Below, piece by piece: positions 1-64,000 of a DNA stretch of 64,000 nt. Made by a program: the position numbers and the translations under genes. Numbering within the stretch: position 1 is the stretch's first letter; each line of letters starts with the position of its first letter. Below the pieces are notes generated by a model. It did no database searches. It saw only the letters and a program-made list of their open reading frames with translations, and was not told the DNA's origin. The stretch lies in the sequence record MH383160.1; one strand, given 5' to 3'.

Positions 1-100
1 CTATTGGTAGTTGAAATGTATTTCTAGTATCTTGAACAATAACAAAATCATCATCTATATTTTTACTCAGAACACCCAAAATATCATATATAGTAGTCAT
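1..100 (-). CDS. hypothetical protein, runs off window edge (MTTIYDILGVLSKNIDDDF...)
   Basis: ATG at 100 with AAGGT RBS directly after the 102..506 stop; frame open to position 1. Confidence 0.6.
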   Translation of the reverse strand, partial: MTTIYDILGVLSKNIDDDFVIVQDTRNTFQLPI

Positions 101-101
101 G

Positions 102-506
102 TTATTCTTTACCTTCAGCAGTTCTGATAATTTTCATAACTTCTCTGGATAGTGCGTATATTTTTTTATAGTACTCAAATGTAACTGAACCAAAATCATT
201 AATAGTACTAGCCATGAAGAACGATTCTTCTGTATATAGTTCATTTGACAAAGCAACCAGTTCTTGGTGAAATTTTGCGTCCTTCCAATAACGAAATTCA
301 AAAACAAATTGTCCGTCATGACCGACTCTACAACATTCAGAACGATCACTGTCTACACAGCTAAACACAATATCCCTTTCAGAGTCGTACCAGATATTTC
401 CAATATTTGTTTCAATAACAGCATAATCAATTTTTTTAGAATTTGGAATTAAACCTTTTTTCACCAGCACTAAACTGGTATTATCAATATCTAGTAAACT
501 TACCAT
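102..506 (-). CDS. hypothetical protein, FFQxS-motif paralogue family
   Basis: 134 aa; C-terminal TEESFFMASTINDFGSVTF motif shared with neighbours. Confidence 0.75.
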   Translation of the reverse strand: MVSLLDIDNTSLVLVKKGLIPNSKKIDYAVIETNIGNIWYDSERDIVFSCVDSDRSECCRVGHDGQFVFEFRYWKDAKFHQELVALSNELYTEESFFMASTINDFGSVTFEYYKKIYALSREVMKIIRTAEGKE

Positions 507-507
507 A

Positions 508-918
508 TCAATTCCCCATTACTAAAGTGTTTTTAATCTCCAACAATTCACTATACATATTCTTCAATTGTAATATATCTTCAAAAGTAATACCACCAAG
601 ATCATCAACTAATGAACGTTGGAATAAAGATTCACTTGTTTGTAATGTATCTAAATCGGTGATTTTTAATAAAGAACTTGGATTAAGTGTTTCGACTAGT
701 AGTATGTTTTTGTATGGTACATATGTGATCTTGATGTTCTTTTTATAATTAATCTTATAAAATCGCATAATTGACGATTCATCACTTAGTTGGATAATTG
801 GGTCGTCTTGTTCATTAGACCACCATACAGTACTAGTCATATGATTGACGTGGTGGTTCAATTCTGATATGTCCAAATCTAAAAAATATTTTAGTTCATT
901 GTGTAAATCTAAACTCAT
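508..918 (-). CDS. hypothetical protein, FFQxS-motif paralogue family
   Basis: 136 aa; TSESLFQRSLVDDLGGITF; GAGG RBS and sigma70 promoter upstream. Confidence 0.75.
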   Translation of the reverse strand: MSLDLHNELKYFLDLDISELNHHVNHMTSTVWWSNEQDDPIIQLSDESSIMRFYKINYKKNIKITYVPYKNILLVETLNPSSLLKITDLDTLQTSESLFQRSLVDDLGGITFEDILQLKNMYSELLEIKNTLVMGN

Positions 919-948
919 AAATTTATCCTCAATGCAGCATCATCATGT

Positions 949-977
949 ATTGTAGGATAAACCCACAATAATGTCAA
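949..977 (-). promoter_or_regulatory. sigma70-type early promoter TTGACA-N17-TACAAT
   Basis: near-consensus boxes, 17-bp spacer, intergenic. Confidence 0.8.
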
Positions 978-1369
978 GATGTGAAATAATTATACCAGTA
1001 ATATAGTTCTTTTAATTCTTCAGTACTGAACAATACTTCTTCTATTGTAGATTGTTGAAAGTGATATTCATCATTTAGATACATAGAAATATTACTATAT
1101 ACTTTCCTATTGTATTGACATAAAAAAGAAGTTTTTTGATTAATGTATTCAGTAAATGTTAATTTATCTAACTCAATATCGAATGATAATTTAATAATAT
1201 GACTATTATCATTTACATACATTAGTTTCTTTGAAAAATGATCAATTGTAATATATTCTTTATGAGAGAACTGAAATATATTATTAAATTTATTACCATT
1301 TGTGCTTCTAAATTTTTCAAGGTAATAAGAAAGTGGTTTAATTATTGAAGTTCCAATATTGTTCTTCAT
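974..1369 (-). CDS. hypothetical protein, FFQxS-motif paralogue family
   Basis: 131 aa; NDEYHFQQSTIEE motif; GAGG RBS. Confidence 0.7.
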   Translation of the reverse strand: MKNNIGTSIIKPLSYYLEKFRSTNGNKFNNIFQFSHKEYITIDHFSKKLMYVNDNSHIIKLSFDIELDKLTFTEYINQKTSFLCQYNRKVYSNISMYLNDEYHFQQSTIEEVLFSTEELKELYYWYNYFTS

Positions 1370-1390
1370 ATATCCTCAATTTTAGATAAG

Positions 1391-1414
1391 AAAAATGCCC
1401 CGAAGATCGGGGCA
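1391..1414 (-). terminator. intrinsic terminator
   Basis: TGCCCCG/CGGGGCA stem followed by T-run on minus strand. Confidence 0.75.
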
Positions 1415-1529
1415 GTACTAAAATGATTTTGTACCAAAAGGGGAATAAGAACAAAATGAAAATATAATAACGCATCATTATTATGTAAGGGAGGAAAGTA
1501 ACATGATATGTTAACCATTTCTGGTATAT

Positions 1530-2081
1530 TTATTTATCATTTAATTCTTTAAGTTGGGTTTGTATATCTTTAGTTATATTTCGAATTTTCTTAAAGCAAT
1601 AAACACTATCGTCCAATTCGATTTTAAGTTCATGTGTAAATGCATACAGAAGTTCAGCAAATACTAAATCTTGACGCATCCAGTTTCCATCTTTATATAA
1701 AGTCATTACACAATATGGGCATTCACTATTAGAAGTTTGCTTTCCAATAAAAACACTTTGAATTGATTCATGCTTAAAGCCAATAAAACTTTCATTTATT
1801 TTTTTAATTTCAGTACTGATATCGAATTTAGCACTGGTGTTGATTGCAAAAATTTTATTCCCACTTTCATCAGTATTGATATTGAGTTCAATATCACTAC
1901 CTAGTTTACGTACTGCTAGAGTATAAAGAAGTAATTCATACATGTCGTAACTTGTTACATTACCATTTGGTGCAATTACATCAACACTAACACCGTGCAT
2001 TTTTACTTCTGTATTAAATCCATCTTTATCAGAAAGAAAATCAGTGATTTGCTTTGTAAGGATTTTAATTTGGTCTATCAT
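1530..2081 (-). CDS. hypothetical protein
   Basis: 183 aa ORF, AAGGA RBS. Confidence 0.75.
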   Translation of the reverse strand: MIDQIKILTKQITDFLSDKDGFNTEVKMHGVSVDVIAPNGNVTSYDMYELLLYTLAVRKLGSDIELNINTDESGNKIFAINTSAKFDISTEIKKINESFIGFKHESIQSVFIGKQTSNSECPYCVMTLYKDGNWMRQDLVFAELLYAFTHELKIELDDSVYCFKKIRNITKDIQTQLKELNDK

Positions 2082-2101
2082 ATTTCATTTCCTTATGTGA
2101 T

Positions 2102-2126
2102 AAAAGCCTCCATAATGGAGGCTTTT
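2102..2126. terminator. intrinsic terminator, possibly bidirectional
   Basis: AAAAGCCTCCA-TAA-TGGAGGCTTTT perfect hairpin. Confidence 0.8.
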
Positions 2127-2134
2127 GTATTTAC

Positions 2135-2563
2135 TTAGAGAGATTCTTCGTATTCAGCAACAATCCCAACCATTTCATTAATGAACTTGATGTGAGAATG
2201 TGTCACTGTACGGAAATCGTAAACAAGTGACTGTTGGAAAAATACATCTTCATCAAGAGAACCATCAAAGTTCAAATCAATGTTTTCATCGTCATTGCTT
2301 GGTGCAACTTTAATATTCAGAAGATTTTCATCAACTGCAAGTTTTACAACACAACCCAGTGCAATGGCAAGAACATATGCTGGTTTCTTAGCTTTTTCAT
2401 TACGGAATGGTGCACGTAGAGCACAAAAAGTACTGCTAATCTCATCATTCGGTTCTTTGTATTTAACATTGACCATTAGTTCTTCGATTTTGACGCTCTC
2501 AATAACACGACCAGTTTCTGGAGCGAAGAAAGAATGTTCACGGATAGTTTGTTCGATATTCAT
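2135..2563 (-). CDS. hypothetical protein, FFQxS-motif paralogue family
   Basis: 142 aa; DEDVFFQQSLVYDFRTVT; AAGGA RBS. Confidence 0.75.
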   Translation of the reverse strand: MNIEQTIREHSFFAPETGRVIESVKIEELMVNVKYKEPNDEISSTFCALRAPFRNEKAKKPAYVLAIALGCVVKLAVDENLLNIKVAPSNDDENIDLNFDGSLDEDVFFQQSLVYDFRTVTHSHIKFINEMVGIVAEYEESL

Positions 2564-2566
2564 ATA

Positions 2567-2761
2567 TTATTCCTTATTTAGATTGCTAAAAATACGAAGA
2601 TTGCGGTTTGCTTTAAACTGTTTCAAATCACCAAATCTATCATCAACGATGAAAGTTGCTGATTTCTTTGACTGACATATTGTACAAATCAACATACCTT
2701 GTATTGTATACTCAGTTGAGCAATTTGTACAGTACTTTTTTTCATAAAGTTCAGTACTCAT
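2567..2761 (-). CDS. small zinc-finger protein
   Basis: CxxC...CxxC (CTNC, CTIC). Confidence 0.6.
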   Translation of the reverse strand: MSTELYEKKYCTNCSTEYTIQGMLICTICQSKKSATFIVDDRFGDLKQFKANRNLRIFSNLNKE

Positions 2762-3093
2762 AAAACCTTCACATCAGTACGTTTTTCTCTTTGTTCTTTT
2801 TTAACCTCATCAGTTCTAGTATCTTCTAATTGTAACACAACTTCTTTTAGAATGTCAACATCAATTGTTGCTTCTACATATTGATAGTCGTTTACACCAA
2901 AAACATACTTTACTGCAACCCATACACGGTTATACCATTTTAAAAAAGGATTTAAACGCATACTTATCAGACATTGACCAAGTTTATCATCTCCATATTC
3001 CTCTGTCAAGTCAAATTGTGCAATGTGAACGCAATGCTCCATTTTATCGCCACAAGAACAACGTAAAATATACTCTTTACTATCTTCACTCAT
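2758..3093 (-). CDS. hypothetical protein
   Basis: 111 aa, ATGA-coupled to neighbours. Confidence 0.7.
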   Translation of the reverse strand: MSEDSKEYILRCSCGDKMEHCVHIAQFDLTEEYGDDKLGQCLISMRLNPFLKWYNRVWVAVKYVFGVNDYQYVEATIDVDILKEVVLQLEDTRTDEVKKEQREKRTDVKVL

Positions 3094-3512
3094 ACTGGAT
3101 AAGCCTTTAAAAATTGTTTAAGAACTCCAAACTTAGATGAATCGTAATCGTATTGATAGTTAAGCTCTCGCTTATCATTCATACGATACACCATATGAAA
3201 ATTTGGATAACCAATTCTAACAGGTTTTTTAGGATTAGCAAGTAAAATTGCCCATTCTTTTACAGGAAATACGTTTTCAGACAGCATTTTGATATTTGTT
3301 TCAAAATACTTCATGGCTTGCTTTCCGTGCTTGTAATCTTCTTCACTAATCTCTTGACAATCAATTCTATGTGTTTCGGTATCTAACACCCATTGTTGAT
3401 CTTCGGTATATAAATCAATTACATCATCAATAGTATAACTATCAGGTAAATCATAAAATACCCAATGAGATAAACCAGAACTTACACCAATTCGAATTTT
3501 AAAGAACTTCAT
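3090..3512 (-). CDS. hypothetical protein
   Basis: 140 aa, ATGA overlap. Confidence 0.7.
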   Translation of the reverse strand: MKFFKIRIGVSSGLSHWVFYDLPDSYTIDDVIDLYTEDQQWVLDTETHRIDCQEISEEDYKHGKQAMKYFETNIKMLSENVFPVKEWAILLANPKKPVRIGYPNFHMVYRMNDKRELNYQYDYDSSKFGVLKQFLKAYPV

Positions 3513-3670
3513 TCTTTATCACCTTTTACATAATTATAACACACGACACAGTGAATTACAAGAAGAATTATTTCCACAATATTAAGAGACAATACATGAC
3601 TCTGCGGTGTGAAAAGTGCCAATAACAACATTATAGCAGGTATTGTGAATATTTTCCAAGTTTTTTTCAT
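3509..3670 (-). CDS. small membrane protein (53 aa)
   Basis: start revised to ATG 3670 (AAGGA RBS, follows 3672 stop); two hydrophobic stretches. Confidence 0.6.
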   Translation of the reverse strand: MKKTWKIFTIPAIMLLLALFTPQSHVLSLNIVEIILLVIHCVVCYNYVKGDKE

Positions 3671-3671
3671 T

Positions 3672-3902
3672 TTATTCCTTTGTATATGCATATGGTAAAA
3701 ATAAAACCTCTGCATTAGGAATGCATTGTGCCAATCCTTCAACAATAGATTTGTTTTTATTACATTGCCAAACTTTAGTAATTTTATGTCTAAATACTTT
3801 TTTATCAACAACAATCCAGTACATGTCCATTTTAACAGTACTGTTATCAGATGGTGTTAGTAAAGTATCGATGTCATATGTATCAAAGATTTTGTCGTTC
3901 AT
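3672..3902 (-). CDS. hypothetical protein
   Basis: 76 aa, GGAG RBS. Confidence 0.7.
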   Translation of the reverse strand: MNDKIFDTYDIDTLLTPSDNSTVKMDMYWIVVDKKVFRHKITKVWQCNKNKSIVEGLAQCIPNAEVLFLPYAYTKE

Positions 3903-4164
3903 ATAATCTCCTAATAAAATATTCTCGATTCTCTCTTATATACCCAGATACACAGTTAGTTGTGGCTTGGTTAGTGAATGAAATCTCACTATTGGACACG
4001 CCATTTGCATCACACAAAGGACATATTCCCATGTACTTGGGGGTCGGGTAGGTGTCCAATTTGTATTTTCCATTACATACCATGTACTGCTGTGGCAATA
4101 CATCTAATATTATTTCATATTCTTCATCAAACACCTTGAAGCATACCCAACATTTACCCATCAT
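3883..4164 (-). CDS. zinc-finger-like hypothetical protein
   Basis: CWVC and CPLC motifs. Confidence 0.6.
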   Translation of the reverse strand: MMGKCWVCFKVFDEEYEIILDVLPQQYMVCNGKYKLDTYPTPKYMGICPLCDANGVSNSEISFTNQATTNCVSGYIRENREYFIRRLYERQNL

Positions 4165-4645
4165 AGTTTTCCTTTAACACAGTTCTTATATATTCGAATG
4201 TTTTAACAAACCAATCATGTTCGTCGGATACATCTACAACTTTACCACCATATACATAGTAATGGTAAAAAGGCAACTTGCTTTTTCTTAATCTTTCGGC
4301 TAACTCTGGATTTTGAATTATCTTAGCACAAATAGCATCTTGAATAATAGAAATACAATCATCCGTCATTTCAATTCGATCATGCATATATTTGTTAGCG
4401 GCTGCTTTTGCTGCTGCACCAGATACTTTTCTAAGGTCATCATGTTTTTGCCCAGTTAAAAACCAAAAGTAAAATGTTTCAACTGAAGGGAACCAACCAT
4501 ATGGTTCAAGTGTGAAGCTATGCGAAGAAAAGTTAGATAGATCTCTACCTAACTTCGTTCTGGCTTTACTATAAATGTTAATATGTCGGTATCCATCATC
4601 AGTAGGGTCAATGAAGTTAAATGACTCTTCTGGGAATTCAAACAT
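4154..4645 (-). CDS. NADAR-like protein (T4 gp30.3/YbiA-related)
   Basis: LSNF...F...FPSVETFY and K++QNPEL..RL motifs typical of NADAR family. Confidence 0.55.
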   Translation of the reverse strand: MFEFPEESFNFIDPTDDGYRHINIYSKARTKLGRDLSNFSSHSFTLEPYGWFPSVETFYFWFLTGQKHDDLRKVSGAAAKAAANKYMHDRIEMTDDCISIIQDAICAKIIQNPELAERLRKSKLPFYHYYVYGGKVVDVSDEHDWFVKTFEYIRTVLKENYDG

Positions 4646-4647
4646 AA

Positions 4648-5001
4648 TTATTCTTCTTCTCCTGAAGGTGTTCCACGTAGTTTATCAAAATCAACCCAAA
4701 TACCATGCTGGTTTTTAAATCGACATTTCTCATAGTACCAACTATAGTCCGTTTCAACACCTTGTGAAATAGAACGCACACTACAATCATACATATTATA
4801 TAAATGTTCCCTGACAATATATGTATTAATCAGTACAACGAATAATACAATAATACCACAGATTTTAGGATGGTCCATAATCAAGTCAAGTACTGATCTA
4901 GTTTCAGAACTATCAATCTTACTTCTACAAATAGTAACAATTTTAAGAACAGCGAATGATACCAGTAATGAAATTACAATAACACTTAAATAAATTAGCA
5001 T
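4648..5001 (-). CDS. membrane protein
   Basis: two predicted TM segments. Confidence 0.65.
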   Translation of the reverse strand: MLIYLSVIVISLLVSFAVLKIVTICRSKIDSSETRSVLDLIMDHPKICGIIVLFVVLINTYIVREHLYNMYDCSVRSISQGVETDYSWYYEKCRFKNQHGIWVDFDKLRGTPSGEEE

Positions 5002-5004
5002 AAA

Positions 5005-5586
5005 TTACACTCCTACACCAAAACGTAAAATAATATTATTAACAAACACTAAATCAAAAGGTGACTTTGGTTCAGATACTGAGTACTGAAATGATTCTGC
5101 TGCGAAATTTTCTCTATTATACCATGTTTCAGAATTTATTAGCATTTTTTTATCACCAATCGTCACTGAATGTAATGGAACATTTGAAGAAGAATTTATT
5201 GAATATGCATTAAGATTACCGTTTTCATCTAATGTGATACTAAGATAATATCTTTTCTCAATATCAGGAATAAGTTCTTTTGTATACGAATAGATTGAAT
5301 CAACCCATTCATCATGTACATTTTCTGCACCAACCAGGTGTCCGAATGACAAATTACGTTTAACTGGCTTTGTTCCAGGACGAGTTAGAATGAATTGTTT
5401 TGTTAAGTAAAAATTATTATGTTTTACTTCAATATTAACATTTTTAAAATTCACCACTTTATCATATACATTTCGAAAAACTGTTATATCCCAAGTACTA
5501 ATTTCATCCATAATACTTATCACCAGTTCTTCTAGTTCTTGTATAAATGGCAAATCATCTTGATGAAATCTAGTCATGGTTTTCAT
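5005..5586 (-). CDS. hypothetical protein
   Basis: 193 aa, AAGGT RBS. Confidence 0.7.
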   Translation of the reverse strand: MKTMTRFHQDDLPFIQELEELVISIMDEISTWDITVFRNVYDKVVNFKNVNIEVKHNNFYLTKQFILTRPGTKPVKRNLSFGHLVGAENVHDEWVDSIYSYTKELIPDIEKRYYLSITLDENGNLNAYSINSSSNVPLHSVTIGDKKMLINSETWYNRENFAAESFQYSVSEPKSPFDLVFVNNIILRFGVGV

Positions 5587-6169
5587 ATACCTTTTTCAAA
5601 TTCATAATTTCAAGAATGCTGTATTCTTTATCACCAATCAAATCTTCAGTGAATGCAGTGGGGTCGGCATCGCTATACAACTTACCATTGATGATAACAC
5701 AACCATTACTAAGATACAATGCACTCATGATCTGTTGTCCTTCTTTCACATTTTGTGCTAGACCTGTATTTGTTACTACAAATCCATTTGTTGCTAATGA
5801 TGATGTTAGTTCTGACCATTCAACTGATATTAAGTCGCGATAGTCCTTAGATACTTTTATATTCACAATACAAGCAACTCGTTTAATAGGTGGAGTGCTA
5901 ATCGTGTACATTTGTGGTTGTTGGTAATTAGAGTTGTATGTTTGTGGTGTTTTAACAGCAGTTCCTGAATTTTGAGTTGATTTGGTAATTACTGGTTCTA
6001 CACTGGGGACTGTTGTTCTTAGTGATATAATACGTCCAGTTTCATCCAATTTAAGGACTAAACGATGAGTTTCATCCTCAGAGTAATAGGGAAACAAGCC
6101 ACCGGAATTCATATTTTGAAGCATTTTAATTAATTCATAAGTATTTTTTAAAAACATAGTACACCCCAT
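5570..6169 (-). CDS. hypothetical protein
   Basis: 199 aa ORF in operon. Confidence 0.7.
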   Translation of the reverse strand: MGCTMFLKNTYELIKMLQNMNSGGLFPYYSEDETHRLVLKLDETGRIISLRTTVPSVEPVITKSTQNSGTAVKTPQTYNSNYQQPQMYTISTPPIKRVACIVNIKVSKDYRDLISVEWSELTSSLATNGFVVTNTGLAQNVKEGQQIMSALYLSNGCVIINGKLYSDADPTAFTEDLIGDKEYSILEIMNLKKVYENHD

Positions 6170-6174
6170 AGAAA

Positions 6175-6195
6175 AGGGGAGTACAAAGTACTCCC
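6175..6195 (-). terminator. intrinsic terminator
   Basis: GGGAGTAC-AAA-GTACTCCC hairpin with T-run on minus strand. Confidence 0.7.
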
Positions 6196-6204
6196 AACAT
6201 TTAA

Positions 6205-6759
6205 TTATAGTTTAATTGATTCTTGAATACCAGTATCCATTGCTTTCTTGGTACGTGTATCAGATACTACTGTACAAAGGTGTTCAATATTTTCACTTGG
6301 AAACGTATTCGAATCAAGAATTTTGGAATTCCAGAAGCCTTTGCGGAACTTAGCATAATCAGTACACTGGTCAATTTTCATTTTCTGAAGATTGTTGAAC
6401 TTTGTACGTCCTGTTTCAATTGTCACCATCAATTCCTGATAAATTTTAGGATCAAGATTTGGAACCTGTTGTTGAATCTGTGACATTACAAACTTCTGGT
6501 CAACACCTTCACGCCCTTTAAAGTATGATTCAATCGTTTCTTTCAACGCATCTTTATACTTATCGGCTACTTGAACCTTATCTTGAATAGTAAGAGTATA
6601 ATTGCTAAGTTGACTTTCTGATGCATCATAGTACTTTTTAATGTTTCCTTCAAACTCAACTGCACGATCATGTGCACCAACATACATACTAATAGAACCA
6701 AACACCATTAGTACGATAACTACCAAAATACCAATTAACGCAAGGAGTTTACCATTCAT
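6205..6759 (-). CDS. LemA-like membrane-anchored protein
   Basis: single N-terminal TM then helical domain; coupled to a TPM-like gene. Confidence 0.5.
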   Translation of the reverse strand: MNGKLLALIGILVVIVLMVFGSISMYVGAHDRAVEFEGNIKKYYDASESQLSNYTLTIQDKVQVADKYKDALKETIESYFKGREGVDQKFVMSQIQQQVPNLDPKIYQELMVTIETGRTKFNNLQKMKIDQCTDYAKFRKGFWNSKILDSNTFPSENIEHLCTVVSDTRTKKAMDTGIQESIKL

Positions 6760-7850
6760 AAATCGTTATCCCTCATATAAAGGCCAATGAAAATAGACAG
6801 AATCAACAACACAATGGAAGCACCGATAAGAACATCTTTTCTAGGTTCCATTTTTACTGACAAGTACTCAAACTCTTTATTAGAGAGTCTCTCAAAATGT
6901 TTGTCAATATTATGTACTTCTTTAACTAGTAAGTCAAGAGTTAATTTTTCATTTAATGCATCAATACGCATCTTTGCATGTAACTCTTCATTCTTCATTC
7001 CTTGTGCAAATGATGTACTGTAAAATTTGACAACGTTACCATCATTGTCAATACCAAAGAACATAATAACATCATTCTTCTTACCACCACGCCACGATGC
7101 AAGGGTAGCATCAATAAAATCAACATCTTTGTAATCATAAACTAGTACTTGGATGTTTACCTGCTTTCGTGCACCCATCGTTTTTAGCTCATTACGAAGG
7201 TATTCATCGTAACCATCAACGTTGTAATTTGTAGTGTTAATTACGTGATGTGTTTTGTAATAATCAACTACACTTGGGTATTCTGGAATAGTACTAAGAT
7301 ACTTTTCATCATACATGTTGTGTAGTTCTTCAGGACTAAACAATGAGTTCTTATCAGCAAATAGATAGTTGATATATGAACTCTCTGCTGCGGCATAGTC
7401 ACCAATAATAACTTGCTGCCAACGTGGTGGTGTCATTGTACCTTGACGGTTCACACGTTCAATCTCAAACTCACCTACTGTACTTTTCACATACCAATCA
7501 ACTTCATATGAGTAATCAAAAACCTTATATGATTCACACTCACGATGTGATTTACCTTTACTATCATATCGCGTATGGCACTTCTCATGCCATGTATAGT
7601 GCTTACATGAACTAGATTGTGTGCAATATTCTTTGTGGCTGTATTTTGAAGTTACTTGACCATTCAGAATCTCAACATCATAAAGCTGGCTATAGTTGAT
7701 TGCGTATGAAATACCAAGAACAAGAGCCGCACCAACCAGACAACAACCAATATGAATCAATAGTTCTTTAGTACTGATATGCTTATCGTACATGTATTTC
7801 ATAACGAATACAACGATAAGAGCAGGTATTAACAGAATAATGAAATTCAT
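6756..7850 (-). CDS. membrane protein with TPM-like domain
   Basis: 2 N-terminal TMs, C-terminal TM; QVNIQVLVY...WRGGKKNDVIMFFGID resembles TPM core. Confidence 0.55.
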   Translation of the reverse strand: MNFIILLIPALIVVFVMKYMYDKHISTKELLIHIGCCLVGAALVLGISYAINYSQLYDVEILNGQVTSKYSHKEYCTQSSSCKHYTWHEKCHTRYDSKGKSHRECESYKVFDYSYEVDWYVKSTVGEFEIERVNRQGTMTPPRWQQVIIGDYAAAESSYINYLFADKNSLFSPEELHNMYDEKYLSTIPEYPSVVDYYKTHHVINTTNYNVDGYDEYLRNELKTMGARKQVNIQVLVYDYKDVDFIDATLASWRGGKKNDVIMFFGIDNDGNVVKFYSTSFAQGMKNEELHAKMRIDALNEKLTLDLLVKEVHNIDKHFERLSNKEFEYLSVKMEPRKDVLIGASIVLLILSIFIGLYMRDNDL

Positions 7851-7853
7851 GTA

Positions 7854-8543
7854 TTAATCCATTTTAAGCTTGTTTAGACAGAATGAAATCTGGATTGCTT
7901 CACGTGCTGCATCAAATAGTGGATGATGTAACTCCAACCCATTAATCCCACACGTATTTGCATATGTGATAAATTTATCCAACTGTACCGAAACGATTTC
8001 ATCCATTTCAATACGAGATTCATCATTCAATAAACGTTTCAATGTGCGTGCATTTTCAGGTGCATCATACTTCCACAACTCACCAGCGTTCATTAGTTTT
8101 AAATGGTTTGCTTGTAAAATGCTACAATCGAAGTTACATCCGTTACCCCAGACTGAATGAGGAACTTCTTCGCCATAATCATTGTAACGTAATTCTTTCC
8201 AGAAATCAACAATACTACTGTATGCAAAAAATCGTCGTGATTGACCATTCGGTCCATACAGTTCAGGTGCTTTGAGTTTCATAGTACTGGCAACTTCAGC
8301 ATATGCATTAGGGTATTCTTTCTGACATGTATTCATCCAAAAATCCATTGCACCTGCGTCTGATTTTAAACCAGTTGTAACTTGATCCTGGTATGGTAAT
8401 TTAATATATAAGAACTGACGAATGTCATTTTCAGGTTTACTTGGAACTACTACTGCTGCGTAATTTGGGATAATAATATCATAACCGGAAAGTTCAGGTG
8501 TTCCAAGAGCTTCAATATCAACACTAATATGACGACGTTTCAT
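7854..8543 (-). CDS. dexA: DEDDh 3'-5' exonuclease (T4 DexA-like)
   Basis: VDIEALGT, VWGNGCNFDCSIL and HHPLFDA motifs. Confidence 0.75.
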   Translation of the reverse strand: MKRRHISVDIEALGTPELSGYDIIIPNYAAVVVPSKPENDIRQFLYIKLPYQDQVTTGLKSDAGAMDFWMNTCQKEYPNAYAEVASTMKLKAPELYGPNGQSRRFFAYSSIVDFWKELRYNDYGEEVPHSVWGNGCNFDCSILQANHLKLMNAGELWKYDAPENARTLKRLLNDESRIEMDEIVSVQLDKFITYANTCGINGLELHHPLFDAAREAIQISFCLNKLKMD

Positions 8544-8590
8544 AAGTTAGTTCCTTATCTGTACATTAAAAAGAGTGCGTTTTCAATAAG

Positions 8591-8619
8591 ATTATATTAA
8601 AAACGCACTCATATGTCAA
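8591..8619 (-). promoter_or_regulatory. sigma70-type early promoter TTGACA-N17-TATAAT
   Basis: perfect consensus; -10 box lies inside a terminator-like hairpin loop. Confidence 0.85.
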
Positions 8620-8622
8620 CTA

Positions 8623-9759
8623 TTACTTGTTAGCTTTTTCGGCAATTTCACGAAGAGTGTCTTCCAGTTCATAGGAAAGTTGTGCAATTTCCTGTTTAGC
8701 ACGTTCACGTTCCAATTTACCTTTTTTCTCTTCTTCAATAACTGCTTCAATACTGTCAATCATCGTTTTATGTACATTACGCAAGGTTTTAATATCCACA
8801 ATACCACGGTTGTTTGCCTTTGCTGCGTCCAACATATTTGCTGCAACCATTTTAGAGTTAGTTTCCAAAAGACGGTTTGTCTCATTATCAATTAGATTGC
8901 CTAGTTCATTATCCTTACGTTGACGCTCGGAAATTAACTGTTCAGCCAATTGAGACTTCCATGCTGGAATAACAACAGATTTTAAATCTTCAAACTTAGA
9001 AACAGTGTTCAAGTTTACTTTTTTCATACTCATCAAACGTGGACCACTTAGCTCGCACATCATGATAAGACGACGAATCTTATCTTCTTGTTTAGAAAGT
9101 GCTTCACAAATCATCTTTTGCTCTTGAATAGCAAAAGAGTCTACATTTTTGTCTGCTTGCATTTCTAATAATAATGCATCTTGTGTTTTAGTTACTTCTT
9201 CTAATCCAACTAATGTATCACGTAATTCAAACAAATATTCTTTGTTTTCATTATATGCTTTATCAAGCCATTCACATTCTCCGTGCTGGCGATTAATACC
9301 AGTTTGAAGAGTTTTCATAATTTCGTCAATTTGCTCTTTACTGTTTTTGTACTGATCACCTACTTTCTGTTGAGCATTAACAAAGAATTTCTTAATACGA
9401 CCAACAATTGATTTATCTTCTTGAAGACTGTCAATATCAACTGCACGAGTCAACGTAAGAATTGTGGTGATTGATTTACCAAACTCGGTATTGTCATCCG
9501 TTACATTAACTTTAGACATAATTTCATCAGCCAAACGCCCAACAGCAGCACCAGCAGTTGTACCAACAGTATTGATGTTTTGAACTGTTAGAGACATAGT
9601 ATTTCCCTTAACATCTTTCAGTACTGGTAGTGATTTTGTAGTTTGGTTAAAAATATCACTTGCATCAATTGTATGACCTTTAGATGCAGTTTTAGTAGTG
9701 CGTTTTGCTGATTTAGCTGCGGTGGATGCTTTTTTAGGATTGATTTCTTTCTCGGACAT
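8623..9759 (-). CDS. telA: TelA-like toxic anion resistance protein
   Basis: GRIKKFF; QIDEIMKTL; LKSVVIPAWKSQL; NRGIVDIKTL motifs; coiled coil. Confidence 0.8.
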   Translation of the reverse strand: MSEKEINPKKASTAAKSAKRTTKTASKGHTIDASDIFNQTTKSLPVLKDVKGNTMSLTVQNINTVGTTAGAAVGRLADEIMSKVNVTDDNTEFGKSITTILTLTRAVDIDSLQEDKSIVGRIKKFFVNAQQKVGDQYKNSKEQIDEIMKTLQTGINRQHGECEWLDKAYNENKEYLFELRDTLVGLEEVTKTQDALLLEMQADKNVDSFAIQEQKMICEALSKQEDKIRRLIMMCELSGPRLMSMKKVNLNTVSKFEDLKSVVIPAWKSQLAEQLISERQRKDNELGNLIDNETNRLLETNSKMVAANMLDAAKANNRGIVDIKTLRNVHKTMIDSIEAVIEEEKKGKLERERAKQEIAQLSYELEDTLREIAEKANK

Positions 9760-9807
9760 TTAGTGTTCCTCGTTTAATTTAATATGATGTGCTGCTCTGT
9801 GATAAAC

Positions 9808-9836
9808 ATTATACGGGCAGCACGTATGATAGTCAA
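9808..9836 (-). promoter_or_regulatory. sigma70-type early promoter TTGACT-N17-TATAAT
   Basis: near-consensus, intergenic. Confidence 0.8.
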
Positions 9837-9844
9837 GTATTTTT

Positions 9845-10972
9845 TTACTCTTTGTTACCATATGCCAGATTACGAATAATTTCTACAGTACTCTCATCCA
9901 CAGCTTTACCTGTCTGTGATTGTAAACGATTGATAATCAAAGGAATAGTAATAGTTTGAATATCTACCATACGATTCATATCAACTTGATATTGCTTACT
10001 TGTTGCAATAATGCTCGTTTCAGTCATGGAGGTGGTGATTCCCATTTTCATAATACGTTCTAATGTTAATTCATATTCAAACGCATCATCCACACAACGT
10101 AGTGCGTATTCACAACCCAACTTACCATATTCAAGTTCATTTTTGATTTCATTAACTTCGTTTCTAAGTTCTGAAAACATCGTACTAAGACCACTAAACT
10201 TATTAGTGTCATACTTAACTGCTTCATTTAGTGCTTTCATCACTTTTGGCAAATCTGATGGTTGCACTTTGATATCAGTTTTACCAAACAATTTCTGTGT
10301 AAAGGTCGGCTTCAATGGGAACAACGTTTCCAACGCAACAGTAAGGTTATTCATAAGCATTCTAATATAATCACTATGCTGTTGTAATGCTGAGTTAAGA
10401 TCCAATTGACGTTCTGAAATTTGTTGAATCTTAGTTCCAATTTCTTGTGCACAAACTGGTAAGTTTACAAACCAGTCTAGTACTTTTACTGAATTCTTTT
10501 CAATAGTACTAGGGAATTCAACCCATCTTTCAATGTCATCAATTCTGCTATCGTCTGGGTTGATAGGTTTTTTCTTAAGAACAATAGGTGCAGGTACATC
10601 TGGTGATGTTTGTACCAAGTCTAAACGTGGTTTGGCACGACCTTCTTTCCATTCACGATATTCACGCTCTAATGGCGGTACTGGCATGTTAGGATCAATT
10701 CTAATATTACTAAAATGAATTTTATCCTTCATTAAATCAAGAACTTTCAGACGTTTATTATCAAAATAGATTTCATCTAATGACAGAGTTTTTACATCAA
10801 ATAACGGATTACCCAATGAGTCATAGGTGCGGCGAACAATTACATTATAAATGTATTTTTTGTTTGATGAACGGTCATATTGTTTCAATAAAGAGTTCAG
10901 TACATAATTATAGTTAAATTCTTGAATCTCAACTTCTTTGCCATTTTCAATGAAAAAATATTTACCTTTCAT
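9845..10972 (-). CDS. protein with C-terminal TelA-like coiled-coil domain
   Basis: TFTQKLFGK and RMVDIQTITIPLI echo TelA motifs of the neighbour. Confidence 0.5.
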   Translation of the reverse strand: MKGKYFFIENGKEVEIQEFNYNYVLNSLLKQYDRSSNKKYIYNVIVRRTYDSLGNPLFDVKTLSLDEIYFDNKRLKVLDLMKDKIHFSNIRIDPNMPVPPLEREYREWKEGRAKPRLDLVQTSPDVPAPIVLKKKPINPDDSRIDDIERWVEFPSTIEKNSVKVLDWFVNLPVCAQEIGTKIQQISERQLDLNSALQQHSDYIRMLMNNLTVALETLFPLKPTFTQKLFGKTDIKVQPSDLPKVMKALNEAVKYDTNKFSGLSTMFSELRNEVNEIKNELEYGKLGCEYALRCVDDAFEYELTLERIMKMGITTSMTETSIIATSKQYQVDMNRMVDIQTITIPLIINRLQSQTGKAVDESTVEIIRNLAYGNKE

Positions 10973-11013
10973 TATAAAACCTCATAATCAATTAAAATTT
11001 ACGCGATGGTGAT

Positions 11014-11042
11014 ATTGTACATACTTCGACTACACATGTCAA
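11014..11042 (-). promoter_or_regulatory. sigma70-type early promoter TTGACA-N17-TACAAT
   Basis: near-consensus, intergenic. Confidence 0.8.
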
Positions 11043-11068
11043 CACCTGAAAAGAAAAAAGGACGCACC

Positions 11069-11887
11069 TTAGTGCATCCTTTTGTTACTTTTATCCTTGT
11101 ACCATACAAATGTCTTGACAGGTGGATATTTTTCATTCTTTGGTGGTTCAGGCATGTCGTATACAGTTGCATTTCTAAACTTAAGAATGTATGTGTCCAT
11201 TAAACGGATTATACAATAGTTTAAACATTTTTGTGCTCTTTCTTTCCAAAAATGTTTATATGGTTCTGGACAACCAAGATAATCAAGTTTATACATACTC
11301 ATAGCAACTTGCATAAATCTTTGGGCCGAGAATTTTCGCTTATCAATCTTACTTGCTCTGTGTTGGTCACATGTCCAACTTGATACACCAGGCAAGTGAC
11401 AAAACAAATCAAAACTAACCATACTATCAAAGTATTTGTTATGACCATGTAACTCACCATAAAATACAGCTTCTGACACAGTATCATATAATGAGAAATT
11501 TGAATGTATATGTTCATTATCAAAAATACTTTTTAAATCTTTATAAGTTTCTGGAACAGGTGGCTCAGGTAATACTTCACCGAATACTTCAACACACCAT
11601 ATCTTCCATAAACCTTTTGTAAATTTATTTTCTAATTCTCTATCACTATCAATATAAAAAGTTTTTTCATTTATGAAAACTTTTCTAGCCATGTATGCTT
11701 TAAAAATTGCATCTGGATCAATGTCTTCACGATTTACATCATCCCAGCCTTTACCAATTCTTGAAATTTCAAATCTACGCATATACATACGACATGCTAA
11801 ATCTTTAGTAAGGCTGCGACGATACTTTTCATCCTGATGTAATTTGGTTGTTTCGTGAAGAGATTTAAGCATATTTAAAATTCTCAT
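11069..11887 (-). CDS. hypothetical protein
   Basis: 272 aa, coupled to upstream gene. Confidence 0.7.
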   Translation of the reverse strand: MRILNMLKSLHETTKLHQDEKYRRSLTKDLACRMYMRRFEISRIGKGWDDVNREDIDPDAIFKAYMARKVFINEKTFYIDSDRELENKFTKGLWKIWCVEVFGEVLPEPPVPETYKDLKSIFDNEHIHSNFSLYDTVSEAVFYGELHGHNKYFDSMVSFDLFCHLPGVSSWTCDQHRASKIDKRKFSAQRFMQVAMSMYKLDYLGCPEPYKHFWKERAQKCLNYCIIRLMDTYILKFRNATVYDMPEPPKNEKYPPVKTFVWYKDKSNKRMH

Positions 11888-12564
11888 CGCAACACCAAAT
11901 ATTTCCCGTTTCTTCCAATTACATATTGATCACCACTTCGTAGTACTGTATAGCTTTCCCCTAGTATGGAACTAAGACGCGAAGTGTCTAATTGTGTATC
12001 ATTCTTTAATAACTTTTTCACATATGTTTCTGAAACAAAACCGCTTCCAGTACTGTAATGTAATTTACCATATGCTGTTTTTAATGTCAACATGTTTCCT
12101 TCTTTGATTACTGAAACACCAGCATAATCAAGGAACTCACTAATTGAACTAGGAATACCCAAATCAATTCTCTGCTGTATTTCTTCAAAATCAACATCGA
12201 TTGGATCATTAACACCATATAGTTGGATTTTCCAACCAGGGTCTGGGCAAATATTTTCAATTGTTTTAATTAAACGTAATAGTTTTTCTGGGAATTCAGC
12301 ATTTCGTTCCATTTCTACATAAACTTGATAACGACCATCTAGATTTGGTGTTTCTGCTGCTTCAGTATCAACTACGTCAATAGGTGATTTTTCAATAAAA
12401 GAAGATAAATCATATGCTGCATCAAAGTTGTTAAGTACCTGAAACATAATAACAATATTACTATCTTCAATTTTAGGAGTATATTCATCAACACTAATGA
12501 TAGGATGAATCAAATCTTTGAGAACTTGCGGACGTAAGCCTTGTTCATTTAATTTCTTTTTCAT
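11884..12564 (-). CDS. conserved jumbo-phage protein, probably virion-associated
   Basis: 226 aa; N-terminal LNE motif; in late-promoter operon. Confidence 0.65.
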   Translation of the reverse strand: MKKKLNEQGLRPQVLKDLIHPIISVDEYTPKIEDSNIVIMFQVLNNFDAAYDLSSFIEKSPIDVVDTEAAETPNLDGRYQVYVEMERNAEFPEKLLRLIKTIENICPDPGWKIQLYGVNDPIDVDFEEIQQRIDLGIPSSISEFLDYAGVSVIKEGNMLTLKTAYGKLHYSTGSGFVSETYVKKLLKNDTQLDTSRLSSILGESYTVLRSGDQYVIGRNGKYLVLR

Positions 12565-13127
12565 TACATTCCACCTTCTTGTGTCTCATCCGTTACTTCT
12601 ACATCCAAATCCACATCATCACCAGTTACAGGTTCTTCAATATTCTCAGGAGAATTCATTGGATTACTATTGAATTCTGCTGCCATTAGTTTATATTCAT
12701 CAAAACTTTCTGGATTAATCAAGTTTCGTGGAATCTGCACTCTAACCAATAGTACTGGGATTCTTTCATTTTTTGGTATACGTACAGAGCCAGATTGTGT
12801 CGCTACACTTTTCATGTCAGCTTGACGATTTGGTTCTTTAATAGGAGTTATTTCATAATCAGCTTTAACATATACTTTAGTTCCATGTTTCTCTAAAATA
12901 GAGAATGCGGTAGGATCGGGAAAATTTTCACGATAGTATTTAAATGTAACAGTACACCAATACTTACTTACAATTGGCCCCTCTACCAACTCACCCTCAA
13001 TAATTCCTTTATACGCATATAAATCATTATCATCGAAATATTTCTCTACAGCAAGAAGTATATCTAACATACCACTGTTATCATACAACTGCTGAATAGC
13101 ATTATCTGTATAATCTAAATCGTCCAT
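12564..13127 (-). CDS. conserved jumbo-phage protein
   Basis: 187 aa, acidic tail; TAAATA late motif at 13165-13170. Confidence 0.7.
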   Translation of the reverse strand: MDDLDYTDNAIQQLYDNSGMLDILLAVEKYFDDNDLYAYKGIIEGELVEGPIVSKYWCTVTFKYYRENFPDPTAFSILEKHGTKVYVKADYEITPIKEPNRQADMKSVATQSGSVRIPKNERIPVLLVRVQIPRNLINPESFDEYKLMAAEFNSNPMNSPENIEEPVTGDDVDLDVEVTDETQEGGM

Positions 13128-13223
13128 ATTTTATATTATCCTTAAAAACTAGCACATATAATACTATTTACTACTTTTAAAATACAACAAAAGGGGTTTG
13201 AATCAAACCCCAATTTAAAAGTT

Positions 13224-13850
13224 TTATTTGTAATATTTACCTAGTACTGAATAAATTTTCAGTCTAAGTTCTGTCCAGTTTTCGATATATTCAAAACCAC
13301 TATGATTCTTATACATAGTATTATGAGAACATCCCATCATAACTGATGGAATACCAAGACCCATAGCAGTTTCAATATTATTGATATAATCATCAATCAT
13401 TAGTTTTACATCATATCGTGTTTGTAAATCCTCTAATGCTTCTTTCTTTGATTCATTCATTTCTATGATAATAATCTCATCAAAGCAGTTTTCACCAAAT
13501 TCACGCATTAGATTTACATTTCGTAAAACTTCACCATAGCCTTTTTTACCACATTTTGTGAGTACTACGAATTTTTCTTTATGAAAACGATCACGTAGCT
13601 CTTGTACAATATCAACTGTATTTGGTTCGACTGGCTTTAACAACCCAAACAAATATGATTGTTGGTTGAACTGTTCAAGAATCTTTTTAACTTCAGGTTG
13701 AGGAACACCCAACCAGTCTGATAAATCATATTCTAATGGGTATGGTGTTGATGGTGTGATATTATAAGTTTGTTTTACAAACTCAGAAAGCATACCCATA
13801 TGGTCCAATAGAACTTCATCACAATCAAAAACTATACAACGTGGTTTCAT
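13224..13850 (-). CDS. HAD-superfamily 5'(3')-deoxyribonucleotidase-like
   Basis: FDCDEVL (motif I) and MIDDYINN (motif IV). Confidence 0.8.
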   Translation of the reverse strand: MKPRCIVFDCDEVLLDHMGMLSEFVKQTYNITPSTPYPLEYDLSDWLGVPQPEVKKILEQFNQQSYLFGLLKPVEPNTVDIVQELRDRFHKEKFVVLTKCGKKGYGEVLRNVNLMREFGENCFDEIIIIEMNESKKEALEDLQTRYDVKLMIDDYINNIETAMGLGIPSVMMGCSHNTMYKNHSGFEYIENWTELRLKIYSVLGKYYK

Positions 13851-14803
13851 TACATGTTCCCCGAACAAATTAGGTCAATCTCACACAGTAAAGCACTAAG
13901 ATTCATTTCACGGTCTGATACTGTTGCTTGCTTAACAACTGCATCACGAATTTTAACTTTAATCTTCATCAGTGTGATTTCATCAGTACTGAACATTTCA
14001 GCATTTCTGTACAAGTAAGAGAAAAATGCATCCATCTCATCATCAGGGATATTTTGTACAATTTGTTCACGCATTTGGCGAATGTTGCCTGCCTTTAATG
14101 CTTCAACAATTGCAGTACGATACCCTGCTGAATTTTCAATACTATCTTCAAGTTTTACTAGCTTACCATCAACAACTGAACTTTGCAATACGTTTAGTGT
14201 TTTACGGAAATCAGGATAGGAAGCATTGATGTACTTTTGAACTTGTTCAACACTATCATCACTACTCAAATCAACACCTTCTGCTAGAAGAATATTATAA
14301 ATTCGAGTCATGAATTGTTCCATATCATGCTTTTCGATTGTAATAACTTGAACACGAGAAATGATAGGTTTTTGAATTTTATGTGGTTCGTTACTTGTTA
14401 AAATAAAGCGAGCATTTTCATGATAGTCTTCCATTACACGTTTCAAACTACCTTGTGCTTTGTGGTTCATCTGCTCCATTTCTTCAAGAACAAAAATACG
14501 ATATCTACCAAAACATGATAGCTTTGCTGCGGCATCGATTTTGTCACGAACAGCATCAATGCCTTCATCGGACATGTTAAGCGTGGTCACATCACTTGGA
14601 TCAAGGTGTCCATTTTGAACTAGTCCATTAATTAGTACTTTGATCGCAGATGTTTTACCAGTTCCTGCTGGGCCAAAAAACCCAATATGTGGAATGTCAC
14701 CAGTCTTAATCCATTCTTCCATTTTCTGGCGTAGTGCATCGTTTTTTGATACATAATCTTCCATTGATTGTGGGCGATATTTTTCAGTCCATAGTGTGGT
14801 CAT
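13850..14803 (-). CDS. 44: clamp loader large subunit (T4 gp44/RFC-like AAA+)
   Basis: LWTEKYRP, GPAGTGKT, LEEME, SRV, PDFRKTLN; start revised to MTTLW. Confidence 0.93.
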   Translation of the reverse strand: MTTLWTEKYRPQSMEDYVSKNDALRQKMEEWIKTGDIPHIGFFGPAGTGKTSAIKVLINGLVQNGHLDPSDVTTLNMSDEGIDAVRDKIDAAAKLSCFGRYRIFVLEEMEQMNHKAQGSLKRVMEDYHENARFILTSNEPHKIQKPIISRVQVITIEKHDMEQFMTRIYNILLAEGVDLSSDDSVEQVQKYINASYPDFRKTLNVLQSSVVDGKLVKLEDSIENSAGYRTAIVEALKAGNIRQMREQIVQNIPDDEMDAFFSYLYRNAEMFSTDEITLMKIKVKIRDAVVKQATVSDREMNLSALLCEIDLICSGNM

Positions 14804-14826
14804 TTGTATTTCCTTATGTGTACGTG

Positions 14827-15099
14827 TTATAGAATCCAATCGGCTGAATTATATAATAAAGCCGTGAAAAGTTCTTCTGTCATTTCCAATTGATTTAATA
14901 AAAAATTAAAAGAATTTGCCTTATTTTTAATCCCAGTACTTTCAGCTTGGGCTGATGCAACTAATAAAACTTTAAACATATCATGTGAAACTTCATATAC
15001 ATATTTGGTATTTTTTCTATCTTCAAACATGAATCTTCCGTTTTTAGATACTAATGTTACATCCTTGAAACTAAATTTTCCATCATCAGTTATCATCAA
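14827..15099 (-). CDS. hypothetical protein
   Basis: 90 aa ORF. Confidence 0.6.
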   Translation of the reverse strand: MMITDDGKFSFKDVTLVSKNGRFMFEDRKNTKYVYEVSHDMFKVLLVASAQAESTGIKNKANSFNFLLNQLEMTEELFTALLYNSADWIL

Positions 15100-15152
15100 A
15101 ATCTGTCCAAATAAAAAGCCCAGATATTCATCCGAGCTTTAATTATATTTTA

Positions 15153-15479
15153 TTAACGACCAAAGGTTAGCATTTTAGTTCGTGGATCTTCATCTGAAAC
15201 TAAACTAACTGCGGCTGGATAATCAACCAAGTTTAATTCAATACCATCAACTTCAATAGTTCTTGACCATCGACCATGATCAATTAAAATCCATTGACCT
15301 TCTTTAATATCAGTAATGTCTTCGCCTACAGAATAAACTTTTGCCCAGCGAGAACGAATACCTCTAATTTTACCGTCATCGTTTGTTAAAACGATACCAC
15401 CTGCTGTTTTGCGTTCACCATGTTCCAGTTCAGTTACCAGTACTTTACCTTTACATGCAGTCATTACTTTATTAGTCAT
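15153..15479 (-). CDS. groES: co-chaperonin GroES-like (copy 1)
   Basis: ERKTAGGIVL mobile loop, VYSVGE, IKEGQWIL. Confidence 0.85.
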   Translation of the reverse strand: MTNKVMTACKGKVLVTELEHGERKTAGGIVLTNDDGKIRGIRSRWAKVYSVGEDITDIKEGQWILIDHGRWSRTIEVDGIELNLVDYPAAVSLVSDEDPRTKMLTFGR

Positions 15480-15487
15480 TTAATATA

Positions 15488-15832
15488 TTACTCCTGATCT
15501 TTGGTTCTAGCTCGACGTGGTGCTTTCTTCTCTTCAGAAACCTCAGCTTCTTGTTCTTCGGGCTTAACTTCAAAACTCTCATCATCCCATACTTCATCCG
15601 TACCATGTTCAGTACTATGAAGTTGATGTTCAGGGATATAATCAGGAATTTGCATTTCTCGTTCTTTTTCTTGTATCAACTCTTCACGAGTTTTAATAAT
15701 TGTTCCACCGGAACCGATTTTATCACCACGTGCGTTTAGATTAGCATTACCCAATGCTACCTGATGTTGATTTTGGTACTTGAGCATATCCATGTCAATT
15801 GTTGTACCACGATAAGTTGTATGTTTAGACAT
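15488..15832 (-). CDS. conserved jumbo-phage protein
   Basis: IDMDML...ALGNANLNARGDKIG motif; acidic C-terminus. Confidence 0.65.
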   Translation of the reverse strand: MSKHTTYRGTTIDMDMLKYQNQHQVALGNANLNARGDKIGSGGTIIKTREELIQEKEREMQIPDYIPEHQLHSTEHGTDEVWDDESFEVKPEEQEAEVSEEKKAPRRARTKDQE

Positions 15833-15895
15833 ATCAAAATCCTTTTATTGTATGTGTGATATAAGCCTACAATAAACATTATATCACATGTTTTT

Positions 15896-16414
15896 CTACC
15901 ATTTCAAAAATTCGTTAACATCAAGTTCGTACTTCAATGAATCTACCATATGTAGTCCAATCAAAAACAAACAGTATGATGCAACCGAGCTTCCACGACC
16001 TAGACCCCAAAAGATCTCATTTTCTTCCATATAATCAACAAGCCATATCATACATCTTAGTAGCTTTGTCATATTATAATATTCATATAAATCAAGTTCA
16101 TACTCAACACGTTTTCGTGCTTCATCGGATGTGCATTTTTGTAAGAAAAAGTCACGCAGATTTATATTGTCGTATACTGGATCATATCGCCACAGTTCAT
16201 GATTTTTATCATGCTCAATTGTATAATCCAGCATACGTTGTTCTAAGCCAAATTTTTTACAGTTATCATTGAATTTCAACCTTTCAGGTTCATCAATTTC
16301 CTGCAATTGTAAGTACTGGATATCTGCACCGCAATTGATTGCATAAACAACTGCGTTAAGATTACATTTCACATCACCATTGGGACTTATAAATCTGTTT
16401 CCTTGTACTTTCAT
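15896..16414 (-). CDS. DNA polymerase III alpha (DnaE)-like, N-terminal palm fragment
   Basis: RVEYELDL...WGLGRGSSVASYCLFLIGLHMVDSLKYELDVNEFLK matches DnaE GPGRGS...DPLKYDLLFERFL. Confidence 0.85.
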   Translation of the reverse strand: MKVQGNRFISPNGDVKCNLNAVVYAINCGADIQYLQLQEIDEPERLKFNDNCKKFGLEQRMLDYTIEHDKNHELWRYDPVYDNINLRDFFLQKCTSDEARKRVEYELDLYEYYNMTKLLRCMIWLVDYMEENEIFWGLGRGSSVASYCLFLIGLHMVDSLKYELDVNEFLKW

Positions 16415-16685
16415 TTTTCTTCTTCTGGGCCTCTTCGTTGTCAGTTAGATATGAATCCATATCGAAGATACATGGGTCTTCTTCGTCATAAACAGTTTTT
16501 TCTTTTTGTCCTTGGCGAAGTTCTAGTTCAGCATAACATTGATTTAAGACAGTTTGCATATTACCAATAATCATGTCGCTTAGGCCAGCAGCACGAGCAG
16601 AAGTTAAACGCATTGACTGTTCATTAATTTTTAACTGTAGTTCTTTTTCCGTCATTCCAGACGGGTCAAAAAACGGATTAAACAT
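16374..16685 (-). CDS. conserved hypothetical protein
   Basis: 103 aa, helical, follows large late gene. Confidence 0.65.
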   Translation of the reverse strand: MFNPFFDPSGMTEKELQLKINEQSMRLTSARAAGLSDMIIGNMQTVLNQCYAELELRQGQKEKTVYDEEDPCIFDMDSYLTDNEEAQKKKNESTRKQIYKSQW

Positions 16686-16686
16686 A

Positions 16687-19080
16687 TTAACCTCCTATGT
16701 TATTGTTTTGCAATGTAATCAAAAATGTATCTGAAACATAATTCACTGATTCATGCGAAAAGTATCCGAATTCAACCGATGTGATTTCGAACTCTACACC
16801 TACCATTGTACCATGTTCATTGTTCTGAAGTAAAGTGTTGAAAAATGCTTCACCTTTGCCTGGTTGACAATATGCAACTGGAATGATAGGCATGAATTTT
16901 TTCTGTATACCATCTTCAATGTATGGGTGATTCATAAATCTTGGGACCGTATCAAGCATTTCATCACTGATACTTGGTATCGCATCAACGTATAGACCAC
17001 GATTTTGTAAATCGGTTGGGTCTTTTACTAAGTTGGTTGTGTCTTCACCAATAGCCTGAAAAATATTTTGTCGTAAACCAAATAATTCACCAAGCTGACC
17101 GTTGTCGATTTGAGTATATTGACGTGGATTTTTGGATACAGATACTAAAGAACCTTCAGGTAAAACCTCTCTATATAATAGATCATATTGTAAGTTACCT
17201 TGATTGTCAAGTGCTGATATTATTTTATAATTACCCATTACCATTTTAAATTTTCCATTTGGAATAGTAGTTCCATTTGGGTTAATTATACTATTTCTCA
17301 ATACTTTCTTGATATCAGAAAGGTTAGTATATGGATACGTTTGACTTAGGAAGTTTTCTTTTAATAACATCTTCGGTATTTTCTGAAGACCATATCTATT
17401 GTCAGATTGTCGGAAAAATAGTTGATTAGTGAATGATGAAGTACTTATACATTTAAACCATTCTCTCTCAAATGCAACCGAAGGTAATACATGTGCACTC
17501 AAATAATTCTGTCCGAATCCTCTTACAATCTTAAGGTTAAATATTTTTCTTGCTTCACCACCTTCAGTACTAAATGCTTTAACATAAAACGATAATTTAA
17601 TATCATCATTTTCACTAAAATCAATACTTTTGGCATATGCAGTTCCTACAAGATATCCATCTGGTGTCAAATCTATCCCATACTTTCTAATGTCATCACC
17701 ACCATCTAAAACATACGAAACTTGATTAGAGCTATCAGTTTCAATTTTAGGATATATACTGTCTCCAAAATATTCACCAACATGTATGGTTCCTAAATCA
17801 CTATCAGTAATAAAGTTTATATTATTACCTTCTTCTGCGTTTATCAAAACCCTGAACATTTTTTGCATACCAATGATATTATCACCAAGAGTAGAGTCAT
17901 AATATCCTAAATCAATCCAATCACTACTATCATAAACGGGCTTAATTGTTCCATTATCGTATTCACCACTAATTACGTATGGATACACAACATTATCTTT
18001 TAATTGATATAAATGATTGGGTAGTGGTTTTTCTGAAATAGAATATATAGTATCTATGTCTTCAGGACAAACCCACATTTGATATGCTTTATATCGTTGA
18101 TTGATAGCAAACCTTTCACTTTCTTCGGTGTATGTACTTAATATATCAACAATCTCAACTTTAAAATATGCATCACAAGCATCTGAGTCATATAAAAATG
18201 TTTGCAATAATTGCCCATTTGGGTTGAACACCATTCCAGTGTCAATTAAATTACCATTTCTATTTTGAATATTAACTTTTACTTCTTTGTTTATACCAGA
18301 AATAGGCCATGTTGATTGTGCTGGCTTGAATACTGCGAAATCATTCGTAATATGTTTATCTGGAACTTCAGAAATATCCATGTCAATCAAACGATATGCT
18401 GGAAAAAAGACACGAGGTGTAATATCAGTAGTCATGTCAGTACCCAAAATGAAAGGTCGTCTTCTTCCAAATCCTTGAACGAACAATGTACTGTTGGAGC
18501 CATACTCAACATCACCAATACAATAAAGCTTTTTGTCATCACCAATCTCAACGCCAGGTGTAACCCAAACTTCTTGACTATCATATGTTATTGATGTATC
18601 AGTTAATCCTAGAACACCACTTGGTGAAATATTTCCAAAATACATAACATTTACTGCTTGTAAATAAAAATTTATAATTTCTGTATTATTATAGGTTCCA
18701 TCATTTTTACAATGAATTTTTATAAAATAAACATCTTCACTATTAGTACTTGCAGATAAGTTAAATTCATTTTTGCTGATTTTACACTTATGCTTACCAT
18801 TTACTAATTTATTACCAGTTGTACCATCTGAAATAGGAACAAAAGTATTTTCGTCATTACCAACATAAAAAGTATAATGTGGTTCTGGATCAAATACAGC
18901 ACCTGAACTATCCAAGCATTGTATGTTAAGAATCATTTCTAAGTATTCATCTTCATTTAATACATAGCTATCATCCGTTGTGCTTTCTTTATTGATACTC
19001 AAACGCACAAGAATGTCTTGTCCTTCTTGTATATATCGAGCATCGGCTTTTATATCCCATCGTGGGGTAAAAGTTGTCAT
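16687..19080 (-). CDS. large virion structural protein (baseplate-like)
   Basis: about 800 aa beta-rich; TATAAATA late promoter at 19119-19126; GGAG RBS supports start 19080. Confidence 0.6.
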   Translation of the reverse strand: MTTFTPRWDIKADARYIQEGQDILVRLSINKESTTDDSYVLNEDEYLEMILNIQCLDSSGAVFDPEPHYTFYVGNDENTFVPISDGTTGNKLVNGKHKCKISKNEFNLSASTNSEDVYFIKIHCKNDGTYNNTEIINFYLQAVNVMYFGNISPSGVLGLTDTSITYDSQEVWVTPGVEIGDDKKLYCIGDVEYGSNSTLFVQGFGRRRPFILGTDMTTDITPRVFFPAYRLIDMDISEVPDKHITNDFAVFKPAQSTWPISGINKEVKVNIQNRNGNLIDTGMVFNPNGQLLQTFLYDSDACDAYFKVEIVDILSTYTEESERFAINQRYKAYQMWVCPEDIDTIYSISEKPLPNHLYQLKDNVVYPYVISGEYDNGTIKPVYDSSDWIDLGYYDSTLGDNIIGMQKMFRVLINAEEGNNINFITDSDLGTIHVGEYFGDSIYPKIETDSSNQVSYVLDGGDDIRKYGIDLTPDGYLVGTAYAKSIDFSENDDIKLSFYVKAFSTEGGEARKIFNLKIVRGFGQNYLSAHVLPSVAFEREWFKCISTSSFTNQLFFRQSDNRYGLQKIPKMLLKENFLSQTYPYTNLSDIKKVLRNSIINPNGTTIPNGKFKMVMGNYKIISALDNQGNLQYDLLYREVLPEGSLVSVSKNPRQYTQIDNGQLGELFGLRQNIFQAIGEDTTNLVKDPTDLQNRGLYVDAIPSISDEMLDTVPRFMNHPYIEDGIQKKFMPIIPVAYCQPGKGEAFFNTLLQNNEHGTMVGVEFEITSVEFGYFSHESVNYVSDTFLITLQNNNIGG

Positions 19081-19118
19081 TATAATTCTCCATAGCCAAG
19101 CTGCCATTATCTATAGAT

Positions 19119-19126
19119 TATTTATA
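19119..19126 (-). promoter_or_regulatory. T4-type late promoter TATAAATA
   Basis: exact T4 late consensus between a terminator and a structural gene. Confidence 0.75.
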
Positions 19127-19167
19127 TAAAGGACAAGGAAGACCCATAAGGTCTTCCATTAAATATA

Positions 19168-20580
19168 TCAATTGTCTGATTTAGGAGTAAAGTCAATCTT
19201 TCTTAGTTCTTTTAGTTCAGATTTATAAATGTCCCAAATTAAGTCATGATTAGATAACAGTTCGTTGTACTTATCCATCAAATCAAGATTATCTTGAATA
19301 TCTTGTAGTACTGATTGATAATTATCTTGCGTCCAGCGATATGAAGGGAAGTTTACAATGCTTTGAATATTCTCTTCCGTTGCTTCAATTTCGGTATTTA
19401 ACGATTTAACGAATTCAACCATTTCAGCACGGTTTGCAAATCCTTTTACCTTAGCAATCATATCATTATCGAAACATTCTTTAATTAGAATTTTATAACG
19501 AACTTCAGCAGCACAATCATCAAGTTTCTTTTCATAACGCTTGATGTAATATTTGAAACGGAAATCAACGAAGTCTTTAATCAAATCCATCGTAGTATCG
19601 TAAACTTTCACTTTGCCATTTTCACCTAGAACAGTTAAATGTTGAGTCATTTTTTTGTTAATGCCAAAATACTCAATAACATCCATCTCTGTCCATTTAG
19701 CTGACGTTCCACGTGGAAGTTTAATGGTAATATCAATTACATCAGTACTATCATTGTCATAATCACGAATCTCACCATCATCACTCATTTTGATTAGTTT
19801 TTCAATGAATTTCTCAATACTGTAATTGGGTGGTAAGCCTGTTACTTTAACAGTACTTGCATCAATAACCTCAGCTTTACCATAGAATTCATACTTATTT
19901 TCATCAAGCTTAGTCACAACATCACTTGCACCACATGAAACATAATATGGGGTCATTTCTTTTAGTGGTTTTTTATCAATAGCACGAATGCAATTATCAA
20001 TAATATCTTCAATTTTATGCGGTAGAATTGTACTCTTATAACCAACTGACATACTATCATTACCAAACAATGATAATGGAATAATAGGCAAGAAATGAAC
20101 AGGTTCATATGTTGTACCGTCATAGTTCTCTTTCATTGGTATAATATCAGCATCACGCAAAACAAGCATCTCAGTACTTTTATTCTTTTTAACATAGGTA
20201 TAACGAGCAGATGCCGGAGTACTGTTTACTTGTGTACCAAAACCACCACGCTTACCAATAAGAGGGTAGTTGTTAGCTACTGGCGATGCTAAGTTTTGAA
20301 GTGTTCCTGATGCAGAAGTGTCACCATGTAGATAGATACCATCACTAATCATTTTACCAGCACATGATACTGTTTTGATTTCACCACTAACTTTAGATAG
20401 CGTGAAGATTGCTTTACGTTGCGAACTCTTAAGACCATCAATTCCTGGGATTGCACGATCCAGTGTGTACATTGAATATTCTAGTGATGTGGTATTCACA
20501 TAATCAGAACTGTTATAGTCTAGTAGAGTTAGTGTTTGGTTATCGATATTTTGATTTTCAGTTTTTTTACTTTTAGCCAT
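19168..20580 (-). CDS. 52: DNA topoisomerase II, GyrA/gp52-like subunit
   Basis: RAIPGIDGLKSSQRK, YLHGDTS, PASARYT (catalytic Tyr). Confidence 0.95.
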   Translation of the reverse strand: MAKSKKTENQNIDNQTLTLLDYNSSDYVNTTSLEYSMYTLDRAIPGIDGLKSSQRKAIFTLSKVSGEIKTVSCAGKMISDGIYLHGDTSASGTLQNLASPVANNYPLIGKRGGFGTQVNSTPASARYTYVKKNKSTEMLVLRDADIIPMKENYDGTTYEPVHFLPIIPLSLFGNDSMSVGYKSTILPHKIEDIIDNCIRAIDKKPLKEMTPYYVSCGASDVVTKLDENKYEFYGKAEVIDASTVKVTGLPPNYSIEKFIEKLIKMSDDGEIRDYDNDSTDVIDITIKLPRGTSAKWTEMDVIEYFGINKKMTQHLTVLGENGKVKVYDTTMDLIKDFVDFRFKYYIKRYEKKLDDCAAEVRYKILIKECFDNDMIAKVKGFANRAEMVEFVKSLNTEIEATEENIQSIVNFPSYRWTQDNYQSVLQDIQDNLDLMDKYNELLSNHDLIWDIYKSELKELRKIDFTPKSDN

Positions 20581-20630
20581 TCCATTGTCTCTTTATAAAA
20601 GGGGAACACCATGTCCCCCATTAGTCTATA

Positions 20631-22595
20631 TTATTCCATCCAGTTCTTACGATCATCTGCACGCTTCTTGTTGAAAATCAAATCAAGAGTTTCTCCAAGA
20701 CGTCCATCATCGGTAATCGCTACTGCAACACTATTAGTGAATGCATCACGGAAGTTTGCTTTTTCTAAAGTACCCAAACCTTTTGCACGCGTTGCTTTCC
20801 AACCTTTCCAATCATCTGGATTATATTCATGTACGTTATGACCATAGAAGTATTTTGTTTCTTTACCTTTCTCAAGAATGATGAATGGTGTTTTGAATAC
20901 ATATACAAATGGATTTTCAGGGTCTTGAAATAATTCAGGCCAAAATTTAAATAGGAAGTTGCATACTAAAGCACCAATGTTCTTCCCATCCTCATCTTCA
21001 TCAGCACAGATATAAAGCTTGCCATAATTTAAGTCGGCACGTTCTGCTTTAACACCTGGAACTAAGTTGATACTAGCCATTATATCATGTAGTGCCATTG
21101 AATCCATTAGTTCTTTGGTCTTTTCAGTACCACTGACGTTCATAATCTTACCACGTAATGGTAGAATACCATGAATACTAGGTATACGAGCACTAGCCAT
21201 GTTGGAAATTGCAGAGTCACCTTCTGCTATCAAAAGAATACATTGTGAGCGGTCAGTACCAGTACTATCAAGTAGCTTTGCAACTTTACCTTTCAGTAGT
21301 TTCTTAGCGAGGCGACGGTCTTCTTCTGCATCTTTCTTATTGGTACGTGCAGCACAACGTTCAAATATTTCATCAACCCATTCTTTGTTTTTCTTAACTA
21401 ATTCATCAAACCATTCTGTATTCATTGCTTGTTGAATTGGTCGAATTACGTTTTCATTAGTTAGTTTAGATTTAATCTGTGAGTTGAATGAAGGTGCTTT
21501 CATAGTTGTGACATTGTAAATCAACAAACCTTCTTCAATATCAGAACGATTAGGTTTCATCCTACGTTTCTTCGATTCTTTCTCCAATGCAGTTCCTACA
21601 CCCAATGAAAAGAATTTCTTGAAGGTGTCAAGATGTGTACCACCATCAAATGCAGGAGCATTATTAACCAATCCATGCATATGGAAGTTTGTATTCATTC
21701 CAGATACTGCATTTGGAACAATATAAAAAGTACTGTTAAAATTGAAAGAATCATCTTTAACATTCAACTGCATCAATTTAGATGCATTGAACAATGCTTT
21801 CTCGGTGTTACCTTTAATAACAATACGTTTACCATTCAAAAATATTTTATAAGTTGGGTTGGCGGCTGCCATTTCTTTAAGAATACTGTAAAGTAATTCA
21901 GTAGGTAATTTTCTATTTGGAAAAACTTCTTTACTCAATGTAAAACGAATTGTTGTTCCAGTCTTATCTGTTTGTACCTTTCGAATGGTAGGCTCATGTA
22001 CATGAAGTTCAGGGAACATAATAGTTCCTTCCTCAAACTTCTGATTGAACTTATAAAACCCATCATAACCATCATTACTGCTTTGTGTTTTATATGGACG
22101 ACCTTGGCGATGAATTTCCAATTCTGCCTTAGAACTAACAATCATCGCAACTGAACCACCCAATCCATTCTGACCAATAGTTTCATCACGTTTTGAATCA
22201 TCAAAGTTTCGACCAGTTTTTGTTTCGGTCATTACCATAGTACATAGGTTTTTTTGATACTCTGGTACATAATCAATTGGAATACCACGACCATTATCAC
22301 TAATCTCAAATGATAGTTCTTCTTCATTGAAATCAACTTTCAATACAGGTTCTTTAGTTCCAGCTTTTTTAAATTCATCTAAGCTGTTATCAATAATTTC
22401 ACGTGTAGCAGTAAGAATTGCAGGAACCCATTCTACGTTCTTAACCTCATATCCTGATTCGCCAAAAATCAGTACTTGACTTTCATGTACTGAACGAGAA
22501 CCAAGGTACATCTCTGTACGCAAACGAGCATGTTGATAATCATTAAGTCGTTGAACATCATGTTCCTGTAGAACAGCACTTTCTTTCTTAGCCAT
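20631..22595 (-). CDS. 39: DNA topoisomerase II, GyrB-like subunit (gp39+gp60 fused)
   Basis: EIIDNSLDE, DNGRGIP, GQNGLGG, EGDSA, PLRGKIMN, DEDEDG, KGLG. Confidence 0.95.
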   Translation of the reverse strand: MAKKESAVLQEHDVQRLNDYQHARLRTEMYLGSRSVHESQVLIFGESGYEVKNVEWVPAILTATREIIDNSLDEFKKAGTKEPVLKVDFNEEELSFEISDNGRGIPIDYVPEYQKNLCTMVMTETKTGRNFDDSKRDETIGQNGLGGSVAMIVSSKAELEIHRQGRPYKTQSSNDGYDGFYKFNQKFEEGTIMFPELHVHEPTIRKVQTDKTGTTIRFTLSKEVFPNRKLPTELLYSILKEMAAANPTYKIFLNGKRIVIKGNTEKALFNASKLMQLNVKDDSFNFNSTFYIVPNAVSGMNTNFHMHGLVNNAPAFDGGTHLDTFKKFFSLGVGTALEKESKKRRMKPNRSDIEEGLLIYNVTTMKAPSFNSQIKSKLTNENVIRPIQQAMNTEWFDELVKKNKEWVDEIFERCAARTNKKDAEEDRRLAKKLLKGKVAKLLDSTGTDRSQCILLIAEGDSAISNMASARIPSIHGILPLRGKIMNVSGTEKTKELMDSMALHDIMASINLVPGVKAERADLNYGKLYICADEDEDGKNIGALVCNFLFKFWPELFQDPENPFVYVFKTPFIILEKGKETKYFYGHNVHEYNPDDWKGWKATRAKGLGTLEKANFRDAFTNSVAVAITDDGRLGETLDLIFNKKRADDRKNWME

Positions 22596-22629
22596 TTGAA
22601 TTCCTTATCATGTCTCTTTGTCATAAAAC

Positions 22630-22658
22630 ATTGTATCACCAATGTTGTTTCTGTCTCA
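22630..22658 (-). promoter_or_regulatory. putative middle promoter TGAGAC-N17-TACAAT with extended -10 TG
   Basis: motif recurs upstream of several replication operons. Confidence 0.65.
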
Positions 22659-22693
22659 AAAAAAATATCGGGACAATATGCCCCGATATATTT

Positions 22694-23484
22694 TTATTTT
22701 ACTAACATAAGTTGTAGTTCAGCACTTGGACTTGATTCATCATCACTCCAGTACTTATGAACCTTATCTGGACTCGCCTTTGCAAGTACTTCACCACCAC
22801 CAACAATATAAACTTGATGGGAACCAATTAAACGGGTCCAGAATTTAATTGCATCATCAGTATGCAGACTATCACTCAGAACTTTAATACCATGTGATAC
22901 CATATCCATAAAGATATTATAAATTATACCTTTAGTTCCAGTTTTAGAAGCAGTTGCGGCAATTTCAAAAACGTTTTGAACACCAAGTACTGCATCATTG
23001 GATAAATGCCCACTAACTATAGCAAGCTGTTTACCAGACTTATCGTAAGCGATAAATCCAGTACCGTTTTTGTTCATATATACATCATAGTCTTTATGTT
23101 CTGCGAACTTAACCATGTTGTGCTTACCTGTCATTTCGGCAGTTTTATCGACAAACTCGTCTCGGTCTTGACCTTGAAAACTATCGAAACGTTGTGGCAT
23201 TTCATCCAACTTATCTTTGTCGTCTTCACATGAATCCATTATATCACAAGTTCTGTCGTCTGTATCAGCTAATTCTGCATCTTGTACAATATCGACTAAA
23301 CTACGCATACTTGCTTCTTTTACTTTATTAGGAAGTTTAGAACTTTTTTTAAGATTTCCTTCCTTTTCATCAGCGGCATTCCATTCTTTAGCAGCACTTT
23401 GCGAAATTCCAGCTTTCTTTGCAAATTCTGGATTGTGTGCGGCGGCTGCGAAGAATTTAGCCTGACTTTTACTCTTACTTGGCA

Positions 23485-23485
<1 letters not shown>
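22694..23485 (-). CDS. virion-associated protein with GNAT-like C-terminal domain
   Basis: MPSKSKSQAKFFAAAAHNPEF leader; VLSDSLHTDDAIKFWTRL resembles phage GNAT-like domains. Confidence 0.5.
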
Positions 23486-25651
<2,166 letters not shown>

Positions 25652-25662
25652 AAGTCTATATT

Positions 25663-26725
<1,063 letters not shown>

Positions 26726-26769
26726 GTAATAAAAGCTCCAATATGATTTTAATGTTTTGTTCGATAGTA

Positions 26770-26798
26770 ATTATAGGATAGAACATTAGTTCTGTCAA
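26770..26798 (-). promoter_or_regulatory. sigma70-type early promoter TTGACA-N17-TATAAT
   Basis: perfect consensus upstream of infC. Confidence 0.85.
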
Positions 26799-26989
26799 GC
26801 ACTATCATTGTGTTTTTTAATTGCTTCACAGATTGCTTGAACTTGAACAAGATAAGTTTTTGCAAATTCTGCTTGGGTTCGCACACGGGGGTTCGGTGCG
26901 TCTTTGATCATAAGTTCTAGGTCATAAACTACCTTATCAAAAACTCCCTTGTCTTCAATAATACGATCATAAAATGTTTTGTCAGTCAT
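26795..26989 (-). CDS. hypothetical protein
   Basis: 64 aa, GGAG RBS. Confidence 0.55.
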   Translation of the reverse strand: MTDKTFYDRIIEDKGVFDKVVYDLELMIKDAPNPRVRTQAEFAKTYLVQVQAICEAIKKHNDSA

Positions 26990-27012
26990 GTCAAGAACTC
27001 CATGTTATAAAA

Positions 27013-27579
27013 TTATAATTTAACGTAAGATACTACAGATGCATCAGAAACAGAAGGAACATTAAGATACACGTTCTCATACTCAATAAAATCAACAGTA
27101 CTCGTAGTAAGAGCATTCTTGATACGTTGTATGGTTTTTTGTACAGTAATTTCTTCATTTTCTAGTGCATTAGTGCCATTACCTTTCAATGAATCATTGA
27201 TTAGTGTTTGGATAATCTCAGCAGCTTTTGCTGTTTTCATATCTTCAGTAGTTAGTGCTGCTTGTTCTGCAACACTCAAAGTACTAAGAAAAGGTTGATA
27301 ACTAATATATCCAACGGTGATTGTTGCACCAGTGGGAATCGTTTTTGCAGTTCCTGGTGTAGCAAATTCAACATTGCTATAAACTGGTACTGAATAAGTT
27401 GAAAGCAAACGAGAAAGTTGTAGGTAACGCAAAAGTGCAATTGACTTATCAATAGTTTGCTGGTCAGTCGGTGCGGTTGTTGGGGAAGATGAATCATAAT
27501 CACCATACATATAATATGGGATATTATCTAGGTTCGTCCCTGCAACTTCAATTTTAAATACTTGTAGTAAATTGTTCAT
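27013..27579 (-). CDS. probable virion structural protein
   Basis: TAAATA at 27616-27621, GGAG RBS; Thr/Ala-rich. Confidence 0.6.
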   Translation of the reverse strand: MNNLLQVFKIEVAGTNLDNIPYYMYGDYDSSSPTTAPTDQQTIDKSIALLRYLQLSRLLSTYSVPVYSNVEFATPGTAKTIPTGATITVGYISYQPFLSTLSVAEQAALTTEDMKTAKAAEIIQTLINDSLKGNGTNALENEEITVQKTIQRIKNALTTSTVDFIEYENVYLNVPSVSDASVVSYVKL

Positions 27580-27662
27580 TGTATATTCTTCTCCATAATA
27601 CAAAACACTTTTGATTATTTATTATTAAAAATCAAAAATATTTACGTATAACATTTAGTCTT

Positions 27663-29006
27663 TTAGAATCGTGCATTTTGTCTCAACATAACACTATAAC
27701 GTGGACGTGTCATGGCAGTGTATAAAATTCTACACTTAGTATCATTTGTACCAATACGTTCAATAAAATCAGTATCAAACCAAATGTTATCAAAAGTACT
27801 TCCTTGCGATTTATGAACAGTTGTTGCGTAAGGATAATTGATAATATGCAATTTATTCTTTATTACATAGTAATCCTGCCACATATATGGTTTCTTTGTC
27901 AATGGATTTATTTCTTTTTTCTCAATATCCTTAACAAGTTTATCTAGTTTTTCGTCCATTGCAATTCTTGTTTCTGGTCCTACGCCTAAAATATAACTAC
28001 CATTAGGTAAACGGAATTGCCAACAATCAATCCCCATAAAACTTTCACGTTTCACTTCAGGACATTGTATAATTTGTTGTACTACATATGGACTATTCTC
28101 AGTTATGCTTTCAAAAACAATTGGTTCACCTTTAGTAAATTCATCTGGTACTTCAAATAGTTGACTTCTAATGTAAATATTAGCCAAATTAACTCTATAG
28201 TTAGTATATGCTAAGATTTTATTTTCATTTACGAAATCAAATATTTTTTTAGATGAACCCTTGTTTTCCATAATAAATTCACGATAAACATCTAAAAATA
28301 AATCTTCATCATCAATAGGTGTAATAGTGCTTAAACCATATGTCTGATGCATAATATCAAATGGATTTTTACTAGTTCCAATACACTCTCGAATAGCAGT
28401 TGCAACTGCCAAAATCGGATTATCCAATGCTTGACGTAAAACCTCAGTTAACTCATATTGAACAGGTACATCAAACGTAGGAGACAATTTAGTCTCTCCC
28501 ATTGTACCTTCGGACTCAACTGGGGGCAATTGACAACGATCACCAATGAATAAAACTGCTCGACGGACACGCCACAATTGATCCTGAATATGTTGGAATA
28601 ATTCTTCTGAAATCATACTACACTCATCAACAATAAGAATGTCAACGTTAGTATTACTAACTTTACTTTGGGGATCATGTTTCAGTACTTGACGATTCTT
28701 TTCATATACTAATTTTAGTCCTAAAAAAGAGTGTATTGTACTAACTTGTGCATCTTCCTTAGTAAGACCAGCATTATTGATTAGCATATTACGAATAACA
28801 GCATTGGCTTTATGTGTAGGTGAAGTTACTGCAATATTATAGTTTTTACATAGTGCTTTTACAATCTCAGCAGTAGTGAATGTTTTTCCAGTTCCTGCTG
28901 GGGCAGACAAAACCGAAATGGTCTTACCTGCATAGTTGTAAACACGATCTATAAAATCATCAAAGATTTCTTGTTGCTTATCCGTAAGCTTAATTTTACT
29001 CATCAT
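27663..29006 (-). CDS. dda: Dda/RecD-like SF1B helicase
   Basis: APAGTGKT, IVDECSM, IGDRCQLPPV, YATTVHKSQGSTF, YTAMTR. Confidence 0.92.
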   Translation of the reverse strand: MMSKIKLTDKQQEIFDDFIDRVYNYAGKTISVLSAPAGTGKTFTTAEIVKALCKNYNIAVTSPTHKANAVIRNMLINNAGLTKEDAQVSTIHSFLGLKLVYEKNRQVLKHDPQSKVSNTNVDILIVDECSMISEELFQHIQDQLWRVRRAVLFIGDRCQLPPVESEGTMGETKLSPTFDVPVQYELTEVLRQALDNPILAVATAIRECIGTSKNPFDIMHQTYGLSTITPIDDEDLFLDVYREFIMENKGSSKKIFDFVNENKILAYTNYRVNLANIYIRSQLFEVPDEFTKGEPIVFESITENSPYVVQQIIQCPEVKRESFMGIDCWQFRLPNGSYILGVGPETRIAMDEKLDKLVKDIEKKEINPLTKKPYMWQDYYVIKNKLHIINYPYATTVHKSQGSTFDNIWFDTDFIERIGTNDTKCRILYTAMTRPRYSVMLRQNARF

Positions 29007-29033
29007 TCCCTCGACTGATTTTTACATTTCAAG

Positions 29034-30336
<1,303 letters not shown>

Positions 30337-30380
30337 AATACTTCTTTCTCCATATAAACTATGTAAAACGTAAAATTGGG

Positions 30381-30386
30381 TAAATA
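30381..30386 (+). promoter_or_regulatory. late promoter TAAATA for the holin pair
   Basis: same hexamer precedes the other structural genes. Confidence 0.6.
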
Positions 30387-30421
30387 CTTTATAAAAATAA
30401 CAATAAGATTGGAGATTAACA

Positions 30422-31824
<1,403 letters not shown>

Positions 31825-31827
31825 AAT

Positions 31828-31856
31828 AAAAGGAGCAACAAAATGTTGCTCCTTTT
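31828..31856. terminator. bidirectional intrinsic terminator
   Basis: AAAAGGAGCAACA-AAA-TGTTGCTCCTTTT between convergent genes. Confidence 0.85.
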
Positions 31857-31860
31857 TTTA

Positions 31861-33461
<1,601 letters not shown>

Positions 33462-33477
33462 ATATTATACCCATAAG

Positions 33478-33499
33478 AAAAGGGATTCATAGAATCCCT
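33478..33499 (-). terminator. intrinsic terminator after nrdB
   Basis: AGGGATTC-ATA-GAATCCCT with T-run on minus strand. Confidence 0.7.
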
Positions 33500-33511
33500 G
33501 TTAGTTTGAAT

Positions 33512-34636
33512 TTATAGTTTGAATGGTGTGAATGTATCTACTTGGATATCATTCACAATACCACCAATGATATAAGAACTTATTTCAGTTTCTTGTGGTG
33601 CAACTTGTACTGAACCACCACTAACCCAATGCTCAGTCCAAGGTAGTGGGTTACTCTTAGATACGGTATATGGACATTTAATTCCTAGTGCAGTCATACG
33701 CTTAGAACCAATCCAACGAACATATTGTTTTAGGATTTCTGCATTCAGCCCAATGATTGAACCATCTTTAAAGAGGAAGTCTGCCCAAGCTTCTTCTTGA
33801 CGGATAGCAGACATAAACATTTCCAGTACTTCATCATAACACTCTTCTGCTATTTTTACCATATCTGGATCTTCTTTTTTCAGAAGACGTAGAATCATTT
33901 GGGTTGCTGCTAGGTGTAGGTTTTCATCACGACAGATTAGACGGATAATCTTAGCATTACCTTCCATTAGATTGTTTTCAGCAAACGCCCAAGAACACGC
34001 AAAGCTTGCATAAAAACGAACACCTTCAAGAATGTTAATACTATTCAGACACAACCAAAGTTTTTTCTTTAGTTCGTACAAACTAATTTCAACTGTTTCA
34101 CCATTGATTGTATGTGTCCCAACGCCCAATGCACGGTATAAAGTTCCTAATACATCAAGTTCATCGTAGTATTTGGAAACATCAGCCGCACAATCTGTGA
34201 TTTCTGGAATGTCCAACATAGTATCAAATACTTCAGATGGATTAGGATAAATGTTACGAATAATGTGAGTGTATGATTTGCTATGAATCGCACCTTCAAA
34301 GAATGCCCATGTCTCTATAAAGTTCTCTAGTTCAGGTAGAGATGCATATGGAAGTAACATTAGGTTTGGACCACGACCTTGTACGGAATCAAGAAGAATT
34401 TGACGTTTCAAGTTAGAGGTAAAAATGTGCTTCTCGGAATCATTAAGGTTGGCAAAATCAATTTTATCTTTAGATACGTCAACTTCACCAGGAGTCCAGA
34501 AGAAACTTTTCTGTTGCTCTGTTAGTTTTTCAAGTGTAGAGTATTTGTTACTTTCAAAGCGTTGGATATCAACACTTTCATCAAAAAACATATTTTTTTC
34601 TAGGTGAGACTTCTCGTTAATTTTGAAAACTGACAT
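33512..34636 (-). CDS. nrdB: ribonucleotide reductase class Ia beta subunit
   Basis: FFWTPGEVD, LDSVQGR, IHSKSYTHI, LEGVRFYASF, RDENLH, VAPQETEISSY. Confidence 0.97.
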   Translation of the reverse strand: MSVFKINEKSHLEKNMFFDESVDIQRFESNKYSTLEKLTEQQKSFFWTPGEVDVSKDKIDFANLNDSEKHIFTSNLKRQILLDSVQGRGPNLMLLPYASLPELENFIETWAFFEGAIHSKSYTHIIRNIYPNPSEVFDTMLDIPEITDCAADVSKYYDELDVLGTLYRALGVGTHTINGETVEISLYELKKKLWLCLNSINILEGVRFYASFACSWAFAENNLMEGNAKIIRLICRDENLHLAATQMILRLLKKEDPDMVKIAEECYDEVLEMFMSAIRQEEAWADFLFKDGSIIGLNAEILKQYVRWIGSKRMTALGIKCPYTVSKSNPLPWTEHWVSGGSVQVAPQETEISSYIIGGIVNDIQVDTFTPFKL

Positions 34637-34690
34637 ATATATTCCTTTATATATTTTGAAATAATAATCCCGCCGAAGCGGGATCTTAAA

Positions 34691-37009
34691 TTAGATTTTA
34701 CAACTATCACAATCACCTTCATCCAAATCAGGAAGTGATGGTAATACAAATTGTCCAGATTCTGGTTTGGCAGCTTCTTTCAGTACTTTTTCAACGTCTA
34801 CTTCATCTGAACCATCATTTGTATTATGATAATAAAGATTTTTCAAACCAACTTTATATGCATACATAAGTTCAGTTAGAAGAGTTGACATTGGCAACTT
34901 ACCATCAGGGAAGTGTATTGGGTTATAACTAGTATTAACACTGATACTTTGGTCAATGTATTTTTGTAGAACACCACAGATTTGTAGATAACCAATGTTA
35001 TCTTTCTGATCCCATAGTAAATCATATTTGTTTTTCAACTTATTGATTTCTGGAACTACTTGTTTAAGAATACCATCCTTAGATAGTTTCTTCGTTACAA
35101 GAGAACGTGGCTTTTCAATACCGTTAGTACTGTTACTGATTTGTGCACTTGTTTCTGCTGGCATTAATGCCATTGTTGTTGCGTTACGAATACCATATTC
35201 TTTGATATCGGCACGTAAGGATTCCCAATCTTGTTTTAGTTCTTTAGTTACTAATTCATCAATGTCCGATTTATAAGTATCGATTGGAAGGATACCTTTG
35301 GCATATTTTAGATTATCAAATCCTTCACACTTACCTTTCTCTTTAGCAAGCTGTACAGAAGATTTAATTAGATAGTAAGACCATGCTTCAGCCCACTCGT
35401 TAACTGTTTCTAGTGCTGCTTCATTATAACGTAAACCACGTTTAGCAAGGAAGTATGCAAAGTTAATAATACCAACACCTAGTGGACGATACATTTTTGT
35501 TGCTCGGTCAGCATGAACTACTGGGTAGTCTTGATAGTCCAATAGTGAATCAAGAGCACGAACAGAAAGATCACACGCAGTTTCCATATCTTCTGGTTTA
35601 TCAAAGTTACCCCAGTTAATTGCACTCAAAGTACATAGGCTAATCAAACCTTCACCAGTATTAATATCATCAAATGGCACAGATGGTAGTGCGATTTCTT
35701 GACACAAGTTGGATTGTTCGATTGGAGCAATTGATTCAATAAATGTTGAGTGAGTGTTTGCATGGTCAATATTTTGAATATAGATACGACCAGTTTCTGC
35801 ACGTTCAGTCATTAGAGTACTGAATACTTCCACAGCAGGAACGGATTTTTTACGGATGCTTTGGTCAGCTTCGTATTTTTTATATAGTTTTTCAAATTCT
35901 TTTTGGTCAGAACAAAATGCTTCATATAGCCCAGGGACTTCATTAGGACTAAAGAATGTAATATTCTTTCCATCAACCAAACGTTGATATAAAGTTTTGT
36001 TTACTTGGAAACAATAGTCTAGTTGACGTACACGGTTAAACTCTGTACCTTTGTTATTTTTAAGTACAACTAGGTTATCAAATTCCAAATGCCACAATGG
36101 AAAGTGAACAGTTGCTGCACCACCACGTACACCACCCTGTGAGCAGCTTTTAACGGTCTTAGCAGTTGCTGCGATAAAAGGAATCAACCCAGTATGTACT
36201 GCATCACCTGAACGAATCTCAGAGTCTAGAGCACGAATGCGGCCCATATTAATACCTAGTCCAGCTTTGCGTGAGATATAACGTAGAATAGCGTGATTTG
36301 ATGAACCAATGCTATCTAAACTATCACCAACGTTCAGTACTACACAAGAACTAAACTGACGTGTATTAGTACGTAGACCTGCCATAATAGGTGTTGGAAG
36401 ACTGATGTCAAAATTACTTACTGCGTCATAAAACTTTTTAACATATGACATACGTACAGAACGATCATACTCCATAAAGATGATTGCTGCAATAGTCATA
36501 TATGCCATTTGTGGGGTTTCATAAATTTTCTTAGTGACTCGGTTTTTATAAAGATACTTTCCTTCCCACTGACGCATAGCAACATAAGTAAATTTGTCGT
36601 CACGCTTATGTTTGATATAACGCCCAAGCTCTTCTATTTCTTGAAGAGTATATTTCTCCAAAATTTCAGGATCATATATTTTAGTATCTACCATTTCTTG
36701 AAGATGAGCAGTATACTTAATTGGGTCATACTGTCCATATACTTGCTTACGAATACTATAGTTTAATAATCTTCCAGCAACGTATTGATAGTTAGGTGTA
36801 TCTTCAGAAATAAGTTCTGCTGCTGCTTTTATTAGAATATCATGAATAGTACTGGTTTCAATACCTTCATAAAACTGAAGCTGTGCTCGGATTTCAATTT
36901 CAGAAACTGAAATACCACTTAAACCTTCAGCAGCGAAAAATAAAATTTGATGGATCTTATCCAATGATAACGGCTCTTTCATTCCATTACGCTTGGTTAC
37001 GTTAATCAT
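34691..37009 (-). CDS. nrdA: ribonucleotide reductase class Ia alpha subunit
   Basis: ATP-cone VTKRNG, QFSSCV, QSNLCQEI, LMPAETS, C-terminal CDSCKI. Confidence 0.97.
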   Translation of the reverse strand: MINVTKRNGMKEPLSLDKIHQILFFAAEGLSGISVSEIEIRAQLQFYEGIETSTIHDILIKAAAELISEDTPNYQYVAGRLLNYSIRKQVYGQYDPIKYTAHLQEMVDTKIYDPEILEKYTLQEIEELGRYIKHKRDDKFTYVAMRQWEGKYLYKNRVTKKIYETPQMAYMTIAAIIFMEYDRSVRMSYVKKFYDAVSNFDISLPTPIMAGLRTNTRQFSSCVVLNVGDSLDSIGSSNHAILRYISRKAGLGINMGRIRALDSEIRSGDAVHTGLIPFIAATAKTVKSCSQGGVRGGAATVHFPLWHLEFDNLVVLKNNKGTEFNRVRQLDYCFQVNKTLYQRLVDGKNITFFSPNEVPGLYEAFCSDQKEFEKLYKKYEADQSIRKKSVPAVEVFSTLMTERAETGRIYIQNIDHANTHSTFIESIAPIEQSNLCQEIALPSVPFDDINTGEGLISLCTLSAINWGNFDKPEDMETACDLSVRALDSLLDYQDYPVVHADRATKMYRPLGVGIINFAYFLAKRGLRYNEAALETVNEWAEAWSYYLIKSSVQLAKEKGKCEGFDNLKYAKGILPIDTYKSDIDELVTKELKQDWESLRADIKEYGIRNATTMALMPAETSAQISNSTNGIEKPRSLVTKKLSKDGILKQVVPEINKLKNKYDLLWDQKDNIGYLQICGVLQKYIDQSISVNTSYNPIHFPDGKLPMSTLLTELMYAYKVGLKNLYYHNTNDGSDEVDVEKVLKEAAKPESGQFVLPSLPDLDEGDCDSCKI

Positions 37010-37072
37010 GTGTCATCCTTGTTTTTTGATGTAAATTTCTTTTTTTAGTGGAAGAAAAAGGCGGGACGCCTT

Positions 37073-37654
37073 TTAAGGTTTGTCCCACCCACGATATACA
37101 AATTCTATATGATATCCTGAATTTAAATAATCCGAGTTAACTATGTTAAATTGCATATTTCCAGTTGTTGAATCATATGCCGGATCTTCAAATGAGATAG
37201 AAATAATTGCGTCAGTTCTATTTGTATTATTTGACTGTGCAATCATCGTGTTTGTACCAGCAGCTACAATTTGAATAGTTCCTGATTCCAAAACCGTTTC
37301 GGTATCATCATATGCAATATAATCGATGAATACTCTACTTTCACTTTCAAGAATAACTTCTATACTTTCTTGATTTTGTGGAAGATCAACTTTAAACGGT
37401 CTGTTAATTATTTTTGATACCGTTCTCCACGGTGAAAATTCTGTAATTATTTCTACGTTTTCTTTACCTGAATTTGGATCAGTAGTCCAAGTTCTACCTG
37501 CAACTAAGCTGGCGGGGTCAGATGATGATGGAAGGCCAATAAAAACACGACCCACATCAGTACTGAATCCTATCTGACCTTTTTCTAATGCATCAGGTAA
37601 ATCTCTCTGTTTACCAGTTCTTACTTGTTGTAAAGCAATTTGTTGTTGTGCCAT
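37073..37654 (-). CDS. virion structural protein with Mtd-N/fibre-type N-terminal motif
   Basis: QVRTGKQRDLPDALEKGQIGFSTDVGRVFIG; TAAATA at 37684-37689. Confidence 0.55.
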   Translation of the reverse strand: MAQQQIALQQVRTGKQRDLPDALEKGQIGFSTDVGRVFIGLPSSSDPASLVAGRTWTTDPNSGKENVEIITEFSPWRTVSKIINRPFKVDLPQNQESIEVILESESRVFIDYIAYDDTETVLESGTIQIVAAGTNTMIAQSNNTNRTDAIISISFEDPAYDSTTGNMQFNIVNSDYLNSGYHIEFVYRGWDKP

Positions 37655-37682
37655 AAAAACTATCTCCTATAGTATTATAGGA

Positions 37683-38255
37683 TTATTTAGCTTTTTCTTT
37701 AACTTCCGCAATACGCTCATTAATTAGTTGAGATACAACTGAGCTATCTACAGAAGATAAAATTTGTTCTGGTACTAAAGATTTTAAATGTTTAACATAG
37801 TTGGAAACACTTTTAAATTCTTTAGTCTGTAATGCTTCTTTGATAATGTCCAAATCTTCTTTAGATGAAACAACACGCTCAATAACAACTTCATCTTCTT
37901 CCAATTCAGGAGCAAGTTCTTCTGCAATAATTTCAACTTCTTCAGAAACTTTAACTTGTTCTTCACTATCAACAACATACTCTTGGATAACTTCTGGTGG
38001 TACATTGCGTGATACTTCATCAACACTAATATCTTGTGCAATTTGTTCTTTAATTTCTTCAACAGGTTTAGCACCACGTTGTTTATAATCTTTGATATTT
38101 AGAATTAGCTTATTTGATAAATCAAGTTTATCAATCTCTTCTTCACTAAGTTTAATTACTTCTTCTAAATCATAACCTTTACTTACTAGTGCACGAATTG
38201 TATATAGATCTTGTTTCATTTTTTTATGCTGCTCCATTTGATTCAATTTCTCCAC
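37683..38255 (-). CDS. acidic hypothetical protein
   Basis: 190 aa, Glu-rich. Confidence 0.65.
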   Translation of the reverse strand: MEKLNQMEQHKKMKQDLYTIRALVSKGYDLEEVIKLSEEEIDKLDLSNKLILNIKDYKQRGAKPVEEIKEQIAQDISVDEVSRNVPPEVIQEYVVDSEEQVKVSEEVEIIAEELAPELEEDEVVIERVVSSKEDLDIIKEALQTKEFKSVSNYVKHLKSLVPEQILSSVDSSVVSQLINERIAEVKEKAK

Positions 38256-38943
38256 GTAAAATATAGTATTGTTCTACACGTTCAATCCACATATTGACTG
38301 CATCTTTGAAGTCTTGTCCTTCTATGACAAACTCTTGATATTGTAGATTGTTAGGATCTTTTCTTACACAGATGAAAATCACACCACGTTCTATATTAGT
38401 ACCAAACATTTGATTATGGGCTAATGCATATGCTGCAATTTGCATACGATAATTTTCAATTTGTCCCCACTTCTTAACTTTACGGGAATTTTTATAATCC
38501 ATAATGGTTGGGATTCCATCATGAACACCTACTAAATCAGTTGTTCCGGCCCATAAACCTTCATAGTACAATGGGACTTCCTGTCCCCATACTTCATTAA
38601 TTCTAGGCCATGCTTCTTGCTGAATTTTGTCAGCCATTCTACGTGCAAGAACTCGAATTGGCATACCGCCTTCATGGTCTGGCTTTCCTTCCAATCTAAA
38701 TTCCAAGTTCTCATGCATAAAAGTACCAACTGTACATGCTTCTAATGTAATCTCATTAGCCTTTTCTTCACCAACAAATTCTCTCCATTTCTTTAAACCT
38801 TCGTCATTCGAGGTCGCACTTAGAATTGTTGTTACTGACGGCAGATTACCTGTTGGAGTTGAATAAAGGCGACCTTCTGGGCCGCCTTCAATTCTATTGT
38901 AACCAACATATGTATATCTGCTAACAATTGGTGGTGTGTACAT
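38224..38943 (-). CDS. PD-(D/E)xK exonuclease (MGME1/Cas4-like fold)
   Basis: PSVTTIL, GTFMHENLE, AGTTDL, IMDYKNS, QIAAYALA. Confidence 0.85.
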   Translation of the reverse strand: MYTPPIVSRYTYVGYNRIEGGPEGRLYSTPTGNLPSVTTILSATSNDEGLKKWREFVGEEKANEITLEACTVGTFMHENLEFRLEGKPDHEGGMPIRVLARRMADKIQQEAWPRINEVWGQEVPLYYEGLWAGTTDLVGVHDGIPTIMDYKNSRKVKKWGQIENYRMQIAAYALAHNQMFGTNIERGVIFICVRKDPNNLQYQEFVIEGQDFKDAVNMWIERVEQYYILRGEIESNGAA

Positions 38944-38956
38944 CCGTGTACTCCTA

Positions 38957-38985
38957 ATTATAGCATTATATTTTAATTTGTCTCA
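38957..38985 (-). promoter_or_regulatory. putative middle promoter TGAGAC-N17-TATAAT
   Basis: recurrent motif, directly upstream of AGGAG RBS. Confidence 0.65.
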
Positions 38986-39318
38986 GTTTTTTTGTTTATT
39001 TGCTGTCACAGCAGCTTTTGTGGCCCAATCTTCAACTTGCTCTTCAGAATCTTGCTCGACTTCTTCTGAACCTTCTGCTGAATTTCCTGCAAAAGTTACA
39101 ACATCAGAATTAGCATCCTGTACAAAAGGAAGGGAATTCAAAATGTCCATCATTACATTGTATGGAACATCGATGTTGGTTCTCTTTTTAATTTCAGAAA
39201 TCAAAGATTGAACATTTACTTCTTCTCGACCCGTGGACACTAAAGACAACGCAATAGTAGTAATCATATTGCGTATATCTTTACCAGGAGCCTCTTCAGT
39301 AAGATCACGAAATCTCAT
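38983..39318 (-). CDS. conserved probable head/virion protein
   Basis: 111 aa, starts MRFRDLTEE; late cluster. Confidence 0.6.
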   Translation of the reverse strand: MRFRDLTEEAPGKDIRNMITTIALSLVSTGREEVNVQSLISEIKKRTNIDVPYNVMMDILNSLPFVQDANSDVVTFAGNSAEGSEEVEQDSEEQVEDWATKAAVTANKQKN

Positions 39319-39334
39319 GTAGAATTGTCCTTAA

Positions 39335-39967
39335 TTATTTTTTAACGTATCCTAGAACACGTTTAACTTTCTTTTCATTCTCAGAAAGCCATGTTTTCAT
39401 TTCTTCTTTTGAACTAAAGTATTTAGTACCCACAGTTCCGCGAATACTTTCCATTTTTACACCAACTTTACTTGGTTTAACAGATTCTTTCATTTCACGT
39501 TCAGTTGGTACTGGCTCAGAGATAATGTCTTCTTCAAAGTCTGCGTCTGCATCCATATCAAAAGTTGGGGTATCTGCTGCAATATCAATATCAACATCTT
39601 CACTTCCAATATCAGAAACATCTGGACCGTCAGTGATATCACCAGTTAGTTTAAGTGTTTCAGTACTGATTTTGTCTTTTACATCCATTAAGGTAGTAAC
39701 TGCATGTTGTAGTAGATGGCGAACATTATCACTAAAATTTTGTGCAGCATCTAGACCTTGCTCGGCTTTAATACGGTCAAGTAGTGGGCCTAGTACGTCA
39801 ACACCCATGTTGTTAATAACCTCAGATTGACGTTGGAGTTTATCCACAATCTCACCTTTTACTGAAAGAACAATTTCTGCTTTTTCAATATTAGATTCAT
39901 TTAGTTGAATAAACTTCATAGCTTCTGCACGAGAAGCTGCTTCCATTAGTTTTTTATATTTTGACAT
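39335..39967 (-). CDS. probable prohead core/scaffold-type protein
   Basis: acidic, LNES and MKES motifs; TAAATA at 39997-40002. Confidence 0.55.
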   Translation of the reverse strand: MSKYKKLMEAASRAEAMKFIQLNESNIEKAEIVLSVKGEIVDKLQRQSEVINNMGVDVLGPLLDRIKAEQGLDAAQNFSDNVRHLLQHAVTTLMDVKDKISTETLKLTGDITDGPDVSDIGSEDVDIDIAADTPTFDMDADADFEEDIISEPVPTEREMKESVKPSKVGVKMESIRGTVGTKYFSSKEEMKTWLSENEKKVKRVLGYVKK

Positions 39968-39999
39968 TTGTATTTCCTTATAAAATATCACTCATTTAT

Positions 40000-40677
40000 T
40001 TACTTTATATAACCTTCGCCTTTTAGAAAGTTTAATACACGCTCTTTTAATTTATACGCTTCAGCTTTCTTTTCTGCAATAATTATATCTAAATCTTTTG
40101 CTTCATCATACTTCGATTCATTAAGTACGCGTTGACGTTTCTGGGCTGCTTTCAATGCTTCACTAATCACATTCGTGTATTGAAGACCCGAACTGATTAT
40201 ACCAAGTACTTTTGCATCTGTCAACATTCTTCCTTCATTGAGAAGATTAACTAATGTAAGTGCTGCTTCATACATCATAATATTATTCATAATAATTTGT
40301 GAACTATGATTACACTTAATGCTATAAACTTTAGTAGATTTAGTACCTTGTACTTTTTCTTCCACTAAACTCCAATTAGTTTTTGGTTTAGCTGGAGTTC
40401 GTTGAACTACAGGTTGTACTGATTGATGTCCAAGCATATGTTCGTTGTATGGTGCATAGTATGGAACAACTTGTGGGTGTTGTTGCTCTGGGTCAACCCC
40501 ATAATCCATACCTGCTTCATTTAATGAAGTTAAAATAGAAGCCATAGCACCGATATCACCACCAGTTTTATATGGAACTCCCGATGCGTTATGTGTTTCA
40601 CCAGCTTCAATGTCATTCAATCCACTTAACAAATCAGCCATCTGATTAACTGATTGTTGATCATATTCGTAATTCAT
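40000..40677 (-). CDS. probable virion protein
   Basis: 225 aa with repeated LNE motifs. Confidence 0.6.
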   Translation of the reverse strand: MNYEYDQQSVNQMADLLSGLNDIEAGETHNASGVPYKTGGDIGAMASILTSLNEAGMDYGVDPEQQHPQVVPYYAPYNEHMLGHQSVQPVVQRTPAKPKTNWSLVEEKVQGTKSTKVYSIKCNHSSQIIMNNIMMYEAALTLVNLLNEGRMLTDAKVLGIISSGLQYTNVISEALKAAQKRQRVLNESKYDEAKDLDIIIAEKKAEAYKLKERVLNFLKGEGYIK

Positions 40678-40892
40678 TTACTACTCCTAACTGTTTGGTA
40701 AGATTCAGTACCGTCATCATTTTCTATTTTATTTAGAACACCACGTGATACCATCTTATCAGCTAATTCCTGATAATATTCATTTACCTTTTCAACTGGA
40801 ACAGTACCGCGTGCTTTTATCTTTTGTAATAGTTTATATTCTTCATTAGAAACCATTGTATTGTGACCATGCACATTTAGTACTGTTCTCAT
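40674..40892 (-). CDS. small conserved protein
   Basis: 72 aa, translationally coupled. Confidence 0.6.
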   Translation of the reverse strand: MRTVLNVHGHNTMVSNEEYKLLQKIKARGTVPVEKVNEYYQELADKMVSRGVLNKIENDDGTESYQTVRSSK

Positions 40893-41836
40893 TAACGACC
40901 TCGCATACGATGACAGAAATCGATAATTTGGTCTACCATGTCATCATTATCAGATTGTGATGTGTTTGCCATAACACTTTCATCACCATAGATATCGTCT
41001 TCTTTTTCAATATCAGAAATTGCATGTATCATTTCGCCCATACCAGGTGCATGATGTGACAATGGTGATGGTGTATCAGGATTACTATCAGGCTCTAAAC
41101 TGGAATTAGCCATAAGTTCACTGTTAATTTCTTGTGGAGATTTTTCTTCTCGAATTGGATTATTTTGATTATCAATAGGATTAACATCACTCAAAGGAAA
41201 AACGTTCAACTCATTTGGCTTGGTCCCACTTTTAGTAATAACTAATGATTGCTCCGGTGTTTGTCCTGGGTCAACACCAACTACAGGTTCAACCGAATCT
41301 GTCCCGCTTTGTGTACCAGGAACACTAACTTTCATATTATTAGCATTTCTTTGCAACTCAGCTTGTTTCATTTTAGCTTGAGATTGTGGATTGACTTGTT
41401 GTTGACCCTGAGAAACATTCATTTTAGCAATTTGTTTTGCTTGCATTTGTGTGGCTTGATTTTGTAAATCTTCAAATACAATTGCTTTTAATTCTTGTGT
41501 GGTTAGTTTTGTTATATCTGAATATGTATAATTTTTATGATACTCTTCTGCTAATTGCTTTAGTGACATTGAATCAACAATACTATGAAGTTCAGTACTT
41601 TCATTAATATGTTTGTTAACATTTTTAGTACTAAAATAATTATAACATTCACTCATCTGTGCTTTGTATTTTTGTAAAATTTGGAATATTTCACGATTGT
41701 CAGAATTATCAATCGCAGAATTTAAAGTAATAAAATCACCTGCATCCATATTATCAAGAATAACAGAAACATCAACATTCAAATTATGTGCATCTGCGAA
41801 CTTTTGAAGTTCAGTTGCTGTTTGGTTTATATCCAT
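40892..41836 (-). CDS. probable virion protein
   Basis: Gln/Ser/Pro-rich; GGAG RBS at revised start; TAAATA at 41881-41886. Confidence 0.6.
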   Translation of the reverse strand: MDINQTATELQKFADAHNLNVDVSVILDNMDAGDFITLNSAIDNSDNREIFQILQKYKAQMSECYNYFSTKNVNKHINESTELHSIVDSMSLKQLAEEYHKNYTYSDITKLTTQELKAIVFEDLQNQATQMQAKQIAKMNVSQGQQQVNPQSQAKMKQAELQRNANNMKVSVPGTQSGTDSVEPVVGVDPGQTPEQSLVITKSGTKPNELNVFPLSDVNPIDNQNNPIREEKSPQEINSELMANSSLEPDSNPDTPSPLSHHAPGMGEMIHAISDIEKEDDIYGDESVMANTSQSDNDDMVDQIIDFCHRMRGR

Positions 41837-41892
41837 AATTTCTCCATATAAAATAAAAAGACCTCTGTCTTGCTTTATGATATTTATCACAA

Positions 41893-42285
41893 TTAAGAAA
41901 AGGTCTGTTTGCTGATGCTAATGTTAATATCATCACCAGATGTGATAAATTTTGTTATTCGTTTTCCATTTAATTCGGTTGGTAGAACCAATGGTATACC
42001 ATTCAAACGAAGTTCGACATCCATTGGTAATGCGAATTTGAATGTGCTTATGGTACATTTTCCCCAAGAAATTGGCATGTTATAAAAAGATGAATTATTA
42101 TCTTTATATAAATCGACTTCATTTTTAACAACGCTTACCATCATTGGATAGTCATATACCATAATAGCTTCCAACAACCTAGACAAGTTCATAGCACCAG
42201 TGAACTTAGAATCTATGATTGTTGGGGTTTTACCATCACCAATATCTACTACAGTGTGAATTGTGTAGAATGTATATGGTTTCAT
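41893..42285 (-). CDS. probable virion protein, distant paralogue of 60842/61456 products
   Basis: MNLSRLLEAIMVYDYPMMVSV...TFKF pattern. Confidence 0.5.
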   Translation of the reverse strand: MKPYTFYTIHTVVDIGDGKTPTIIDSKFTGAMNLSRLLEAIMVYDYPMMVSVVKNEVDLYKDNNSSFYNMPISWGKCTISTFKFALPMDVELRLNGIPLVLPTELNGKRITKFITSGDDINISISKQTFS

Positions 42286-42446
42286 TCTTTGTCCTTATCT
42301 TTTTTCTCTACGACTTTGTATCCAAAGAAGTTAGTAGGAGGCAATCTACGATGTAATGGATAATGTAAACCAGTACTGACTGATGCAATAGCACCTGCTG
42401 AAGTAGCTCCAGAAGATGCATTTTCTTTGATATTCTTTTTCTTCAT
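42282..42446 (-). CDS. small protein with ENASSGATSAGAIA motif
   Basis: AGGA RBS; IKE motif then low-complexity Ala/Ser. Confidence 0.55.
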   Translation of the reverse strand: MKKKNIKENASSGATSAGAIASVSTGLHYPLHRRLPPTNFFGYKVVEKKDKDKE

Positions 42447-42447
42447 A

Positions 42448-42720
42448 TTAATTTCCTTTATTACGTTTTTCATCAAGTGCTATATTCTCTAACCCTTTTT
42501 GAAACTTTTTATAATCTCGGTTTTTTATACTTAGAAATAAGCGTTTTTTTAAATCTTCAGCATCAGTTTGGTTAAACTCATCTTCAATGCTCTCCAATAA
42601 ATGAATCACAGAGTTTATTGCGTGGTCGGCACGATTACTAAAACTCTGTAATGTATCTTTCTCTGGCGTATAGTCAACTATACTATCAAGTAGATTCTTT
42701 TTATTGGATTTACTAGACAT
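42448..42720 (-). CDS. conserved hypothetical protein
   Basis: 90 aa, helical. Confidence 0.65.
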   Translation of the reverse strand: MSSKSNKKNLLDSIVDYTPEKDTLQSFSNRADHAINSVIHLLESIEDEFNQTDAEDLKKRLFLSIKNRDYKKFQKGLENIALDEKRNKGN

Positions 42721-42723
42721 TTA

Positions 42724-44244
42724 TCATTTCCTTTGATTTAACCATTGCTTCATTGCATGAACACGATCAGTACCAGCATGTGTCTGTGGATTCTGTATTT
42801 CGTTTTGTGTCGTAGAGTTAGGAGCACTATCAGTATTTAGTGTTACTGTATTGTCAGGTTGCACAGATGGCGATTTAGCTGCACCAGAAAGCGTATGACG
42901 TAATGTTTGCATAGTGCTGGGTGGTAACGCCATGTTCCCTCCACCAATCTTAGAAACACCGCTGTGACGGAATCCATTACCTTCGGTTTCCATTTGTTGT
43001 ACTGTAGTTGCGTGGTCAAGAACTCTCAATGAATCAATATCATACGACATACGCAAACGGGAACCTACTGCACTACTGTTACGTGTTTTTTGGAAATCAA
43101 ACCATAGTTCGCCAGTTTCTTTTCGTGCCTCAATATAAATTACGTTATCAGCAGTATAAATTTTTGAAATACCACCAGCAATCTGACTTTGACTTTTCTT
43201 ATCTTCGTCCATACCACTACGGTTAAACTGAGATGCAGTGAAAACAGTCAAATCCATTTTGGATGCAAGAGCACGTAATTCTTCTGATACAAATTTATCT
43301 TTAGTAAATGTATTGGATTTATCATTTGGTCCAAGACGATTAGAAGTTAATAGATCCAAATAGTCCACGCATACATAATCAAGTTTGATTTCCATCTTAA
43401 TTTGTAATTCACGTAGATAACTTTCAATATCGTCAGTGGTTGTTACAGATTCAGGTAAGCGTTTAATACGCAACATACCACTGTTTTTACCTTCAACTTT
43501 AACAGCAAATCCAATCTTTTCAGCTTCATTTTTTACGTTACTGAGTTTTGATTCAGTCATCATACCATAGATACGAACAGCAACCAACTCTTCAGCTAGT
43601 TCAAGTGAAATGTATGCACCATTCATTCCAGCTTTCGCAAAGTTAACTGCTAAATTTTGCAGTACTACTGATTTACCACCACCTGATGCAGCAGCAAAGA
43701 TCTCTAACTCTCTACGCCCAAATCCACCGAAAAGTTTGTAATCAAGAGTTTCCCAACCACTCTTAAATGATCCTTGCATTGTACTGAGTGAGCGGATTGT
43801 ATCTTCAGGGTTTTCAAAAATATCCAAACCTAACTCATTCTGTACCGTTACCAACATTGCTTCTCGGATTAGTTCTTCGATTCCACCATATTTTTTCTGA
43901 TGGACAAGTTCCATTCCTTTTTCAACGGCTAAAGCTAATGCTTTATGGCGACAAAATTCACCACAGGTATCAAGTACTGATTGTTTATGTAATTCTTGAA
44001 CTTCATATTGATCGTATTGATAACCACCTTTAACTTCAATATCTTTCAAAGTAGGTGATGAACTATATTTTGCAGCATAATCATGCACGTATTGAATACT
44101 TTCATGAAATGTTTTATCAAAATATTCTGGTTTAAGGATATTTTTACAACGTACATATAAATCAGGATTACTGAAAATCTGAGATAATAAGTATTGTTGT
44201 GCATTAATCCCATATTGTTTCACATCCACTGTGCTTTGAATCAT
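42724..44244 (-). CDS. 41: replicative DnaB-like helicase (T4 gp41)
   Basis: AASGGGKS, ISLEL, VCVDYLDL, TASQFNR, KTRNS. Confidence 0.93.
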   Translation of the reverse strand: MIQSTVDVKQYGINAQQYLLSQIFSNPDLYVRCKNILKPEYFDKTFHESIQYVHDYAAKYSSSPTLKDIEVKGGYQYDQYEVQELHKQSVLDTCGEFCRHKALALAVEKGMELVHQKKYGGIEELIREAMLVTVQNELGLDIFENPEDTIRSLSTMQGSFKSGWETLDYKLFGGFGRRELEIFAAASGGGKSVVLQNLAVNFAKAGMNGAYISLELAEELVAVRIYGMMTESKLSNVKNEAEKIGFAVKVEGKNSGMLRIKRLPESVTTTDDIESYLRELQIKMEIKLDYVCVDYLDLLTSNRLGPNDKSNTFTKDKFVSEELRALASKMDLTVFTASQFNRSGMDEDKKSQSQIAGGISKIYTADNVIYIEARKETGELWFDFQKTRNSSAVGSRLRMSYDIDSLRVLDHATTVQQMETEGNGFRHSGVSKIGGGNMALPPSTMQTLRHTLSGAAKSPSVQPDNTVTLNTDSAPNSTTQNEIQNPQTHAGTDRVHAMKQWLNQRK

Positions 44245-44266
44245 CTATGTTCCCTCATTATATGTA

Positions 44267-45322
44267 TTACATCCATTTATCCGTTTGAGCTTTAATATAA
44301 AATGGCTCATCTACTATACTATCATGTATTAATTGTAAACAAAATAACCTACCAAATCGTGCACAAGCTTCTTCAAAGTCCTTGATATGACGTATTGTAC
44401 TACCTTCTCTTACAGCACCAAAGTCTGGGAAGGAAACACTGAATCCATTTTCAAGTGCTTGGTCTATAGTTATTAATCCATCTTTATCTCTATCTGGAAC
44501 AATAACTATTTTTTTACCTTTTTGCTGTGCATCTTTTAATACATCAATCTGTACATTTGATAATTTAAAGTTATTAGCAGATACACCACCCATTAATGCT
44601 GCGTCTAACGGACCCTCACATACTAAAATTGTTTTTATTCGTTCATCTTTTAATAAATCATAGTTATATAGTATATTAGTACTTACTTGATTTATGAACC
44701 TGTATGTACTTCCAGGATCTTTTAATTTATGTCGTGCAGTATAACCAATAATTTTACCATTCATGAAATATGGAATAATAAATCTGTCATACATTTTATG
44801 TTCTTTATTAGGTGACCAATATAATTCTAAGTCTAACAGATATGGGTTTCTTTCATTGACATTATGCAAAACACTTATAAATTCTTGTGGAATTTTATCT
44901 TCAGGTAAAGAAGCCCATTCCCAAAATGTTTTTGCATTTGATGGCAAATCACGTACTGTTACTCGGTCATACAATTTTGATGCAACAGTTTCTTGTGCAG
45001 CAAAATCACCGCTGTCAACCATTTCTTTAATATAAAACTTAACTAATTCTATTTCTTTATCTTGTGCACCAAAAGAAATGAGCAAAGACTCCATATCTTT
45101 GCTCATATATTTTCCTGGTTGCCAACCAGTTTTTAAACTACAGTTAAAGCAGTTATATGAAACGGAACCATCTGCATTGAACATATGATTACCACGGTGC
45201 TTTGTATCCGGCCTTGAATGTCCTCTGAACACACAAGCTGGACAGTTGTGTTGTGACCATGTACCAATCGCAGGTACTGGATCATTCATAATTTGTGCCA
45301 TTATGTTTTGTACAGCGTTCAT
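44267..45322 (-). CDS. 61: DNA primase (T4 gp61-like)
   Basis: Zn ribbon CPAC...CFNC; TOPRIM VCEGPLDA and VPDRDKDG. Confidence 0.9.
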   Translation of the reverse strand: MNAVQNIMAQIMNDPVPAIGTWSQHNCPACVFRGHSRPDTKHRGNHMFNADGSVSYNCFNCSLKTGWQPGKYMSKDMESLLISFGAQDKEIELVKFYIKEMVDSGDFAAQETVASKLYDRVTVRDLPSNAKTFWEWASLPEDKIPQEFISVLHNVNERNPYLLDLELYWSPNKEHKMYDRFIIPYFMNGKIIGYTARHKLKDPGSTYRFINQVSTNILYNYDLLKDERIKTILVCEGPLDAALMGGVSANNFKLSNVQIDVLKDAQQKGKKIVIVPDRDKDGLITIDQALENGFSVSFPDFGAVREGSTIRHIKDFEEACARFGRLFCLQLIHDSIVDEPFYIKAQTDKWM

Positions 45323-45351
45323 AAGTTAATCCTTGTCTTTTCTTACAAATG

Positions 45352-45380
45352 ATTATAGCACACCTTCTAGTTTTGTCTCA
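45352..45380 (-). promoter_or_regulatory. putative middle promoter TGAGAC-N17-TATAAT (TGTGCTATAAT)
   Basis: recurrent motif upstream of primase-helicase. Confidence 0.65.
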
Positions 45381-46355
45381 TCTACGTATCAAAATTTTAG
45401 GTACTGTTAGGAAAGGGTCATACACTTTTCGGACAGCAGCATAGTCATATGGTACTGGAACAATTTTGGGATGAATAGCAACCACCAAACGTAACCACAT
45501 ATAATTTCCTTTAAAATTAAATGCTTGTATTCCGTCAAGTTCTTTTGGAAAACCTTCTGAATCAATTCCATTTTCAATATAATCCTTCCCATCTAATTTA
45601 ATAATAAACCATTTATAGTTTTCATTATCATTAGGTACGTTGTTACACAAGCACCCTTGTAGCTGTATTCTACCAATAAATTTATCAAAATAGATTGCAA
45701 TACTACTTAATCCATCTACTAATCCAAACTGCATTTGTGCTGGTAGTGGAGTTGATGCGAGAATATCATATTCACCAATCATACCATTTCCAATTGGTTC
45801 ATGATATAAACGCTTTATAGTTGTCCATGCTGGATTTTTATTAACTGATATTTCAGTACTGGGGACAAATACAGGTGCTGCTTGGTCTGAAATTATTAGC
45901 TCTGCTGATGCCTCAAAGTTCATCCCTGTGTATAGATATTGTGTTGGTTCTATAAGTGAACCATCCATTGTTACTTTAGTAATGCTCCATCTATATTTTG
46001 AACCAGGACTGGTATCTTGAATAACTCCTGCTGGAACAATACATCCATAATATACTTTCTTTTTATTTCCTAATGTTTGTCTTGCTTGTCCACTTTCTGA
46101 TAACCAACTGGGTTCTTGTTTTTCTAATACAACATCAAATAGTTTAGTATTATTTCGTGCATCAAAAATCATAAATGTAAGATATTCATTATCTTTCAAT
46201 AAAGTATATTTTCCATCAGCGTTGTGAACAGTAAAAGATAAATTATTATTTGCCCCTCTATATATAGTTAGTTTTTCATTGCTATATGGCATATTAAAAT
46301 TGCCCAATGATACTTCCTGATTATAAGGGTACATAAACACGCCGTGATGAGCCAT
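45378..46355 (-). CDS. probable virion structural protein
   Basis: beta-rich 325 aa; GGAAGG RBS at revised start; TAAATA at 46397-46402. Confidence 0.6.
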   Translation of the reverse strand: MAHHGVFMYPYNQEVSLGNFNMPYSNEKLTIYRGANNNLSFTVHNADGKYTLLKDNEYLTFMIFDARNNTKLFDVVLEKQEPSWLSESGQARQTLGNKKKVYYGCIVPAGVIQDTSPGSKYRWSITKVTMDGSLIEPTQYLYTGMNFEASAELIISDQAAPVFVPSTEISVNKNPAWTTIKRLYHEPIGNGMIGEYDILASTPLPAQMQFGLVDGLSSIAIYFDKFIGRIQLQGCLCNNVPNDNENYKWFIIKLDGKDYIENGIDSEGFPKELDGIQAFNFKGNYMWLRLVVAIHPKIVPVPYDYAAVRKVYDPFLTVPKILIRR

Positions 46356-46412
46356 AGTTTTTCCTTCCATAAATAATAGGTATAAATTTATACTAATATT
46401 TATGGAACTAAT

Positions 46413-46766
46413 ATGAATCAATATAACACTATTCCACCATTTATTACTGTAATCCAGTATGATGGTAAAACGTTTGTAGGTATCATCAAAATCAAAAGCA
46501 AACAGTATACAACTCTTTACTGTTTCGATGATATGGATGATTCAATGCAAGACGAATTGTTAGGTATAGCACACGATTGGTGGTGGCAAAGTAATAGAAC
46601 CATTCCAGTTTGTCTATTCTTTCAAGAAGAGATGGAGAAATTTGAACCGTACACACAGAGATTCGATACACCGTCGGTGAATTTCGTATGTGGTCCAGTA
46701 GTTTCTTTAAGCAATTTGCCACAGAAACGCATCAAGCGTCGTAATGTGGCTCTTAAGAAGAAGTAA
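46413..46766 (+). CDS. conserved hypothetical protein (WWWQSNR motif)
   Basis: plus-strand ORF, GGA RBS, TAAATA at 46370-46375. Confidence 0.7.
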   Translation: MNQYNTIPPFITVIQYDGKTFVGIIKIKSKQYTTLYCFDDMDDSMQDELLGIAHDWWWQSNRTIPVCLFFQEEMEKFEPYTQRFDTPSVNFVCGPVVSLSNLPQKRIKRRNVALKKK

Positions 46767-47391
46767 GATGTTCAACTAAAGCATTTAGTTGTACAACAAT
46801 CATTAAGCTATATGCGTAAGCATGTGGCTTTTTGAAATATCGTAATTTATTTCCTGCTTGGTCAGTGCCTATAGTGCTATAATCCCATATGGTGGCTTTA
46901 ACTTCGTCCCATGTGTTCATACTTTGGCACTGCCTTTTTCCTGGGCGAATCATTGCAATAAACATTGCTAGTTCGTCTATAGATTTAGGCTTCCATACAT
47001 TTAATAAAGTTACATGTTTTTTAATTTGCGATAGATGTTCTACAAATTCGGGTTCTAACAATAGATCCCAATTTGGTTCCTGATTCATTAGTTCTTTTAA
47101 ATGCTCTCTATCACGAACATACATGTAAGCTGACTGTGAAAGAATATCAACTTTTTGATACCCTAACTTTTCAGCTTCTTTATATTGTATACTTGCCAAT
47201 CCAGTGATTGGGTCAATAGGTATATTATCAAAATGAACACCACTATTATGGGGGATTAAACCATCCTCCGTAATTTTTTCAGTACTTCGCACACATGGAA
47301 GTTTAGCGATTACGCTTTTACTATCCTTGAAGTCAATGTCAATATCAGTTCGGGCTTTTCTATAATGTTTAGAATCGGTCGAATCCTGCAT
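46753..47391 (-). CDS. DNA polymerase III alpha (DnaE)-like, catalytic/fingers fragment
   Basis: TDIDIDF (DxD), HNSGV, GYQKVDIL (third Asp), AMIRPG, FKKPHAYAY. Confidence 0.88.
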   Translation of the reverse strand: MQDSTDSKHYRKARTDIDIDFKDSKSVIAKLPCVRSTEKITEDGLIPHNSGVHFDNIPIDPITGLASIQYKEAEKLGYQKVDILSQSAYMYVRDREHLKELMNQEPNWDLLLEPEFVEHLSQIKKHVTLLNVWKPKSIDELAMFIAMIRPGKRQCQSMNTWDEVKATIWDYSTIGTDQAGNKLRYFKKPHAYAYSLMIVVQLNALVEHLTSS

Positions 47392-47698
47392 TTTTTATTT
47401 GCTCCTGTAACTGTTTAACTGTATTAGTCAAAGTTGATATTTGATTCTCTAATAATCTACAATTTTGTTTTGTCTTTGCCAATTCTTGACTTAAACTGAA
47501 AAAGCGTTCTTCGTGTCTTTCTACCAAAGAAATAATTTTTTCAATACGAGCAGGATCATGAACTTGAAATGTTTTACCATCTAAAGTTATTTCAGTAATA
47601 GATCCTTGTCTAAGTAGAGATATTTGTTTTGATTTTTGTTCTTTAGGTACAGGTACATACCCTTCTGGTATTTTATTATATATACTTTTTCCATTCAT
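47369..47698 (-). CDS. coiled-coil hypothetical protein
   Basis: C-terminal heptad pattern. Confidence 0.6.
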   Translation of the reverse strand: MNGKSIYNKIPEGYVPVPKEQKSKQISLLRQGSITEITLDGKTFQVHDPARIEKIISLVERHEERFFSLSQELAKTKQNCRLLENQISTLTNTVKQLQEQIKNAGFDRF

Positions 47699-48405
47699 AA
47701 TCCTGCCTCACATAGCATAATCTTAATTTCATCACAATCCTTTTTGTATTTTATAGTTTTGATTTCAAAATAACTTGGATCGATGTATTTAAGTATATAT
47801 TCAATTTCTGAGTTTGATAGTTTTTTAAAAAACTTATTAGTACTTTTTTTAGGAGCAAGCCAGATAATCCAAGGTGAAATTTTACCACTCTCAATCCATG
47901 CAATTGCACGGGCAGAACTTACATTTTCAAAGAAAGTATTCCATTGTACATTCAAATTTTCAGCCCATTCAACCAGTGAGATAACACTTCTTGCAATTGC
48001 TTCTTTTGGGTGCTCGGCACGAATTGTTTTTAATATCCATTCATCTTTTGCTTTATATGTACTCCATTCCGTGATTGGTTTGTTATTGATAATCAAGTAC
48101 TTTACAAACTCGTCCACATTAATAATATCTCTATTATTCAAATAGTATTCGGCAAAACTATAAAAATCATTAAAGTACTTTGACTTTATAAAAGCAATAA
48201 AAGGCTCTACGCCTTTTTTAAATGGGAACTTATTCAATTCCATAAATTGCATATATATACGAAAAGCCTCCATCATCTGGCGGCTTTGGCGGTCTTCGTA
48301 TCGGTCACGTTTTATACATTTATGTGTGTTTACAGTTTCTTCACGTTTAAATTCACGATCACAAAATCTACAGGTATATACTTTATTACTTGATTTCTTT
48401 GCCAT
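47695..48405 (-). CDS. conserved protein with N-terminal zinc finger
   Basis: YTCRFCDREFKREETVNTHKC. Confidence 0.7.
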   Translation of the reverse strand: MAKKSSNKVYTCRFCDREFKREETVNTHKCIKRDRYEDRQSRQMMEAFRIYMQFMELNKFPFKKGVEPFIAFIKSKYFNDFYSFAEYYLNNRDIINVDEFVKYLIINNKPITEWSTYKAKDEWILKTIRAEHPKEAIARSVISLVEWAENLNVQWNTFFENVSSARAIAWIESGKISPWIIWLAPKKSTNKFFKKLSNSEIEYILKYIDPSYFEIKTIKYKKDCDEIKIMLCEAGL

Positions 48406-49231
48406 ATTTTTTACATTCTTCTTTAAACAATTTCATCATAGATTTCTTTTCATTATCTTGAAAACCATTATTGTCAAGAAATGTCTCAAATGTTTTTTTA
48501 TCATACTGCAATAGAACAATTTTGTACTCATCTTCATTCATTTGAGTAGATATAGTATCAGGTTGTGAGCTTTTAATTAACTCAAATAATTCGTTATTTG
48601 CCTTTTTGAAATTCTTAGAAAAGTTTAACCAGTTACGTGGCATTTCTTGTCCACCAATCATATCATGGACTGAACACATAAGCTGATATACTAATTCTGG
48701 ATGTTCTTTCATATCCCAAAATCCATCATTAACCATATCATTTAGCATAATAAGTTGGTATTTGACAACTTCAGTATCTACTAATGAAACAATTTCGGAA
48801 CCTGATACGCCAAATTCGACCATTGAGGATATTAATTTTTGTGCGTCATCTTTTGATTGGACTGCAAATTTAATACGCCAATCATAATCACTATGACAGT
48901 ACTTAGTTACTGATGAAACATTTGTCCCTGAAGACTTTAATTCAGTAACTAGTTCAGTCAGTGCTTCTTTACCACCAGATTTCCATTTTCCAAATACACT
49001 TTCAACTTTACTACTAGGGTAGGTTACTTGTAACGAATCATCTAAAGAGCTTACCCATCGCAAAACAGTATATGGAGTAAACTCTTTTCGTTCTTTTTCG
49101 GTCATGTCATTATAGTACTTATAATCAGCACGGTCAATGTGTTTTAGAAATTCAGCAATAGAAAAAGAATGCTGTGTTGGTTTTTCATCATCATCGACCG
49201 ACTTATTTTTAATATCACTGAAATCAAACAC
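48386..49231 (-). CDS. putative clamp loader small subunit (gp62-like) with internal insertion
   Basis: EFTPYTVLRWVSS and LNDMVN...HPELVYQL resemble gp62-type proteins. Confidence 0.45.
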   Translation of the reverse strand: MFDFSDIKNKSVDDDEKPTQHSFSIAEFLKHIDRADYKYYNDMTEKERKEFTPYTVLRWVSSLDDSLQVTYPSSKVESVFGKWKSGGKEALTELVTELKSSGTNVSSVTKYCHSDYDWRIKFAVQSKDDAQKLISSMVEFGVSGSEIVSLVDTEVVKYQLIMLNDMVNDGFWDMKEHPELVYQLMCSVHDMIGGQEMPRNWLNFSKNFKKANNELFELIKSSQPDTISTQMNEDEYKIVLLQYDKKTFETFLDNNGFQDNEKKSMMKLFKEECKKYGKEIK

Positions 49232-49235
49232 TATT

Positions 49236-49733
49236 TTATACTCCTAGATACAAATCTTGAATTTTTTCGTTTTCATCTGCAAAGTACACACATGGTGGAT
49301 TTTCACCACTATGTAGTGGGACGCATAGTAAATTCTTTTTAGGTAACATTGGTATCTGCCACTTTGTAGTTAATGCAAATACACGTAGTACTTTGACTGG
49401 TTCAAACTTAGGATACATTGAACGGATAGGATTGTAAACAAAAGCTTTTGGTTCTTTCATGTTAAGAATGTTTTCAATTGTACACATCTCAACCATACCA
49501 GTTTCTTCATCACCTAACATAATTTGCCATCCTAGAGGCACTTGAATAATCTTTTCACCAATTTGAAGATCAGCACTAATACTATTAAATGATACGGTGT
49601 TTAGAATATGTCTAAAATAAAAATCAGATTCACCATTTGGGCTTAGATCCAAAACACAATACATTTCTTCAGGGATATGTTCTGTTACTAAATCCATGTC
49701 AAAAGAATTATTTTCAGGTGTTAATACGTTCAT
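49236..49733 (-). CDS. conserved hypothetical protein near uvsW
   Basis: 165 aa beta-rich, GGAG RBS. Confidence 0.7.
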   Translation of the reverse strand: MNVLTPENNSFDMDLVTEHIPEEMYCVLDLSPNGESDFYFRHILNTVSFNSISADLQIGEKIIQVPLGWQIMLGDEETGMVEMCTIENILNMKEPKAFVYNPIRSMYPKFEPVKVLRVFALTTKWQIPMLPKKNLLCVPLHSGENPPCVYFADENEKIQDLYLGV

Positions 49734-49742
49734 GTCATCTCC

Positions 49743-50171
49743 TTAGTACTGCGAATCTTCTTCGTCATCATAATATTCTTCATCATCTTGGTCTTCTACC
49801 CCATAAAATTCAAGTCCATAAGTTTCACACATCTCTTGAATTTTATCTACATCAGTATCCAGATATGAATCAAAATTACCACTTAGACTTACTACATCAA
49901 TAAAAGTTTTCGTGTCAGTACTTGCATAGATGATATCATATTTCAATGATTCTACTTTAGAATCAATTCGTGTCTGTAATTCATAGATATTAATCCAAGA
50001 ATCACTATCAATATTACATCTCCATACGTTAGTATCATCCGTTTCTAGCTCAGGTATATAGTCAAGAGAAGATACCATGTCATCCATAATACCATCATCG
50101 TTCAACAATACATCCATAACTTCTAAAGTTTCTTGGTCACAAATAAAAGCAATACTAGATCTCAATTCCAT
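49743..50171 (-). CDS. acidic hypothetical protein
   Basis: 142 aa, Asp-rich. Confidence 0.65.
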   Translation of the reverse strand: MELRSSIAFICDQETLEVMDVLLNDDGIMDDMVSSLDYIPELETDDTNVWRCNIDSDSWINIYELQTRIDSKVESLKYDIIYASTDTKTFIDVVSLSGNFDSYLDTDVDKIQEMCETYGLEFYGVEDQDDEEYYDDEEDSQY

Positions 50172-50226
50172 TTTATTTTACATCCTTGTTGTTGTCATAT
50201 GACACATTATATCACAAACAGCGGGT

Positions 50227-51711
50227 TTATCCCGCTGTGTTTTCCCAATCTTTAACATCTATTATACTATGAGGATATTGTGCTTCCTTATAGTAAGCTA
50301 AACGTTCTCGTAAATGCTTGGCACTATACTTATTAGAACCACTAATATCATATATTTCTACGTGGTCTTTATCTTCTGCTCGGCGTAATCCACGTCCAAT
50401 TGACTGTATAGTTCTTACAAAACTTTTTCCTGGCTCAATCAATACTACATTATATAACCTTGAAATACTAATACCAGTACTGGCAACGCCGTATGTCGCA
50501 ATAAGTATTTTATTATCAGCCCAACGAATTTCACCATAAGATGATTCTCGATCTTTCTTTTTAGTTTCTCCACGAACGAATTCTGATTTGGGAATGCCTA
50601 AAAATTCACATAGCAACTCACCTGCTTCAAGTCTATCTACTAAAACTAAAGTGTTTCCTGATTCAGATAACGCAGATATCAATGACGCTACATATGCCAT
50701 CCTATCTCTGTCAGTTACTAAGTATTTCAACTCTTCAGCATATGATGCAAACTTCATACTACTTTTTAGTTTTATGCAATTCACATTACATGTACTTAGT
50801 ATCTGTTTATCTTGTAATTCCTTTGCAGTTATTTTAAATATAACATCACCAACATTACATTTGATTTTCGCGGCAACTACCGGATCTTTAGGAATTGTTC
50901 CAGTAAGACCCCAACGTAATGGTACGTTATTCATAACTTTAGAAAGTACTTGAACTAATGCGTCACCGCCTGCACCTTGACACTCATCAACGATAACACA
51001 AACTACTCCATCGATAAAATCATTCACGTCTTGTTCAGTTAATTCAATTTCACCTTTCTTGGTTTTCTTCCATAGAGAGTTAAATGATTGCCAAGTCGTA
51101 ATAGTATGTTGGTGACCAAAATCTTTTTGTGAACCATAGAACATGCCAGTATCCAACCCACACATAATGTAGTCATCATATGTTTGTTGTACTAAGTCAG
51201 TACTTGGTACTATTATAACAGAACGTCCATACTCTTGCACTTTCTTTGACAATGCAGCAGTAATGAGAGTTTTACCTGCACCAGTAGCTGCCAATAGTAG
51301 TCCGTGTGGATTAGCCAAACATGCATTAACCGCATTAACTTGATGTTCACGTAGTTTTATGGATTTACCTTCCATGTGGTGTCCTGCACCGAATACAACA
51401 TCACTAAAAATATCTTCATCAATGGGGTCAAATTTAAATCCATAATCTACCCTATGATCTACTAATTCAATGTCAATCTTAGCTTCATCAAGAATAGGCA
51501 ATAACTTATCTAACATATGATAATAAGTTGTCCCGCCTAAATTCATAAACTGAACTTTACCATCCCAACGTCCAATACGTCCTGCTGGTGTGAACTTTGC
51601 ATATGGTAACACATATTCAGTTGCACGAATCATCTTTTGTCTAATTGAGGGATCAAGTCCCTCAAATTTACAATTCACCTCATCCAATAAGGTTAACTTA
51701 CAAGTTTTCAT
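50227..51711 (-). CDS. uvsW: UvsW SF2 DNA helicase
   Basis: ATGAGKT, IVDECQ, GLTGT, STGISI, QSIGRGLR. Confidence 0.93.
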   Translation of the reverse strand: MKTCKLTLLDEVNCKFEGLDPSIRQKMIRATEYVLPYAKFTPAGRIGRWDGKVQFMNLGGTTYYHMLDKLLPILDEAKIDIELVDHRVDYGFKFDPIDEDIFSDVVFGAGHHMEGKSIKLREHQVNAVNACLANPHGLLLAATGAGKTLITAALSKKVQEYGRSVIIVPSTDLVQQTYDDYIMCGLDTGMFYGSQKDFGHQHTITTWQSFNSLWKKTKKGEIELTEQDVNDFIDGVVCVIVDECQGAGGDALVQVLSKVMNNVPLRWGLTGTIPKDPVVAAKIKCNVGDVIFKITAKELQDKQILSTCNVNCIKLKSSMKFASYAEELKYLVTDRDRMAYVASLISALSESGNTLVLVDRLEAGELLCEFLGIPKSEFVRGETKKKDRESSYGEIRWADNKILIATYGVASTGISISRLYNVVLIEPGKSFVRTIQSIGRGLRRAEDKDHVEIYDISGSNKYSAKHLRERLAYYKEAQYPHSIIDVKDWENTAG

Positions 51712-51726
51712 CCATGATTACCTTTA

Positions 51727-52545
51727 TTAATTAGTTCGAGTATTATATTCGTACTCAAATGTATATACTAAATCTTTATCACAGTTAGGGTTACTTGCAT
51801 CTAAAATGTCACTATTAGTAATCATCCATTCAATGTAATTCAATGGAACTGTACTCATTGGCTCACCTTTGTGTTTACCAAATGGCATGAATTGATAACG
51901 CATTGGTGTGTTGCAGAAAGTTACAATTTGCTCACCAATATCACCATTAGGTTCAATATGTCCACGTTCGATTGCAATTTCAACTAATTTGATTAGAACC
52001 TGATAACACATGAACACATCGTCTTTTGCTGCGTGTGCATTAACAGGTCGATGAACATCACGATAACATCCAAACTTATACCACAAATAACTTAGAGTTA
52101 AGTTTTTAAATTCAATATCTTCTGCGAACATTTTCTTAGCAAGACGAAGGGTACAAATCCATTTATTTTCATCAAGTAAGTACTGTGAAATTGAGTTACG
52201 ATATTTATATTCGTTATCTACCATCATTCTACGGTCAAATTGTACATTATGACCAACAAAATACTTACGGCATCCCATAAGTGCATCAATGTTATCTAAA
52301 TCATCTTTATACCCAACACAATTAGCTACATCCTCAGTACTGATAAAGTGCACAGCAGATGCCTCTGGTGGAATATCTTTCAAGGGTTTGTATCTCAATG
52401 TATAGTTATCAATAGTATCAATGTTTTCATGTGAAGTATGTGGATACGAGATACTAAATTCAATAATATCATCTTCACTCTCAACCCCAGTAGTTTCAGT
52501 ATCTAGAACTGCTACATTTGATAAAAACTCATTTAATTTTGTCAT
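51727..52545 (-). CDS. DEDDh exonuclease (ExoX/DnaQ-like) with C-terminal MPFGKHKG domain
   Basis: VLDTETTG, VGHNVQFD, AHAAKDD, MPFGKHKGEPMSTVPLNYIEW. Confidence 0.88.
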   Translation of the reverse strand: MTKLNEFLSNVAVLDTETTGVESEDDIIEFSISYPHTSHENIDTIDNYTLRYKPLKDIPPEASAVHFISTEDVANCVGYKDDLDNIDALMGCRKYFVGHNVQFDRRMMVDNEYKYRNSISQYLLDENKWICTLRLAKKMFAEDIEFKNLTLSYLWYKFGCYRDVHRPVNAHAAKDDVFMCYQVLIKLVEIAIERGHIEPNGDIGEQIVTFCNTPMRYQFMPFGKHKGEPMSTVPLNYIEWMITNSDILDASNPNCDKDLVYTFEYEYNTRTN

Positions 52546-52592
52546 TTTATTCTCGCATAGAAAAAGGACGCGATATGCGTCCTTAATGATAA

Positions 52593-53054
52593 TTATTCTA
52601 AACGTGCATCCTCAATACCAGCGGCACGTAGTCTCACAATATTGTTTAACTGAAAAGCTTTCATCTCTAAGGATTTAACAATACTTGAATATGTATTTCT
52701 TATATAAGATACCTCGTTTATAAGTTCTGCTAACTCACAAACATCTTTATCACCTTCAACATATTTTTTACAGTCAGATGAAGATAGTGCACGGCGGTAT
52801 CCTTCGAGAAAGTATTTGAACTTCTCGGCTTGTACCTGACGCATTTCAATTTCTAACATTTCCAATACTGCTTCAAGTTCTTGAAGCTGGCTTAGACGCG
52901 TCTCATGCCAGCCAGGAATCTCTTGAGCAATTTTTTCAATGATGCCAATCTTCTTTACTTCACGACGAGCTTCTTCAACTTCTTTGTTAAAGAACTCAAT
53001 CATTTCAATAATTTTAGATTTATCATCTTTGATAATCCAATGCCAAGGTTTCAT
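52593..53054 (-). CDS. uvsY: UvsY-like recombination mediator
   Basis: LSSSDCKKYVEGD, KAFQLNNIVRLRAAGIED; directly after uvsX. Confidence 0.8.
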   Translation of the reverse strand: MKPWHWIIKDDKSKIIEMIEFFNKEVEEARREVKKIGIIEKIAQEIPGWHETRLSQLQELEAVLEMLEIEMRQVQAEKFKYFLEGYRRALSSSDCKKYVEGDKDVCELAELINEVSYIRNTYSSIVKSLEMKAFQLNNIVRLRAAGIEDARLE

Positions 53055-54172
53055 TATTCCTCACTAATATCCACATCAGTACCAAAAGTTTCATCACCTT
53101 TTTCTTCTTCTTTAACTTCTTCAATCAAAGGATGATTTTTAAATTGATGCATTACCAAATCAAGACATGAATCTTCATTACGCATCCACTCTTTGCGATA
53201 TTTTAGAATCTGTTCGCCAGTTACAATATCAACATACAATAGACGGTTACCTGATTTAGTGATTAGACCGTATTTTTCAAACATATCTAGTAGACCACTA
53301 CGTGGGTCCATACCTTTATCCCAAGGAATTTTAATTTCTACATCTTCAAACGGCTTGTTGTAACGAGTCTTCATGACTTTACATTTAGCACGAATACCAT
53401 TTACTTCGGAAGTTTTATTTCCGTCTTCATCTTCTTTAAGTTTTAATTTACCCATTGCGATAACCATAGATGAAGCATAAATCAAGCCACTACCACCTGA
53501 AACTTTAGGATCTGGGTTAAACATGTCCTGAGATTCATAACTGTGGTTAACGCAAACCATACCAATGTTCAATGAACCAATAGAGTTTACACAGTTTGTG
53601 ATATATGCTTTAAGCTGTTTGGGTTTATGACCCATGTCACCTTTAAGGTTACCCGCTTTCATTTGATCATTGGCTACTTCAGTGTTTAGCATACCAATTG
53701 AATCAATAATAAACAATACTTTTTGACGTTCATCTTTAGGTGTATTTTCGTATTCTTTACGATATCCTTCAATGAACACATAGGTGAATTTTGCAACGTC
53801 ACCAATCATACCCATATTGACTTTCAAAAGTTTTTCTTCAGAAGTGTCAACACCAAGTGCTTGAAGCCAATCTGAATCCAATGCGTTCTCTGAGTCAATC
53901 ATAACAACAAAGATGCCTTGTTTTTGAGCTTCACGTGCAATATTACCAGATACGATAAAAGATTTACCACTACCTGATTCACCAGCAAACATCGTTACTT
54001 TGCCTAGTGGGATACCACGGTCAAAATAGCCACTGATGCGATAATTTAGTGCGTAGTTACCAGTACTAACCCATGTATCTGGATCATGAAAACCAACACT
54101 AACACCAGTATTCTTTTTAACACTACCAGTACTGTTTTTAAGAATGTTCGCAAAACCACTTGTCATTTTCAT
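53054..54172 (-). CDS. uvsX: UvsX/RecA recombinase
   Basis: STGNYALN, GESGSGKS, IDSENA, IIDSIG, SGGSGLIYASS. Confidence 0.93.
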   Translation of the reverse strand: MKMTSGFANILKNSTGSVKKNTGVSVGFHDPDTWVSTGNYALNYRISGYFDRGIPLGKVTMFAGESGSGKSFIVSGNIAREAQKQGIFVVMIDSENALDSDWLQALGVDTSEEKLLKVNMGMIGDVAKFTYVFIEGYRKEYENTPKDERQKVLFIIDSIGMLNTEVANDQMKAGNLKGDMGHKPKQLKAYITNCVNSIGSLNIGMVCVNHSYESQDMFNPDPKVSGGSGLIYASSMVIAMGKLKLKEDEDGNKTSEVNGIRAKCKVMKTRYNKPFEDVEIKIPWDKGMDPRSGLLDMFEKYGLITKSGNRLLYVDIVTGEQILKYRKEWMRNEDSCLDLVMHQFKNHPLIEEVKEEEKGDETFGTDVDISEE

Positions 54173-54241
54173 AATTCGCTCCTTGAATTTTATGAAATAA
54201 AACGGGGCAAACTCCGTTGCCCCTTAACTTTTCAAAAACTA

Positions 54242-55294
54242 TTACTTACCTTGTTGTTTCAAACGAGCAACTAGTGCAGATGCAGATAGTTGTTCTTTTG
54301 GTGCTTCAGGAGTGGTTGCTGCTGGGGTAGCGACTGGAGTTACTGGAGCAGCTTGTGGGGCTGGTGTAACTGGAGCAGTAGGTGCTACTGGTGCAGGTGC
54401 TGACTCTTGTTGTACTGGAGCAGGAGTTGGTTTTGATTCAGTAACAGTTCCAGAGTTAGGTTTTGGTACACCTGCTGGACGATATGCAAATGCCCAACGT
54501 GCTGGATCATATGCTTCACCATTTACTGATGCTTCGAACATTTCTTCAATTGCTTTCAACTCTTCTGGAGTTGGTTGCTTTGGCATAAAATCATTTAGAT
54601 TGTATAGGCCATATTTTTCAATTGCTGCTAGTTCTTCTTCGTTTAGTGGACGCTCAGACATGGAGAATTGAGACATGTCGTAGCTATTATAACCACCACC
54701 ATTCTTAGTTTTAACAATACCAAAATCACGACCTTGAACGTAGTGAGTTGGAGACTCTTTGATGCCTGGGTTTAGCAGGATGGATTTAACTTTATCAAAG
54801 ATATCTTTGTTAGCCAGAATACGACGAATTGGATTTTCTGGTGCAATGTCGTCTTTTACTGCAACGCTATCAGGAGCAATAAAACATTGCATTAGATAGG
54901 TTTTCTTCTTCCAGTAACGACCAGCCATTGCTTTTAGTTCTTCGTTCCCTGTTTCATTCGCACTTTGGAACCATTGACGTACTTCTTTCAGAACCGGACA
55001 GGATTTAGGAACCCACATTTCGTTACAAGGTACTTGAACGGTAACTTTATCAGTGTGCATACCGACTACACCATTGAAAGTTAGGTTAATCATGTCACGT
55101 TCACGCCAGAAGAATGGGTTAGACTCATCTGCATCTGGTAGAAAACGTAGGTTTAGTGGTTCGTTATAAGGTACGTTCCAGAAAGCTAAGAACGAATCAG
55201 CTTTACGCTCGCCAGTAAATGTACCATTCTTTTGAGCTTCTGCTTTTTCTTGTTCTGCTTTTAGGTGTGCACGAATTTCAGCTAGAGATTTCAT
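54242..55294 (-). CDS. 32: single-stranded DNA-binding protein (T4 gp32-like)
   Basis: LRFLPDADESNPFFW, VPCNEMW...CPVL, YWKKKTY, GRDFGIVK; Pro/Ala linker. Confidence 0.88.
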   Translation of the reverse strand: MKSLAEIRAHLKAEQEKAEAQKNGTFTGERKADSFLAFWNVPYNEPLNLRFLPDADESNPFFWRERDMINLTFNGVVGMHTDKVTVQVPCNEMWVPKSCPVLKEVRQWFQSANETGNEELKAMAGRYWKKKTYLMQCFIAPDSVAVKDDIAPENPIRRILANKDIFDKVKSILLNPGIKESPTHYVQGRDFGIVKTKNGGGYNSYDMSQFSMSERPLNEEELAAIEKYGLYNLNDFMPKQPTPEELKAIEEMFEASVNGEAYDPARWAFAYRPAGVPKPNSGTVTESKPTPAPVQQESAPAPVAPTAPVTPAPQAAPVTPVATPAATTPEAPKEQLSASALVARLKQQGK

Positions 55295-55381
55295 ATATAT
55301 CTTCCTTGATTTTGGGTTTCTTTGTTATTTGTTAATTGGCTTCAATGTTTCAGAAACTTCATTGTTCCTTCAACGTTTTAC

Positions 55382-55410
55382 ATTATAGCACAGGTTTTTA
55401 TACTGTCCCA
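55382..55410 (-). promoter_or_regulatory. putative middle promoter TGGGAC-N17-TATAAT (proximal SSB promoter)
   Basis: recurrent motif. Confidence 0.65.
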
Positions 55411-55421
55411 TATTTTTTTAA

Positions 55422-60680
<5,259 letters not shown>

Positions 60681-60689
60681 TCATTGATA

Positions 60690-60718
60690 ATTATAGCACA
60701 TCTTGAATCACTTTCCCA
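60690..60718 (-). promoter_or_regulatory. putative middle promoter TGGGAA-N17-TATAAT (TGTGCTATAAT)
   Basis: recurrent motif upstream of rnh. Confidence 0.6.
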
Positions 60719-60725
60719 GATTTGA

Positions 60726-60795
60726 TAAATAATATCATAGAAATTCATTAAATATCTCAGTAAATTTAAATGCTAGTGATATTTTTTGATAAATA
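60726..60795 (+). promoter_or_regulatory. three TAAATA late-promoter motifs (60726, 60749, 60790)
   Basis: clustered upstream of highly codon-biased structural genes. Confidence 0.55.
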
Positions 60796-60841
60796 ACTTT
60801 AAGCAGGATATACCTGCACAAAATTTGACAAGGAGATTTTC

Positions 60842-61441
60842 ATGAGTCTTAATTCTTTTAACCGTAACTATGGTATGTCTAGCGTTGCTCGCGAATGGTG
60901 GGGTGGTAATAACGGTTTCGTTACCATCGTAATCGATCTACCAACTGATGTTGAACTAGGTACTACCAAAGTTACTTCTGACGGTTCTGATGTTCAAGCT
61001 GAAGCGTATCAAACTGCTCTAAGTAATGCTCAATATAACCTATTCATGGTTACCCAACTACTACAACAACGTGCAGTTCTAGTTACTACCTCTCTACTAG
61101 CTCTTGATTCAGAAGTTGTTATTCCTGCTGATTTCAAAAATGCTAATCCAAACGTAGTTGCGTTCGGCACTAGTGGTGCTGATGTAGCAGGTGGTGCTAA
61201 TTCTGTTGCATTGACTTTCATCTGTGAACGTCAAGACGTATTTAACAAGCAAGAAGTTCGTCCTGGTTCAGCATGTCCTGCTCCAGTTGATCCAACTGTT
61301 GACCTAGCTAAGTCTATCGCTCAAGCTAAAGTTTTCCGTACCAAAACTTTCGTAAGTCAAGGTACTGATGGTGTTGGTGATGCAGGTGCATCTACTGCTG
61401 TAGCAATTAAAGTACGTGCTGCTCTTCCTGTTCAACTATAA
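60842..61441 (+). CDS. abundant virion structural protein (paralogue A)
   Basis: AAGGAG RBS, strong high-expression codon bias; QQRAVLVTTS...TFICERQDVFNK. Confidence 0.75.
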   Translation: MSLNSFNRNYGMSSVAREWWGGNNGFVTIVIDLPTDVELGTTKVTSDGSDVQAEAYQTALSNAQYNLFMVTQLLQQRAVLVTTSLLALDSEVVIPADFKNANPNVVAFGTSGADVAGGANSVALTFICERQDVFNKQEVRPGSACPAPVDPTVDLAKSIAQAKVFRTKTFVSQGTDGVGDAGASTAVAIKVRAALPVQL

Positions 61442-61455
61442 TAGGAGGATAGATT

Positions 61456-62145
61456 ATGTCATATACTAATACTTCTTTTGAACGTATCAATGGTTATTCC
61501 TTTGAACGTATTCTAGGTTACTTTTGTGGCACTAACGCCCTAGCATCCATTGCTATCAGTAAGCTAGGAAACGTAAACGTTCTAGTTACTGGTGCAGTTT
61601 CTTCTTATGCTGGTCTACAACGTTTTCTAAACACTGATATTCCAGAAGAAATTCTAGCATATCTAAATGATAAAGGTATCAAACGTATTGATGGAACTGC
61701 ATTTGTTCTTGGCACACTAGAAGCTGATTACAATGCATCTTATGCAGCACAAACTAACGTTAAACGTATTGTCGATGTTGTTCAACAACGTGCGGTTATC
61801 ATCGCTACCTCTAACATCGCAGGTAATGGTCTTGAAGTATTTCCAGTTACTGGTTTCACCAACGCACCTGATGGTGTATTGAGTGCAGGTTCAGTTAGTA
61901 TTGCTGATGCTTCCGTTGTAACCTTCCTAGTTGAACGTGCTGGTGTCTTTAACAAAGATCTTAAATCACCACAAGGTGTACCAAGTACTGAATCCGAAGA
62001 AGGCCGTCTACTAATTGATGATCTAACTGGTGTTCCACTACTTGCTAAAGATGGTGTTACCGAAGTTTACCTACGTTCCCAATCTGCTGATGCAGCAGGT
62101 GATTTCGGTGTTAAACTTTTCCAATACATCCCAGCATTGGTTTAA
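61456..62145 (+). CDS. abundant virion structural protein (paralogue B)
   Basis: AGGAGG RBS, same codon bias; QQRAVIIATS...TFLVERAGVFNK. Confidence 0.75.
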   Translation: MSYTNTSFERINGYSFERILGYFCGTNALASIAISKLGNVNVLVTGAVSSYAGLQRFLNTDIPEEILAYLNDKGIKRIDGTAFVLGTLEADYNASYAAQTNVKRIVDVVQQRAVIIATSNIAGNGLEVFPVTGFTNAPDGVLSAGSVSIADASVVTFLVERAGVFNKDLKSPQGVPSTESEEGRLLIDDLTGVPLLAKDGVTEVYLRSQSADAAGDFGVKLFQYIPALV

Positions 62146-62158
62146 TATGTTTCAAAAG

Positions 62159-62184
62159 AAAAGGAGAGCATTTGCTCTCCTTTT
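62159..62184. terminator. bidirectional intrinsic terminator
   Basis: AAAAGGAGAGCA-TT-TGCTCTCCTTTT between convergent genes. Confidence 0.85.
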
Positions 62185-62192
62185 TTTATATG

Positions 62193-62918
62193 TTATCTAT
62201 ATGAACGAAATCCTTCAGGCAAACCAGGTAGCTTGTCTAATCCTTCGTTCGCACTCACCAGCTTTGTGTCGTAATCATCACTGAAATCATCCGTAGCAAG
62301 TTTACGCCCCAAGTCTCTCACAAAGTTATCGATAATTTCTTCTTCATCATTTCCTGGATGACCTTCAGCTTTCAACTTTTTCCAGAAATATTCATTATAG
62401 TCAAATACAAACTCAACTTCATTAGTTTCAGGATCAAGAACAACATCCAAATCAATCCAAGGTTCTTTACGAAGTGTGTATATTTCCTTAGAATATTCAC
62501 TTTGTGTGATTTCATCGTAACGATATGCAAATTCAATAGCCTTAAGCCTTTTTTCATCACCTTCTGGCATTAACTCAATGATTTCCATATCATATTCTTT
62601 TTCTGTAATAACTCCAATACTTAGTTTTGCATCAAGAACTTTAACATCATACTGTTCACGAGTAATTTTAGAATATTTTAGTTCAACATCAAGTACAGCA
62701 ATTAGATATTCCAAATCTCCAATTACGCTATATTTCTTTTTAATATCCAATTGGGCCACTTCAACTTCATATGGAGTTAGATATGTCAATTCAGCAACTT
62801 TCATATCAGCTTCATAATCATCATTGTAGTAGTATGCTTTAGCTATCTCTTTTGCCTTTCCAGAAAGTCCCCAGTGAGCAGGGACCATCCAAAATGGAAT
62901 AAATTTCTTTTTAGCCAT
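62193..62918 (-). CDS. conserved protein with short helical repeats
   Basis: PAHWGLSG motif; repeated ITxxEYD units; RKEPW. Confidence 0.7.
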   Translation of the reverse strand: MAKKKFIPFWMVPAHWGLSGKAKEIAKAYYYNDDYEADMKVAELTYLTPYEVEVAQLDIKKKYSVIGDLEYLIAVLDVELKYSKITREQYDVKVLDAKLSIGVITEKEYDMEIIELMPEGDEKRLKAIEFAYRYDEITQSEYSKEIYTLRKEPWIDLDVVLDPETNEVEFVFDYNEYFWKKLKAEGHPGNDEEEIIDNFVRDLGRKLATDDFSDDYDTKLVSANEGLDKLPGLPEGFRSYR

Positions 62919-63210
62919 TTTTCTTACCAAAAATCTCTTCGATTTTCATTACATAATATGTATCTTCGCCACCACCAAGATCTTCAGTCAGTGGTGTGTT
63001 CAAAGATGAACGACCAAACACAACCATATCACCTTCTTTAATATTATGTTCTGCAAGTTGTCCGTTCGGAAGAATTTTACCTGGACCAACGGAAATTACC
63101 ATCCCAATACATGGTGGTTCAACATTACCTAGAATAATACCACCAGTACTTTTATTCTGTGCTTCAATTTGTCGAACAAGAACGTAATCATTAATCATTT
63201 TAATTTTCAT
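62911..63210 (-). CDS. groES: co-chaperonin GroES-like (copy 2)
   Basis: MINDYVLV, KSTGGIIL, VISVGPG, IKEGDMVVFG, MKIEEI; GGAGG RBS at revised start. Confidence 0.9.
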   Translation of the reverse strand: MKIKMINDYVLVRQIEAQNKSTGGIILGNVEPPCIGMVISVGPGKILPNGQLAEHNIKEGDMVVFGRSSLNTPLTEDLGGGEDTYYVMKIEEIFGKKNG

Positions 63211-63211
63211 A

Positions 63212-63418
63212 TCAGTAACCTCCAGTATTTGCAAACCATTTTCCACGGAAATAAAGATTAGCACCCTTATCACCTGGAGTGAACACTTCCAACTTCATAG
63301 TTTTTTCACCATTACATTTAGGACAATCATGAGGTTCATCACGATTTGCAATTTTAACAATTTTTTCCATGCTATGTTTGCATTCTTCTTTTTCACAACG
63401 ATATGTATATAATGGCAT
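63212..63418 (-). CDS. FmdB-family zinc-ribbon protein
   Basis: MPLYTYRC...C...CPKC. Confidence 0.8.
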   Translation of the reverse strand: MPLYTYRCEKEECKHSMEKIVKIANRDEPHDCPKCNGEKTMKLEVFTPGDKGANLYFRGKWFANTGGY

Positions 63419-63482
63419 TTTGTATTCCTTTACTTTTTAAATCAAACTAATTTGGGGAACATAGTGTTCCCCGTTATTTATA

Positions 63483-64000
63483 TTAGCAGCCTGTTACGTA
63501 AAATTTGTATACAGCAATTCCAGTATCTAGAGTTACATTTAGCATACCAGTTTTGGTAATACCAAGTGATACGGATTCAGCATTAGATACGCGAGATAGT
63601 GCCTGAAGTACTCGGTCAATATTATATCCAAACCCAAGACCCAATTCACCTTCAGTTTTAGAAAAAGCTAGTGAACCAACGTGGTTGCTTTTGTTTTTCT
63701 CACCAACGTGAAAGTATAGGGTGTCACCTTCAGTATACGGAGTTACAAGAGAACTAAAAGATTTAAATACACCAGAAAAACTCTTTAGTTCCTGAACTTT
63801 TGCTGCACTAGGAATAACCTGTACGTCATATGGTTGTTCATGGAAACGTGGTTGAACTGGAATAAGTTTTTCAGCTTGTACCATAAATGTAGTGCTTGCG
63901 TCTTCAGATTTAAATGCCAGACTTTTAACTGAACCGTCTTTAACATTTGATGTGATTGTGGTTCCTTCAGTACTGTATGTTTTAAGAGACATTAGACCCT
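63483..64000 (-). CDS. 45: sliding clamp (gp45-like), 5' end outside window
   Basis: beta-rich C-terminal domain ending LNVTLDTGIAVYKFY; T4-like replisome context. Confidence 0.6.
   Translation of the reverse strand, partial: GLMSLKTYSTEGTTITSNVKDGSVKSLAFKSEDASTTFMVQAEKLIPVQPRFHEQPYDVQVIPSAAKVQELKSFSGVFKSFSSLVTPYTEGDTLYFHVGEKNKSNHVGSLAFSKTEGELGLGFGYNIDRVLQALSRVSNAESVSLGITKTGMLNVTLDTGIAVYKFYVTGC

What the first reader, a model, noticed from the sequence alone, without database searches (positions are those of the whole stretch)
15896..16414. Miniature DnaE-type polymerase split into two complementary genes 30 kb apart (N fragment)
This 172-aa protein ends at ...LKYELDVNEFLKW, where bacterial DnaE reads ...LLFERFLNPER. 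The 212-aa protein at 46753-47391 begins almost at once with RTDIDIDF, the next DnaE motif (SMPDFDVDF). Together they supply GRGS, DxD and KxD, about 385 aa, with no PHP, OB or clamp-binding domains and no intein halves. The rest of the replisome is T4-like, so the main replicase is presumably a B-family enzyme elsewhere. Inference: a non-covalent heterodimeric C-family nucleotidyltransferase with a specialised role (primer extension, repair, lesion bypass, nucleotide tailing). These fragments are probably annotated in relatives, but I know of no established function.
Basis: partly seen in the sequence, partly recalled or inferred. Interest (0 to 1): 0.7.

Follow-up and report, generated by a model that had tools for sequence, protein, structure and literature searches.

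The report
Split mini Pol III in jumbo phage

Summary
The window is the last 64 kb of Escherichia phage UB, a Rak2/PBECO4-like jumbo phage. The 172-aa protein (15896-16414, minus strand) passes Pfam's DNA_pol3_alpha cut-off. It aligns to E. coli Pol III alpha up to about residue 392-394 and carries the GRGS nucleotide-binding motif. The 212-aa protein (46753-47391, minus strand) starts with the next DnaE element, the D-x-D-x-D strand (E. coli D401/D403/D405). It also carries the third catalytic Asp, finger motifs and the steric-gate His. The cut therefore lies inside the nucleotidyltransferase core, so neither half can be catalytic alone.

Both models hit only C-family polymerases at the top. 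Key residues are 95-100% conserved in 122 and about 250 homologues. The halves co-occur across jumbo-phage lineages, and two natural single-chain versions exist. There are no PHP, thumb, clamp-binding, OB or intein parts. A family B polymerase lies just past the window end.

This is not new. Iyer et al. 2021 (PMC7824862) describe exactly this split minimal Pol III, and RefSeq and PHROGs label both halves "DNA polymerase". New here: the mapped split point, the single-chain forms, conservation counts and conserved neighbour genes. The likely role, an accessory DNA polymerase beside the T4-like replisome, is inferred.

The parts
15896..16414 (-). N half of the split minimal Pol III alpha (172 aa). 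Residues ~1-75 are a lineage-specific N-terminal extension. [quoted passage not shown] The protein ends at about E. coli residue 392-394.
   Evidence: ORF. Pfam PF07733 E 1.9e-9, above cut-off. phrog_11127 'DNA polymerase' 3e-87. Profile against PDB: E. coli DnaE 320-392, Taq 382-454, Mtb DnaE1 336-406. AF2 pLDDT 85; the Foldseek top 8 hits are all C-family polymerases. R140/G141/S142/S146 are 100% conserved in 122 homologues.
46753..47391 (-). C half of the split minimal Pol III alpha (212 aa). It carries the catalytic D16/D18/D20 strand (E. coli D401/D403/D405), a short beta-hairpin where DnaE has its thumb, K80-x-D82 (third catalytic Asp, E. coli D555 by homology), and a compact helical remnant of the fingers with R149-P150-x-K152 and K187-x-x-H190-A-x-x-Y194 (His = presumptive steric gate).
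   Evidence: ORF. phrog_11778 'DNA polymerase' 5e-108. Collinear profile alignment to Mtb DnaE1 413-424, 568-674, 765-787. AF2 pLDDT 91.2, pTM 0.76. The Foldseek top 8 hits are all Pol III alpha, probability 0.96-1.00, and the next hit has E 1.4. D16 and D18 are conserved in 254/254, D20 98%, K80/D82 99.6%, R149 98.8%, H190 98.3%.
46413..46766 (+). Candidate associated gene (117 aa, function unknown, phrog_11637). It is convergent with the C half and overlaps its 3' end by 14 nt. It has invariant W-W-(W)-x-S-N-R and a basic K-R-x-K-R C-terminal tail.
   Evidence: Present in the same convergent position at 71 of 80 divergent IMG/VR C-half loci, in PA5oct and Atu_ph07, and next to the single-chain gene on contig L002. 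No Pfam or PDB relative. The association is shown; any functional link is inference.
15488..15832 (-). Candidate associated gene (114 aa, function unknown, phrog_14844), immediately downstream of the N half on the same strand. It has a conserved ~50-aa N-terminal motif and a variable acidic tail.
   Evidence: Present directly downstream at 72 of 80 divergent N-half loci, and in PA5oct and Atu_ph07. No Pfam or PDB relative. This may simply be conserved core synteny.
47695..48405 (-). Candidate associated gene (236 aa, function unknown, phrog_11058), upstream of the C half. It has an N-terminal C2H2-type zinc finger plus a helical domain.
   Evidence: Upstream of the C half at 57 of 80 divergent loci, and in PA5oct and Atu_ph07. 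The zinc finger matches C2H2 fingers in PDB (E 4e-5). This may simply be conserved core synteny.

Best explanation
The two genes encode the two obligate halves of one minimal C-family (Pol III alpha / DnaE-type) polymerase core. The N half supplies the helical scaffold and the G-R-G-S nucleotide-binding loop of the Pol-beta-like nucleotidyltransferase palm. The C half supplies the beta-strands with the three catalytic aspartates and a reduced finger module that holds the incoming dNTP, including the steric-gate histidine. The cut falls between the nucleotide-binding loop and the first catalytic strand, at about E. coli residue 394/395. The active site can therefore exist only when the two polypeptides associate non-covalently; there is no intein. 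Shown: homology, complementarity, conservation, co-occurrence and the existence of natural single-chain versions. Inferred: that the complex forms and is an active, template-dependent, dNTP-using DNA polymerase. It lacks PHP, thumb, clamp-binding and OB parts, and it sits beside a complete T4-like replisome with a proofreading family B polymerase. It is therefore most likely a short-patch accessory polymerase. My favoured role is extension of primase-made primers, or gap filling during replication, recombination or repair, with hand-off to the family B enzyme.
For: Identity and complementarity:
- Pfam PF07733 passes its cut-off for the N half.
- The N profile ends at Mtb DnaE1 406 / E. coli 392, and the C profile starts at Mtb 413 and continues collinearly.
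- The natural fusion P0302 aligns to E. coli 319-417 continuously through the junction (E 3.5e-6), and Pfam's palm model runs through it (residues 97-207 to profile 12-121).
- AF2 models of both halves (pLDDT 85 and 91) have only C-family polymerases as top Foldseek hits.

Active enzyme rather than relic:
- Catalytic and substrate-binding residues are 95-100% conserved in 122 N and about 250 C homologues at 30-50% overall identity.
- E. coli D401/D403/D555 as catalytic residues and H760 as steric gate come from PMC8485763.

One enzyme:
- Genus counts in GenBank phages match: Escherichia 34/34, Pseudomonas 11/11, Salmonella 8/8, Erwinia 8/8, Xanthomonas 4/4, Yersinia 4/4, Cronobacter 2/2.
- More than 30 individual genomes appear in both lists across four lineages.
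- Eight metagenome contigs of identical length carry both halves.
- Single-chain forms P0302 and P0376 have N-then-C order.

Replication role:
- The N half lies in a conserved block with the RFC-like clamp loader. The C half lies in a conserved block with the DNA primase. This holds in UB/PBECO4, PA5oct and Atu_ph07.
- The single-chain P0376 overlaps by 4 nt the end of a PF03090 Replicase + HTH gene. ColE2-type Rep is an RNA primase whose primer needs a separate polymerase (PMC4538821).
- The same overall reading was published by Iyer et al. 2021.
Against: - No experiment on either protein was found, so complex formation and activity are untested.
- The C half's sequence match to solved DnaE structures is statistically weak on its own (E 0.35; Foldseek E 2e-3 to 4e-2, TM 0.35-0.47). 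It is convincing only through collinearity, motifs and the fused forms.
- The enzyme lacks the thumb and most DNA-binding parts of DnaE, so processive templated synthesis is doubtful.
- The Rep-primase link rests on one 8-kb contig whose protein has no close relatives.
- That PF03090 is the ColE2-type Rep family is my recollection, not a tool result.
- The neighbourhood conservation may be ordinary core synteny of this phage clade.
- The N half sits in a tightly packed unit behind a structural gene with a T4-type late-promoter motif. That would fit a late function as well as a replicative one.
Confidence: 0.6

Rival explanations
1. The pair forms a specialised, non-replicative nucleotidyltransferase rather than a templated DNA polymerase. 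Examples would be untemplated tailing of DNA ends or synthesis of a nucleotide-based signal or counter-defence molecule.
For: The enzyme is reduced to little more than a Pol-beta-like nucleotidyltransferase core. It has no thumb, clamp-binding, HhH or OB parts. Many minimal members of that fold are untemplated (general knowledge). Both genes sit among virion and late-looking genes.
Against: [quoted passage not shown] The only structural matches are C-family polymerases, and the next hit has E > 1. Both conserved blocks contain replication genes, clamp loader and primase.
Confidence: 0.15
2. The fragments are decaying remnants of a captured bacterial dnaE gene. The CBB genome paper called the 172-aa protein 'truncated'. 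On this reading they have no activity.
For: The CBB paper describes the 172-aa protein as a truncated Pol III alpha (PMC5259590). Most DnaE domains are missing.
Against: Both pieces are intact ORFs of stable length in hundreds of clusters at 30-50% identity. Active-site residues are 95-100% conserved. The two pieces abut precisely without overlap. They co-occur across lineages whose genomes have been rearranged, with separation from 15 to 182 kb.
Confidence: 0.03
3. The two proteins do not pair with each other. Each works alone or with another partner, for example by complementing or modifying the host's own Pol III alpha.
For: The genes are never adjacent in the split lineages, and each has its own conserved small neighbours. 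No interaction data exist.
Against: The cut runs through the nucleotidyltransferase core, so neither piece has a complete active site. Single-chain N-C forms exist. Phyletic counts match.
Confidence: 0.05
4. The mini Pol III is the phage's main replicase, and the family B enzyme is the accessory or repair polymerase.
For: C-family polymerases are the main replicases of bacteria. Both halves are as widely conserved in this clade as the family B enzyme, according to Iyer et al..
Against: It has no proofreading domain and no thumb, clamp-binding or OB parts. The family B enzyme is a complete 1001-aa T4 gp43-type polymerase with an exonuclease domain, next to clamp loader, helicase, primase and gp32-type SSB.
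Confidence: 0.05

Closest known systems
Split minimal DNA polymerase III alpha of 'group 2.2' jumbo phages (Iyer, Anantharaman, Krishnan, Burroughs & Aravind 2021, Viruses 13:63, PMC7824862)
   Same: It is the same thing. Two standalone proteins from distant genes give an N-terminal NTP-binding part and a C-terminal Mg2+- and template-binding part. No other Pol III domains are present. They sit alongside a family B polymerase in Rak2-like and related jumbo phages.
   Different: Nothing essential. Added here: the cut mapped to about E. coli residue 394/395, residue-level conservation counts, natural single-chain forms, and conserved neighbour genes.
Bacterial Pol III alpha (DnaE; e.g. E. coli 5fku, T. 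aquaticus 2hpi/3e0d/4iqj, M. tuberculosis DnaE1 5lew/7pu7) and PolC
   Same: Pol-beta-like palm with the G-R-G-S loop, the three catalytic aspartates, finger motifs and the steric-gate histidine. These are the only top structural matches.
   Different: About 384 aa instead of about 1160, and two polypeptides instead of one. There is no PHP domain, no beta-clamp-binding, OB or tau-binding parts. The thumb is replaced by a short beta-hairpin (M. tuberculosis ~425-567 shrinks to ~43 residues). A ~90-residue finger insertion is absent.
Cyanobacterial split dnaE joined by a split intein (recalled knowledge, not tested here)
   Same: A C-family polymerase encoded by two distant genes.
   Different: There the halves carry intein pieces and are spliced into one chain, and the break lies far downstream in the fingers. 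Here there is no intein/Hint domain and no spare length. The break is inside the palm core, so association must be non-covalent.
Two-polymerase replisomes in which one enzyme extends primers before hand-off (Bacillus DnaE with PolC; eukaryotic Pol alpha; ColE2 Rep primase with Pol I)
   Same: A non-proofreading, clamp-independent polymerase beside a main replicase. The C half lies in a conserved block with the primase, and one single-chain form directly follows a Rep-type gene.
   Different: This is purely an analogy of role. No activity, primer preference or hand-off has been shown for the phage enzyme.

Membership tests
C-family DNA polymerase catalytic core (Pol III alpha / DnaE) | Pol-beta-like palm with the G-[R]-G-S nucleotide-binding loop | tested here: met
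   PF07733 scores 37.9 bits against a cut-off of 23.9. The loop aligns to E. coli G361-S364. R140/G141/S142 are 100% conserved in 122 sequences.
C-family DNA polymerase catalytic core (Pol III alpha / DnaE) | Three catalytic aspartates (E. coli D401, D403, D555; PMC8485763) | tested here: met
   C half D16/D18/D20 align to Mtb D415/D417/D419 and, via P0302, to E. coli D401/D403/D405. K80-x-D82 aligns to the Mtb K-M-D strand. Conservation is 98-100%. Assignment of D82 to E. coli D555 is by homology through Mtb, not a direct alignment.
C-family DNA polymerase catalytic core (Pol III alpha / DnaE) | Finger motifs that hold the incoming dNTP, including the steric-gate His (E. coli H760) | tested here: met
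   R149-P-x-K152 aligns to the Mtb R-P-G motif, and K187-x-x-H190-A-x-x-Y194 aligns to the Mtb K-S-H-A-x-x-Y motif. There is a weak Pfam DNA_pol3_finger hit (E 0.046). Conservation is 94-99%. The individual alignment pieces score low, so the support is collinearity plus motif identity.
C-family DNA polymerase catalytic core (Pol III alpha / DnaE) | N-terminal PHP domain | tested here: not met
   No PHP hit at E <= 1. Only about 75-95 residues precede the palm in the N half, and the single-chain P0376 lacks even those.
C-family DNA polymerase catalytic core (Pol III alpha / DnaE) | Thumb, beta-clamp-binding, HhH/OB and tau-binding parts; a single polypeptide | tested here: not met
   The C half ends about 20 residues after the K-x-x-H motif. 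Mtb 425-567 corresponds to about 43 residues. No further Pfam domains are found. The enzyme is encoded as two proteins.
C-family DNA polymerase catalytic core (Pol III alpha / DnaE) | Template-dependent DNA polymerase activity | not testable with these tools
   No experimental report found.
Split minimal Pol III alpha of group 2.2 jumbo phages (Iyer et al. 2021) | Two standalone proteins, N (NTP-binding) and C (Mg2+/template-binding), from distant genes | tested here: met
   Separation is 30.3 kb here, and 15-182 kb in other lineages.
Split minimal Pol III alpha of group 2.2 jumbo phages (Iyer et al. 2021) | Occurs in T4-related jumbo phages together with a family B polymerase and no other Pol III domains | tested here: met
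   The window is 100% identical to Escherichia phage UB, genus Asteriusvirus. The family B polymerase lies at UB 766-3771 and PBECO4 gp512. I did not scan the whole genome for other Pol III domains; that part rests on Iyer et al..
Intein-split DnaE (cyanobacterial type) | Split-intein halves at the junction that splice the two chains | tested here: not met
   No intein/Hint domain at E <= 1. The N half ends 1-2 residues after the last conserved palm helix. The C half has at most 15 residues before the catalytic strand.

The most novel reading that the evidence does not exclude
The split mini Pol III is the catalytic core of a larger, conserved module. It would work with the small proteins that always flank it: the basic-tailed 117-aa protein convergent with the C half, which also accompanies the single-chain form; the 114-aa protein after the N half; and the zinc-finger protein upstream of the C half. 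The module would act as a dedicated primer-extension polymerase linking the phage primase to the family B replicase. That would make it a phage counterpart of Pol alpha or of Bacillus DnaE.
Probability: 0.15. Interest if true: 0.7.

Novelty: already known. Interest (0 to 1): 0.35.

Why it matters
If active, this would be the smallest known C-family polymerase and the only one whose active site is assembled from two separate polypeptides. It would show which parts of Pol III alpha are truly needed for catalysis. It would also add a bacterial-type polymerase to an otherwise archaeo-eukaryotic/T4-type replisome. Iyer et al. proposed it as a model for the ancestral form of the bacterial replicase. 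The family is abundant: at least 570 loci for each half in IMG/VR, and 514 representative clusters for the C half. A clear function would therefore annotate many environmental phage genomes. In many GenBank records, including UB itself, the C half is still labelled 'hypothetical' or 'putative membrane protein'.

Tried and rejected
- **Intersecting IMG/VR contig names for the two halves.** I used GenBank genus counts and matching contig lengths instead.
- **Generic sigma-70 promoter scans around both genes.** They were not enriched over shuffles (30 vs 24.9 +/- 4.5; 33 vs 29.7 +/- 5.0) and were discarded.
- **T4 late-promoter motif TATAAATA.** It is not enriched in the window (4 vs 10.8 expected). 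Only the one copy directly upstream of the 806-aa structural gene is noted.
- **DEDD exonuclease as a dedicated proofreader.** Its distribution is broader than that of the mini Pol III: it occurs in many small Pseudomonas phages that lack the mini Pol III. No specific link is claimed.
- **Expression timing from the PA5oct omics paper and the Sharanji paper.** Neither gives gene-level data.
- **Is the Rep-linked single-chain form a family?** P0376 has no close relatives, so that context is a single instance.
- **Single-sequence searches of either half against PDB.** They gave nothing significant; profiles and the natural fusion were needed.
- **Profiles of the three conserved neighbours against PDB.** Only a C2H2-type zinc finger was recognised.
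- **Joined chain for a complex prediction.** The natural fusion P0302 served as the continuous probe.
All DnaE correspondences reported here come from tool alignments or from PMC8485763.

Full report
**What the window is.** The region around both genes is 100% identical to Escherichia phage UB (MH383160.1). UB is a 353-kb member of the genus Asteriusvirus, the Rak2/PBECO4/121Q-like jumbo phages. The window is the last 64 kb of that linear record.

**Observation.**
- N half: 15896-16414, minus strand, 172 aa.
- C half: 46753-47391, minus strand, 212 aa, with D16-I-D18-I-D20 near its start.
- They are 30.3 kb apart on the same strand and total 384 aa.

**Homology of the N half.**
- It passes Pfam's curated threshold for DNA_pol3_alpha (PF07733, 37.9 bits against 23.9, E 1.9e-9). 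Residues 92-171 cover profile positions 16-95 of 260.
- A profile of 28 diverse homologues (A1) aligns to E. coli Pol III alpha 320-392, T. aquaticus 382-454 and M. tuberculosis DnaE1 336-406.
- The AlphaFold model (pLDDT 85) has C-family polymerases as its eight best PDB matches. The scores are weak (best E 0.04, probability 0.96), as expected for half a domain modelled without its partner.

**Homology of the C half.**
- Alone it gives only a sub-threshold Pfam finger hit (E 0.046) and nothing in PDB by single-sequence search.
- A profile of 23 homologues (A2) aligns to M. tuberculosis DnaE1 in four collinear pieces:
  - the D-I-D-I-D strand at 413-424;
  - a low-scoring piece at 483-528, in the thumb region, which carries no motif;
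  - the stretch from the K-x-D strand to the R-P-G motif at 568-674;
  - the K-S-H-A-x-x-Y motif at 765-787.
- The overall E-value (0.35) is not significant by itself.
- The model is confident (pLDDT 91.2, pTM 0.76). Its eight best PDB matches are all Pol III alpha (probability 0.96-1.00, E 2e-3 to 4e-2), followed by a gap to E 1.4.

**Complementarity and the position of the cut.**
- The N profile ends at M. tuberculosis residue 406 and the C profile begins at 413.
- An exhaustive profile search with A2 over 1.84 billion representative proteins found 514 clusters, almost all of them 180-216-aa standalone proteins. There were two exceptions.
- P0302 (375 aa) matches the N profile at residues 7-185 (hhalign probability 99.9, E 1e-31) and the C profile at 190-370 (E 7e-47).
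  - Pfam's palm model runs straight through its junction (residues 97-207 to profile 12-121, E 4.8e-16).
  - It aligns to E. coli Pol III alpha 319-417 in one stretch (E 3.5e-6).
  - Counting along that printed alignment puts the G-R-G-S loop at E. coli 361-364 and the D-x-D-x-D strand at D401/D403/D405.
- P0376 (336 aa) has the same N-then-C order but lacks the first ~75 residues of the N half.
- The split in the window therefore lies at about E. coli residue 394/395, between the nucleotide-binding loop and the first catalytic strand. That is inside the Pol-beta-like nucleotidyltransferase core.
- Neither half can have a complete active site alone. This makes an obligate heterodimer the natural reading (inference).

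| Half | Residue(s) | Conservation |
|---|---|---|
| N | R140, G141, S142, S146 | 122/122 |
| C | D16, D18 | 254/254 |
| C | D20 | 98% |
| C | K80, D82 | 99.6% |
| C | R149 | 98.8% |
| C | P150 | 99.6% |
| C | K152 | 95.5% |
| C | K187 | 95.8% |
| C | H190 | 98.3% |
| C | Y194 | 94.5% |

PMC8485763 gives D401, D403 and D555 as the E. coli catalytic residues. It gives H760, preceded by S759 and invariant in Pol III alphas, as the presumptive steric gate against ribonucleotides. H190 aligns with the S-H of the mycobacterial motif. Retention of this residue favours a dNTP-using enzyme. Such conservation at 30-50% overall identity rules out decaying fragments.

**What is missing.**
- No PHP, OB, HhH, clamp-binding or intein/Hint domain is detected.
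- The region that is the thumb in DnaE (M. tuberculosis ~425-567) is about 43 residues here, modelled as a beta-hairpin.
- A ~90-residue finger insertion (675-764) is absent.
- The N half ends within two residues of the last conserved palm helix. The C half has at most 15 residues before the catalytic strand. There is no room for split-intein halves.

**Co-occurrence.**
- tblastn against 50,697 GenBank phage records finds the N half in 120 records and the C half in 96.
- 25 of the N records are remote hits in Streptomyces and Bacillus phages, which the listed rows show to be full-length DnaE or PHP-domain genes.
- Genus counts match: Escherichia 34/34, Pseudomonas 11/11, Salmonella 8/8, Erwinia 8/8, Xanthomonas 4/4, Yersinia 4/4, Cronobacter 2/2, Klebsiella 10/11. 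One listed Klebsiella C-half record is a partial 86-kb record.
- More than 30 individual genomes appear in both truncated lists. They come from four lineages: Rak2-like, PA5oct-like, Atu_ph07 and Stenotrophomonas CM1.
- The halves are always on the same strand and never adjacent. Separations:

| Phage | Separation |
|---|---|
| UB | 30.3 kb |
| RaK2 | 33.7 kb |
| GAP32 | 33.9 kb |
| PA5oct | 43.8 kb |
| Stenotrophomonas CM1 | 14.7 kb |
| Atu_ph07 | 182.5 kb |

- Eight metagenome contigs of identical length (52-360 kb) appear in both homologue lists.
- IMG/VR holds at least 572 N loci and at least 592 C loci, both capped.

**The rest of the replisome.**
- By the PBECO4 RefSeq annotation, the window and its surroundings encode a clamp loader, topoisomerase II, Dda-like and other helicases, RNase H, primase, UvsX/UvsY-type proteins and a gp32-type SSB.
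- The family B polymerase (1001 aa; PF03104 exonuclease + PF00136 polymerase) lies about 0.8 kb beyond the window end. In UB's permuted record that is position 766-3771.
- The Rak2-like phage CBB is described the same way in PMC5259590, which called the 172-aa protein a 'truncated' Pol III alpha.

**Prior knowledge.**
- Iyer et al. [quoted passage not shown]
- They suggest it cooperates with the family B enzyme in synthesis of one strand or in repair.
- RefSeq records (PBECO4, 121Q and others) and PHROGs (phrog_11127, phrog_11778) label both halves 'DNA polymerase'.
- I found no later experimental work.
- The finding is therefore real and correctly interpreted, but already known.

**Additional observations made here.** Each half sits in a gene block that is conserved far beyond the Rak2 group.
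- **N block:** N half, a 114-aa protein of unknown function (window 15488-15832), a GroES-like co-chaperonin, then an RFC-like clamp loader.
- **C block:** a 236-aa zinc-finger protein (47695-48405), the C half, a convergent 117-aa protein overlapping its 3' end (46413-46766), a virion protein, then the DNA primase.
- In 80 divergent IMG/VR loci for each half, the 114-aa gene is present at 72, the 117-aa gene at 71 and the zinc-finger gene at 57.
- All three are also in place in PA5oct and Atu_ph07.
- The 117-aa gene is also convergent with the single-chain gene on contig L002 (E 2.3e-9).
- None has a Pfam or PDB relative apart from the C2H2-type finger.
- This may be ordinary core synteny, so I do not claim a functional link.
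- The second single-chain form, P0376, overlaps by 4 nt the end of a 552-aa PF03090 'Replicase' + HTH gene on an 8-kb contig.
  - ColE2 Rep is an AEP-family RNA primase whose primer is extended by a separate polymerase (PMC4538821).
  - That PF03090 is this family is my recollection, and P0376 has no close relatives. This is one suggestive instance only.

**Most likely mechanism.**
- Shown: two complementary, co-occurring, strongly constrained halves of a DnaE-type palm plus reduced fingers, with natural single-chain equivalents.
- Inferred, step 1: they associate non-covalently to form one active site.
- Inferred, step 2: the enzyme is a template-dependent, dNTP-selective DNA polymerase.
- Inferred, step 3: lacking proofreading, thumb and clamp contacts, it performs short synthesis beside the family B replicase. 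This would be primer extension next to the primase, or gap filling in recombination-dependent replication or repair.
- Identity as a split DnaE-type core: about 0.9. Heterodimeric active polymerase: about 0.7. The specific primer-extension/accessory role: about 0.4.

**Rivals.**
- An untemplated or signalling nucleotidyltransferase, about 0.15. It is disfavoured by the retained finger motifs and the steric-gate histidine.
- Independent action of the halves, about 0.05.
- Main replicase, about 0.05.
- Decaying remnants, about 0.03.

Noticed in passing
window 46413-46766 (+): A 117-aa protein of unknown function (phrog_11637) is convergent with the C half and overlaps its 3' end by 14 nt. It has invariant W-W-(W)-x-S-N-R and a basic K-R-x-K-R tail. 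It keeps this position at 71 of 80 divergent loci, in PA5oct and Atu_ph07, and next to the single-chain mini Pol III gene on contig L002.
   Followed up: partly
window 15488-15832 (-): A 114-aa protein of unknown function (phrog_14844) lies immediately downstream of the N half at 72 of 80 divergent loci, and in PA5oct and Atu_ph07. It has a conserved ~50-aa N-terminal motif, a variable acidic tail, and no Pfam or PDB relative.
   Followed up: partly
window 47695-48405 (-): A 236-aa protein (phrog_11058, unknown function) has an N-terminal C2H2-type zinc finger (profile against PDB, E 4e-5). It is conserved upstream of the C half at 57 of 80 loci, and in PA5oct and Atu_ph07.
   Followed up: partly
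window 51727-52545 (-): A 272-aa DEDD exonuclease (PF00929 RNase_T, E 6.7e-15) is annotated in relatives as 'DNA polymerase exonuclease subunit', 'Pol III epsilon' or 'ExoX'. It lies about 4.3 kb upstream of the C half. It is present in Rak2-like and PA5oct-like phages, but also in many small phages without the mini Pol III, so there is no specific link.
   Followed up: partly
window 15115-19157 (-): A T4-type late-promoter motif (TATAAATA, 19119-19126) lies 12 nt upstream of the 806-aa virion-protein gene (start 19107). Terminator-like hairpins at 19137-19157 and 15115-15140 bracket a tightly packed unit: structural gene, 103-aa ORF, N half, 114-aa ORF, GroES-like gene. This hints that the N half may be read from a late transcript.
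   Followed up: no
window 46753-47391 and relatives' records: The C half is annotated 'hypothetical protein' in UB itself and 'putative membrane protein' in GAP32, CBB and Erwinia phage records. Some JGI homologues are named 'YkuJ'. The model and profiles show a Pol III alpha-type fold, so these names look wrong.
   Followed up: partly
locus L169 (JGI contig Ga0669126_0033275) 1516-4181: An 8-kb metagenome contig carries a PF03090 Replicase + HTH gene whose end overlaps by 4 nt a single-chain mini Pol III (P0376). This looks like a compact primase/initiator plus polymerase module on a small element. It is a single instance.
   Followed up: partly
GenBank MH494197.1 (Escherichia phage CMSTMSU), hit H86: The N-half match in this 386-kb phage covers only 81% of the query at 69% identity, and the record has two matching places. 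This could be a duplicated or interrupted copy.
   Followed up: no
window end (64000) / MH383160.1 766-3771: The family B DNA polymerase gene lies about 0.8 kb past the window end. Because the UB record is linearised there, the gene appears at the start of the record.
   Followed up: yes
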